Source of the DNA: Fistulifera solaris
Taxonomy: Eukaryota
Length of the DNA stretch: 64,000 nt
Assembly: GCA_030295235.1 (NCBI GenBank)
Contig: AP026149.1
Coordinates: 558,001 to 622,000, forward strand
Direction: 5' to 3'
Shown here: positions 1 through 64,000 of the stretch, one piece after another
How the letters are laid out: every line of letters starts with the position of its first letter
Numbering within the stretch: position 1 is the first letter of the stretch
The notes under the pieces: generated by a model
The model's database searches: none
What the model saw: only the letters and a program-made list of their open reading frames with translations
What the model was told of the DNA's origin: nothing
Program-made: the position numbers and the translations under genes

Positions 1-1059
1 CCTCTCGGTTTCGGGTACGTTCACGATTCTCACGGAGCGCACGCGCACGGGGACATGAGCATGGGCGGGGGCCACGCGAGTCACGGTATGGGCGGCACTA
101 CCACCGGCACTACAACAGGCACTAGCAACACAGGCAACAACACACCAACTATAAGCAATTTCACATCTACCAGACAAAGTGATATGATGGGCATGAATCA
201 CAGTGCGAGTACAGGGATGAATGGGACGGCGGTCGGCTCCCTGGAGCATTACTATTCGCCAACCGGCGAGTGCATGGCGTCGCTTTCCTGTCCAGCGCCT
301 CTTCACAACAGAGGAAATACCTCCCTGGCCTTTCGACAAGGAGCGTTTGGGATCTGGGAAGAGGTTCCTGATCACGGCCTGGGTGAGTATCGTAGCTCTT
401 TCTTTCAACCGCTCGAGGCATGGCTAGGGGAGTGGAGCGTCGAGCTGAATTTCGACGATGCTACGTTCGGGGAAGATATCTTTTATTACTGTCACATTCA
501 CAATATGATGGCTGGTCGAATCAAGCTGTTGAGGCGCGGTGTCCCTGTGAACGATGAAGACACTCCTGCACTTCCGGAGGACTACTATAGCCCAGTTGTC
601 AGTGACTTTGACCAGACTTGCGGTACTCATGGCCTAGCAGACTTCCAGTTACCGCATCCGCAGTGCCCCGATACTTTTGTCTGTAATGCCGAGCAAATCA
701 CCAATCCTTCGCTAGCTAACTTTGTGGACTGCTTGAATGCTATGAATTGTCACATGTTTGCTGGTATGACAACAGGAATGACAGCGTCTTCTGAGATTGC
801 CTTGTTCTTAAATCAAATGATTCCGCATCACCAGAATGCAGTAAACATGGCCAAACTCTTGCTAAGAAGTGGCAAGGTAACCTGCGAAAATCTCAAGAAC
901 GTAACTGACCCCATGTGCCAGCTGGAAATACTTCTGCGGGGAATCATCGGCGAGCAAAACCACCAAATCCAACTAATGCAACAAGAGCTGAAACAATATT
1001 CTCCTTTGGGGGAATGCGTCGTACATGTCACAGAAACAAGTCGCATATCAAGCAGGTAA
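1..1059 (+). CDS. DUF305 (ferritin-like) domain protein with an upstream cupredoxin-like motif; 5' end lies outside the window
   Basis: Frame is open from base 1 (PLGFGYVHDSHGAH...). YYCHIHNMMAGRI is a C-x-x-H-x-x-M copper-site-like motif; MIPHHQNAVNMAK...EQNHQIQLM is the DUF305 signature. Confidence 0.75.
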   Translation, partial: PLGFGYVHDSHGAHAHGDMSMGGGHASHGMGGTTTGTTTGTSNTGNNTPTISNFTSTRQSDMMGMNHSASTGMNGTAVGSLEHYYSPTGECMASLSCPAPLHNRGNTSLAFRQGAFGIWEEVPDHGLGEYRSSFFQPLEAWLGEWSVELNFDDATFGEDIFYYCHIHNMMAGRIKLLRRGVPVNDEDTPALPEDYYSPVVSDFDQTCGTHGLADFQLPHPQCPDTFVCNAEQITNPSLANFVDCLNAMNCHMFAGMTTGMTASSEIALFLNQMIPHHQNAVNMAKLLLRSGKVTCENLKNVTDPMCQLEILLRGIIGEQNHQIQLMQQELKQYSPLGECVVHVTETSRISSR

Positions 1060-1107
1060 AGGGTTTTTATTAGCGCTAACTGATAAGTCATTTTTTTACT
1101 TTCGGCG

Positions 1108-4100
1108 TCATGGACTAGATTTAAGACTTTCGACTGCTTGTTGCGGGGTAATGAAATTACAAATTACAAGCAAGTGCCTGATCTCGTTATCGTCTATTGT
1201 TGAACCGAGCCACTGTCTCCATTCATCTGGTTTGCATTGCTGAAAAGTTTGAAACAAATTAGCAAGTTTGGAATAAATTCTTTTGCATTTTTCTCGACTT
1301 CGCCACTGTAGTTGAATGGGCAAAAGCTTTAAGTAAGGAGCCAAAAAATCTTTTAGACCAAGCCGAAACCCGCACCCGAACAACACGTCCTTTGGGACAG
1401 ATGATATAATGTCCAAGAATGCGGCCCAGACTGATTCCGTGTAGGAGTAACCCCAATGGCGAACAATTACGAAAACATTCGTGTTCATGTAATGGGCCTC
1501 TAGCGGATAATCGAATCCTTCTCCATGAACCATACCTCGGGTCCCATTATCGCGTTCTGTGTTCGACGCATCGTGTTCAAGGAGCAAGGCAAAGTCCTTT
1601 CCTCTTCGAAGCACAATCAAAGGGTGTCTTCGGGCCATGTCGTTTAAAATCTTGATGGAGCGGAACTGTCCGCTGCTAATGGACTCTATAACTTCGTTAA
1701 TTTTGTCATCCAAGCTTGATACCCATTCAGAAAATTGTTCCTGAAACAATTCAGAAGCTTTCATTAAAAGTCGACGAGTTCGCTCAGGGTTGAGATCAAG
1801 CCACAAAGAATGCTTGAGGTATAATCTTAGGAAAAATGAAGAAAATACCGGTTTCAGAATAAGGTCCGTGTCAGCTTTAATCTCAGCAATAACATTTCGA
1901 GTGACTGATTCAAAAGGCGATTTTCCCAAACTAGATACCCACAATCCGAAATCGAAACCGAGTGCGGCGTGACTGTCGTGTATAGATGCAGCGCATTTCA
2001 AACAGAACAAAGCAATGTTGATCATTCCCTCAATCGCTTGAGCGTCGAACGTTCTTTGGTTTGGTGGTGACGTCATCTGAGCGGGTGAACCAAAGGGAAC
2101 TGGGATTGTATTGATAAGGAACCTTACGACGTTGACTATGTGGACAGCTGCATCGTTCGCGACAGCCATTTCTTTACAGATCCAATCCATACACTCCGAT
2201 TGATGTGATGAAGTCCAACTTTCTGTTGCTTTTATTACCAGACTTGACGATACTTTTTCACTAACGCTTAACGAAAACACTGCTTTCCATAACTCTGGTG
2301 TACCCTTTGCTTTGGTAAGAAGTGGAACCCACTTGAGCAACAATGACAGGTTGTTTTCTTTCACTTGCTTTTCTTTATACACGCAGCGTACCAGTTCCGT
2401 TGCACAATCGCACATTTCGCTTTGAGATTTGTCTAGCATCGACGCCAATATGGCATTGACAACATTGACATCACCTTGTTCGACTCCTTTTGAGATGCTG
2501 ACCACCGTTGATTGTACCGCAATCTTTTGAACTTTCTGATCCATTACAATCCATTTATTGGATTCCTTTTTGACTTGAAAAGGAAGAACGACGTCAAGTG
2601 TATCATCTAACTCCGACGTGGCCATTTTCGACGAGAATACCAGTGGGGACCGAACCTTCACGCTGCTATTTTTCTCCTTTCCTTTAGACTTCGCTTCATC
2701 GCCTAGGTAGGTCTGCGATAACCATTTAATGAAAGTTGTTGAGACCTCTGTACTATTGTCGCTCACATCTATGCCGTGCAAGCCCATGTACGATGTTAGT
2801 CGGCCCAGGAGCTTTCTCGATATTTGGCGCTTTGTTCCTATTCGACCAATATCCCAATGACTAGAGGCAGACGGAACCATTAACTCTAGGTACGTTGCTG
2901 TCATGTCAGGAGCTCGTTGTCCCAAACGTCCCAGCCTGTCTATCATAGTCAATAACGAAGCCCTAGGTAGCCCAGAACAGAGAAGCAGCCTTGGTAAAAA
3001 CGAAGCGGGAGCAGAAAGTGCAGCCCGTCGAGCAATCGCGTCGCTCCGGGCTTTGGCTAACATGATCCACAACTCGACAGGAACTGTAATGTTTTTCTTA
3101 AGACTTGTTTTCGTGTCATCAAGCAGCACGTCGACATCCTTTTCGTTATCACCTTCTGAGTGTTGATGAAGTAGTGCATCCGCTAAATAATCGATGTACT
3201 TTGACGAGTCACCTTCAGCTGTTCTAAATTCGTCTTTCCATAAACTCAAAAAGACTGATATCGACTGCACGAGAGACAACGATATTCCTTGTATGTAATC
3301 ACGATCGACCATGGACTGATCGAAGTCTTGCGTAATCTTGGATTCGTCGGAAGTTTGAACGCGCGTCGAAAACTCTTCGAAAATAACTTTGATTATTATT
3401 GATCGGAGGTCAGTGTAAGAGTCTATAGCTTCCGCCAACACACTTGGTCGCTTCGAGATGAGATCGACAACAAGATCTGCAAATCGAAAAGAAACGTCGA
3501 TTACGTTTTTCTCGGAATACTCAATGATCTGTTGAAGCGATACAATGAGAGACCTAAGTACAGAGCCCCTTTCAAAGGAAGCAGCGGTTGCCTAGACATT
3601 TCGATAGTGCCCGTTAGTATTATCAAACAACCAGATTTCGTAACAAATATCTCGTACCATGTATTTGACAGCATCTGGGAGAATATATGATGCATCTTTC
3701 AGCAGCAAAATACTCCGCATCCAAGACCCCGAACTTGTCGAAGCGTCAATGCAAGCAGGTAATGATTCTTGGAGAACTCTCCTAGCACAGCGCCGCCGAT
3801 CAGGATTATGACTTGCGATATCAGAAATGAGAAGTTCAAATGCCTTTACTGTCTCTCCAGTACCAAATTTTCCTTCTAGGGACTGTTGCACATGCCTTAA
3901 TAGCGGAGCAGCCAAGTCCCAAAGCTCCTTCTTTCATCGCCGTCGTTTCCATGCGCTCTCAATAACAAAAAGCAAGACGTGCTGGAGTGTAATCGCGAAA
4001 TGATTTCGGGGAACTTAGAAACTATCGGTATGAGCCAGTCATACGCCCGTTCTACTGCATTGCGGGTGGTATTCCCTATAGTCATTGTAAGAAAATCAGG

Positions 4101-7100
4101 ATCCGTACTCTTCTGGAATTCATCGGAAAGTTCGAAAGCATTGTCGACTGCTATGATCAACTCGGCAACTTCCCTGGGCGGCTTCCTCGCCGGGCCATCA
4201 GGGTCCCAAAGCATAATCGATTTTTGAGCTGACTTCAACATTTTCTTTCGGCGCGTTCGTTCTGAGGCAAAATTGACAAATTTTAGGACAAGTCCTTTAT
4301 TTCGGTGTCAATATCGGTCACGCACCTTCAAGTAATCGCGCAGCGTCCTTGTCTTTTGCTGTTTTAAAAGACGCTTTGATATCCTTGATCCTGTCTTCGT
4401 TGAGTCCTCTTCCATGAAAATGGGCGGAAGGAAAAGTTGTTCCGCAATTGAAGTCTCCTTATCATTGTTGGTATCTCAGGTTAGCTTCAAGCACAGAATC
4501 CAAGAGACGGAATAACTTGAAGGTTGTACCTACCTCCTCTCGAGCTTTTTGTTCAGCCGACTTCATTTTGTCTCGACCAACATCGTCGCAGTCTACAGTT
4601 GGGAAACGGTATTTGGAAGATGTTACCATCTTCATTATGGATTGCAAAGTCGGATGTTCTTTCCACATTACGTCGGCAATTTTTCCTGAAGCACTACAGA
4701 AGACTAACGACACCACCGTCGCTCGCCACCAATTACCAGGAAGAGCCAGCCTAACAAAAAAATGAGACCTCATCGTGTATTATAGGCATAAAGCATTCTC
4801 GCGCTTACCTTGGGAGGTTTACTGGAGGATTGGCTTCTATAGGTGGCTTGTATTGGGCGAGATTATACATCTCCCAGACCAAACTGGGATCGTTCACCCT
4901 AACCTTTCCTTCTCGATCTTTGCTGCATGATCTTAAAAGATTTTCTATAATCTGTAAGGACATTTGAGGCTCCAGACCTTCTTCATCCTCCCTAGATGCT
5001 TCCAGAACGATCCAAATGAGATCATCATTTACGTCCGCTCCATATTTACAGCAAAGCCTCACCGCGTCTATCTCAGCCTCCCACTCCTTAGTGCATTCAT
5101 TCGATGGTGCCGCTTCGCTTGGTAGATTAAACTCTCTCATTGAACCAGACTCAGGCTCTTCGATAAATAATAGGCAACGTAAAGTGTTTAGCCATGACGG
5201 GATCGTTTCTTCCTCGAACTGCCCTAAAGTGCTGCGGAAATTTGGAAGACCAGCTCCGACAAATTCTTTGTCCCCTTTTGCATTGATTCGTTCGCTTAAC
5301 GTAGAAGAATAGTAAGGTCCATAATAGGTGCAGAACCAAGACAGAAGGAGTTTTCGAACAGATAGAAGGGATGCCCTCAAACTAAGTTCTTCTGTTTCCG
5401 ACAAACTAGCTTTCCCTTTACCACGAACAAAAGAAGAAACTGCGAGCGTCACGCACTGGAACATGAGACGAGCTTTGTCCTCTGCGTTTCTAAATGACCA
5501 GCCTTGACTATTGACGTCAAATTCAAAGAAAGACTTCATCAGTTGAACGCCATCAAAAGAAGATGAAATTTCCGCTGCAAACCTGCGCAAGATACGACGC
5601 AACTTTAAAATTAAGCGCACTCTGCCAGACGCTAAGCCTTTGTTTGCATCATTCACATCTTCCAGGTCACGCGCCATCATCATCAAGAAAGATGAAGCAA
5701 TGGCATCGTATGAAACTTGTGCCGGCACAACCGCATGGATTGCACCTACCATCTTAACGGGTCTAGTAGACTCTGTAGAGGCGTGCGTAGGGCTTGAGAG
5801 AACTTCAATTTCATCGTGCAACAGCTTAGAATACATCCTGCGCACGACATTTAAGGTTGGTATTCGCTTCGCAATTTCAGTAATATTTTCGACATGGGTA
5901 TTTAGCTGATTGGCCTTCAGCCGCATCGCCAATATACTATCAATCGCAAGAAGATCATCTGGTAAAGGTGGGTCCTCGTGCTTCATATGATTCACAGTTG
6001 CCGAAAATAGTGTTCGAGCTAGCCCTGCCAGTGCTGGGGATTGCAGCCATTTCGAGAGATTGGATGCGATGAGACTTCTCACTTTTGGTATGGAAACAAA
6101 CATCGGAAGAGCCTGGAGTAGCCCCGAGTTTTGCTTTGATTTAACATCCAATCGTTCGAACAAGGAAGATGCTATCCGGTCTACGGCAACTTCGAAGTTG
6201 ACCCCAAAGTACCTAGGTCGAACACTTTCAAGATCGAGATTCGTTTGATTGACTGGGTAGCTACTTATTTCCCGCCCCCTGGTGGCTTTATTGCTCCCTC
6301 CTTTCGCCGTCAGTTCTATTTCCTCGTCTTCTTCACCGGAAGACGAAGAGTTTCCGCTCTCGCCTCTTTTCCTCTTTCCTTGTTCTTGCGATGAGCCGTA
6401 AGAGGATACGCTTCCCCGGCTAATCGTTGGCGAGCTTACGGATAGTTCTTGGTAAGCCTCCGAAACCATAGCGGCTTGTGCCATCCCTTCCTCGGATGTC
6501 GTCGGTATGACCGATGATCGGTGACAGAGTTCCAAATTCTGGACCAGCAAACGGCAATTCGCATCATCAATCCAGAGACGAGGACCAAATACATCATCCG
6601 CGTAAGCTTTTACGAGTGATGGCGGCCAATGGTCCAAATGAGCAAACGAAGCGTACAAGATAGTTGCCGCCAAAGTGGCGAGGGAGTAGTGAGGCATAAC
6701 CGCATGATCCACCAACTTTCGTCCTACCGGATTGGGAGAATGTGTCGTTTTCATAAATTTGTTGGATGTCACTTCATTGTTGCTAAAAGACAGAGAACGT
6801 TTCCGACCACCACCCGTCGCTGGAATGGATGCTTCGGCTTCGAAAGAGGGCGGAGCGGCCGAGGGCGACAAGCACTGCAGTAAAGCCGTGAATACTTGAG
6901 AATCTCGCACCACAGCATTTATTGCAGGGATTTCAGCTGGTGCGGGGCATTTTGGAATCTTTTTCTCGCTTTCCGCTGCATCTCTAAATTTCAAACAACG
7001 TTGACAACGGATTGAAAGTGGATCAAAAAGCATCGCCGTGAGAGCTCGTTCGATTCCCAAAATCAACCAGCGACTGTTCACCATGTGTTCCTTACCTTGT

Positions 7101-7376
7101 ACGCTGTAAGACTTCCTGATCTACTTTCAAATAGTATATAAGAGCGATGGCTGCCGTATACATGTCGGCAATTTCCTTACCGGAAGATTGCTGGAAGATA
7201 TCTCGCTGGAAAGTTTTGATCGTACGGATCGAACGCTCCAGGTCGGGTGTCTTATCGCCCATGATGCAACAAGTTGTCGTCTTCAGGCCGCAACTGAGTT
7301 GATAATTGATAAATACTTTGCTTTTTGCAATCAAACGGGCAACAACATCATCGTCAAAAATTCTATCATCAGTCAT
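1108..7376 (-). CDS. INTS1: Integrator complex subunit 1 (multi-exon, with apparent frameshift near 3932)
   Basis: ORFs 7092-7376, 4805-7084, 4462-4773, 3897-4241, 3592-3915 and 1108-3441 are joined by GT-AG introns. Motifs HWPPSLVKAYADDVFGPRLWID, KWLQSP, WKEHPTLQSIMKMVTSSKYRFP, WDPDGPARKPP and RRHPLIVLRR match INTS1 blocks as I recall them. Exon boundaries are approximate. Confidence 0.8.
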
Positions 7377-7525
7377 CTAGTCGCGCTGATTCCTCAATAC
7401 CGGTACGATCCTATTTTATTTACAGTACCTATTTTAACTGAAGGATTATTTTTCCCCCCTCGGGGTGTTGACACATGAGTCCAAGAAAAAAAGATGCTGT
7501 AACTATCAATTCAGGTTATAATTAT

Positions 7526-8423
7526 CTAAGTCACTATTCCAAGAATACCGACCATCATCAGCGCTGCAGATATAGAGAGCATTACAATTTTCAACGGCGA
7601 CACTTCCGAAAGAGTCGCAATGTCAGAAGCGGACATGGGCCGGTTAAACCATCCAACTATAGCTATACGCTCTTTTGCGTGTCTAAAACCTCATGAGGAA
7701 TGGCATCGCTTTGAAAAACAACCAACGTGCCCCCTTCTGGATCGACATCTTTATAGAAAGGACTTTCGCCTGGTGGTAGCTCGTCCCCACCCGAGTCAAA
7801 ATGCAATCGAAGTTGCCCAGCATCTTTTACAGAATTCCAATCTTTATTTAAATAAAGCAACATCGAAAATGTTCTCAGAACGGATGCCGATCCAGGAATT
7901 GCATCACGATGACGACGGTAGAACCCTCCTTCAGGATAGTAGGCGTATAAAAGCTCCGTGAGGTCGTCATCCAAAGGGCCAAAAATCCCCAAATCCGTGC
8001 GCAAACGATCCAATCGTTCGTACAACTCCTGTCGGCCGGCATGCGGTGGTAAGCCCTTTTTGTTTTCCCAAGAAAACAGGTCTCCGCTACCCGGATCTTT
8101 GTATTGACCGTGTTGGTCGAGTCTTGACCGATCTTGGCTACTTTGAAACGGTTTTTAGATCGTAACTGCTCAACATCTTGACGAAGCGATTGCTGCAGAG
8201 ACTCTGATATAAAGCCAGGTACTATCAAATATTTGTTCTCCTTTAACTCTCGTAATTGTTCTTGTGAAAGACTTGGAGTCGTCGTCGCGAGCCGTTTAGC
8301 AGTTGATGGACGAACGTGCGCGATGGGGTCCGACAGCCAAGCTTTGCTAATATTTGGGGAAAAACCAAGCAGAAGTAACACGGCCGCAATGTGTTGCCTT
8401 TTATTGTATGAACTGGCTACCAT
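7526..8423 (-). CDS. 2OG-Fe(II) oxygenase, EGLN/prolyl-4-hydroxylase-like (two 1-nt frameshifts)
   Basis: YAYYPEGGFYRRHRDA (HxD), LLYLNKDW, GTLVVFQS..PHEV. Adding one A at 7673-76 gives ERIAIVGWFN and a hydrophobic C-terminus ending at 7526. Second shift near 8057-8066. N-terminal signal-like segment. Confidence 0.8.
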
Positions 8424-9434
8424 GGTAAAAAAATGAAGACACGCATATTGCGAAGGATTTGTCAAGGATTCGTCATGGTTACTACGTAGAATTAGTTTCT
8501 GCGATCGATTGATCGCGATGCGATCTATTCTGCGATCGGCAATCGACACATCCGTCCTCCGTCGGTCAATCACGAGTCACGATCCAGTCACTAATAGGGT
8601 ACATTTCAGCAGATAGTCTAAATACCTGTTCAACTGTTCAAGTTCAATCACATGTGCAGAAACGTCATCAAAGGGGCAAGAATACTTCCTTAACTAACGA
8701 CTGAAACAGGAACGTTAGTTGCAAAACTCATAGCTGCATTCGTTATGCGAAGGCTGAAGTAAGAAAATAATTCCGTTGTCCTCCGAAGTTTACCAAGAAT
8801 AAGGTCTAAAGTGTTAAAGTTCGGGAATGAACTAGGTCACCATTAACTCCCTTCCAGTATCAAAAACCACTAGCTATCCGTCTGATACTTATTGCTTTTT
8901 GATCGTGTTCAACGATGTCATTACTAAGGTGATGTTGTCTTTTCACATCTTGAGCACTTATATAAGCCTTCACCTTGCCCTACGGCGCTAGTCATTACTT
9001 CGAGCCCTAAGTGCCAACTTCACAGAGATCCGATAGAGCCTCGGAGTATTCATCGCGGAAGTTAGGTCAACCGAAAAGGGCTATATCTACACGCCATTGC
9101 GGATCGATGAGCGCTTCTCTTTGTCACCAATTTATCCACCCCCTTTGAGAATAGCCCAACTAATTGATGGAAGCTTTATCGCTCGCAATTCTGTTCATCC
9201 AAATCGACTTCCTCCTACATGTTAGCTTGTCGATCGTATTCCTCGCGTGGCTAGGAGGTTGTTACAGGGAGACGTCACGATTAATCTTTGTGATAGCCGC
9301 AGTATTCTGTTTTCATTTTCGTCTCTCGTTCAGCCAAGAACAGATTGTGTCTCTTCCTTCTGTGGTTATCAACACGTTAGCAGGATCACAGATATCATCC
9401 AACCGATTTGCGCCTGGTGTTATTGTTTAGGCAG

Positions 9435-10471
9435 ATGAAAAACGAAAGTTCAGAGCATCAAGACAATTTACTTCCCAGCTCTCTGGATCCTTTCAATGAA
9501 AGTTGTCCGATGGCCAACGCAGCAGACGTTTTGTGTGGCAGAGGAAGGACTTCATTCAATCACGGTAAGAGTTGTTGGGCGCGTTTTCCGCCTTTATCAG
9601 TCTCGCTCACTCATCTGTTTGTGACGATTTAATTAGTTGGAAACAAACGTTTCCGAGAAAGGATCAATGCCACGATTAAGCATTATATGGAAGCGCCCAA
9701 TCGCTATGAAAAATCTTTGGTTGTTCATGGTGTCGTAGAACAAATCCAAGCCTCGGGTGGTCGCTTCTTGAAACACGACGAAAAGACAGGCAGCTGGTAC
9801 GAGCTCAGTAGTGCTCAAATGAAGGAGAAAGTCGGACACGCTATACGTGATGCTGTCAATGCCCTCGAAGCTCGGGCGGAGAGGAAACGCTTTTCTGAAA
9901 CGAAGGAGGAGCGCGATCCAGTAACAACATCACCTGCCCCCGTGTCATCGATTCGCGACAAGGGATCACCTTTGGGAGCTCAAGGTTTCCAGCTTACCAT
10001 GCCTGACCTCAATCCGATTCACACGAAGCAGCATTTTCATCATCCACCCAATCGTTCACAAAAGACTGTCTTCGAGCCGTCTCAGTCGTTGCTGTATCAT
10101 CAACAAAGTCCTTCGGAACATCAGCGGCCTTACAACTTTCCTCCCGTTCCATTTCCGCAACGATATCACGTCGTGAATCGACAGGAGGAATATCAACATT
10201 CGTCGTGCTTACACGACGGTGGCTACTATGATCAACACCACCCCGCTTTGATCGAGCCCATCCCTTACAACCCTATCGCCAGCGAGTCAAAAAGACGAGC
10301 GATGCTCGTCCGGTTGTTCACTCAGACGCTGGTAGAGCTACTGGTCAGAGCAATGGAGAATTAGACGATCATCGTGCCGCCCAACCAGAGAAAGATTTCT
10401 TCTTGGAGCAAATTAATCAAGTGCTGGGTCCGATTGTTGACGACGGAGACGATTCCTGCGTTTCCGTCTAG
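9435..10471 (+). CDS. DUF6824-domain protein (diatom-expanded putative regulator)
   Basis: Exon 1 DVLCGRGRTSFNH, intron 9565-9636, then VGNKRFR...GGRFLK...W...EKVGHAIRD. As assembled it stops at 10364; adding one A at 10289-93 extends it to FLEQINQVLGP...10471. Confidence 0.8.
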
Positions 10472-11241
10472 CTCTAGATCCTTCAGGATTTCATCTTAAT
10501 AGTGCTCGATATCTTTGACGATGGACCAAAATGAAAAATACTCTGGTTGACAAAGAGAAGAGGTGTTCGACTAGCAAATTATTTGTACAACATTCATAGG
10601 CTCTGCATTGCGATCGTGTTTCTATTGGAATCTTCATCTTGAATTGTGTTTGAGAGATAAAATTAGCAGAACATTCGATGTTTGTTCACAATTCGATGAT
10701 TGCAAAAACGTATTACCAGGGTACCTTGCGTCGCAATGAAAAAATTCTCATGTCGCACGGCGATTCTGGTGCTTAGATGGAGTCCGGATGAATTCAGATT
10801 TTGCATCCTTCGTCGTATTTTTACTTCTTCAACCATTGCCAATTTGCGAAAGCTCCGTGGCAGTCATCCTGATGAGCCAACGTTCGCTACGAGTATGAAC
10901 AAGTAGGAAAAGTAATACTATAAAAGGACAAGTTTCAAAAAAAAACCCAGGTAACAGATGAAAACCTGAAAACCGCAAAAAAGATCGTCCGTATGACTCA
11001 CGACTCATAATTGATGTCAGTCACGACGAACATCATTGCCGCCTACACTTTGGACTATAGAGACCGGATCCCGATCAGATATGATTGCGATACGCGTTCG
11101 ATGAACAACGATGAACGCACTTGAAACGCTCATCGAAGATTTGCGAAGCTTCGATAGAAAGAGAGTCAAACACCACATCATCAGCCACAACATTTCCAAA
11201 TCATCAATTCAATTATTCTTTGTATCAGAGAATTTGAAAAG

Positions 11242-12986
11242 ATGTGCGACGAAGTCATTGATGAAGAGAAGACATGGCGGGAGGATTACTTGACGATCCT
11301 TGTGTTAGGAGCTTCCGGAGAGTGAGTATCTTGCTTGGAACGGACGACTTCACAAGCGAATTCTTTTCTTTTGTCTCGATCATTAAGCACTCACTCAAGT
11401 TCACTCGTGTCGGTTACCTCTTTAGCTTGGCTCAAAAGAAAACTTATCCTAGCTTGATCAACTTGTATGCCTGGAAGCTCTTACCCAAGAATGTGCAAAT
11501 CATCGGCTTAGCCCGTTCCGAAATGACGAACGAAGAACTTCGCAATCGACTCAAACCACACCTAGTAGAGAAGAATGGACATTCAAAGGAAACCATCGAC
11601 GACTTTCTTAACCTTTGTACTTACCAGTCAGCGCCGTCCTATGGCGACAAGGAAACATTTAAATCGATTGCCAAGAACATGGAAGAATTTGAAAAAGAAC
11701 TCCAGCGAACCGGCTTTTCTACTTCGCGATTCCTCCTTCCGTCTTCTCGGAGACTGCCCTTGCTATCAAAGAAACTTGTATGCAAGATAAAGAGAAAGGT
11801 TGGTCTCGTCTCATTGTGGAAAAGCCATTTGGAAAAGATTTGCAAACATTCGAAGAGCTTAACCAGACTTTATCGGAGCACTTTTCAGAGGAGAATTTGT
11901 ATCGAATCGATCACTATCTGGGTAAGGAACTAGTGCAAAATCTATTGATTTTACGATTTTCGAATGTTTGGTTTGAAAGGGTTTGGAATACGGACAGTAT
12001 TCAGTGCGTGATTTTGACATTCAAAGAGTCGATTGGAATTGAAGGACGCGGAGGATACTTCGACGAGTATGGAATCATTCGTGATATCTTTCAGAATCAC
12101 CTTTTGCAAGTTCTGGCACTTCTTGCGATGGAGCCTCCGACCATGGCAGATGGTCCTGATGCAGGAACTTTCATTCGCGATGCAAAGGTGAAGGTTTTGC
12201 GATCAATCAAACCTTTGACGCTGGACGACGTGATTCTTGGACAGTACGATGGGTATGCAGAGAATTCAACGATCACAAACAAAGACTCGAAAACTGCTAC
12301 TTTTGCTGCGCTTCGCTTGTTCATCAATACGCCGCGTTGGTAAGTTATACAAGATCGTTTGTTGGGATCCTTTTTCTGTTCAAGTCTAACACAATCTTCT
12401 GGCTGAATAAAGGCATAACGTCCCTATTATTATGAAGGCCGGGAAGGCGTTGAATGAAGGCAAAGCAGAAATGCGAATTCAGTTCAAGGATGCGCCCGCG
12501 GGGCAGTTTATTTTTCAAGGACAGGCGTGTCCCAGGAACGAGCTTGGTAGGTAAAATCATTGCTCTCATGATGCTCCCTGTCAAATGTTTCTAACTTAAC
12601 AAATTAAATATTTGGTGAGACCAGTCATGCGGATGCAGCCCAAAGAAGCAATTTACATGAAAACGAATGTGAAGAGTCCTGGCTTTACGTCCACGCCTAT
12701 CCAGTCGGAACTTGAGGTCAACTACGATTCTAGGTTTGAGGCCAACTGTAATCCGGACGCTTACACACGATTGATCCTGGATGTAATCCGAGGTCGTCAT
12801 TCGGCATTTGTTCGTGATGATGAGCTTCGCTACGCTTGGGAGATTTTCACTCCTCTTCTTCACGAAATCGAGAGAAGTGGCGTGACTCCGATTGTATACA
12901 AACAAGGATCTCGAGGACCCCCAGAGGCTGACGACTTTATCGAGAAGAAAGCTGGGTACATCCGGAATAAAGATTATAAGTTTTAA
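11242..12986 (+). CDS. G6PD: Glucose-6-phosphate dehydrogenase (no presequence, probably cytosolic); 3 introns and one frameshift near 11695
   Basis: [13 protein letters not shown] across intron 11322-11425, [49 protein letters not shown]. Further introns at about 12340-12412 and 12548-12624. Confidence 0.95.
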
Positions 12987-14507
12987 GATAGACGAAGGAT
13001 AAGAGGAGAGTCTTTGTCAAATTTAACAATACACATTATCCATTGTTGTCGTAAGGTCTTCTACAAAACGTCTAACACCAAACACATGTGTCGCAATGAG
13101 TTGACAAGGCGGCGGAAAATTTGATCAGCCTCTAATCATGTTGAAATTTCGGCTATCGGGGGAGGGGCTCCATACACCCCTGACGAAAGACTATTCGAAC
13201 AACACGAAACTTGCTCCAATCACTTGCTTACAGAATTATTGGTTGGCGAACATCCCACAAGATTCTCCATTTCGTATTCCTCAGCAACAGTCATCGCCCA
13301 TAATTTTAAATACCCAAATAAATTGTTCAAAACACGTCCGAAATTCCAATTACAAATACAATCCCTTCCCTATGAGATAGCCGATCATTCCGAACCATTC
13401 CGACATCCACTGACGTGTTAACTCGTGACTGAATCTTTCAGTCCGACACTTAACCTCGACCTCGCTCTTTGACATAATCATACCTGGTACAACCGCGACT
13501 ATGACTTGGAGACATTCCAATGACGATCGAAATGTACCGGTAGTCGCACGTCCTTAGCTTGTCTTTGGCTTGTCCATGTCTAACTGTCTATCTAGAGGAG
13601 CGTAGGTTGTGAAGATTGGAGCTAGAGAATCGAGAAAGACTTACCTGGTGCTTCATGAATGTAAATGGCAAACCATGTAGCACCGCTATCCTACCATTTA
13701 TCCGTTATTTGTTTTCGTGTAATTCCTGATGTTTCTCTACGAAGTGGCTCTTTGAAGCGTTCAAGTTCTTTACATTAAAAATATAGAATATTGAGTACTA
13801 AAGCACAGTAATGCGGAATTTCAATCTACTTTTACATTAGTCTATCATTGGATTTTCTGTTGGGTAAAGAATAGTAGTCAAAGTCGAAAAATGGTCATTG
13901 TGCTCTCCAGCCTTTAGGCTTACCTTATATGTCATATTCGTTATTGGCCGCAACTGTAGTAAGTAGGATTTGCTTACTCCGCAAGATTGCCTAGACCTTG
14001 GCCCTAATCAATAATTCATCTGGAGACTGTCAAGTAATAGTAATTTGTGTTGTGGTTTATCCCTTCGGAATATCAAATTGTGACGACACTAACTTAATCG
14101 TGTACATTTTCTTTTTATCAAGGAAAATGACATTGAAGAGGAATGCGGAGACGAGCAGCGAGCAGCGAGTGGCTCGAGCTCAGGAAGTTACAGGAAAAGT
14201 GTACATTCACTTAGGCCTTTGTAGAGAAATGTACCAAGCAGAGCGGCGATCCCGTGTCTCCCAGGGGACTTTATGGGCAAAAGATTAGTAGTCAATGACC
14301 TTGATTAGTAGTCAATGTAATCAATGACCGGTGACTGAGTACGTTTCGAAACGTCCCATCTATCATCTTGCCACGCGATGTCCTTTGTTTGGCTCTCCTT
14401 CGTGCCTTGTTGTGCCTCACAACACAAAAGTGTTGATGATGTGTATTGATCGAAATTCCATTACAATCCCTCTTTCCTTTTAGCGCAAAAGTCTAAGCGA
14501 AGTAGCT

Positions 14508-15955
14508 ATGCAAAGTCAGCATGCCGCCAGTATTTCGTGGGAGACCATGATGAGAAGAAGAAGCAGTTTTTCAGGCCAAGGAAGGAGATTAAGCCTTCTT
14601 CCAGTAGCTCTGATCAAAGATGAGTTCTTCGGCTTAGACGACCTTATTCTCAACGAAAACATGAATAGTTTAATGGAATCGTTGCACCCTGCCTCCAACG
14701 AACAGTCATCTATGGCTCTGGAGCATGCGTAAGCTCGACAACAAAAGCCTCCTTGGGGGCATTGTTGGTAACTCAAATTTGTGGGGAGGCTTCCAGAATG
14801 GTGACCTTCTAATAAACAACACTAGTAGCTTTAGCAGTGGTCTTATTGACGGGCTACAGAGTGACGGATCTTTGCTGGCGAACAGCAGATATGGAAACAG
14901 CGCGGAAAATACTCTGTTGAACAACATGGTGTCAATGCAGACTAATGTCTTTTTTGGAAAGTGCGCGAAACGGAGTCTCAGGGTCATCGAGGAGTAGCTT
15001 CGTAGGAAGCATGCGCAACAACATTTTTGGAAGCATGCGAGACAGTTTGGCCTTAGGGAGCATCACCCCTCTCACTAACCGAGCCACGTTGATTGAAGGT
15101 GTCGATGTGGATGCCAACCATGGTGCCTACTTACTCTCTGATTTTGGGAGTCTATTCAAACCAAATGCTGGTGACAGCAAGAATGAGGCTGATTACAAAG
15201 ACAGTACTTTTACCAAGCACATGTTACCACAGAATGTCCATTCGGCTCAGCACGCCAACAGAATATCTTCGCTCGTTTCGGATCGAAAGTTACCATCTGA
15301 ACCATTGCGAACAGTGACTTCTGGAAGCACACAGCAAAATCTCACCAGCCGAGTTGACAGGTCAATCAAGCACACTGAAGAAGAAGATGATGATGATGAC
15401 GACGATGACGAAGATGGGGATGGATCAAATCGTTTCAAACCTTTCCATGAAGAGAAATGGACTCTGAGATACAAGGAACTCCTCGCATTTCACGCACAGT
15501 ATGGCCATGCTGCAGTTCCACATACTTATCCGCCAAACCCTCAACTTGCCCGTTGGGTGAAGCGTCAACGAAGACAGTACAAGCTGCGTGAAGACGGAAA
15601 ATCGACTACTATGACCGCAGAACGGCTAGAAATGTTGTCGTCAGTTGGTTTTATATGGGATTCTCATGATGTCAATTGGAGAGAAAAATTATACTCCTTA
15701 ACAGTTTTTCGGCAAGAAGCTGGTAACTGCAACGTCCCATCCAACTTCAAGGACAAGAAACTTGCCACATGGGTCAAATGTCAACGGCGTCAGTACAAAC
15801 TATACTGCGATGGAAAGCCCTCTGCGATGAATCCTGACCGAATCAAGGTACTTGAATCAGTTGGGTTTGAATGGGAAATTCGATCGAACAATTCTCGTCG
15901 TCAGTTGCCGAGTGGCGCGGCAAACGGCGAAGACATGTCTCCATTTGAAGTATAA
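14508..15955 (+). CDS. Tandem helicase-associated (HA) domain protein, diatom transcription-factor-like; frameshifts near 14720 and 14950
   Basis: Two repeats KWTLRYKELLAF...GHAAVP...LARWVKRQRRQY and NWREK...GNCNVP...LATWVKCQRRQY...VGFEW. Low-complexity N-terminus spread over three overlapping frames. Confidence 0.8.
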
Positions 15956-16244
15956 TTGGCATGCGGTAAAGGAGCATGTCACGTACGTGAGCCTTTCGCT
16001 AGAAAACGAGCGCCGATTCTGTACAAGGTGCTTTCACATTTTGACCTACTGCTGCTTGCGCTCATTTGAAGCTAATCAGTAACCAAGCGTTAAAGCGTTT
16101 TGACGTGTCATTTTCTCGTGGAGTTTCAGAGAGAATGATTCCTATAAACTTAACTCTGTTTCCTTGTTAGAAACTAAATATCTTAAAGATTTCAAAGCTA
16201 CAAATTGGCGATTCACGTGTTTTTTCCTTCGGCTTCATTCTAAA

Positions 16245-17204
16245 TCAACCGGACGCGGCTGCCGTAGAAGCAGAAGAAATAAGTTCTTGAATGTTTTGTC
16301 GCTGATTCTGCAGTCGTCGTTCGAGATACTCCTTTTTTTGCCCCAAATCCGTCTGCAGCTTGCTTCCTGACTCCGCCTGTTCTTTGAGGTACTCAATTGC
16401 CCCTTCCTTTGAAAGCCATTTCATTACAAACGCCTTTCCGACCGCTTTGTAGCAGTGTCGGTCTGCGGGTAGTTCTAATAATTCACTTTCTGTAACCTCC
16501 GAAATACGAACTTGTCGTTGCGCTGAAATGATTTGTTGCTCAACTGATTGAAGTTCTTGTGCCGTTCGAAGTTGCTGCTCCCGCAAATCGGCCAGTTCTT
16601 TTTGTGTTGCTTCGTCCAGTGTGACCGCCGACGTCACTGGAATTGATGTCATATTATTTGCATTCGATTTCGCCGCTTTCTGCTTCATCTTTTGTTGAAC
16701 AATCTGTAGCAGTTTCTTTAGTGGAGCGACATCACTAGCGCCATCACTTTGCGCAAGACCGTGCTGCAGGGTTTGAATTGCTGTTTCGAATTCCTCTAAT
16801 TCATTTTGCGCCATTGCCAAACGGTAATATCCTTTCAAGAATGCAGGGTTGAGTCTCAGGCATTCTTTTGCATCCTTACTGGCATCTTCCCAGTTTTCTA
16901 GGCCAGCATGTGTGGCACTGGATAGAATACACACATTTTCAGAGCAAGGTAAAAAGAGGTACGAGCAGCGACTATATGATTAAGGTGCTTACCTACGGTT
17001 GGAAAAGAGTACGTGGTTGCTGGGATCCATCTTTATCGCCTGAGAATAAAGCTCCAGAGCTTTAGCGTAATCTTTGGCGCTGAATGCGGCATTTCCTAAT
17101 CTAAAGAGCAAGACGTAAATAAGGGAAGACGATTGCAATGGTGCTTGCCTCGTCATGACATCAAGACGACGCACTTACTCTTTTAGCTGTGCTGCGGTGC
17201 TCAT
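16245..17204 (-). CDS. TPR domain (STI1-like) fused to a prefoldin beta (subunit 1-like) domain; 2 introns
   Basis: [20 protein letters not shown]...[12 protein letters not shown]...KGYYR forms three TPRs. C-terminal coiled coil with [10 protein letters not shown] hairpin and KEYLERRL. Introns at about 17178-17101 and 16992-16918. Confidence 0.8.
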
Positions 17205-17843
17205 TTACGGTATGTTTGTCTCTGAGGAGCTATTTACAAACGAAAAGAGAGGTCTCTGTCATGCAAACGAGTGATATTCGCTGGTTGGTTGCCGATTGCT
17301 TTTGGGTTTTTGTGCTGCAAGTCAAACCTCGAGGAGCGGGGCAGATGATTTGTCTGTCCCCCGTCAGTTCTCGGGTTATTTTGAAGCGAACTGCAATCCC
17401 CAAGTGTAGGCCGTATTTCGACATGACTCGAATTCAATCATGAGTAAGGAACGACCAAATAATTATTTCTGTAAATATAATCAGGATGTTGACTCGAATC
17501 AGCGTTCGTTAAACTTTGGATACAGTGCAAGATTTGTTACAAATCGACAAGTTTCATCAGAGAGATAAGTAAGGTCACTATTGAATCACTTGGAATTGAA
17601 AATATTCCCTCGTGATTGCCACGTTTAGATCCATCACTTATGAATCACTAATGAATTACCAGGTACATTGTGGATCGCCTCAACTGTATATCAAACATAT
17701 TTTTTCAGGAGCCTACGAAGGTTCTCCTCATCTGCAATGTCCTCGAAAGGTCAAGTTTTGACGATGTCCCTACCTCTCTCATTTGACCCGTCAAGGAAAA
17801 ACCTTTCCAGAAAACTCACATGTTGCTGACACAATCCATTCAC

Positions 17844-19088
17844 TCAATCAAAGTCTAAATGACGTAGAGGGTCTCTTCTCCAACACAACCGAGTTATCTC
17901 ATTGACTTCTGCGTCGGGATTGTTTCTGATGACATTTGATCTCAACTCTTCTTTCAATCGCTCGACTTGTTCATCGGTCATACTTATACTTAAAGCGGCA
18001 GCATTTTCGAGCATACGGCTTTTGGATGTCGTTTTCGGTATTTGTACGCAGTTGCGCTGAAGGCCCCACCGTAGTAAGGTCTGTGCCGGAGTCGCCTTGA
18101 GCTGCGACGCTAACTCAGTCACCAAGGAAGCATCCAAAAGTGAGCATTTCTGCTTCTTCGTAGCCTTCTCTCCTAAAAGTTGTGCAAATAATTGTTTCCC
18201 TGTGTCTTGACCCCCCAGACTAGCGTACGCTTGAACAATAACGCCTTCTTGACGACAATACTCGAGTAACTCGTCCTGAGGATGAAGCGGATGTACTTCC
18301 ACTTGATTGACTGCCGGTGGCCAAATCTTTGCAGATTCTTTTAGTTTCCGGAGTTGTTTAATTGACATATTACTGACACCTATCGAGCGACAAAGACCTT
18401 GCCGGTATGCATCTTCCATAGCTCTCCACGTTTCGGCTCGAAGATCAGCCATATCTTCAGGCGCAGTCGTGGCGTAGAAAAAAGGATCTTTCTCTACATC
18501 TTCCTTTTTTTTGTTCATGGTATTGTAGGCTGGTCCAGGCCAATGCATTAACCACAAGTCCACGTACTCCATATCGAGTCTCTTGAGTGATAATTTCAAA
18601 CATTGCAGACTGGCATCGTAACCATGATATTTACGCCAGTGCTTTGTAGTCACGAAGATTTCCTCACGTGAATGTATGACCTTCTCATCAATTGCTTTTC
18701 GAACAGCTTGTCCCACTAACACTTCTGTCTTTTCGCCTCCATAAATAAATGCCGTGTCAATAGAACGGTATCCACATCGAATGGCTTCCAATGTAGCATC
18801 AAGAGCCTGCTTTTCACCCAATCGATAAGTTCCATAGCCGATCCAGGGTAAAATGACGGCCGAATTCTTTTCCTTAGCGGGGGTAATCAGACGCACTCCG
18901 TCTACCAGAGATTGAGCATCCGCGGAGGATGTTTCGCGGAAGTGCATCGAATAATCATTTTTATTCTCATGGGGAATCATCGCCGCAGACCGTCTGGGGG
19001 CTGCCTTGTTCCCGAATGTCATTCTACGATGACTGTGTTGACGAAAGAGGAGCAACGTCGACAGGAAGGAATAGGAAACCAATTTCAT
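17844..19088 (-). CDS. Aldo/keto reductase
   Basis: GYGTY, GYRSIDTAFIYG, LDMEYVDLWLMHWP, SIGVSN, NQVEVHP, IPKT motifs. Confidence 0.92.
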   Translation of the reverse strand: MKLVSYSFLSTLLLFRQHSHRRMTFGNKAAPRRSAAMIPHENKNDYSMHFRETSSADAQSLVDGVRLITPAKEKNSAVILPWIGYGTYRLGEKQALDATLEAIRCGYRSIDTAFIYGGEKTEVLVGQAVRKAIDEKVIHSREEIFVTTKHWRKYHGYDASLQCLKLSLKRLDMEYVDLWLMHWPGPAYNTMNKKKEDVEKDPFFYATTAPEDMADLRAETWRAMEDAYRQGLCRSIGVSNMSIKQLRKLKESAKIWPPAVNQVEVHPLHPQDELLEYCRQEGVIVQAYASLGGQDTGKQLFAQLLGEKATKKQKCSLLDASLVTELASQLKATPAQTLLRWGLQRNCVQIPKTTSKSRMLENAAALSISMTDEQVERLKEELRSNVIRNNPDAEVNEITRLCWRRDPLRHLDFD

Positions 19089-19409
19089 TCTTTGTCGTTC
19101 ACTGAAAAAATAAAAACAACGCGGAGGAATTGGCGGGACTGCATTTTGTGTTTAGTCACAGTGTGTCACCTCGACATTCTACGCTGTACCTGGTAGTGCA
19201 CGTTTGGGGGCACACTGAAAAGATATTATAATGCAGTAAGGCATCTGCAGCAAATTCTCACTTAGGTACGACAAAAATAAAGCACCCTTGTCATCATAAT
19301 ACTCGCCTCATGACCTAGCTAGCAAAAATCGTTCGAAAATAGTGCCAAGGGAGGTTTATTTGAATTTTAATGAGTGTAGTCGACAAGCCGGGAATGGATT
19401 AACTTCTAT

Positions 19410-22037
19410 TCACCCTTGGATTCCCCTTAACACACGTTCCAATGTTCCAACTACAATCACTTCCTGATCTTTGTTTTCTCCTTGATCCGACGGAAGTTCT
19501 GCTTTTCGCAGAACTTTGAATTTCGAAGTTAGCCATTTCTCAGTTAACCTCTCATCAGCCAGCCCGTAATAGACCCCATTTCGTAAGCAGAACCAAAGAA
19601 ACTGTCTCCAAATAATGTCATCCCGCATAACTTCAGGATTCCCAATCACAATCAAGAGATTTTCGGCTCGTGTAAGCGCAACGTTAGAGCGTTTGGCCTG
19701 GCCGAAAAGTCCCTCCCTCACATCGTGACTCACAAACGCAGGCGTCGAACGAGTCAAGCTTAAAACAATGACACTTCGTTCCACAGCTTGGAAATCTTCG
19801 ATGGTTCCCACATTGACAGCACTCAAACCAACGCCACGCAACAGACGACGAATCGCGACAACCTGACCTCGAAAGGGTGCCATTACTCCGATAGACTCAG
19901 TCGGTACGTTCTTTTGCTTGACTAGGGCAACAACAATCTTTGCAACTGCTTCAACTTCGACTGTATTAGTCCAACTATTGCTTGGATATCCAGATTTGAT
20001 AGTCACTGTTTGATCGATCCCTTTGACACCCAAGAAATGCACGGGCCAGCCCGAAGCCTTGAACGGTTGTACTTCGCAAGGAACATCGTGGCGATACGGA
20101 AGGTCTACTGGAATAGAAAACGACTCAATGGACTGTAAGACGTCATCCCAATAAGCAAGCTCTTCCATGTCCTGATGTTTTGCCTGCTGAAGCTGATCTT
20201 CATAAAACATAGCGCTGGGAAGACACAACAGAGCTTCATGACCACGGTAGTTCTGGAAACAAGAAAGTAGTGCCTTGTCGATCATAGTGCATTGAATCCA
20301 CCAGGTAATCTTCTACTTGAAGTCTTTCTGGTAACACACGTCCTCGGAGTAATCGTTCCATCCATGATGTGACCAAGCCAGCCGAGTCAAAATGCACAAT
20401 TGGTGACAACTGCTTCGGATCCCCGACCAATGCAATTTCGGTACGCGCATGCCCAGGATCGATTACAACAGACAAGGGAATCAGCACCTCCGGTTCAGTA
20501 GCTTGTGCAGATTCATCTAGAAAGAAATGAGTGAAGTGCGGCTCAATACTCGAGATATACACTTGCATACCGGAAGAGCGGGAAACGTCTCGTACATATT
20601 CGGCAAAAGTGTGGCGCCGTATTCGCAACTGCTGATTCGTAAGACCGGCTTGGTAAAGCAAAGAGGCATCGTATGTCGTACACACAATCACTTCAAAGTC
20701 CAGCAGCGTATCGGGAAGTTCAAAGAGCGCTGTTTTGGGTGACTGGTAGCAAAATGGTAGCACCGCCGTCGGAATCGTTGTCACAGGTCGATCTCGACTC
20801 AGAAGCCGAAATAGCTGTGTATCGTCCATAAATTCACCTAGTCGACGCGTGACAACATCGGCCGCTGTATGGGAGGGCGTGCATAGCAGTATTCGATAGC
20901 AGGGCTTGCCTTGGAGGCGATTGCATGCCCACAAGAACTGCACCGCTGTTAAAAGAGTGCCCGTCTTTCCTGTTCCTGCTGGGCCGGTCAGAATCAGTGG
21001 GGAAAGTAATTGTTTTGTCGAGTCAGATCGCGAGTCTTGAGTACGATTCATAATAGCGTTGACGAAAGATCGCTGGTCTTTGTTTAACCGAAAGTAAGCT
21101 CGAACGACTTTCGACGATGCACTAGCTGCCTCGCTAGACAATTTATCCTCCAGTGCCCTTTTAAGATGATCCGGAGCTTCCATTCCTCCCGGTGAAGCCG
21201 GAACATTTGATCGTTCGCCCAGTAATAAGCGCTCGAGTTCATCCCCTTTTGTACTAGATGTAGCAACCCATGCCAAGGCCGATAACATTTGCTTCATAGG
21301 CTCCACCGAAGGAATGAAACGAACGTTAAAAGCTCCCTTATATAATGAAGATAGATTTTCAGCTTGGAAATCAGGTAACCAACTCAAGATGACACGGCCT
21401 CCTTGCGAACGCTGCACATCATGGACACGACAGTGGATTTCCACATGACTCGGCAAAGGCGCCACCACGTTGTAGTAGGATCTCGTCTCTGCTGTAACAA
21501 TGGGGCGACTCAAAACAGTCAAAGGACGAATCAGCGCAATATCGCCGACTAAGATGGGAGGAGCTGCATCCGCTATGCCAGTCACAGTAAGAATCGCCAT
21601 GGGGCGATCGGCACTCCCTGTTGTGCAACAATGTTGACACCATATTGGGAACATTTTTCGGCCAACAGAAGTCTTTCACGCCGTTCTTGAATAAGTACCC
21701 TCTCCCAGTATTCACAGTATTGTTTCAAATCGGCCCATTCGGTCGATAGAGGAACCTTTCTAAATTCTTCCTTGTGTCGTAGTTTGTGTTGATTGTACTG
21801 GACGCTCCAGTACAACTCGGGGAAAATGTCCGATCGAAAAGGAAATATTTTTCTGTTTTCTGGTGTTTCAGGGCCGATCATCTTCGGCATGTGCGGGCAG
21901 TAGTCGTACGTCGGAACGACCTGCGTAATCGTCCATTCATTGACGCGACGCAAGTGATGAGGAACGAAAACATCGGCCAGAACAGCTGCTTTATTCAATG
22001 CAGCTTTCGCCGTCGCCACGGTGTCGTTGTCTGCCAT
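19410..22037 (-). CDS. SF1 UPF1-like RNA helicase, MOV10/SDE3/Armitage-like (frameshifts near 21617 and 20258)
   Basis: Walker A GPAGTGKT, CTPSHTAAD, DESAQATEPE, GDPKQLSP, QNYRGH, GTIEDFQAVER, NVALTRAENL, WRQFLWFC. Three overlapping ORFs join with 1-nt corrections. Confidence 0.85.
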
Positions 22038-22518
22038 TCCCGATGCACAATGAGATTTTCTCACTTCTTACGAAGAATTTGTCCAAGTTTCTTAATCAAG
22101 ACATCATTTGAGCTTAGATCCGGTTATTATTGAAATGATTTTTGCGTGAAATTTTTGTGAACCAGCGAAAACGCTTCGAAAGGGAATCATTAGTATCCGT
22201 GACTCAAGTTAATGCTAAAAGCTGTGAACTTACTTGCCAGAGGACGGTGCCAAAAGGTATGAAAAAACTTAACAAATTATGCAAAGCAATGATGCAAAGA
22301 TAAGACGGCTTACTTTTATCGCATTACATTTTTTTACTAATGGTTACGACCAGGTAAACACAACACTTCAAACTGTCTCCAGAATCTTGGCAATAGCTTT
22401 ACATTATCGCAAGTTTGAAAGATGAAAACAATTCTAACTAGCTCTACGAAATGCTTGACCTATAAGTTGTTGATTTTTATGAAAAATAAATAACGAACAT
22501 GCTATTTCTTTAGCTCGA

Positions 22519-23553
22519 TTAGACCGTCGCAACTTCCACACTATCATCCGGGCGCATCTTTTTCGCGGCCCTTTCTTCGCCGCCTTCTTCGTCCCGAGGT
22601 CGCTTTTTCTTTTCGATGCTTGATTCCGTTCCTTTTTCGGCATTCTCTTTTCGTTGTTCCGCTCGTACTCGGGCAGTTAATGTAAAACAATGTCGACTGG
22701 CTACTTCATCTTCCTCCATGAATCGACACCGATCATCCTCTTCTTTCGCTGCATAGACATCTCTTTCAGCTTTCGATAACTTTTCCCATGCTCGCATGAG
22801 CCTGTCGTTGAGATTCGTGAAGATCAAAAACGGGTCAATGTTGGTGACATCGGCGCTTTTCTTTTGAGACTTTCGATAACTTCCTTCTCGGCCGCTTCTT
22901 TTAACTTGTCTCGCATGTCAGCCACAAAAAGTGAAATTCGGATTGAATGGGCTTTACTTCCGAAAGGCGGAGTTCGGCAGCTTCCGCGTTCCGAAGTCGC
23001 TCCGCCTCCAAGTCGTCCATTTTTTCGTTCCAAACTCTTCCGGTTTCGGCAATTTCTCCCCTTCATCTCCCACGCTTTCTTCTTTAACCGAACGGGCCGG
23101 TGAATACGGCAGTTTCCCCGCTGCTCTTCCCCCGCGAGTGGATCGCGATGATGCCGGAGGTTGCGGCGGATAGCGGCCCTCCATGGACGGTCCATAACCG
23201 CTTCCGTACCACGGTCCACGATGATTCGGATAAGGAGGATAGCCGTTGCCGGCATACGGAGGAGGATACGACTGTCCGTACGGGTAGCCGCCAGGTGGAG
23301 GAAAACCATAATTAGGTGGAGGAGGGCCTTTGTTCGGATCACTCGGCGGAGAAGACGATGCGTTGTAAGAAGGATAGCCCGGAGGAGGAGGATAAGGAGC
23401 ATAACCCGGCCCCATCATCATTTGCGCCGGATGTCGTTCCGGAGGACTGCGTCCGCTCCCCATGGCACTGGAAGGGGCGCCTCCATCAACTGGTGGTGGC
23501 GGAGGGCCTGCTGCACTTGCCGCTGCGGCGCTGTTTGGATTTATTGATGGCAT
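22519..23553 (-). CDS. Pro/Tyr-rich protein with a C-terminal HMG-box-like domain (three homopolymer frameshifts)
   Basis: Repaired reading ...EVKPIQSEFHFFVADMRDKLK...NLNDRLMRAWEKLSKAERDVYAAKEEDDRCRF has the HMG helix pattern. Shifts at about 23022, 22928 and 22863. Confidence 0.7.
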
Positions 23554-24078
23554 TGAAGTTTTACTGAATTGACTACAATAATTCGGGCAAACCGGCCGAT
23601 GGGAAAGGCTCGTAGAGAATTGCACCTATTCTTTCTGTGAAATGTTATCGCCTCGCGGCCCGAAAGTCCGTTCGATCGTCTGTTGCAACTCTTCGACAAG
23701 CAGGAGATTGTTTTCAACGGACCGTGCTGACAAAGCAACGAAGTAGGAAATCGGTAAGTGGAGGTCGTTGAATTTCGGGTTCAACGTTTACTACTTAAGT
23801 TGGATGTCTATTTTTATTATAAGCGTTTGAGCCAATTCGGTATTGATTTGTACAATCCTCCAGTAGAAAGAAAATGAGACTCATGACTGAATCGCAGTCG
23901 TGTTAAAAGGTCGCCTGAGCTTCGCGTTACAGAATCAATGATCGTTAGGCGTCAAATAATGCTAGTGCTCGTCAATGAATTATACGTATAGAACGAATAA
24001 AAAGTAGTTTCTATGGAGCTACGACCTTATGTTAAATCATCTATATACATTCCAAAACATCACAAAGGCTAAACTGCT

Positions 24079-25860
24079 TCATCCAAAAATTCGTCGTTTC
24101 AACTCAGTAGTCAGCTTTCCTAATTCACGCGAGGCCCCGCCAGCAATCGCACTATTCTCGTTAGCACGCCGAATCAAATAGGGCATTGCAAGTTTGACTT
24201 CGCCGTAGGGAACATATTTGAAAGCACGATATTCCAATTTGCCCAGAGCATAGGTAACATGATCCATCATTCCGTACAATTGCGCAAAGCATATGACTGG
24301 ATCTCGTCGGTCAATGCCCAGTTCATTCATAACAGAGACAGCACGCTGGATACTTTCTTGATTGTGCGACGCCAGCATAAACTCTAAATTGGTCTTTCTC
24401 CCTTCCTTGACAGACTGTTCCAACAAATACCGAACACTGTTATCATAGCTAATATGAGTATCTTCAATGGTGTCATGAATCGGTGAAGGATAACCCAGCT
24501 TCAGCGCCAGTTCCCGTTCACTTTCCATGTAAGCCCCACGAACCAACTTAGCACCAAAGTGGTATCCCATACGCTCCGAGCGCTCCAAGTCCATCGCGAG
24601 TCGTTTCTCAGAATCTTTGAGGTAGCATTGATAGGTATTGTAGATTATTGGAAAGTCCGTTTTACTGGGATCGTTGAATTCCCGTTCCAAATCCAGCACA
24701 AACGAGTCAATGGCCGGCTGATACAAGTTCTGCTCGGCATCGACCAACAAGCGAACATTGTGTTCCGCCGCCTCTTTCGCCACTGAGTGAATCCGTTCTC
24801 TCAATCGCGCCATGAGAACCAACTCTTCCTCGGAAGGTGTCGCAATGGCCAGGGGACCGATCGAGCGACAACCACGAGTGACTTGTGGTAAATCTTCGGG
24901 ACGGAGTAGCTTACTCCATGTCACATAATCGACCATACCATCCGACACTTCCAAGTCAATTTGTTCCGCAATATTCCTCATATATGTGTCAACAGTTGGA
25001 TCAAAGAAGAGATCGACGCCCATTTGAAACTCTTCTTTTGTCACGAATCCATTTTGATCCGTATCAAACTTGAGAAACAAATTTTGCAACTCCACCACCG
25101 CTCGTGACATGCGCGCCAACAATTTAGGATCCACCAACGCCGATACTTTAATGGCCGCGTAAGCCCCTTCTTGCAATTTCGAAGCATCCCGAATACAACT
25201 AACAAATGTTTGCGTGTGTTTATCACATTCGGCCTCGTCCACGTAGACATAAGTGCGTACTTTGGGATGATTCTCGACGAGCACCGTCTCGGCGAGCTCT
25301 TCCAACTTACTTTTCGCCTTGGTTTGTTTCCCGTGAACACTATCCGCTTGTCCGTCGTCTTCGGCGGCGTAATCTAGAATGGACCCAATGTTCGCCGCCT
25401 CTTGCATGTTCTTGGCGACTTGTTTGACTTGTTGAATGTTTTCTCCCGCACAAAAGTGCCCAAACAAGGTTGCCTTCAAGAGCGAATCCGTGATGCGATC
25501 ACCGCAGACTTTGCGGGTTATGCGCAACAGCGATTCCGCACGATGCACCAGAGGTGTAATTTGACACAAACCAAACGCAAGTCCGGCTCGGAAGAGTTCT
25601 TTCGTCGATTTGGTGTCGAAGGCAATGCGGGGATCCTCAAAGTTGGGGACGGGATTTTTGGTAGTATGGGTCGTATTGTGAGCGTCATTCAAGTCGAATG
25701 AGACGGCGCTGGTAGCGCCTCGGCGTGTATCTTTCGTCGCGAGACTGGAAAATACTTTAGTTCGAGTCGTCAAACTGTTAACATAAATATGCTTCGAGCT
25801 ACAAGGAGAAAGTCGACCCACTCGAACGAAAGATCCCTTGAGAAAGTAAAAGCGATGCAT
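24079..25860 (-). CDS. PRODH: Proline dehydrogenase (mitochondrial-type, with EF-hand-like insert)
   Basis: HFCAGE, ILDYAAE, LLVDAEQ, YNTYQCYLKD, GAKLVRGAYM, ASHN, AQLYGM, KYVPYG, YLIRRANEN. DTDQNGFVTKEE resembles an EF-hand. Confidence 0.93.
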   Translation of the reverse strand: MHRFYFLKGSFVRVGRLSPCSSKHIYVNSLTTRTKVFSSLATKDTRRGATSAVSFDLNDAHNTTHTTKNPVPNFEDPRIAFDTKSTKELFRAGLAFGLCQITPLVHRAESLLRITRKVCGDRITDSLLKATLFGHFCAGENIQQVKQVAKNMQEAANIGSILDYAAEDDGQADSVHGKQTKAKSKLEELAETVLVENHPKVRTYVYVDEAECDKHTQTFVSCIRDASKLQEGAYAAIKVSALVDPKLLARMSRAVVELQNLFLKFDTDQNGFVTKEEFQMGVDLFFDPTVDTYMRNIAEQIDLEVSDGMVDYVTWSKLLRPEDLPQVTRGCRSIGPLAIATPSEEELVLMARLRERIHSVAKEAAEHNVRLLVDAEQNLYQPAIDSFVLDLEREFNDPSKTDFPIIYNTYQCYLKDSEKRLAMDLERSERMGYHFGAKLVRGAYMESERELALKLGYPSPIHDTIEDTHISYDNSVRYLLEQSVKEGRKTNLEFMLASHNQESIQRAVSVMNELGIDRRDPVICFAQLYGMMDHVTYALGKLEYRAFKYVPYGEVKLAMPYLIRRANENSAIAGGASRELGKLTTELKRRIFG

Positions 25861-26253
25861 GATGTTGCTGTGTGTCAATTGCTACCAAACGAATGAAGTA
25901 AGGAGGAGTCCTTTTCTGGGACGAAGAGCGGCTCGGAGGATGTTAAATTCCTTTATGAACTGATTTGACGGCTTGACACTTCGATGGAAAATGAGACGAA
26001 CGGATCGAAAAAATGCGAAGACTTCGATCGTTGCCATTTTTTGTTTTCCAGCCGCGTACCGCGTACTATATGCAGATGGTCCGTAAATGTCATAACGCTA
26101 CTAAATATGTACAAAATGTATGACTGAGTCAGTTATGAGTCATGACTTGTGATGTCATCGCGAGAATACGCTGCAACATGAACAACATCTTTTTATTTAT
26201 GATATTTCTTCTTGTTAATTCGATTAAGAAACCTTACAACGTGCTTCTTTGTC

Positions 26254-27204
26254 ATGCACATCTTTCATTCGTCAAGAAATGCCCTTGTTGTGCTAGCTGT
26301 TGCTTTACAGCGCAGTCATGCGTTTACGCCAGCCCTCTTTGTCCGTCGACAACAATCCAGTCATCTAAACGCCGTCACTCCAGTGGGTCCCTTCTGTCCT
26401 TTCCGGTCTTCATCGTCCATAGAACTGGAACCTAAAATGGAAGCCATCAACGCAGCTGGACCCGAATTTGCGAAAGAAATGACTAAAATACAATTAGACA
26501 TGTCGATTGGTGAAATGCCGGATCCGGAACGTTTAAATCGTGTCGCGGACGGCCTCGAGCAAGCCGTCGATCAGTGGGAGAATCTCGTGGCTCGATTGCG
26601 ATTGTCGTCTGATTTTCAAACACGAGAATATGCCAAGCTCACACAGGCACATTTACAGAGTCACGGAATGACGGTGGATGGAATCGCCAGCATGATACGA
26701 TGGCAGGCCGGTTGCATGAGAGCCATGGCCAACAACACACCACCGCCCATGCCACCGGCGCATATGAATTTAGAACAATTAATGAACGACAATCAACAAC
26801 GAGAGAAGCCTTCTATTACGGCCATGGCGGCAGCCGAAGCCATCACCGCGACTCCCTTTTCCAAAAATTCGCCGGCCTTCGATGCACCGAATGTCAAACA
26901 AGAACACGACACACTGTGTCGTGATCACAGCAACCTGATCGAGTTTGGGGCCAAATATGACTCGTTTGATCCATTGGGAAAACTTTATTACTTGGATGAG
27001 ATTGAAAAGATCGAAGATCGATGGGATGTTTTCTTTACGCGCTTCAAACTTATGGGACAATTGGATGCCGCTTATCTCCAGCAATGCGATCGGTTTCTCG
27101 CGTCCATGGGCATGACTGAAGAGGAATACCGAAAACTCCTAAAACAAAGTCATGCTTTGATGCGAGAAGAGGCCGAGGCCGAGCGCAATCTGTATGTTGC
27201 TTAG
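26254..27204 (+). CDS. Plastid-targeted protein with a DUF1825-like C-terminal domain
   Basis: Signal peptide ending SHA-F (diatom ASAF-type). YDSFDPLGKLYYLDEIEKIEDRWDVFFTRFKL resembles cyanobacterial DUF1825. Confidence 0.65.
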   Translation: MHIFHSSRNALVVLAVALQRSHAFTPALFVRRQQSSHLNAVTPVGPFCPFRSSSSIELEPKMEAINAAGPEFAKEMTKIQLDMSIGEMPDPERLNRVADGLEQAVDQWENLVARLRLSSDFQTREYAKLTQAHLQSHGMTVDGIASMIRWQAGCMRAMANNTPPPMPPAHMNLEQLMNDNQQREKPSITAMAAAEAITATPFSKNSPAFDAPNVKQEHDTLCRDHSNLIEFGAKYDSFDPLGKLYYLDEIEKIEDRWDVFFTRFKLMGQLDAAYLQQCDRFLASMGMTEEEYRKLLKQSHALMREEAEAERNLYVA

Positions 27205-27275
27205 ATAAACTCCAGCAATTGAAAAGGACTAGGCATAGAGATTTTAGAAGACAACGATACTACGGTATGTATTTT

Positions 27276-28594
27276 TCATTCATTGTATTTCGATTCATCA
27301 CTTTCCTCAAGCGTGCCCATGTGCTCTCCAAGAGATACTTCTGACAGTTCTCCTACATATTCGCTGGGTCCCACATTGACCAATGAGGAGCCTTCCCATA
27401 TTTCTTCTTTATCTTGGTTTCCGGAACAAGTGTGATCCATATTTCCGCCGATCATACTGGTAATATCGATCAATGTATCGGCAACAAATGCAATCATACC
27501 GTAGCCGCAAGAGTAGGACGGAGAATTTTCTAATTGTTGATTACAGCCTTCGCTAGCACAAAATTCGGATGTGGATTCTGGAGCTATCCTCTTTGAGTCC
27601 TCGACGAATGCTGGTCTGTCACTCTTTTCCGTGACATTAAGATTGGGGTCACCAACAATGATGAATTTTTCTGTCATGCTTTGCACAGCTGGATAGGGCG
27701 AAATGGATTTGTCGTCGACCAGTTCCTGGGCGTTTCGCTCGACTAAATTCTTTCTCTTGTTGCGGAATCTGTTCCATGCCCGGACGCGGTACAGGAGACG
27801 CTTAGGCTTTGGACGGCTAGAAAACGACGTTAGAGGCTTGTTTGACTTGTCTCTCAGCGTCTCTTCAATTCCCAGCTGATTGTTTCCTGTGCTTGTCAAT
27901 ATCGGCGCATTCTTGATGATTCGGAACCATGCACACCTACGCTTCGGCTCCTCTTTGACATCAGGAGGTTTTGCGCCCGTTTCATATGGTCGAGGGGATA
28001 ACGTTTCCAAGTCGTTCAGAATGCTAAGAACGGAATAGATGGGCATACCATGCACAGTTCCAGCGTCCTGTAAAGAGGCGTGGGTGGCTTTATCTTTCGT
28101 GGCCGTTTTCCGCGACCAAGATCTCTTTTTGTCAATCTCAACGAACGCCATATTCTCTTGGATTTGGTTTGACCTCGGCTTGCAAAACTGGCTTTTAAGC
28201 GACTGCGTGTCTCCCGACCATAGTCGACTGCCGTTTGGAACGAAAGTTGGGGGTGAAAGTGCTGAATCGAAGTATCTGAAACACATGAATTCTCTTCTTC
28301 AAAGATGGTAAACAGGCCAGTCCGCACCCAATGAGATATTTCGATACATTCTTTATCAGACAGGTCGTCATTCGTGTAACCCTTTACGACAGGAAACGTA
28401 GAGGAAGAGTCGTCACCTTTGTCCAGCACCTTGACATTGTGAGAGGGACCGTGACAGTCGGGGGTTGGACTTTTCTGTTCCCTCCCACCTTGATCCTGAG
28501 CTTCATCCCATGGATAATCCCAAAGTGATATCTCGAACTCATCTAGTAAGAGTGTTTCATCATTTCCACCAACATTTTGGCAAACGATCGCCAT
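27276..28594 (-). CDS. Hypothetical protein (two overlapping ORFs; junction unresolved)
   Basis: 213 aa and 336 aa same-strand overlapping ORFs fill the intergenic gap; no recognisable domain. Confidence 0.45.
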
Positions 28595-29178
28595 CTTGGA
28601 GAAACAAAACTGAGGATTGCCGCTTGTGGGAGATGGAGACGTATCGATGTTTTGCAAACGAACAGCGAGCCGTGAGCGGAATCAAACCCGATGAAAATCA
28701 TTTAACAGTATGGAAACGTTTGTATCACAGCAGAACCTGGTTCTTGGTATGTCGATCTTAGTTTCAAGTAGGATACTTTAGAGATGAAGAATTTTCTTTC
28801 TTGTTTTTCATTTTGTGAGGGATTGAACCGTTGCGCCCCATTCTTTATTCTTTGGGTGAGTCACGAACAAAGCGGATCCGTGATTCATTTTTCCCGTACG
28901 CTTTCTTTTTGCTCGTTTGCGTCGATCGTGCATCTTTTTTTTTGCGTGTTTGATTCACGTCGCGTTACGCCATCAGGTACCAGTAATAAGCCGAATAATG
29001 CACGATGCTTCTTCGAAACAATATGCACATGGAAAGGATACCTGGTACTCCAACTCATTGCCTATTCTTTCTTCCGAATCGTTCGAACGACTCAATCCTC
29101 ATCCGTTTCTGTTTCCACCACTTTCTTGTTCTCACAATTCACAACTAAAACATTGCAACAAATGATAAAAAAATTACA

Positions 29179-30985
29179 ATGAAACACTCGTCACTCCTAT
29201 TATTCGTTCCCTTTTTTTCGTTGTCAAAATTATCGGCGGCATATGATCCCATCATCGCGACAGGAGTTCTCGACGATGGTTCTTCGACATTACTCAAACA
29301 AGAAGAATCCGTCCGATCGAGTCCTATTAAAAGCGAGAAAACGAATCATCATCACCAAATGGTAGAAGCATACATTGTGGGAGGCCGAGAAGCGCAACCA
29401 GGAGATTATCCCTGGATCATCAAATCTGTGACGGGTTTCGGAACCTGTTCCGCTACCCTCATTCATTCGGACATGGCGTTGACGGCGGCGCACTGTCAAG
29501 GTACGGCAACGGGTGCTGCGAATATACTTGTATCTCTAGGAAGCATGATCCTCATCGTTTCTGCTGTTGCAGGTGTTTTTGGAGGAGGTGTCTACGTTTC
29601 GGCATTCGATTACAATCACATTAATGATGGTAGTATATTTCGTGAAGTCGATCGTCATTATCGAAATCTAAATTACAATCAAAACAATTCCATTGTGGCG
29701 AATGACATTATGCTGATTCGATTGGCCGAACCGGTCCGGGACGTTCCGTTGGTGCAACTCAATCAAGATGAGCAAGTGCCGAGCGATTTCGAAGAATTGA
29801 TTACAGTGGGTTTTGGTTTTACTAGTCTCGAAGGAAACCTGCCAACGCAATTGCTGGAAGTAGAGATGAATAGCATACCTTCGGAGTTATGCTTTGAAGA
29901 TTTGCAATTGTTTGAAAATGTGCAACCAGGACCTGGATTGCTATGGTAAGTAGATAATACTACCAGTATCGTTCGCTTCTGGTCTGGATCAGGTCTAACA
30001 TTCTTTGCAAAAAGCGCCGGAAGTCGAACGGGTCAGGCCAGTACCTGTAACGGCGATTCCGGAGGCCCATTGCTGACACTGGATGGATTGGTGCAAGTAG
30101 GAGTCACTTCATTCGGTGTCAATTGCGATACCATCAATTTGCCGAACGGATTCACCCGTGTGTCCTATTATAGCAACTGGATCAAAGAAACCATTTGTAA
30201 ATATTCCAACGACCGGCCGTCGGATTGTCCCGAACCAGAAGGCCCCGATCCAGGCGCTGTGCCGATCAATGTTACGATACGGGTAAGTACAAGGAACGGT
30301 CACTTGCTGCTTCCTAACGAAACGTAAGTTACTCATGGATTCAAAACTTTCATAGCATGATTATTATCCAGCAGAAACGACATGGGCAATCCGCGACAGA
30401 TCGGACAATTCAATCAAAGTAGCGGGCCCAATAGGGAATCCCACTCCCAGCAGTCTTTGGTATACAACCATTGCGTTGGTACCAGGAGATTATACGTTCG
30501 AGATCTACGATCAAAGAGGTGATGGGATGGGATCGCTATTACCTGAGAATGCCGGATTTTTCGAGCTCAGCACGAATGTAAGCGGTGCGTCCGAGGTGTT
30601 GGTTCCCTTGACACTGGGCTACTTTGAATTCATTCTTGCGACCGACTTTGAAGTGCCCGAGACATTGGTTGCGTTGCCGACACGTTCACCGGTATCCGGC
30701 TTTTCGGAATATGAAAATTCGCCTGGTACCAAGAGCGCAGTTCCGTCAACCATCGACTCAGGTACTATATTGAGTGTCCCTTCGTTCGCACCATCACCTT
30801 TACTTGATCCTTCCAACAATTCAGATCTTGGCGCTCCCCAAATACCCTCTGGTGGAGAAAGGGATGAAGGTTTAGATAACTCCCCGACTTTGACGTCGAA
30901 TGCCTCGAATTCTTTTCCCTGGTCTCACTATTATTTTACTCCGATATTCGGCCTACCTGGTTTTGTCATGTTGCTCTTGACATAA
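29179..30985 (+). CDS. Secreted trypsin-like (S1) serine protease with a C-terminal extension and hydrophobic, possibly GPI, tail; 3 introns
   Basis: Signal peptide, IVGG, TAAHC, DIMLIRL, GDSGGP (near 30052), VGVTSFG, FTRVSYYSNWI. Introns at about 29501-29572, 29946-30014 and 30283-30354. Confidence 0.9.
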
Positions 30986-31050
30986 ATTTGAATAGAATAG
31001 ATGATATCAAACTTTTACTCTTGTTTTAAGAATAAAAGCGACACCACACA

Positions 31051-32604
31051 TCAAGCATCCTTATCCGAAACTTCACGATCCTGCAACCATTTTGCCCGAC
31101 CTACCCACAATGAAATGCGAAACAGTTGATAAACGAGAAAAGTCATCCAAACTGTCCGTAAGCCAACATTTCGTCTCAATTTGGCTGCACGTTTAATCTG
31201 CAGCATGCAGATCGGAACCACAGCGAAGAATATTCCGTACATTCTTCCTAAAAACATCAAATCCTTTCGACCCAGTAAAAGTCCTTCTGATCCACAAAAG
31301 ATTCCATGCAACGAAAAGATTAGAGTCAATATTGGTGTGATTTGCCGCACCTGTTCCATGACAAAATGGTCGACAGTAAAAAGCGGCAAAGCGAGTGGGA
31401 TACTGGCGGCAATCGACCCGAGAATGGCACCGCATAATATCGCTACTTTCAACAAATTCAAGGAGAAAGTTTGCGTCGCACTTTTATCTCTGCTTTGTAT
31501 AAGCTTTGGTAGGAATGCTTGAGCCGTCAAACTGAGAGAGTCGGCAACAGGAATGAGCGTGTAAAAGATGCTAGTCACGATTTGATTGGCTGCCATGGCC
31601 ACGACACTGAGAGAAGTCGAGACGACATGCCCCATAGCAATATAGGTAGAACATCGACCCACTTGAGTAATTGTGACGGGGATCCAGAAGGGCAAAAACG
31701 TTTTCGCAGTTGCACGGTCGGGTAGTACTGAATTCGATTGGGGAAAGTTGGTTGGTGCAAGAATGCCTCGCGTTACACAGGCCGACGACTCTTTGTCAAC
31801 ACTACTGGATTTGGTAGTTAGCCATCGTACAAAAAGACCCAAAGCGAAGTATTGCGAAGCCACTGTGGCCCAAGCGGCACCTGCCGCTCCCGCACCAGCA
31901 CCCACCAGCACAACATCCAGCACTAGATTGACAAAAGCCGCCTGCAATACGACACGGAGGGGCGACTGAACATCTTGCAGTCCCAGACAAGCCGCTTGGG
32001 TTGTCCCTAGAACGGCGGCAGCCGGCATTCCTAACGAACGTATCCGCGTATACTCCAAAGCCGCCTTCCAAATGACTGCATCCGTAGCCCCAGAAGAGCC
32101 TCGTCCCATAATTTGACGAAGCAGGGTCGGTGCCAGTATCATGAGCGCAACACCAAACACAGTCCCGACACAAGATGCCAAGCGTATTCCGTTTCGAAGA
32201 GCATCCTTCCTGGAATAATCATCCGTATCGGCAGCAATGTTGTTCGTAATCGCCGTATACAGAAAGGAGAAACCACAGCGTGCCGAGTAGTCCGTGATTG
32301 CCACTGCCGGATTGAGAGCGGCTTGGTCGGCCGTTCCGGCAAGGAGACCGACAATCGAAGTATCCACGAGAGATAGAAGCGGTGAGCAGAGCCAAATTCC
32401 CATTGCCGGTACGGCAAACTGTATGATTCGACGCACCGAAGGTATGTCCTCCGAGGGCACCGACGAAACGACTTGATGTTTCAACAAAACGAACGAATGA
32501 GGGACCGCTCGGGGCACTACAGACGACGCCGGAAGAAAACTCCATGTGGGAAGCGCCGATGAAAGAATAACCAAGACAAGCACTGGTATGAACGGATGCT
32601 TCAT
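31051..32604 (-). CDS. MATE family transporter (DinF-like), probably plastid-targeted
   Basis: PAMGIWLCSPLLSLVDT, AALNPA, YTRIRSLGMPA, multiple TM helices. Signal peptide ending TWS-F. Confidence 0.88.
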   Translation of the reverse strand: MKHPFIPVLVLVILSSALPTWSFLPASSVVPRAVPHSFVLLKHQVVSSVPSEDIPSVRRIIQFAVPAMGIWLCSPLLSLVDTSIVGLLAGTADQAALNPAVAITDYSARCGFSFLYTAITNNIAADTDDYSRKDALRNGIRLASCVGTVFGVALMILAPTLLRQIMGRGSSGATDAVIWKAALEYTRIRSLGMPAAAVLGTTQAACLGLQDVQSPLRVVLQAAFVNLVLDVVLVGAGAGAAGAAWATVASQYFALGLFVRWLTTKSSSVDKESSACVTRGILAPTNFPQSNSVLPDRATAKTFLPFWIPVTITQVGRCSTYIAMGHVVSTSLSVVAMAANQIVTSIFYTLIPVADSLSLTAQAFLPKLIQSRDKSATQTFSLNLLKVAILCGAILGSIAASIPLALPLFTVDHFVMEQVRQITPILTLIFSLHGIFCGSEGLLLGRKDLMFLGRMYGIFFAVVPICMLQIKRAAKLRRNVGLRTVWMTFLVYQLFRISLWVGRAKWLQDREVSDKDA

Positions 32605-33570
32605 CTTGACGTCTCTTTCTTAATTTCAGTAAGCTTACAAAGATGATAATTGACTACAAATATAACAGCATTTGATATTTGACACCTCGAAGAAACTTAA
32701 GTGAAGATCGCGATGCGCAAGGACACGATGAGTGTGGACAAAAAATGAAGCGTGTCGCGTGTCGCATGTCGCATCGTCTAGCAAATTTTACTCCACATCA
32801 ACTTTGTCACGACTGGATTTCAGTCCTGAACGAAAAGTTCTTGCTCCCGTTGTTCGCCATTGTTCTTCCTGTTTTTTCTTCTATAATTGATTTCTATCCT
32901 CCGACAGCTCGTGCTAAAGTCGAAGTTAGAACGTTGAAACTTGTTGATTTGCAAGTAATGTTTGAAACTCTCTCAAATAGAAAATCTCGATCGCAAAAAG
33001 TAGCCACGACTGTGTTTCAGTCATGAGACGGGTAAAATTTGCGCAGATAAATACGAGTTATTGGTTGCTTACACTGCAAGCTATACTGGTAGTCAGCCAC
33101 CCACTTTTGCATAAAAACAAAGCTGCCTGGTACTGGTAATCACAAACCGTAAACTGGTACTTCGCGACTTACAGAACGTCAGCTTGAAGACGGATCAACA
33201 AACGCAGAAACAACACAACAAGGAACATACCTGGTACCATCCTTCCGACAATGATACCAAGTAGCTCAGCTTATTTACAAACGAATTTGGTTTTCAAGGG
33301 GATTGATTTGTATTTCGGCTCTACCTTGCTAGTCATCAATCCCGTTTTCGTCGGAGATGCAAATTGGCGATCGAAAACTGGTCTCGAAAACGGAAACGGC
33401 CGCGAAAACCGCTCTCCGCACGACTCGACAATCAACCATTTGCCATTTGCTGCCTCTTTTCTTCTCACAAATCGCACGTTGTGTCAAATCACACACGAAG
33501 TGCGATTTGTCACTAACGAAGCAGTGCATCTTGTCACTTGCTCACCTTGCTCTTGTTTCTCATTTGCTTA

Positions 33571-34527
33571 TTGCAGTCAGATATTATAATGATCTTCGTC
33601 CGCAGGGAACCACACCTTACCGACGGGTAGTGCACGGACCCTGCGGAGTAGCCCCCTGCCACAATGGGAGCAAGAGAAATCGCGTGTGCCTTGAAGCCTC
33701 CGTCCTTCTCTTGCTCTGGAGAGGCCGAGTGATGTGCTGAGCCCTGAGGCCTTCACCGCTCCTCGCCTCAACGTCTCTGTTTCAAGGAATGAGTGATGTG
33801 CTGTGCCCTGAGGCCTTCACCGCTCCTCGCCTTGATTCTCTTTTTCGATGGGCCATGGCAAAGACCATGGTCAAAGTGCGGCCTGAGGGTAACTTCAGTG
33901 CTGGTACCAGCGTATGCGTGGCAGGGTGCGGAAGTAAGAGGAGAGACGCTCACTCGACACCCAAAGATGATGTCGTGCTGGAGGAAAAACTCCAAGCACA
34001 ATAAATCCACGGTGACGACCTGGTATGCAATCACTCCGTAAAGTTGCCATGGAAATTCCACGACAGAGGAGGATGGCACCAACGGCGACGGCCTCTAAGG
34101 AGGACCGATACGACCGATTGCGATGACCATACCTATCCCGGTGGCGTCCCCCAGAATTGGCGGCCGACCCCCGCCAAAGGAGGGCCGGCTGAAAACCAGC
34201 TGGAAGAGGTTAGCTCCATATTAAGGCAGCATGGTAGAAATTCCACCCGAAGGATGACCCCGGCGACAAAAGTCGACTGAGAAGGCATACCTTGAGGTGG
34301 CGGCCCCGTGTTTGGGCCAAGTCCCTGCATCGAGAAGGCTCGCTCTACCCGACCCCAATTGGGTTGTTTGATTGCATTGTAAGCATACGCGTCCTCCGTC
34401 CGACAAAGGGCGGCGCCTAAAAAAGGTGGAAAATGGATCACAAAAATGTAAGCTCTCCTCCACACAGTCTCAGTCAGACGACTGAGACTGAGCCAGCCAA
34501 AGCTGGCCTAAGATCAATCTGACGCAA
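33571..34527 (+). ncRNA. Candidate large structured non-coding RNA of unknown family (or a structured non-autonomous element)
   Basis: Ends pair (33571-33596 with 34510-34527). At least 12 internal hairpins, G-U pairs and A-rich or GUAA loops favour the + strand. GC-rich, with no credible ORF. Confidence 0.5.
33727..33832 (+). repeat. 42-bp direct duplication (33727-33768 and 33791-33832, 1 mismatch)
   Basis: GAGTGATGTGCTG[A/T]GCCCTGAGGCCTTCACCGCTCCTCGCCT occurs twice, 22 bp apart. Confidence 0.95.
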
Positions 34528-34978
34528 ACGTAAAAGTTAAATGAATCTAGCAATGTAACAATAACACAACGAAAAAGGTTTAGTCTAAGTCTTGTACACG
34601 TTGCATACTAGCAGGTCAATCATCGGCCTTCATCCTTAGGTTGGTTCAGTTTGGCGTGCCCCAATCGACGATCTAGAAATAACTTACACCACAAACGTGC
34701 GCAATCTCTACAAGGGCGTCGATGACCGTATCACAATGCCCCTAGACAAAGAATAAAAAGAAATTCAGTCCCTTTCCTTCCACGGTTCCCTATGTTTGTT
34801 CCCCACCACAAAATTTTCGAATTCCGTTCGTGACAGGCTGCGCTGTCTTGCACTTTACCGTCGACACAAAGATGAGCGTTGCCAAACGGAAGCTATTTGG
34901 CGAGAACATCAATAGTGCTGACAATCAATTTGCCTCTCTATCATCGACACGGAAATAGACGTATAAAATGTGGGCCAA

Positions 34979-36113
34979 TCATCCATTCGACTCACCCTCA
35001 CACTTTGACCAGCTCCATTGACGAAGGACTTCATAGAGTACAACGGGAGCACATGCAGCAATGTTCAGTGAGTTCTTAGCACCATACATGGGTATTTCAA
35101 CGATGGCATCGAGGTCATTCATCACGTCCGTATCTATTTTGTGCAGAACAAAACAAGGTTAGCCAGCGCATAGAATAAGCATGACCACCATTCTAGACAA
35201 ATGAAATTATGTTCTTACCAACTCCCGTCACTTCATTTCCAAGAAGCAGCACAACTCCACTAGCGGGATACGAGTAGTTAGAATAAAGTTGACTTCGTTC
35301 GGTCGTTTCCATACCAATGATTTGATAATCACTCTTTTCGTTGCGTAGAAATTCCAAGGCTTGCCGTGTCGTGGCAAAATGCACACTGGGTACCAACCGC
35401 TCGGCACCCAAGGCCGATTTGTTCAACTTTTCTTGGCCACTACCTTCTGGATGCGGTGTAATCCCGACCGTGACCACTAAAGAAACACCACACGCATCGG
35501 CGGTCCGAAAGATACTCCCGACATTGAAGGCACTCCGCACATTGTCGAGTAGCAGAATAATAGGAAATGTCTTTCGTGAAGATTGCTGTGGCGTATCATG
35601 ATGACGAACGAATTCGGCTTGATGTGATTTGTGTCGATTCAATAAGAATTGAATCTGCCGTGCACACCGATTGGCGGCGGCCGTAGCGGAAATGGTGGAG
35701 AACGAGGTCGGTTGTTTGGTCGAAAAGAGAAACGAACGATACGTACGGATGGCCGACTTGCCATAGCGATTGTCATAACCCATTGTAGGATCTTCGAGTG
35801 AAGAAATGGCGGCTTGGTCTAGTTCCTGGGCATCAATCTCCAATTCCTGGAGGCTCGTCCAGAGTCGATTGCGTCTCTCGTCAAAGATCTCTTTTGTGAT
35901 ATCATCATTGTTGAGACTCGTGCTGACATTTTCCTCATTTGTATTTGTTCCCGACGGAAAGGAAAAACATCGGTGCAATAACGGGAAACGGCTGTTGTAA
36001 TGATAGGATGATCGTGGAGAGAGAAACGCCTGTACCGTTCGTCTCGAGACGCTTTGTATCATGATGATTGTGAAAAGGATTATGAATTTCTGCATGCAAC
36101 TGTATTCTCTCAT
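34979..36113 (-). CDS. SpoU/TrmH family RNA 2'-O-methyltransferase; 1 intron
   Basis: LLDNVRSAFNVGSIFRTADA, LLLGNEVTGV, then intron (about 35219-35133), then EIPMYGAKNSLNIA...LYEVLRQW. Start codon uncertain. Confidence 0.9.
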
Positions 36114-36767
36114 GAAAATACCCACAAATCATCGGTAGGAGATAAAAAGTCGTTTGTACAGTTTTATTGAATGATTACAAAAGGTGCTTTGATCTTTGAC
36201 GGGCAGCACTTGCAACGAATAATAAAAATAAGTAAATGTTCATCGCGGTGCAAAATAATAAAAAGGCGTACTGCCTGCGTTATGGCTAAGGCTAAGCGAA
36301 ATAGTGCATCTCCTCCGTGACTGAAACCCAGCCGTGGCGAAAAACGGACAACACTTCGGACCATAGTAAAAATAATGGAGCTACAGTTTGTCGGACGACT
36401 TTGATGTGCATGATCGCTAAACAGGTTCATTGATACCATTAATAGCCCTAGCTAAAATTAGTCTGTGTAGGTAGGTTAACCATTTTGATCACATTCAATG
36501 GGAAGACTACAGCGCGTCTCAGTTATGGAAATACGTTTGGCTGACTCATGGCGGAAGCGCTGGAAACATTGCACATTCAGTCAAACGAGTTCTTATGCAC
36601 CCCATTACGCAAGAACAGTTTATGATTTAACTATCGTATCATCCCTCTGCGAAAATACTCTTGTATTATCACGTACTCAAATGAATGCATCGAGAAGAAA
36701 ACTAAGGCAGCTGCACGTAATTGCTCCGTGTCTGACTCTTACTTTAACGTGCTATTTCTCTTATTGT

Positions 36768-37388
36768 TCATTGTAAATTAATGTAATAGGCATCCACGGC
36801 ATCCATCAGTTTTCCGACGGTCACTTGAGCCGACCACATGACAAACAACGCCCCGAGACTATCCAAAGCGGCTTCTACCGGCAATCCAATCTTACTGATG
36901 CGATATCCTACACCAGAAGCCGAAATGGGAAAGAACAGATTGCGCAGAAACGATCCTGCCGGAGCGTATTCGCCGAGACCAATTTCCAAATCATCGACAC
37001 TCAGGATGGGGACCGAATACCACAGAAACCAAACCAGAAAGCTGAGACGCATATTTCCCGATCGCAATAACAACTTTTCGGTCGCTTCGGCTTGCGCCTT
37101 GCGTTTGGCGCGGACAGTCTCGAGTTCCTTGTCGAGTTGCAACAATTGTCGTTCCAATTTGGAGGTTTCCACAAAAGCCGACGGCCCCAATTTGCGTTTG
37201 TGATCGACTTCTTTTTGGAGTGCTTTTTGTTGTGCCTCGAGTTTCAAGACGTGTCGTGGTTTGATTTTGATCTGCAACAAATATAGACGACAGAGGAGTT
37301 CGTACAGAGCGCCGAGAGCCAGTAAGAACCACATGTCATGAATCCGAATCAAGGATAAGTAGATAGGAGGATGAGGAATAAAGCCCAT
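36768..37388 (-). CDS. GET1/WRB (CHD5-like) membrane insertase-like protein
   Basis: TM, then coiled coil (SAFVETSKLERQLLQLDKEL), then two hydrophobic segments: the GET1-like topology. Confidence 0.55.
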   Translation of the reverse strand: MGFIPHPPIYLSLIRIHDMWFLLALGALYELLCRLYLLQIKIKPRHVLKLEAQQKALQKEVDHKRKLGPSAFVETSKLERQLLQLDKELETVRAKRKAQAEATEKLLLRSGNMRLSFLVWFLWYSVPILSVDDLEIGLGEYAPAGSFLRNLFFPISASGVGYRISKIGLPVEAALDSLGALFVMWSAQVTVGKLMDAVDAYYINLQ

Positions 37389-37849
37389 TTTGGATTGTTG
37401 GTTTGTTTTTCTTTCAATCGCAAATACAATATGAAAGGAGAATCGCGGCAATGCCGAGTAATGATAAAATTGATTCTATAATCTTGATACAAAAAGTTAG
37501 ACGACCAGCTTTCATAAAAAATAATCACATCAAGCAGCGCGTGCAGCGATGATTTTTTATCGCATTCGATTATTTGCGAAATGCGAAAATGAATCGAAAA
37601 ACGGCTTTAAGCGGGTGGCGGCCGTACCAGATTCATCCGGGCTCCGGGCCCCGCCCGCACGTCCCCCGCCCGTACGTAGTAGAGTCGATCAGTTTATAAT
37701 AAGGTTAGGGCCATCGGTCATCGGTCATCGGGTCATCGGCATCATCGTGGCGACAAAGATTCATTCTCGTTTTCTCTTCTCATCACATAACCGATCAAGG
37801 TGTTTAGCTGCTCGATAACATCCGTTCATCTCTAGAAAAAAAAGACACC

Positions 37850-39400
37850 ATGACGATTTGTTGGGACTTGATTCGTCGAATGGAAAAGGGAGCGCTATTG
37901 GAGCGGATTCCGGAAGAAGAATGGTCTCCTGAGCAAGCCGCTTGGGGTACGGAAGAGCCGCTGTACCGATTCCGGTATACACCGACGCTCGACGATTTTC
38001 AATGGGACGATAAGCAACAATTTGCGGTTTGGCGTGAAAATGGAACACTTGTTTGCCTTCAACATATTGACGGCTGGCGGACGGAACTTTTTGAAGGCTG
38101 GCGGACGCGAGATGCAAGTTCGGAGCCACGCTACAAGTATCAGGGACAGAGCGTTGCGTTTGAAATAGATTTCACCAGGCGTGTTGACGGAGTCAAGTGC
38201 ACAATATATGGTAAAACGAATCATGCCATTGCCGAGACATTGACCTTTCTTTGGTCGCTTGATCGAGGGAGGGCGAAAATACAAAAGGCTTTGTTATCTT
38301 CCTTAGATGTCTCGATCCTTTCCGCCGAGCAACTAGCTTCTATTTTGAATGCCAACCGAAATATTCAGCTGAATATGCCCTCCATTGCGTGGACGCCAGA
38401 ACAGTCGGTCGTTTTGGCCACGAGACCGTTTTCGTTGAATTGGAACCTTACACAACGCTTCAGCGACCATGGAACGGCGTTCGTCAGCGCACTTCAGACA
38501 CGTCAGAAAGGACAATCGAACTTTGGCACGCTCACCTTTGAGGTTAGTACCTTCAGCCGCCCCAATCTCGAACTACTTTTTCAATTGGAAGATACATTTA
38601 CAAAACTTGATGTCGAGTGTCACGATCATGACCTTGTCTTACTTCCGTTCTCAGCCAAGGTTGAAACTCTTCACTACACGTTTGAAACGTATGGAATTGT
38701 TGATCCGGAAGACTTTGGATCAATTGAGATGAAGCCGAAAAATGTTCATTTGGAAATCAAAAATTTCATTCGGAACGTACTCATGGTTACTGCGGTCTTG
38801 GATCGTCTAGCGCAGTTGGGTCACTTGGAGCGATTGGGTCTAACGCTTGCTGAGATTGGTCGCAATATTGATGCGGATCAAGTAGCCCTTGTTGCCGAAG
38901 CGCTCCTTCGTGTCATCCATGCCAATCCCAGTCTGTCGTATCTGGATTTGAGTAAGACGCATCGATTTCATCAACGTGTGGATTGGACACCCCACTATGA
39001 ACAAATCTTCGACGCGATGGAAGCTCGCAGCAGTTTGAGCACGTCGACCATTGCAATCCACGAACCAGGAAGAAACACACCTTTTGGGGGCTACTCTGAT
39101 ACGTCCATGAACGCGGCATTGTACTCGCAGGTGGAGACTTTACTCTCCCGCAACCGACACATCCTAGTCGAAGACCAATGGGGTTTGACTTTTACAGATG
39201 GATCCAAGATCGACTCGATTTATAAACTGAATCGGTTTTACAATGGGTCCGAGAATCTGGCCAAGGGAACCACATCCTTTTGGAAGCCACAGCTAATGGT
39301 CACGGCCTTGACACACAGTTCGTCGGGAAAGTTTTCCTTCACCGCACTGCTGCTGTCACATCACACGAACACGCTGGTGGAATGCTTGTATGGATCCTGA
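37850..39400 (+). CDS. Lineage-expanded hypothetical protein (RNI/LRR-like C-terminal half), intact member of a local multicopy family
   Basis: 516 aa single-exon ORF. ANPSLSYLDLS, LLSRNRHI, IDSIYKLNRFYNGS and ALLLSHH motifs recur in degraded copies elsewhere in the window. Confidence 0.75.
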   Translation: MTICWDLIRRMEKGALLERIPEEEWSPEQAAWGTEEPLYRFRYTPTLDDFQWDDKQQFAVWRENGTLVCLQHIDGWRTELFEGWRTRDASSEPRYKYQGQSVAFEIDFTRRVDGVKCTIYGKTNHAIAETLTFLWSLDRGRAKIQKALLSSLDVSILSAEQLASILNANRNIQLNMPSIAWTPEQSVVLATRPFSLNWNLTQRFSDHGTAFVSALQTRQKGQSNFGTLTFEVSTFSRPNLELLFQLEDTFTKLDVECHDHDLVLLPFSAKVETLHYTFETYGIVDPEDFGSIEMKPKNVHLEIKNFIRNVLMVTAVLDRLAQLGHLERLGLTLAEIGRNIDADQVALVAEALLRVIHANPSLSYLDLSKTHRFHQRVDWTPHYEQIFDAMEARSSLSTSTIAIHEPGRNTPFGGYSDTSMNAALYSQVETLLSRNRHILVEDQWGLTFTDGSKIDSIYKLNRFYNGSENLAKGTTSFWKPQLMVTALTHSSSGKFSFTALLLSHHTNTLVECLYGS

Positions 39401-40161
39401 ATGACCAGATCCGAAAGCTCAATCGTTGTTGGAACGGATGGGTCAAACTGGCCAGAGAATGTGAATCATTATCCTTTGGAAAACGGCAGCTAATGACGAT
39501 GGCGTTGACCACTCTATTGGCTCAGAACTTTTCCGTCGTGGCACTCTTGCTTTCGCATCACAAAGAATTGTTGATTTCCTGCCTGGAGGATTGGTATTTC
39601 TATGAATCTTGTATGCTTTCTGTAGTTCAATCCTTTTCCATACAAAACCTTTGAATCGTACGCTCGAAGAAAGCAATTTGCCTTTCTCGAATCCTAAGCA
39701 GGAACACGATTGCTGTATTATTTTAAATAATATAAAACGCGCATCCCGTATACATTTTATTTATTTACGAGGGCTACGTGAATGACATGTGCGTATAGGC
39801 TCTCAAAGCGTTTGCATCTTTTTCCTCTCTATATATACTTGATCTCGAGTTCGCTGACGCGTGAGCTCAAAGTGTTTTGAATGAACAAGTAAGCAGGGGT
39901 TTTAATGATACACTAGTAATTTGTAAGCAATTTAGCCTTGACTGACTGACACGACTGAAATGAGTCAGACACAACAAAAACAAAAACACACAATTAAACA
40001 CCCGCATCGCTTTCGCATCGTCATAGCCCTCTCTGTATAACATCGGCACTATTACTGGTATATATAGACTATATTATCTTTTTGAGAAAAGACAACACAA
40101 ATTTATAAGGAGTAACGCGTTTAGACGAAAAGGACGACAGCGTAGCACTTTTACAGCCAAT

Positions 40162-41630
40162 ATGAGGAGCACAAACTTTCGTTGCGCGCTTCTTCTTACG
40201 TCGACGATGACATTGGATGCCTTTTTCATTCCACAACCAAGGATACCAAATAATAAGAATGTTCCAAAACACACTATTGTCGTGGATCCTTCATCGTCTT
40301 CTCCTTCTCCTTCTTCTTCTCGTCGGGATAATTCCAAGAATACGTTTGTGACACTGTCTCATTTCTTCAAGATAGCCGATGATGATGATTCGATGACACA
40401 CATCCTGACATCGTGTGCACTGGCAATGGTGTTATGCTTCAGTACACCATTCCCCGCACACGCCGGTAGTAATTACGGATCACTTTCGGACGAACAAAAA
40501 CTCGTTGCGGAAGCCTGGCGTCTCGTGGATAACAGTTTCCTTGATCGTACCTTCAACGGAGAAGATTGGTTTCAATTGCGCGAACGGTACGTGCATCAAC
40601 AGAAATACAAGACCATGACAGAAGCACAAGATTCCATTGAACAAATGGTAGCGAAATTGGGAGACAAGTACACGCGATATTTGTCACCCGCCAAGTATCA
40701 ATCCATTGTGGATTCGGCAACGGGGACATTGGCGGGGATTGGGGTGCAAATTGGGACCGATGATACCGGCTTTGTCGCCGTGGCCGATGTGGAACCCAAT
40801 AGTCCTGCCGAACAGGCCGGTTTACACGTGGGGGACAAGTTTTTGGAAGCCGATGGACTTCGCTTTGATGCCAAGACGACACCCGATGATGTCGCTTTGA
40901 AATTACGAGGACCCGTGGGGAGTAAAGTCGGTGTGGTGGCCGAACGCGACGGCAAAACTCTGGATCTAATATTGACACGCCAGCCCATTACCATTACGGC
41001 GGTTCGCAGTTACTTGTCCAGCACCAATGTACCGGGAGTGGGAAAAATTGGAGTTATCCGTGTCAAGAATTTCTCCGGTACGACCGCGTCGACCGTGGCC
41101 ACGGAATTGACAAATTTGAAAAGAAAGGGGCACAAGCGTTTGTCATTGACGTACGAGGGAATCCTGGAGGTTTGTTGCCCGGTGGTGTCGATACAGCGTC
41201 CCTGTTCTTAGATACCAACAAGCCACTCGTCTTTGTCGTGAATAAGAAAGGAGTAGTAGATGCGCAGTCCTCATTGGCGGCAGGAATGGAATTAGACGCT
41301 CCCTTGGTGGTACTGGTGGACAAGAATACGGCTTCGGCGGCAGAAGTATTTACAGCCGCCTTACAGGAGAATGGTCGTGCGGTCATTGCCGGAGAACAAA
41401 CATTTGGGAAAGGGATCGTTCAAACAATCCGGGAATTGTCTGGGGGGACAAATGGAGGACTCGCCATTACCGTAGCTCGGTACGAAACCCCACAGCATCA
41501 CGATATCAACAAATCGGGTATACCGGTCGATGTCAAAACATCCGTGGCATGTCCCAAAGACGACGCTGTAGCATGCTTGGATGCCAGTGCATTCCGTAAG
41601 GCGAAGGAGTCGTTGCAAAGTGATGCTTAA
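40162..41630 (+). CDS. ctpA: C-terminal processing peptidase S41A (D1 maturation protease family); frameshift near 41120
   Basis: EAWRLVDNSFLD, LGDKYTRYL, PDZ segment, repaired IDVRGNPGG, TASAAEVF, TFGKGIVQ. Bipartite targeting with AHA lumenal cleavage motif. Confidence 0.9.
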
Positions 41631-41703
41631 TCTCGATAATCACATGAATGCTATTTGCTAGCTAAACATTATCGATACAAACCATTCAACAACTTTTAGT
41701 AAG

Positions 41704-43155
41704 TTATTTATCCTCTGCTCCTCCATCACTCTCCTCTGGATCTTTCGATAATTCCGTGTAGTACTCTTGAAGAAACAAATACTTGAGGAAATTACCCTCC
41801 TTGGCTTCTTCTTCAATGACATGCTTCATGACCACATTGTCTTTAAAGTCCTTCCATCGCTGGTAGGCTGGTTCCTCTGACCGTGTCCAATCCATATCAT
41901 CCAGATCGGGATTTTCTTGTTTCCGCCGATTGTATCCCGTGTAATAGCTCACATCTAAATACAATCCTTGTGCGGGTGCTACATCCACTTTGACACGACA
42001 ATCTTTCGTGAGTGCCTGACGGAGTGTGTCCAAAGAACTGGCACCCCGTGTTACTTGCATGGCCATGGAAACCATTTTTCGAATTTGATGCAATAAGAAG
42101 GATTGTCCCAAAACTTGTGTCGGAATCCATTCGACTCCATTGTGCAGAACCGGTTCGTCCGCGGTAAAGGACAGAATGTAACGAGTCGCCCGTGCTTCCG
42201 TCGGTGGTACACCCTTGGTAAAATTATGAAAGGAATGCGTCCCTTCGTAACTGGCTAAACATTCTTTCAACAAATTCAGTTGCACTGGCGTGAGACGATA
42301 CGATTGCAAGGCTTCTTGCAATTGCGCGATTTCGTCCCGCGTCAATGGATTGTTCGGTGGTCGCGGTTCCTTGTGGGCCATCATCTGCTGCAACAATGGT
42401 TTCATTTGTGGCGAAAAGACCAAGGATGGGATCATGTACTGATAGCGGACTTGATCACGTTGTGTATGCGCACAAAAGTTGCGCGTCGCTCGGACAATAT
42501 CCAAAACACGAAAATCATTCGGCAAAACGGCATTTAGGGCATGCAGTACTTGCTCCAGTGTCTGTTCCGGTAACAGTTCAATTTTGGCAGAACACACCTG
42601 CGCACAAGCATGTACACCTTTATCGGTTCGCCCCGAAATACTCCATCCGTATTTGTGAGGAAATCCAAAATTACGAGGATCCAACAACCGACATTTATAG
42701 AGAGCCAGTTCGAATTCGGCTTGCAGTGTCCGTTGTCCTTCATTGATTTGAAATCCTGAATACGCCGTTCCTAAATATCCCAATAGAAACGCGACTTTCT
42801 TTTTCGAGGTGGCTGGTTGTTGTGAGGAATCATCGTTGCTGTAGCAAGGCAAAGTAACGTTGAATAATTGACAAAACGCGGGATTGGCATACGACCCTGG
42901 ATGCACGACTTTTCGGTTTTCGTCTAATTGCCATGTATGATTGCGTTTAATGTGGTCATCGGCTTTCTTTCGTTTGTTTTTCGGTCGCGGTTCCTTCTTG
43001 CCGCCGTCACGTTTCTTGGTAGTAGGAGCCGTCGGGTCGGACATGTTTCGAAAAGTCAAGAGGGTCGTCGTGCGCGGTGATTGCTGAAACAGTGGTGTCT
43101 TGGGGCTCTTGAATATAAGTAGTGGCAAGTTTTGTCGACAATAACGAGAGAACAT
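41704..43155 (-). CDS. tRNA pseudouridine synthase, TruA/Pus1 family
   Basis: GYLGTAYSGFQ, GRTDKGVHA (catalytic Asp), YEGTHSFHNFT, GQSFLLHQIRKMV, APAQGLYL. Confidence 0.92.
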   Translation of the reverse strand: MFSRYCRQNLPLLIFKSPKTPLFQQSPRTTTLLTFRNMSDPTAPTTKKRDGGKKEPRPKNKRKKADDHIKRNHTWQLDENRKVVHPGSYANPAFCQLFNVTLPCYSNDDSSQQPATSKKKVAFLLGYLGTAYSGFQINEGQRTLQAEFELALYKCRLLDPRNFGFPHKYGWSISGRTDKGVHACAQVCSAKIELLPEQTLEQVLHALNAVLPNDFRVLDIVRATRNFCAHTQRDQVRYQYMIPSLVFSPQMKPLLQQMMAHKEPRPPNNPLTRDEIAQLQEALQSYRLTPVQLNLLKECLASYEGTHSFHNFTKGVPPTEARATRYILSFTADEPVLHNGVEWIPTQVLGQSFLLHQIRKMVSMAMQVTRGASSLDTLRQALTKDCRVKVDVAPAQGLYLDVSYYTGYNRRKQENPDLDDMDWTRSEEPAYQRWKDFKDNVVMKHVIEEEAKEGNFLKYLFLQEYYTELSKDPEESDGGAEDK

Positions 43156-43549
43156 TCGAAGAATAGTTCAACAGCAACAAAGGATCGGATCGATCTTTTC
43201 TTTGAGTTGTAAAAAATGTGTGGTCGAAAGATGCAAAGATTTTCTGTGTCTTTTCTGTGTCTCTCTGTTACAAATTACTGTATTACAAAACAAAAAGAAG
43301 TACCATGAGAAGGAAAGTAGTCTTGGGCGGTCATCGAAAAGATGTCAACCGCATGACGTCATCCGAGCGTTTTGTTCGAATTCTTCGCGGCCTTATTTTG
43401 TTTTTCGTCCGTTCAGCGGCGTCTTCATCGATGTCACACTTTTCTTCTTCGTTTTCACTCATTCGACACAACGCTATACTTGCGTTGTGTTTGTGTGCAA
43501 CGAAACACACGAAGGATTTTACCTGCTTTATTTTCTTTACGTTTCAATC

Positions 43550-44941
<1,392 letters not shown>

Positions 44942-45667
44942 TTGATGCGAGAGTGCAGAGGAAGGCTGCGTAGCAGAATATCATTTCGGAAACGCGTAAA
45001 AAGTTAAGAATAAAATATCCTTGCGCAGGAATAACCGTTCGTGACTGAAATATTATTCATTCCCGTCCTTTGTAAGGGTGAGGAGTTAGTATTGGCTATC
45101 GAGTACCGTAGAGATACGAAAATGGCGCCAATTATCAGGCCACTTTTGATAGCATTGCAATTCTACTAATTGTACTATTGTAAATATTTTAAATGGCCAA
45201 AAGTCTAATATTTTGAACCAACCATAGGGTTAAGGCTAAACTGCCAGAGTGCCTTGTGCGACGTAACCGTTCGTGACGGCAATCTGACTTACTCCCTGAT
45301 AAGGTCAACACACTTTTGGAGAGTACTTTAAGGGTCTTGTGTAGTTCTACACCGCAGCGACACGCAAATTGGCGCAAAATTTACAGCAGAGAAAAAAGTC
45401 GCCGAAGATACGCAACATTGCGCCTTCCACTATTTCGTAGCGTCATTTTTTAGTTGAAGCTTTGATGATCTTCTTCCTTTCAATTCCTTCCTTCGAACAT
45501 GACTAATAGCAAACCAAGATTAGCAACACGCCCACCAACTGGCTTCCGTAGGTGAATCACGAATAACTGTTGACTGCGAGGATCGTTGTCAAGGAAATCA
45601 TTCGCGGCGTTATCGCTTATCGTCATTTCAGAACTTTCGATATGTTCGCTGACGACAGTGATCTGGA

Positions 45668-46025
45668 TTGGTCTCCTCATGCGGAGACAATTCTAGATGG
45701 TGTAGAACACCAACGTTTTTAACCTTGAAAACAGATGAAATCTCGGAATTTGATGGGTTTTCTAACATTCGGCAGTTGCTGTCACAGAACAGAAACGTCA
45801 CAGTATCGGATGTAGATGGAGAGATTTGTTCAGGCGGATCGTCGATTGATGCTCTATACTCCTTAAACCGGTTCTACCGAGGTTCGATGGATCTAGCGGT
45901 AATGGCGTCATCAGAACGACCGTCTTTTTGTAGCGAGAGCTCTGATGGAATTTGCATCGAGCGATTTTCAGCGTTCCGCGCTCTTACTCTCAGATCACTC
46001 TGATCTGTTACATGAACTTGTTTAG
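45668..46025 (+). pseudogene. C-terminal remnant of the 37850-39400 family
   Basis: RQLLSQNRNVTV...SSIDALYSLNRFYRGS, then in a shifted frame ALMEFASSDFQRSALLLSDH. No intact N-terminus. Confidence 0.7.
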
Positions 46026-47292
46026 TTTACACAATTAGGTCAACTTCAAGGAGATGATGCTTAATCAGAATCGATTCTAGACAACAATTTCACTCACCAA
46101 CGGCGAAGACATCTCGAGCATTATGGCATGAAAACGAACACCAGCTAAAACTATCAACATTGTTTCATGACAATGCGTGTGCTGTTTGAGCTTACTATTG
46201 GACCAAATCACATTCGATATAGCTCGCCAGTCATTCTGGTAATCCTATTTTTCGTAGTTTGAAAATTTTTAGATATAAGTCGAAAGCTGCATCTAATCCT
46301 CAAGTTTGAAGACTCCTCGCGACACATCTGAGGTTAGCTTTCAAAAACCTTGTGTCATTTGGAGGCTGGAGCACTGTACGAGACAAATTTCTTCTGTGGG
46401 AAGGCAGGTGCAGTATCGAAAAGGGGCTGAAGTCGTGATCCAAAGACACGCAGCTCGTGAAATCTAGTTTTTGAACAATATCTGGAACGGAAAATCAGTT
46501 TAGTCGGAGCCCCTGTCTGACTACTGAGATGGCCACCGATCGAGCCGTTCCCAAACCATGGTAATAGTTCGTTTAAAATGGATGAGATTCTTCACCTTCC
46601 TTCGCTAAGGATACATGAACGCAAGCACAAACGCAGAAAAAGGACTTGAGGAAAACTAGAAGTTACTAGAGGATGTTTTCTTTGATCAGTATAGCAGCCT
46701 TTTATACCACGCAATGACAACGCCGCAGCATAGATGACGAATTAAATAGCTTCACGGAGTAATGTGATGAACAACCTATCGCAGCTGAGGAAAGCGGTCA
46801 ACAACATGAAACCCGGGCAAAGGGGACGAGTTCATAAAAAGTGTGAGCGGGACTTCCTTGCGCTCCTCTCGCCAAGAAATCCTTCATACTGTAGTTCGAA
46901 CACGGATCGAACCCATAAAAGAAACAGGAGATTGAGAAAAAAAGTAGAATTGGATGACGACTTTCAAGCCTCACTTGCTCAAACAAAGATCAGAACTTAA
47001 ACTTGTCACTTGTCTTCACGAAAGCCGGAGTTTTTCCCGACATTTCTTCAGAAGAAGTCACCAATGAAGTTGTTGCTCATCATTCTCTGCGTTCCATTAT
47101 TTCATACACGCACAGCATCTTACCATGATGTCGCGATTGTCGAGGAAATCCGACAGAGAAAACAGAACTGCCAGTTTTCATCGCTCTCGCTATACGTCTT
47201 GTTGAAGTATTCGACTCTCAATAACGAAGGATCCATTGGACTGAATGGTAAGAAAGGCCTTCCAATCCTTGAACCAGGCATAAATGAGAGTT

Positions 47293-49133
47293 TCACTCAA
47301 TTTCGATAACATCTGGCGTGTGTGGTACTACTTGCTGCTTGCACAATAACTTCGGTGTCGAAAGACCCTTGTCGGGGCCAAACCCACCTTCGACTCGAAC
47401 CACCACTATTTCCTCATCGACTTTGTCGCTATCGTCACCGGAGACCAGAGTAGGGCTGTCAAGTGCATCCACGAAGAGTTTCGGGACTCCACCTTGCTGA
47501 ACGGACAAGGTAAACATTGCTTCTTTCAGCATAACAATTTCGCTTTTCAAGAAGCCAAGAACCTGCTCAGCAGTGGAGTGGTTCTCTACTTTCGATGAAA
47601 TCTGTTGTGCCAAGGTACCGCGGAAATAGGCCCGGGGCAACGCCTGACCATACCATTTGCGCGACTTCTTTTCGAGATCTAAAATTTCCATAAGTGCTTC
47701 TTTGACTTGCATATTTCTGTGGACGCGCTGCTCCAAGGACTCTTTGACTCCGGCATTAGTCAAAAGCCAACTCCTGGCATACATATCCGACCGGGACAAC
47801 CATTCCGACCACGTAGCCTTCTTGCGTTCCTCGTATTGGTTTTGTGCGATGATTAATCGTAAGCGCTTGGATTCTTGCTTTCGCGTTCGTTCCGAAAGCA
47901 TCCTCGCTTCGTCCATTTTTCTCGCTTCATCAGTTTCTTCGCGATTGCTAATAATATCCAGCATAACATTTTCACACGTGACTTCCGCCAAAGGAAACGA
48001 TCGTGACAGTTTCCGGATCGACCACAATATTTCGGAGCGATCAGTAAATCCCATGGCCAATAATTCTGCCGTGAGCATGTGTTCGCGTGGATTTTGTGGC
48101 GTAGAATCATGATGCGATGCTGCCGCCGATTGTTGTTGAGGTGTAATTGACGAAGAGCCGTCGTCGTCGTTCCTCGGTTCTGTCTTGACTTTGACTTTCT
48201 TCGATTTCGGGGGCGACCTGGGGCGCGATGATGACTTCTCCTTTTTCGAAGACGGTGTCGGTGAACGGACCGCGTGGACAGAATTTGCGGTCAAATTAGC
48301 TGTATGGGCTTGATTTTGACCGGCTGCGGGTGATGAGGGATTACTTGGGAGAAATCTCACAGTGTCAATAAAAGGTCTAGGTGACAACACGGCCGGAATC
48401 GGACGTTTGCTTGGAGTCGCCGGTTTTGGAGGCAATTTCTTTGCTGTGGATGATTTCTTATTTGCAACAGAGGACTTTGGTGACATTGCCGGAGTGCATG
48501 GACATGGGCATGTGTTTGTAGTTTGTAATTGATTTTGGAGCTGTTGCGCATACGCCTGTATCATGTAGGCTTGGGGGTTCGGGGGTGTCGGAAATTGGGA
48601 AGGAGGTAATGCAACTTGTGCTGATGCAGCAGCAGTATTAGCAGTATTAGCAGCAGTAGCGACAGCGGTAGTATGATGTTGCTGTCCTTGCTGTAATACA
48701 CGAGCTTGTATCCGTTCTTGTACGTTGAGATAGGTTCTAATACCACTCTCTGCGTGGCTGCGTATCGATTGACAGTTCGGAAAATCGTCATACAAAATGC
48801 TGCAAACTGTCGTGATGAACTGTTCCTTGCGTTTATGAAACGATAACTTCAATGGAATGTTCAGCTTACATTCGTAAACAAACGGCATGCGGTAGAGAAT
48901 ACTCAGTATTTGTTTGAGCTGAGCGACTGAAAGGATAGCGACGATGAGAAGGCATTGATTACAGTGAAACTCGGAACGAACATTCCGAATGAACACGAAT
49001 ATTCACATCTATAGTTACCTTGAGGTGTATTAAAGTTTATTATTCGCTTTCCCGTCTCTTCGCCCAGAACTTTATTGAGGAATTTGCGGAGCGTATCCGA
49101 AATCTTGGGGTGGTAAGAAATGGATTCGCTCAT
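47293..49133 (-). CDS. Hypothetical protein with a UBA-like segment and possible N-terminal SAP-like motif; 1 intron
   Basis: Intron at about 49017-48928 joins NTPQ|VAQLKQIL. Central Q/P/S-rich region; LLAMGFTD is a UBA-like MGF motif. Confidence 0.6.
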
Positions 49134-49725
49134 GATTGCTGCATTGGCTTCGATGGCTGCTGGGCTTTCCGGGAAGTGATGATAGCGCTGATGAGAAATG
49201 TCTTGCTTCTTGAATCAATAAAGATGTGTCTGGGAAGCTGGTGTCAACACGGCACGCATAAGCTGCGATTGATCAGCATTGCAATAGAGCCTTATTTCAT
49301 TTCCTTTGTCTCGACGAGCGACGCACATCTGCATCCGCGAACGTGGTGGGAGAAAGGTCGCCTACAGTAATTTGTAGAGACAAGTAGAGGTATGGTATAG
49401 AGTGTTGATGGGTTCTTCCAGTGGGTACCGGTACGCGAGCTTTTTCTATACGCGCTTTTCTTCTGGCATCTACGGCCAACACGCCGTGCCGCGCCTCCGG
49501 CCCGCACCTTTGCGTGTCAGCATCTCAACTCATTACAAAGCAACCTACTTGCGCTTGGAAAGACCCTGCTTTCAAATAGCTAGCAGGCAACTCCTTTGTC
49601 TGTTTTAAATTCTACTTGAGCTTTATCAAGCAGCACAGCTGTAAAGTGTGAGATTCTCGCACAAAAAGGCCAGTTACCTACCGACAAACAGCCGATATAG
49701 TACCAAAGCAGAAAATTCGTCTGCC

Positions 49726-50976
49726 ATGAGAATCTTGAGCCTCCACGCCAAGGGCTGCATGACAATGTCGTTGTTGATATTCACGGAAACAGTGACTATG
49801 ACGAATGCTGTATCATTTTGGAGTAAGTTACATCAGCACGGGCGTCATCATGGCTATTATGAAGAAGAGACACAGAGCCATAGCACGATGGCGAGACGCC
49901 GAGGAGTCAGTATCTTCGCAGAAGCGCTCGAAATCGGCACTTGCCTGAGTCCTTTCGATCCGTCCTGCTGGAAACGACAGACGGATTGCTGCAAAGATTG
50001 CTCTCACTGTCTGGATACGCGCGCGAAAGAGAGGGTGTGTTCCTTCCCTCGAGGAGGACACATGCATGATCATTCGCATGCGCACGATGCTGCTTCCGCT
50101 CTCATCGCTACTACACCGTTGGGACTTCCTCTTAATTCATGGAAAGTCATCTTTCAAGCGCTGCTAACAACAATGAACGTGTTGTGCTGGTTGATTCCTT
50201 TGAAAAGCAAAAAGATCTCGCAGAATAAGTTTGCCTTATCCATGGCCAACGCTTTCTCGGGTGGTGTCTTTCTGTCGTTGGCGTTTGGACATTTAATCCC
50301 AGAATGCGTTCACGGATTTGCGAATCTTCCGGAAGAGACACCGTATTTGCTCGTATTAGCCGGGTATCTGTTGATATTCTTTGTTGAAAAGGTAGCCTTT
50401 GACGCGCACGAGATTTTACACGAAATGCAAGGGGAAGGTCATCATCATCACCACTCACACAATCATCAAGTCGTCAACACGAAGGAGAGTAAGCAAGAGG
50501 TGACTCCGGCAGGCAGTGGCAGGGGCGCTGTGATCTTGCTAGGTGCACTTGCCGTGCACAGTGTATTGGAGATGATGGCCTTGGGTCTGGCCAACAATTT
50601 TGGCGACTGCGCGTTGTTAACATTGAGTATTTCACTGCATCAACCGGCCGAATCGATTGCTCTGTTGGTGGCCTTTTTAAAATCGGGCATGCCCGAGGAT
50701 CAAGTTCTGAAATACTTGTCCATTTTTAGTTGCATGGGACCGATCGGAGTAGCGTTGGGAATGGCGGTGAGCGAATATGCCGCACCAATTGTAGATTCGA
50801 TCATGCTGGCCGTTGTGGCGGGTACCTTTGTCTATGTCGGTGCGACCGAAGTCATACCGGAAGAATGGGAAGACGGACATCACAAATGGGCTAAATTCGC
50901 TGCGCTCATGGGAGGAATTGGTAGTATTCTGGTAATTACACAATATACAGCTTCCCTAGGAGGGCACTCCCATTAA
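49726..50976 (+). CDS. ZIP family metal transporter
   Basis: ANAFSGGVFLSLAFGHLIPE, His-rich loops, ALAVHSVLE, SLHQPAES, AGTFVYVGATEVIPEE. Start uncertain. Confidence 0.9.
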   Translation: MRILSLHAKGCMTMSLLIFTETVTMTNAVSFWSKLHQHGRHHGYYEEETQSHSTMARRRGVSIFAEALEIGTCLSPFDPSCWKRQTDCCKDCSHCLDTRAKERVCSFPRGGHMHDHSHAHDAASALIATTPLGLPLNSWKVIFQALLTTMNVLCWLIPLKSKKISQNKFALSMANAFSGGVFLSLAFGHLIPECVHGFANLPEETPYLLVLAGYLLIFFVEKVAFDAHEILHEMQGEGHHHHHSHNHQVVNTKESKQEVTPAGSGRGAVILLGALAVHSVLEMMALGLANNFGDCALLTLSISLHQPAESIALLVAFLKSGMPEDQVLKYLSIFSCMGPIGVALGMAVSEYAAPIVDSIMLAVVAGTFVYVGATEVIPEEWEDGHHKWAKFAALMGGIGSILVITQYTASLGGHSH

Positions 50977-51587
50977 CTATGAAATAAATAAGCAATAAAA
51001 GCAAGATAGCAATGTAAAGCTGAATCACTGATAGAAACGTTGTTTTCAAGTATGCGCGATTGGTTGTTTCTCGCAATAATTAGCGGCACGTTAACAGCGT
51101 TGTCTCCCTTTACTGAGGGCACACGCAAAACCCTACGTAAGGCGCGTTGTCTAGCTACCGGGTATACTGCTACGAAACATTCTCTCGTCGTACAAGCGTT
51201 TTACAACATACTCCGCATTAAATTCATCACCATTAGCTTATCCTAACATCATTCGCCAAAGCTATCGAATTTAAATGTTGAAAGTAGCGATAATAGTTTT
51301 TGTCTACCATTTCTACTATAAAAGCAAGCAGTAGGCGGTTTCATGCGACTTTTCCCCGCGACTGCCCCGCGACTGCATTTCAGTCATGAATTAAGTTCTT
51401 GCGAAACTTGACTGCTGATTACCTTCCGTTCATTTGGCGAGCTTGATGGTAAGTCACACATCTGATTTCGTCATTAAAGTGTCGATGTCGATGTCTGAAG
51501 TAATTATTATTCCGGACTATGTGAAAACGGGTGTGACTATGTGACAATACTACATCGATACTTTACTACGCCGCAAGCGGGGTACTT

Positions 51588-51618
51588 GTACCGGTACGGT
51601 ACGGTACCGTACCGGTAC
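51588..51618. repeat. Perfect 15-bp inverted repeat with 1-nt spacer, built of GTAC units
   Basis: GTACCGGTACGGTAC-G-GTACCGTACCGGTAC. Confidence 0.9.
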
Positions 51619-51732
51619 CTTTTGATGACACTCCTCACGGACGTCGGACAGAGACAACGTACAGCCATTTGCATTTTTATGATGCAACAAAAGGATCACT
51701 ATATTCAAGATCATTGATTGAACTGTACAAAA

Positions 51733-52917
51733 ATGCAAACAACACACCATCAAACATTGACAGAATTGCCTCAGAAGATACAGCAAACAATGAAAGACGC
51801 TACGATGTGCAACTTCATCCGCGCTATGAGGAATTGTTCGGTTGTAGAAGGCGGGCCGTCTTACGAAGGAAAAGATCTGCGGCTTCAAACAGTGCCTTGG
51901 TGCGCTGCGTGTCATAGTCGACCCACCAAGGGCTTACTGTGCTGTGCAAGTTGTCGCACAGCCTGGTACTGCAATAGCACTTGTCAGAAAGCTCACTATA
52001 AATCGCACAAGGAGATTTGTGTGACTGTTGCGCGAAATCTAAATATACTCGATGAACAAGCCGAGCTTCTTCGTAATGCAGAGGAAGCTTATTTTGAAAC
52101 GCAAATTGGAGCCTTTGGTCGGTATCATCCGACGCTGATATACATGGGAGCCCTAAAGGATGTAGTGAAATCGTTGGTTCGGGCCGCCCAAGCGAGCGAA
52201 ATGCAATGCGTTTGGGAAAGAGCTTTCGATTACACCTTGGAACTGCAGCGATTGGATGTTCTCGCACCGTTGGATTCACAAGCTTTGACTGCTTTCATCC
52301 TTTTAAATCTACATCGAGATGATGATGCTTTTGATTTCATTCGGTCCTGGATGCAAACGGATCTTACCGGCCATGAAACTGCCAGAGAGCTAGCAATGCG
52401 ACACGATGGGATCCAAAAAGGCGAGTGGTTCTTTCCGCGCGAGAAAACTCGCGCTATTTGAACATGTTCGAAGTATGCCCAAATGTGGATTATCGATCTG
52501 TCCCTGTAGCATTTTTGGTGGTACTCCTCGTGATCAAATGTCGACTTGTTGCGGCTTATGATGCGACGTGCAAGTCTATCGATTTAGCTCTGGCGACAAC
52601 AGACGGGCAACGTATACAGGAAGTCAAAGAACTAGTGACGGACATGTTGATTAATAAAAAGCTGATGAACATAGTGAGTCAACGAAAGCAAGTTGTGTGG
52701 CTTGTAAATGCGATTCATGGAAACAACGCTATCATGCTCCCTGCTATTCTCAATCCGGAACCGCTGCTTGAAAAGTACTCGCTGAGAAGGTACTCAAGAC
52801 CAAGCTGCTGAAGCGTTTTTCACACTCTTTTATGGAGTTCCGTGCTTAATTCGTATTCCTGGAGTTGAAGCAATGCTCGAGCAACGTTTCGGGAAGAAAC
52901 CGTTCTATACTTTGTGA
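51733..52917 (+). CDS. MYND zinc-finger protein (frameshifts near 52445 and 52790)
   Basis: CAACH...CASCRTAWYCNSTCQKAHYKSHKEIC. Downstream AFILLNLHRDDDAFDFI. Continues in shifted frames to RIPGVEAMLEQRFG. Confidence 0.8.
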
Positions 52918-53408
52918 TATTGACAAACAGCTCCTAAGTCCTAATTCAGATTACTCTATTGAGTCACCAGTGCATTGGGTGCTAATTTTGTTGGCGATGC
53001 GGTTGTTCAATTACTTCCTGCGCTGGCCGATGGTGGCTACAAACAATGCAAAGGCAAAATGAACATATAATGAATAATGATTGAAAAAGTACGACTACGC
53101 AATTATGTCTTGATGAGGCTGGTAACATAAAGAACGCTTGCTGTTTCGTCCGTGTAGATCATTATTTTAACGGAGTGAAGAAAAATCATAACCTTTGTGT
53201 TCTAAATCTAGGGATCGCATGTTATACGACTCAAAAGATTGCCTGCGCTCCTGCGGGCTCTCCGTTTGTAATTCGACCGTGCTTTAGGTCACGCGATATG
53301 AAAGGACGAAAAACAATAAATTCAAGCGCATACTGAATCGTAACGCTTATTGCAATAAACCCGTCGCTCGCATTGACTTTTGATTGTTTCATAGCTTTAT
53401 CGTTCACT

Positions 53409-55222
53409 ATGGCTTCTTCAAACGCGGGAATACTAGAGAAGCAACTGCAGCAGGCCCGGCAAGCGGGTACGGCGGCCCCTGCCGTCGATCGTAAAACGGG
53501 GCAGATGATCAATCCACACAACCCCGAATTTTTAACCAAAAAGCCGTGGTATTTGTCAGCTGAGGCCCAAGAGTCTTCTGCACCGACATTAGAGCATCAA
53601 CAGCAACTGGTAGAAAAGTCGGAACTGACTCTTACTCAGGCGGAGGAGTTGTTAGAACAACAACGACAGAAAGAACGATCGTCGAGAGATTTTCGCAAAG
53701 GAGAATGGGTGGAAGCGTTGAAAAGAATAAGTTGCCTTATCGTATTTGTAAAATTGTTCATGTCAACAAAAAACGGGGTGAATATGATTTGGAGTACGAA
53801 GACGGCAGCATTGAGAAGAGCGTCAAACAAAAGAAAGGATCGGAACGCCCTCGCATTCGACACACGAAAGCTGGCAATCGTTCCCTCGATACTAGTGCCA
53901 TGGAAACGTTCGATTCGAAGCGAGATCAATATCATGGCTACGATGCCCAGCGTCATAATGAGGTTGTAACAGCGAAGTTCGAGAAACGCGAAGAGTTACG
54001 AAGGCAGCTAAGGGAAAAGGCTGAAGAAGATACGAAGGAAATGAAAAAGACAGATTCTGATTTCGATGACTCGGATATAGAAAGCGATAATGAAGATGAC
54101 GACGATGACGATGAATTCGCTCAGCGTGATGAAGACGCTAAAGTATTGACGACGAGATTGGCCCGTCAGGGAGGTGTCGGTGGCGCTCAAATGAAAGTCA
54201 CTGCTCGAAATCTTCGTATACGCGAGGATACAGCTAAATATCTGCGTAACCTAGACTTGAACTCTGCATATTATGATCCAAAAAGTCGATCAATGCGTGA
54301 TAACCCAAATCCCGAAATTCCAGCACAAGCCAGTGAATATGCTGGTGATAACTTTGCCAGAGTATCAGGCGATGCCGTGGGCTTGGCGGAAACGCAATTG
54401 TTTGCCTGGGATGCAGCCGAAAAGGGGGTATCGGAGCTTCATCCGCAAGCAAATCCTTCCCAAGCAGAGCTTCTGAAGAAGCAGTTCAAATCGAAAGCGG
54501 CGAATCTGAAACTCGAACAGAAGAAAGCGGTACTGGATAGATACGGAGGCTCGGAGTACTTGGATGGGACAGACGGTTTGGGAGCCGTGAAACAGGATAA
54601 AAAACCTGCAGCCGAAGGCCGGAAGCTTCGTTTTGGTGTCACTACAAAACCTGTTGAGTATGGACCAGACGGGAGACCTGTGGGGGAAAAGAAAGTAAGG
54701 AGGGTCGCTATTCCTTGCAAGTACGAAGAGGATATTTTTATCAATGGACACACTACGGTATGGGGAAGTTACTTTCACAAAGGAGCGTTTCAATGGGGAT
54801 ATAAGGACGATCACTCTCTCATGAAAAACTCGTATTGCACTGGAGAAAATGGCCGCATTGCGAATGATGAAGCGAATGAACAACGATACGGCACGGGTGT
54901 TGCCGGAACGGCTGAACTGGCGCAAGCTCGTGGTATGCTGAAATCGATGCCCCGCAATGAGCGTACTTCGAGCATCCAACAGAAGTCGAAACTGTACGGG
55001 GAAGCAGACGTACATGCTACTTTAGACGAGAAGAAATTAAAAGAGGCGCTTCAGCGTGCTCAAACAGACGAGATCAAGGATGAGAGAAAGCGCAAATACA
55101 ATTCGATGAACGCGGAGGTTGACATTTCGGAAGAAGACATGGAAGCCTATAGACTGACAAAAGAACAGAAAAACGACCCGATGGCGAATATAGGCACTGA
55201 TGAGCTGCTTGATTATAGATGA
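53409..55222 (+). CDS. SLU7: Pre-mRNA splicing factor SLU7 (frameshift near 53722)
   Basis: INPHNPEFLTKKPWY, FDSKRDQYHGYD, RNLRIREDTAKYLRNLDLNSAYYDPKSRSMRDNP, KYEEDIFINGHTTVWGSYF, RKRKYNS. Confidence 0.93.
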
Positions 55223-55262
55223 ACGACAGCCGTTTACGAAACATTATAAATTGTCCGAGTTG

Positions 55263-56621
55263 TCATTGCATCTCTAGGCGTAACTCCTGCATTTGCTTCT
55301 TTTCTATTTCTACACTCGACTGCAGCTTGACGGCAACCGTGATTTCTATAACTTTCAGTTCGTCACTAACAGCCATCAGTCGATTGACCTTCACTTCCAC
55401 AACGTCACCAGGCTGCAGATCTTCCAGTGCTTCAAACAAGTCCGCTTCTCGATTGATTTTGGTGTTGCCCACTTGAATAATAATGTCACCTATTTCAATG
55501 AGTCCATTTTCTGTTCGCCGTGTTCCCTTAAGACCCGCCGCAGCCGCTGGACTACCAGGTGGGACATCCAGGATCAGGACTCCATTTGTGATGCCCAAGG
55601 ATCGCGCTTGTCTTGATTCCAAATATGAAATGCCGATAATGGGGCGCACGACGCGACCATCCCGAATTAATGTTTCGACAACAAATTTAATGGTATCGCT
55701 CGGTATCGCAAAGCCAATTCCTGAAGATGCCCCGGAAGGTGAGTAGATTGCCGTATTCATGCCGATTAATTTGCCCGATGAATCCAACAATGGCCCTCCG
55801 GAATTTCCTGGATTGATAGCGGCGTCGGTTTGAATGACATTACTGATGGGACGCCCAATAGGAGATCGTACTTCTCTTCCTAAACCACTGACGATGCCTG
55901 TGGTGAGAGTATGATCTAAACCAAAGGGATTGCCGATAGCCAAGGCAGTTTGTCCGACTTTGAGTCCCTTGGAAGTGCCCACAGCAATCGGTTGTAAAAG
56001 TTCCGGCGGAGCATCGACTTTGAGAACAGCAATATCTTTGCTAGGATCGACACCCACAACTTTCGCTTTAAAGACAGATCTCGCTATATTTCCGTTGCCG
56101 AAGGAACTAGAGCCTCGCATAGAAGTGTACGGTATCGGAACATCATTCTTACAGGACTGTTGACAGGCGGCATCCGTTAATATGGCAATCTGGGCGGTCA
56201 AGGCATTCCGCACGACATGATAATTTGTAACAATGTGTCCTTCCTTATCCCACACAAAGCCACTCCCACTTCCCAATGGAACTTCCATAATGTTGGGCGA
56301 AAATTGATCTCTTCGTTCCGTAAATGTGTCCAAGAAGACGACGGACGGCGCCGTCTTTTCGAAAATGGCAATTCGTTTCGATTCGCTTTCCGACAAGGCA
56401 CGCGCAGATTGTGGAACGCTTAAGAGAGACGATACAGCAGGTAGAGAGTATAAGAAGTGTCGACGAGTATTGGAGGATGCGTCGCAGCCTTCCTGATCGC
56501 CGTTACATGCCGAACTTAGTCGGCAAAACGAATGAGGCCGTCGTGAAGTAGAAATTTCGGTCCATGCTAGTGTTTTGTGCGACAGGAGAAGGATTGCGGC
56601 CAATGTAGCAATGAAAATCAT
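55263..56621 (-). CDS. Deg/HtrA serine protease with PDZ domain (Deg1/Deg8-like, likely thylakoid lumen)
   Basis: GSGSGFVWD, IVTNYHV, DIAVLKV, IQTDAAINPGNSGGPL, PDZ domain. Twin-arginine TRRHFL and ARA cleavage motif. Confidence 0.92.
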   Translation of the reverse strand: MIFIATLAAILLLSHKTLAWTEISTSRRPHSFCRLSSACNGDQEGCDASSNTRRHFLYSLPAVSSLLSVPQSARALSESESKRIAIFEKTAPSVVFLDTFTERRDQFSPNIMEVPLGSGSGFVWDKEGHIVTNYHVVRNALTAQIAILTDAACQQSCKNDVPIPYTSMRGSSSFGNGNIARSVFKAKVVGVDPSKDIAVLKVDAPPELLQPIAVGTSKGLKVGQTALAIGNPFGLDHTLTTGIVSGLGREVRSPIGRPISNVIQTDAAINPGNSGGPLLDSSGKLIGMNTAIYSPSGASSGIGFAIPSDTIKFVVETLIRDGRVVRPIIGISYLESRQARSLGITNGVLILDVPPGSPAAAAGLKGTRRTENGLIEIGDIIIQVGNTKINREADLFEALEDLQPGDVVEVKVNRLMAVSDELKVIEITVAVKLQSSVEIEKKQMQELRLEMQ

Positions 56622-56843
56622 GCTTTGCAAACGAGTTTTGATGCGCTTTGAATGATAAAGGTGTGATAATCCAAAATATAACGACTTGTAAAGACCTCAA
56701 AAAGATCTTGTGTTATGGTTATTTTATTTAATGTTGTTGTTCTGAAAAAGTCGAATCATCGCGCCCTGCCATCACGAACCACGTCACTTCACACCTGGAA
56801 CCCGGAGGAGGAATTAGTAAGCTTCTCTCACAACAGCTACTTT

Positions 56844-57370
56844 TCATAGCCCAGATCTAAAGCATCCTACAAAGGCGCTGCCATTCTCTTCAAACGCGCA
56901 ATCATGAAGAGTGACACAAACCGGATGAGGTTGATATGCCAGAATAATGGATTGTTGATTGCTCAGCTTCAGGTTGCAAAATCTTACATCTGTCTCAAGT
57001 CTCAACATCGACACGCCGACACAGACACGCACACTGGATACACATCGAAAGATTTGCGAATGAAATAACAAGACTGAAACACTGCACGAAACGCGTCAAA
57101 CGAAAAACCAAACGTCCATTGTCTCAACCATCGTCGAGGCAAACAAAGTGCCTCCCATGGATTTGGCATCCATGATTTCCCCTTTGTTCAAAAGCGAATT
57201 TCAAACGCGAATTGCGCTGGTGAGATACAAGCAGGCCAGGCTCGCAGCTGCGCTCATGAAAAATATTCAGACGCGTATACCGAGACATTCATTTGTGGGT
57301 CGTGGGATCCCAACACATGGAGAAAACCGTTGCTCCAGACAGAAATACTTAGATAGCTCCCTCTAAATGA
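56844..57370 (-). pseudogene. N-terminal/middle remnant of the 37850-39400 family
   Basis: LSNQQSIILAYQPHPVCVTLHDCAFEENGSAFV parallels WTPEQSVVLATRPFSL...SDHGTAFV. Stops occur upstream. Confidence 0.6.
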
Positions 57371-57475
57371 TTTTTAAACTGAGTTTGTGAACACAAATTG
57401 ATTTTGATTTTACGATAGGAGTAGCATCGCTGAATTTTTGTTTCCCTCTTTTTTCGCTGCGTTCTTCTTCTTCTC

Positions 57476-58029
57476 ACATCTCCTCTCAAGGGCGACTGAG
57501 AGAGGTTTGATGTCCTCCCCGTATTCAGTTGTTGCCAAAGCTGTGGCCTGCGATCATAGCTTGGGACCGTATGGTTGAATACTCAGTGGGAGCGCATGAA
57601 GGGTTGTGGTGCGTATGTCCCGAGGAAGGAGGAGTCGTCTCGCAAAATGGGAACCTCGTATCGTCTCGACGATTCGCTTGCCTGCTTGCGAGGCTTCCTG
57701 CCTTACCGGAAAACACGCAGTTGGAGCATTGTGCTGGGAAAAGTTCTTCACCTGAGTTGTGGGATCCATGAGGCGTGCCGAAGAACTGCGTGCGCCGATG
57801 ATTGGTGAAGCAATGGTAACGGTTGAGCGGGGTTTGGGGTTCACCCGCTGAGCAGCTTATGAAAGCCACATTCGCCTTTCCGCTCCCAACCGGATACATG
57901 GGCGTTTGTGATCGCTTGTTGACATCTGCTTAACGTCTTTGGAGCTCTTGCGGTGCTTATGAGTTATCCTAGAAATAGGTTAGCGGTTACGGGCACTAGC
58001 AAGGGTCCCCCATATGTCCCAGCACAATG
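57476..58029 (+). ncRNA. Second candidate structured non-coding RNA of unknown family
   Basis: 13-bp perfect long-range stem 57727-39/58017-29, CCTA-GAAA-TAGG tetraloop on a long G-U-rich hairpin, and several further G-U-containing helices on the + strand. Confidence 0.5.
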
Positions 58030-58385
58030 AAAAATGTATACCACAACACCTTCATGCTAACACTTGTTCATTTGAAAACCAAATAGTTTTAAATAATATA
58101 TAAAATACAACTGATGGATGCGCGCGATGGGTAATGGTGACAGAGGAGCTCCTCCATCTAACACTGTCCAATTTTGTGTGCTCGAACAGTTTCAAGGTCG
58201 TGAGGATTGTCATTTTCTCTAGATTCTCTGCGTCATTTAATCAGCTTGCTTGGCGCCAAATAGAGCGTTCGAACGTTATGAAGTCCGCCGTGTTTCGATC
58301 GTCATCATTGCAGATTACGGAGTGATTTTTTCGTTATGAGCCGAAAGCGACAGACGTGTCCGCAATACACATAGTTGCCGAGATC

Positions 58386-59100
58386 TTACCTCTTACCGAC
58401 TTTTTGTGTATGTAGCCAGATCCAGGGACGCGGCAATCGCAATGTACCGTAGGCCAAGACACGTATTCTCCTCCGTTGCTGAATCCTACCTAGTGTTCGT
58501 CTACGACTGCACCCTGGAATACACTCATTCAAGACATCGACATGATGTGATAACAAAAGAGCGGAGCGGCGAAAATCGTTCGAGGCTTGTTTCACTAGGG
58601 CAGTACCCAGGAAGCGACACTCGCTCCAAAGGCGGTTGTGCCGCCAAATCCGACGATCCGTGAAAGAAGCGATGCATCGCATAGAGCTTATCCACCAAGG
58701 AACCATCCGTATATATGTCATCATTTTCATTTATCACAATAATGTTTGAATTGCGAGATAACAACTTGCGAAGATGAATATAATTCGGTTACGACAAGCA
58801 GTCCTCGATGATCTTTTAAACCATTGAAAAGGGTTTGTACGAGCATATCCCATTCCAGATCGTCTTCACCGGTATACAAATCAGGTACCATCAAGTTGCG
58901 ACTCGCCATCACTGCGCTGATCAGTGTGTACCGAACAAACCTAGGTATACCAGCCTCGTTGTCATCAAATTTGAAACGGAGTTTGAGTTGCTCGAAATGA
59001 CCCACATTTTGCAAGCGCTTGAACACATCGATAATTCTCGTTTGCATATATCGTGTCGTTATATTCGTCGGACATGTTCGCATGCAGGAAAAGACAAAGA
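58386..59100 (-). pseudogene. C-terminal half remnant of the 37850-39400 family (several frameshifts)
   Basis: RLQNVGHFEQL, LSRNSNIIV...DGSLVDKLYAMHRFFHGS and TALVKQASNDFRRSALLLSHH fall in three different frames. Confidence 0.7.
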
Positions 59101-59317
59101 TCCATGAAAACAATAACGACGAGAATAAGGAAAAGGCGAAAAACGCACCCAAGCGGAGTACCGGATCCAGGTCGAAAGAGGTTCATGGTCGCATGGCAGC
59201 TAGGGATTACTCGGTAGATAAAAATTTAGCTCAACAAACATACATTACTTATTAATAATCATACAAAATAATTCACACATTGCAAACCAACATCATCTTC
59301 CTGTGCGTCTTCTTCAT

Positions 59318-61632
59318 CTAATTGGTGGATACCACCAGTGCCTTGATCGAAGCAGCCAGTTCTTCCGCTTGCGGTAACGTCATTTGACGCAGCGCAAACA
59401 CTTCTTTTTTTGGGTCGACAATCGTCGGGTCATCAGTTCGGGTAATGCGAACATGATGTGGCACTTCGTAAAGCAGCTGCGCCAGTTGCCGTTCCTCCGG
59501 CACTGTTCCCCGCTCGTATTGAGACATAAGCAATAAATCTCCTTCAGTGTGCATGGCGGCACAGTATGATTTGCCAAGATTGATACAACACGTTGCAGCC
59601 AATCGAGCAAAGCTTTTCTCTTGAAGCGATATTTCTGGATGCGCCCACGGCGTTTCATGAGCTGCAGGATCATATTTAACTTTTTCGGTGTATCGTCCAC
59701 TAAACAATAAAGCTATGTGTGTTAAAAAAACAACCCAAAACTCAAACTCACAATCTGTCTTTGGACTTACATGAACCACATCAACGAATCCAAGATACCT
59801 TCGTCCACCAACACACGGGCCCTCTGTTTATCCTTAGCCAATATCATTACTTCCTCCATGGCTTCAACACGGTCATCATGCATGGCTTCCGCGCTCGCTA
59901 GCACATCCAACCATGCTCTTGGCTGGAGTACAGGATTCAAAGCGTGAATCTGCGAGGCCGTCATTATTCGTCCTGGTGCAGCAATTGTCGAGTTAGCATA
60001 TCATACCATGAAAACATAATAAATGAAAATACCTTCTGACCAACTCACCTTCCCGCAAGCATGCTACTCTGCCATTCTTGTTTTTACTAAGTCGCGCGGC
60101 GGGGGCAACCGGTGATGTTTGATCGGTTGTTTTGGACCTTGAGGCTACTATACTTTCATCATTTTCACTCATCATAATTTCCGATTCCGATGTCGGCAAC
60201 AGCTCTTTGGTTTCCACATCCATAGTGGCGCAACAACTTTGAATATCCGCTGGAACGTGTTCCGCGATGCCTGAATCTTTGTACGTATTCATACACGATT
60301 GTGAGATAGCATCACCCGCGCTCATGACAGATTCTTGCGCACTTTTCATCATGTTATTCCTCTGCTCTTCGGGAATTTGCATCGCACCAGCACCTATACC
60401 TACTGCAGCAGCTCCTATAAGCAGTCCTACGGGTCCCAGCACCACACACCCTACGATAGCGGCCGCCGAAACAATTCCCACCGTCTTGGCAATCGGGGTT
60501 TCTAAAGTCTTTCGATAGCTGTCCACACTGTCTTTCTGCATAAACTTGGTGCTCCTCATTTCCGCCTTTGCAGCATCGACAGCTTCTTTTCGTGCCTTGA
60601 TTTCCATTTCTTCGCGAGCGAGCCGTTGATGGTACGACAGACTCTCTTGACTGTTGGAATCATCCACGTCCTCTTCGTCATAGATCTCGGATCGTGTACT
60701 CCGACTGCTACTTTGTTGCTGATGAAAGAATGCTGCAACATCCGGTGTAATAGCAGAAGCTGATAACTCTGAGCGAGTAGGATTGCGTAGTAACAACATC
60801 TGTGGATCTTCATAGGATCCTCCTTTGACTTCGGTATCTGAAGAGGAACTCGTAGAAGGCGTCAAACGAGTGATGCGGTAATTGACCGGACTCGGTTTTC
60901 GAAAGACTGCGTTTAGTTGTTGTTGCTGATTCTCTTTCAAAGCAGGCGAAGCGCCTTTCCGCAAATGCTCCGACCCATTCCTTCCCATTGGTTGCCGAGC
61001 ACGATTGTGCCCTGCCAAAGCGGAATCATTTTCGTCCCGAGTGAGAACAGGCTCTGGGTCTTTCGGGTGCCGATTCGTTCGTTTGCGTCGTGTTCGGTCT
61101 TGTGTAAGCTTTTGTCGTCGCGTCATCCGAGTGGACGCAGTGTTATGTGAAGCGAAGGCGTCCGTCATAAAGAACGACCGCTCATGATCACTATCGTTCC
61201 CGTCGTTTGAAAACGGGTCCCTTCTATCTATAATTTGATTCGATTGTGAATTGAAATTGTGTGTTTGAATATTCTGGGCTTGACTGGGTTGTTGCGAATT
61301 CGGATCCAGCACATCGTGTGCAGACATGTACTTCGCTTGCTCTGCTCTGCTTTGAATAAGTTGCGTTGTCGGTGATAAAGTATCTGATTTAGAAGGAAGT
61401 TTCACTGCGTGCCTTGTCTTGAATGGTTGTTGTGACCTCGAGGCATCATTTCGTACAGCGTTTTCATTTTGCAGTCGCCGAATTCGATTTTGCGCGGCCT
61501 GTGTTGTTGTTGTTCTTTGCGAAGTGACGGAACTCGTCTCTGTGTACGATGCAGCGGTTAATTTCTTTTCCGACTCTCGTATGGAGTAATTTTATGTTGC
61601 GCGACAAAGTCGGTTGCCGCCTGGTTTGTCAT
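59318..61632 (-). CDS. Hypothetical protein with a central Gly-rich hydrophobic segment and a C-terminal helical (ARM-like) domain; 2 introns, frameshift near 61567
   Basis: ORFs 59993-61405, 59767-59964 and 59318-59779 are flanked by GT/AG signals. Adding one A at 61566-69 links them to the ATG at 61632. Confidence 0.6.
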
Positions 61633-62210
61633 TGTTGTCTAGAAAACCGGGCAGAAATTTTAGCGATCGAGGACTATCTACAAAAAAGCGAGTTGTTGCG
61701 TGAAAATTGAGTTCAATTTAACTTAAGCTGGAATGACTTTCCTCAGTTGTTGGAATCTTGTGCCATTTATAAGGAGTGCAAATAGGAAAGTATGCACTGT
61801 TCGGTTCAATGTTGCTGCTTTAATGGTTTGCTGTTTATTTTTTTTTTGTTCGTCAAAGTGCGCGATGATTTGAGTAGCCGTTCGTGTGAGCGCGTCGGGT
61901 CGTCTTCGTTAATTATTCCAGATAAAGCGGTTAAAACACGTTAAAGCATACCCTCTCAGTTTTGTCCGTCGTCCGTTCGGCATTCGAATGTGGAATGTGA
62001 AGCGACAAGCGAACACAGCATAGACGCTTGCTAGATTTATTACCGACCACCAAAACGTAATGGAAAACAAAAACAGATTTTCTTTGAGACAAGCTCTTTA
62101 TCCTTTATTCATTGTCTTGTTCTTGAATAACAAGGTAACAATTCACATCAGCATATTGAAAAAATTTCTCAGCAATTTACGTGCACGCCAGCTATTGTCA
62201 AGTGAAAAAC

Positions 62211-63101
62211 ATGCCCGCTTCTAGTGACGCTGCATCACGCCGACGCCTCACGCGTTTACGTCGTGAATACTTATACCGCAAATCGTTGCAAGGACCAGAG
62301 AAAGCGGCGTACGAACAGAAACGACTCGTTCGTCAAGCACTGGCATCGGGAAAGCCATTGCCGACGGAGTTGCGTGCTTCGTATGATCACTTGCAGAAAG
62401 AAATTTCCTCGGAAGACAATCGCACGGAACAAGTTCGCACGCTGGTCGACGATGAGTACGGGGATGCCGGTTTGTTGGAACCGCGTGTCTGTGTTACAAC
62501 GAGTCGTGATCCTTCGTCTCGTTTGAAACAATTTGCGAAGGAAATGAAACTCTTGGTACCCAACTCTACGCGCATCAACCGCGGTAACCATCGTGTCGAC
62601 GAGCTGATGGAGCAGTGTCGGCAATCTGAATTTACCGATATAATGATAGTTCAAGAGACACGTGGTGAACCAGATGGACTCGTGGTGTGTCATTTGCCTA
62701 TGGGTCCGACGGCGTTCTTCAGTTTGAGTGGAGCAGTGTTGCGTCACGATTTGGATCCCCCCGCAGCGCCCATGTCTGAAGCCTATCCTCACATTATCTT
62801 GAACAACTTTCAAAGTGAAATCGGAAAGCGTGTCGGAAATATTCTGAAATGCTTGTTTCCTGTTCCTCGCTCGGACACGAAGCGCCTAGTCACGTTTTCC
62901 AACGACAATGATTTCATTTCCTTTCGACATCACATGTACAGCAAACCGGCGCATGATAAAGTTGAATTACATGAAGTGGGACCTCGTTTTGAAATGAGAC
63001 TGTATCAAATTCGTTTGGGAACGCTGGAACAGAAAGAAGCGGAGAATGAGTACGTGCTGCGGCCTTATCAGAACACGGCGACGAAGCGGCAAGTGCTGTA
63101 A
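62211..63101 (+). CDS. IMP4: U3 snoRNP protein IMP4 (Brix domain)
   Basis: RLRREYLYRKS, DDEY, TTSRDPSSRLKQFAKE, ETRGEPDGL, ISFRHH, EVGPRFEMRLYQIRLGTL, LRPY. Confidence 0.95.
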   Translation: MPASSDAASRRRLTRLRREYLYRKSLQGPEKAAYEQKRLVRQALASGKPLPTELRASYDHLQKEISSEDNRTEQVRTLVDDEYGDAGLLEPRVCVTTSRDPSSRLKQFAKEMKLLVPNSTRINRGNHRVDELMEQCRQSEFTDIMIVQETRGEPDGLVVCHLPMGPTAFFSLSGAVLRHDLDPPAAPMSEAYPHIILNNFQSEIGKRVGNILKCLFPVPRSDTKRLVTFSNDNDFISFRHHMYSKPAHDKVELHEVGPRFEMRLYQIRLGTLEQKEAENEYVLRPYQNTATKRQVL

Positions 63102-64000
63102 CAATGAAGCATCATTGTATGAAGCTCTGCTACGAGTAGAAATAAGTTCGAGATTTTATAATAGCATTTTGGTTTATTTAGTAACCAGTCTAGATGAAAC
63201 CGGTGGCAATTTAGGTATTTGTTGCATGTGTTGCATTTAATGCCAAGATCGTGGACTGGGAACAACCGAAGGAACGCGTGACTAATAACTGACAGAAGAG
63301 ATCGCGACTAGTCGCGGATCGACATCCTGCCAAAAAGTCCGCCGCGCTTATTTTTCAGTTCTTATCTTTCGCATTGCCCGTCGAGTATACCTGGTATATC
63401 AACAAGCAATAAACCATCAGCAACAAAGCCTATCCTTCCTTGAAAATGTCAAAGAACAGCAGTAGTAGTGGTCCTTTACTGGAACTAATTCTACCAGCCT
63501 TTCGCAAGTAGCAAGTACCCCGCTTTTTTTTAAAGGGAAAAAGTCGGAAACGTACTTGTACGAATTCCTACGTGATCCGATCGATCTAGAAGAATTGAAT
63601 GCCTTCGGAAAAATCAAGTATTTTTGTTGAACAAATTGTGTTGGAATGAAGATCTCGGCGTTGCATTCCGTGTCTTATTAGTTTCATCGTTGTACTAACT
63701 GTGATGGTGTAGCTAGTTCTATCTCCGACTCGATGCTATTTCAGTCACGATGCGCCACAACAGCATAATAGAATATCAGGAAAGATGGCATTTTGACAAC
63801 AACAACAAAAAAAAACATCGTCCGCGGATCTTTTCGTTTCAGTCCATTTCATTGCTGTTGTTTTTATCATTATCGCGAAATTAGTTTGTCTTGAAGTCTT
63901 GTATCAGAATGTCGGAATTAACGGACGGAGAGATGCAAGTCGAAGAAAAACAGACATTGTTAGATCAGGAAGAAGAACCTACATCACGAAAGCGCAAACT

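Follow-up and report, generated by a model that had tools for sequence, protein, structure and literature searches.

A dispersed noncoding repeat with a conserved core that may function as a folded RNA

Genomic setting and coding capacity of the locus

The 64,000-nucleotide stretch of DNA analyzed here (the window) is gene-dense eukaryotic nuclear DNA that carries, among others, genes for Slu7, Integrator subunit 1, Brix, proline dehydrogenase, ZIP, and MatE. The locus under study lies in a spacer of approximately 1.8 kb between a DegP-like protease gene and the 3′ end of a second gene, which are arranged with the parts of the spacer as listed below.

55263-56696, - strand: DegP-like protease gene with Trypsin_2 and PDZ domains (Pfam), left neighbor of the locus
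56993-57475, + strand: left variable flank of the repeat unit, AT-rich, T/C-rich just upstream of the core
57476-58035, + strand: conserved noncoding core, the locus of the original prediction, best conserved over about 57490-58035 (~545 nt)
58036-58242, + strand: right variable AT-rich flank, in which T4 first occurs at 58087 and sequence resembling AATAAT/ATAAAA occupies 58093-58110
58512-58782, - strand: last part of a - strand gene (its 3′ end), right neighbor of the locus

The original prediction described a structured RNA-like locus of no recognized family sitting between two decayed gene copies. The description of its neighbors is apt on the right side, where 58512-58782 (-) resembles the ends of paralogous genes, its translation being 36 to 56% identical to those of 39122-39394 and 45758-46022 (C-terminal ends of the genes found there), but not on the left side, where nothing gene-like comes before the DegP-like gene. 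The paralogous family itself comprises 58512-61591 (-), 37808-39400 (+), and about 45758-46022 (+) and carries no Pfam domain, its 530-aa and 532-aa frames giving no Pfam match. The paralog near 45758-46022 lies outside any frame of at least 150 aa and may be a fragment.

Coding capacity was not apparent in the spacer. Neither the longest frame (134 aa, 57525-57929, - strand) nor a 100-aa frame at 57064-57366 had a protein homolog, and the eight ORFs scanned within 57064-58325 gave no Pfam match at the curated cutoff, two faint subthreshold rows having E values of 0.06 and 0.014. The absence of a recognizable RNA family, noted by eye in the original prediction, was borne out by Rfam, with no match window-wide at gathering scores and none at E values of ≤10 on either strand of 57000-58500. 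At the latter threshold and in the same interval, the models for RNase P, RNase MRP, SRP, and telomerase RNA were all without a match, as were those for snRNAs, group I and II introns, and small ribozymes. ARAGORN reported no tRNA-like gene in 56500-59000, and the A-box- and B-box-like strings found by eye were poor and 250 nt apart.

Copies, extent, and possible class of the repeat

Contigs from four sequencing runs (X1, X2, X5, and X7) were aligned onto positions 56400-59300; the low-share runs X9 to X20, which are metagenomes or come from other organisms, were left out. Of the 196 contig pieces, 55 differences, and 43 loose ends, 29, 40, and 17, respectively, were listed and form the basis of the comparison. 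In X2, the single-copy flanks were covered with no other letter, at a depth of 18.7 to 21.4 over 56400-57157 and of 14.5 to 16 over 58149-59300, and the organism carrying these flanks, which may be the source of the window itself, is therefore present in this run. X2 may even be the very sample behind the window assembly and hence may not provide independent support. Between these flanks, 13 different X2 contigs shared place 57336 (carrying G) and 10 shared place 58074 (carrying C). Since a diploid locus yields at most two variants, these variants are paralogous copies. The k-mer depth of the core in X2 reached 285 (57585-57684) and 429 (57827-57956), versus 14 to 21 in the unique flanks; per contig, the core was approximately 15 to 30 times deeper than the flanks, a ratio that gives an order of magnitude only, as the summed depth is not a copy number. 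No second copy was detected in the 64-kb window by self-comparison at a word size of 9 or 7, and the family is thus dispersed. Pattern scans for further copies gave no match in metagenome, genome, and viral contigs and none in plasmids or phages.

Judged from these contigs, the locus is one copy of a dispersed noncoding repeat whose many copies are spread over this eukaryotic nuclear genome and also occur in relatives. Taken literally, the original prediction describes something else, i.e., one gene, present only once, that encodes a new structured RNA of the RNase MRP, telomerase, or SRP-like kind. The predicted stems are present and no family was recognized, but the 10 to 13 variants at the same places in one organism's run, the excess depth of the core contigs over the flanks (~15-30x), and the unmatched RNase P, MRP, SRP, and telomerase models at E values of ≤10 make a unique gene extremely improbable. 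The original prediction had also stated that identification as a repeat removes the novelty of the locus; as one copy of a multicopy dispersed repeat, the locus loses its novelty under that clause. A ribosomal DNA spacer was considered as well and rejected: Rfam found no rRNA match at gathering scores anywhere in the 64-kb window, the copy lies between protein-coding genes, and the flanks differ among copies (10 to 13 variants).

The extent of the unit was deduced from a contig whose match begins at 56993 and from contig joints at 57077/8 on the left and from the start of a unique contig on the right. One X2 contig matched from 56993 rightwards and was preceded by 219 unlike letters, and the unique right-hand contig of X2 began only at 58149, so the repeat unit spans at least about 1.2 kb, from about 56993 to 58180-58200. 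In addition, three X2 contigs of single-copy depth linked 57077/8 to 57131, 57190, or 57196; in other copies, this part of the left flank must hence be of another length or have given way to other sequence.

Within the unit, conservation was distributed unevenly. The core was near-identical in all copies seen, whereas the flanks were represented by many variant contigs that were homologous but diverged. For instance, a 320-nt X1 contig covering 57716-58035 at a depth of 408 carried a single other letter. An X5 contig spanning 57799-58142, from a run labeled with another organism, had 14 differences, of which 10 were listed; eight of these 10 fell in the 107 flank bases 58036-58142 and two in 237 core bases, so that the core share is 2 to 6 in 237 bases and the flank share at least 8 in 107. 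On the left, the sequence behind loose ends at 57374 was still homologous to the window; by eye, some 20 of the 30 letters agreed. The left flank (56993-57475) is possibly promoter-like. A 15-nt direct repeat joins the left flank (57296-57310) to the core (57753-57767) with 13 of 15 letters alike and ends in GTGGGATCC; it may be due to chance. This distribution also bears on the original argument that helices kept intact at this site suggest selection or a recent insertion. Because all copies of the core are near-identical, the helices are intact here too, and no special preservation at the site is needed.

We then looked for the hallmarks of mobile elements. No terminal inverted or direct repeats joining the approximate ends of the unit were found, no target site duplication fitted the boundaries, and neither a poly(A) tail nor an empty site was seen; among the listed joints, no contig joint skipped the element. 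Several candidate boundaries were rejected. At 57388/58070, a TG...CA pair looked LTR-like, having an inverted end of 6 nt and the 4-bp repeat TTTG, but it does not mark the ends of the unit, as other copies are homologous across both points, and homology likewise continues in other copies across a TTTGA candidate at 57511/58070. The 9-nt direct repeat ATGAAAAAT (57256/58027) occurs at chance level (about 0.7 expected). A nested MITE bounded by a 13-bp inverted repeat within the core lacks a flanking duplication (GGAG versus AAAA), and the depth of X1 is similar inside and outside (262 to 304 versus 408). Finally, a SINE or a retrocopy of the 545-nt RNA was discarded, as the repeat has no tRNA-, 5S-, or 7SL-like head and no A-rich tail and its copies share homologous flanks.

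These results make membership in a specific known class very unlikely. The classes considered were SINEs, introner-type elements, solo LTRs (U3-R-U5), and a MITE with the 13-bp inverted repeat at its ends. The layout is LTR-like, with an AT-rich part followed by a T/C-rich start, a long GC-richer body, and an AATAAT/ATAAAA-like stretch, and the TG...CA pair with its inverted end and TTTG, as well as the 13-bp inverted repeat enclosing 277 bp, also speak for one or another of these classes. However, homology between copies runs across 57388 and 58070, the 13-bp repeat has no flanking duplication, there is neither a tRNA-like head nor a small-RNA match in Rfam, and the flanks are common to the copies, unlike those of SINE insertions. 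In addition, the copy is intergenic, and none of the listed contig joints skips it.

Comparison with these classes shows where the likeness ends. LTRs have been described with ends of the TGTTRNR...YNYAACA type and a 4- to 6-bp duplication (PMC3601003). Relative to a solo LTR so described, the repeat has a similar size (~1 kb), is noncoding, has a variable upstream part followed by a better-conserved and possibly transcribed part, and contains AT-rich, promoter-like sequence as well as AATAAA-like sequence; tens of copies would likewise suit an LTR. It differs in that such ends with a 4- to 6-bp duplication were not found at the ends of the repeat, the TG...CA candidate at 57388/58070 being internal, and in that the window contains neither an internal gag-pol part nor a second LTR. 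With MITEs and introner-type elements (PMC12130899, PMC1562414), the repeat shares its shortness, lack of coding capacity, multiple copies, and internal inverted repeats, yet its 13-bp repeat is internal rather than terminal and without target duplication, and the copy is intergenic and no joint skips it. The SINE superfamilies with a conserved central domain, of the CORE, V, and Deu types (PMC4758252, PMC5804259), resemble the present repeat in being noncoding, dispersed, multicopy, and presumably transcribed and in having a center that is conserved across copies and species and ends that vary. Unlike these SINEs, the present repeat lacks a tRNA-, 5S-, or 7SL-like head, an A-rich or simple-repeat tail, and a target duplication; its conserved part of ~545 nt is several times longer, and homologous flanks extend beyond it. 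Among the papers listed by literature searches, none reported an element of this kind in diatoms.

Predicted folds and comparative signal in the core

All of the stems named in the original prediction were found where it had placed them. Together with the hairpin arms predicted here and a second, outer inverted repeat, they are as follows.

57482-87/57500-05, + strand: hairpin CCTCTC/GAGAGG
57515-57592, + strand: predicted 5′ hairpin arm (57521-32/57571-82, inner 57538-46/57554-62), with a z score of -2.09 on the + strand and -1.43 on the - strand
57594-57610/58040-58057, + strand: second, outer inverted repeat with one bulge, absent from the original prediction
57611-57720, + strand: predicted long hairpin arm, variable in its distal portion (57644-57685), with a z score of -3.29 on the + strand and -2.63 on the - strand
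57727-57739/58017-58029, + strand: 13-bp long-range stem, CATTGTGCTGGGA and its exact complement, 277 nt apart
57826-31/57844-49, + strand: AGCGGG/CCCGCT helix
57849-57932, + strand: predicted hairpin arm with a variable patch (57899-57917)
57944-58006, + strand: GAAA-tetraloop arm (63 nt) with a CCUA-GAAA-UAGG cap, the best-supported helix

The 13-bp long-range stem of the original prediction is on its own within chance for a 64-kb window. Perfect inverted repeats of at least 13 bp with a loop of up to 600 nt numbered two in the real window and were present in 33 of 60 dinucleotide shuffles, with a mean of 0.75 per shuffle. The only other such repeat of the window, with a short loop, belongs to a palindromic simple repeat of GGTACC/CGGTAC units at 51575-51620. 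No change in the 13-bp stem was listed in any of the four runs, although three other letters of an X7 contig over its 3′ arm (57998-58032) are without listed places; being invariant in every run seen, the stem shows no covariation and is neither supported nor contradicted. The outer inverted repeat is real in this copy but was rejected as a conserved helix, as it is broken in other copies by 58052 T>A (in X1, in X5, and in about half of the depth of X2) and, by eye, by a further mismatch plus an insertion in the X7 loose end behind 58032.

The excess of folding over shuffled sequence that would be expected of a structured RNA was slight for the whole locus and larger in some of its parts. Over the entire 554 nt, the z score was -1.84 on the + strand (3 of 100 shuffles were as good) and -1.37 on the - strand, and sliding 150-nt windows over 56000-59900 gave core values between -1.3 and +0.6. 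Subdomains, with limits that were picked after folding, reached -3.3 to -4.9, including -3.32 for 57727-58029 (0 of 100 shuffles). The GAAA arm (57944-58006) stood out with a folding energy of -27.1 kcal/mol and a z score of -4.93 on the + strand (0 of 200 shuffles), compared to -12.1 kcal/mol and -1.52 on the - strand. For this arm, the asymmetry upholds the original proposal that G-U pairs fix the + strand as the RNA strand.

Comparative information came from X7, an rRNA-depleted metatranscriptome in which one relative is represented in part. Its contigs cover 57491-57952 and 57998-58032 at 92 to 97% identity, and the changes they carry are clustered. At most one change was found in each of two long segments, 57491-57643 (153 nt; Poisson tail, 0.002) and 57686-57795 (110 nt; 0.016), compared to eight in the 42 nt of 57644-57685 (0.003) and six in the 30 nt of 57954-57983 (0.007). 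These variable patches coincide with the distal parts of predicted hairpin arms. The 5′ arm lies within the first of the invariant segments and hence offers no covariation to judge. In the arm at 57611-57720, all eight changes fit the hairpin (two A-U to G-U, one G.G to C-G, and five in loops), and the variants keep the same predicted shape at -46.8 and -50.3 kcal/mol, compared to -42.8 kcal/mol for the window. Of the five changes in the arm at 57849-57932, three are unpaired, one turns G-U into A-U, and one breaks an A-U pair.

For the GAAA arm, an alignment made by eye placed the 30 letters that follow the X7 contig end at 57952 on 57954-57983; 24 of the 30 are identical and one G is missing. 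Two pairs are compensated (57971/57976, A-U to C-G; 57966/57981, A-U to U-A), for which the chance among six random substitutions is about 0.002, and two changes are of wobble type (57983, G-U to A-U; 57958, U-G to C-G). Together with those at 57644, 57660, and 57900, the wobble-type changes at 57958 and 57983 fit a + strand RNA only. Elsewhere, single changes at 57797, 57917, and 57940 break predicted pairs, in helices whose pairing probabilities are only 0.4 to 0.6. Single changes at predicted pairs were compatible in five cases versus disruptive in three, a ratio that transition bias by itself could produce. Of the 22 known changes, 12 fall on paired positions, compared to a 67% share of such positions in the core.

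A dispersed repeat without RNA-level function would explain part of this pattern: its stems would be incidental, its copies young or homogenized, and its paired changes the product of a DNA-level process, such as template switching inside an inverted repeat. Template switching has been reported to create and maintain hairpins without selection. Such a reading is in keeping with the 13-bp stem being within chance (33 of 60 shuffles), a whole-region z score of only -1.84 with unremarkable local windows, the lack of an excess of compatible single changes (5 versus 3), and the outer stem broken in most copies. It does not, however, lead one to expect the z scores of the GAAA arm (-4.93 on the + strand and -1.52 on the - strand), which are unlike those of a DNA palindrome, or wobble-type changes that fit only a + strand RNA. 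Furthermore, the youth of the copies alone explains neither a uniform core beside varied flanks nor at most one change in 153 nt beside eight in 42 nt. We consider incidental stems an unlikely explanation.

The structured-RNA reading keeps some of its ground. It gains from the + strand-asymmetric folding, the compensation in the GAAA hairpin, the location of changes at hairpin tips, and the RNA-library contigs on the core, and it loses by the multicopy nature of the repeat and the chance level of the 13-bp stem. On balance, there are some indications that the conserved core works as a folded RNA, one that belongs to no known family.

Hints of transcription were also sought around the core. The X7 contigs come from an RNA library that may hold DNA, and they lack strand and end information. 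A TCA-A initiator-like site (57486-57489) adjoins the start of the leftmost of them, which lies 2 letters upstream of 57491. No T4 run occurs on the + strand of the core, the first being at 58087, whereas AAAA, which is T4 on the - strand, begins at five core places (57644, 57710, 57739, 58030, and 58031) and at 58075 in the right flank. A + strand transcript would fit this contig start, the initiator-like site, the absence of T4, and the AATAAT/ATAAAA-like stretch. The depth of X1 was 0 outside about 56982-58242, compared to 400 to 1,500 on the core, and X1 was considered as an RNA run with RNA ends near 57467-57506 and 58035-58048. We treat this interpretation only as a lead, as uncovered parts prove nothing, depth is a poor measure, and a loose end at 57506 spoils the hint that two studies share a stop.

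Interpretation of the conserved core

Gene families for snRNAs, 5S rRNA, and spliced-leader RNAs combine near-identical RNAs with drifting flanks. By analogy, the repeat could be a multicopy family of cellular noncoding RNA genes, each with a promoter flank, a structured + strand RNA of ~545 to 600 nt, and an AT-rich 3′ flank. Such a family would have spread by DNA duplication, with purifying selection or gene conversion keeping the RNA near-identical while the flanks drift. Several observations speak for these genes, namely, the contrast between a near-identical core and flanks that have diverged while staying homologous, seen inside one genome and again in another labeled organism, the marked differences in rate between long invariant segments and changeable hairpin tips, the two compensatory pairs and the + strand folding asymmetry, and the absence of any transposon hallmark. 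The presence of the core on RNA-library contigs, the leftmost starting by the TCA-A initiator-like site, and the lack of T4 on the + strand of a core that has AAAA at five places point in the same direction. The parallel with the snRNA, 5S rRNA, and spliced-leader families extends to the near-identical transcribed region, the diverging flanks, and structure-preserving changes. It stops at the length of the RNA (~545 to 600 nt here), at the missing Rfam family, and at the promoter and terminator elements of those families, which were not identified here.

Against such genes stand the lack of a match to any known RNA family even at E values of ≤10, the weak thermodynamics of the whole RNA (z score of -1.84, with unremarkable sliding windows), the three single changes that break predicted pairs, the outer stem that is not kept, and the putative nature of expression, RNA ends, and strand. 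We also know of no cellular noncoding RNA of ~550 nt in tens of dispersed copies, which gives this explanation a low prior. Thus, the conserved center, the variable flanks, and the absence of transposon hallmarks favor a noncoding RNA gene family, whereas the prior does not, and we regard such genes as a serious but rather unlikely possibility. In its fullest form, the proposal would be an undescribed structured noncoding RNA of ~545 to 600 nt (an RNP scaffold or ribozyme-like) for which a diatom-like alga would maintain tens of dispersed genes, near-invariant between copies and related organisms by purifying selection, with only the peripheral hairpin tips varying, by compensatory change; we hold this to be improbable.

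Dispersed noncoding repeats of eukaryotes that measure ~1 kb and occur in tens of copies are usually transposon derived. As the best explanation, we tentatively propose a selfish repeat that is non-autonomous and in which selection maintains the core of a + strand RNA, a proposal that we place close to, but short of, probable. It builds on what was observed directly, i.e., the many copies, the core set between variable flanks, the lack of coding capacity and of a known RNA family, the strand-asymmetric folding, and the compensation in one hairpin, to which we add, by inference, transcription and its ends, mobility, and a role of the fold. The element would be mobile or otherwise self-propagating and would depend on functions other than its own. 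Transcription of the + strand would be driven from its own upstream flank, with a putative start and end. The resulting RNA core would comprise three hairpin arms with variable tips, one of them GAAA capped, and the 13-bp helix would close the 3′ domain. This core may be needed in cis for propagation, e.g., through recognition by a protein supplied in trans, and selection would keep it for that reason.

The selfish repeat has its own difficulties. No hallmark of any transposon class was found, and a center that is more conserved than the ends better fits a gene with promoter and terminator flanks. In transposons, the ends are normally the constrained part and a conserved center is unusual. Simple retroposition of the 545-nt RNA is ruled out because the flanks are homologous between copies. 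Moreover, the covariation comes from 30 letters of one relative, and contigs of an RNA library do not demonstrate transcription.

What the repeat would mean depends on which of these explanations applies. If it is only an unclassified repeat, it adds one more repeat family to one genome, and the intact helices of this intergenic spacer call for no particular explanation. Should selection act on the core as an RNA, whether selfish or cellular, algae of this lineage would have a class of large structured RNA that is absent from Rfam, and its comparative signature would be that of invariant segments combined with variable, compensating hairpin tips. Within the first of the invariant segments, in which no more than one X7 change was found, an ATG-started frame of 22 codons occupies 57510-57578 on the + strand, which may be either a small ORF or a coincidence.
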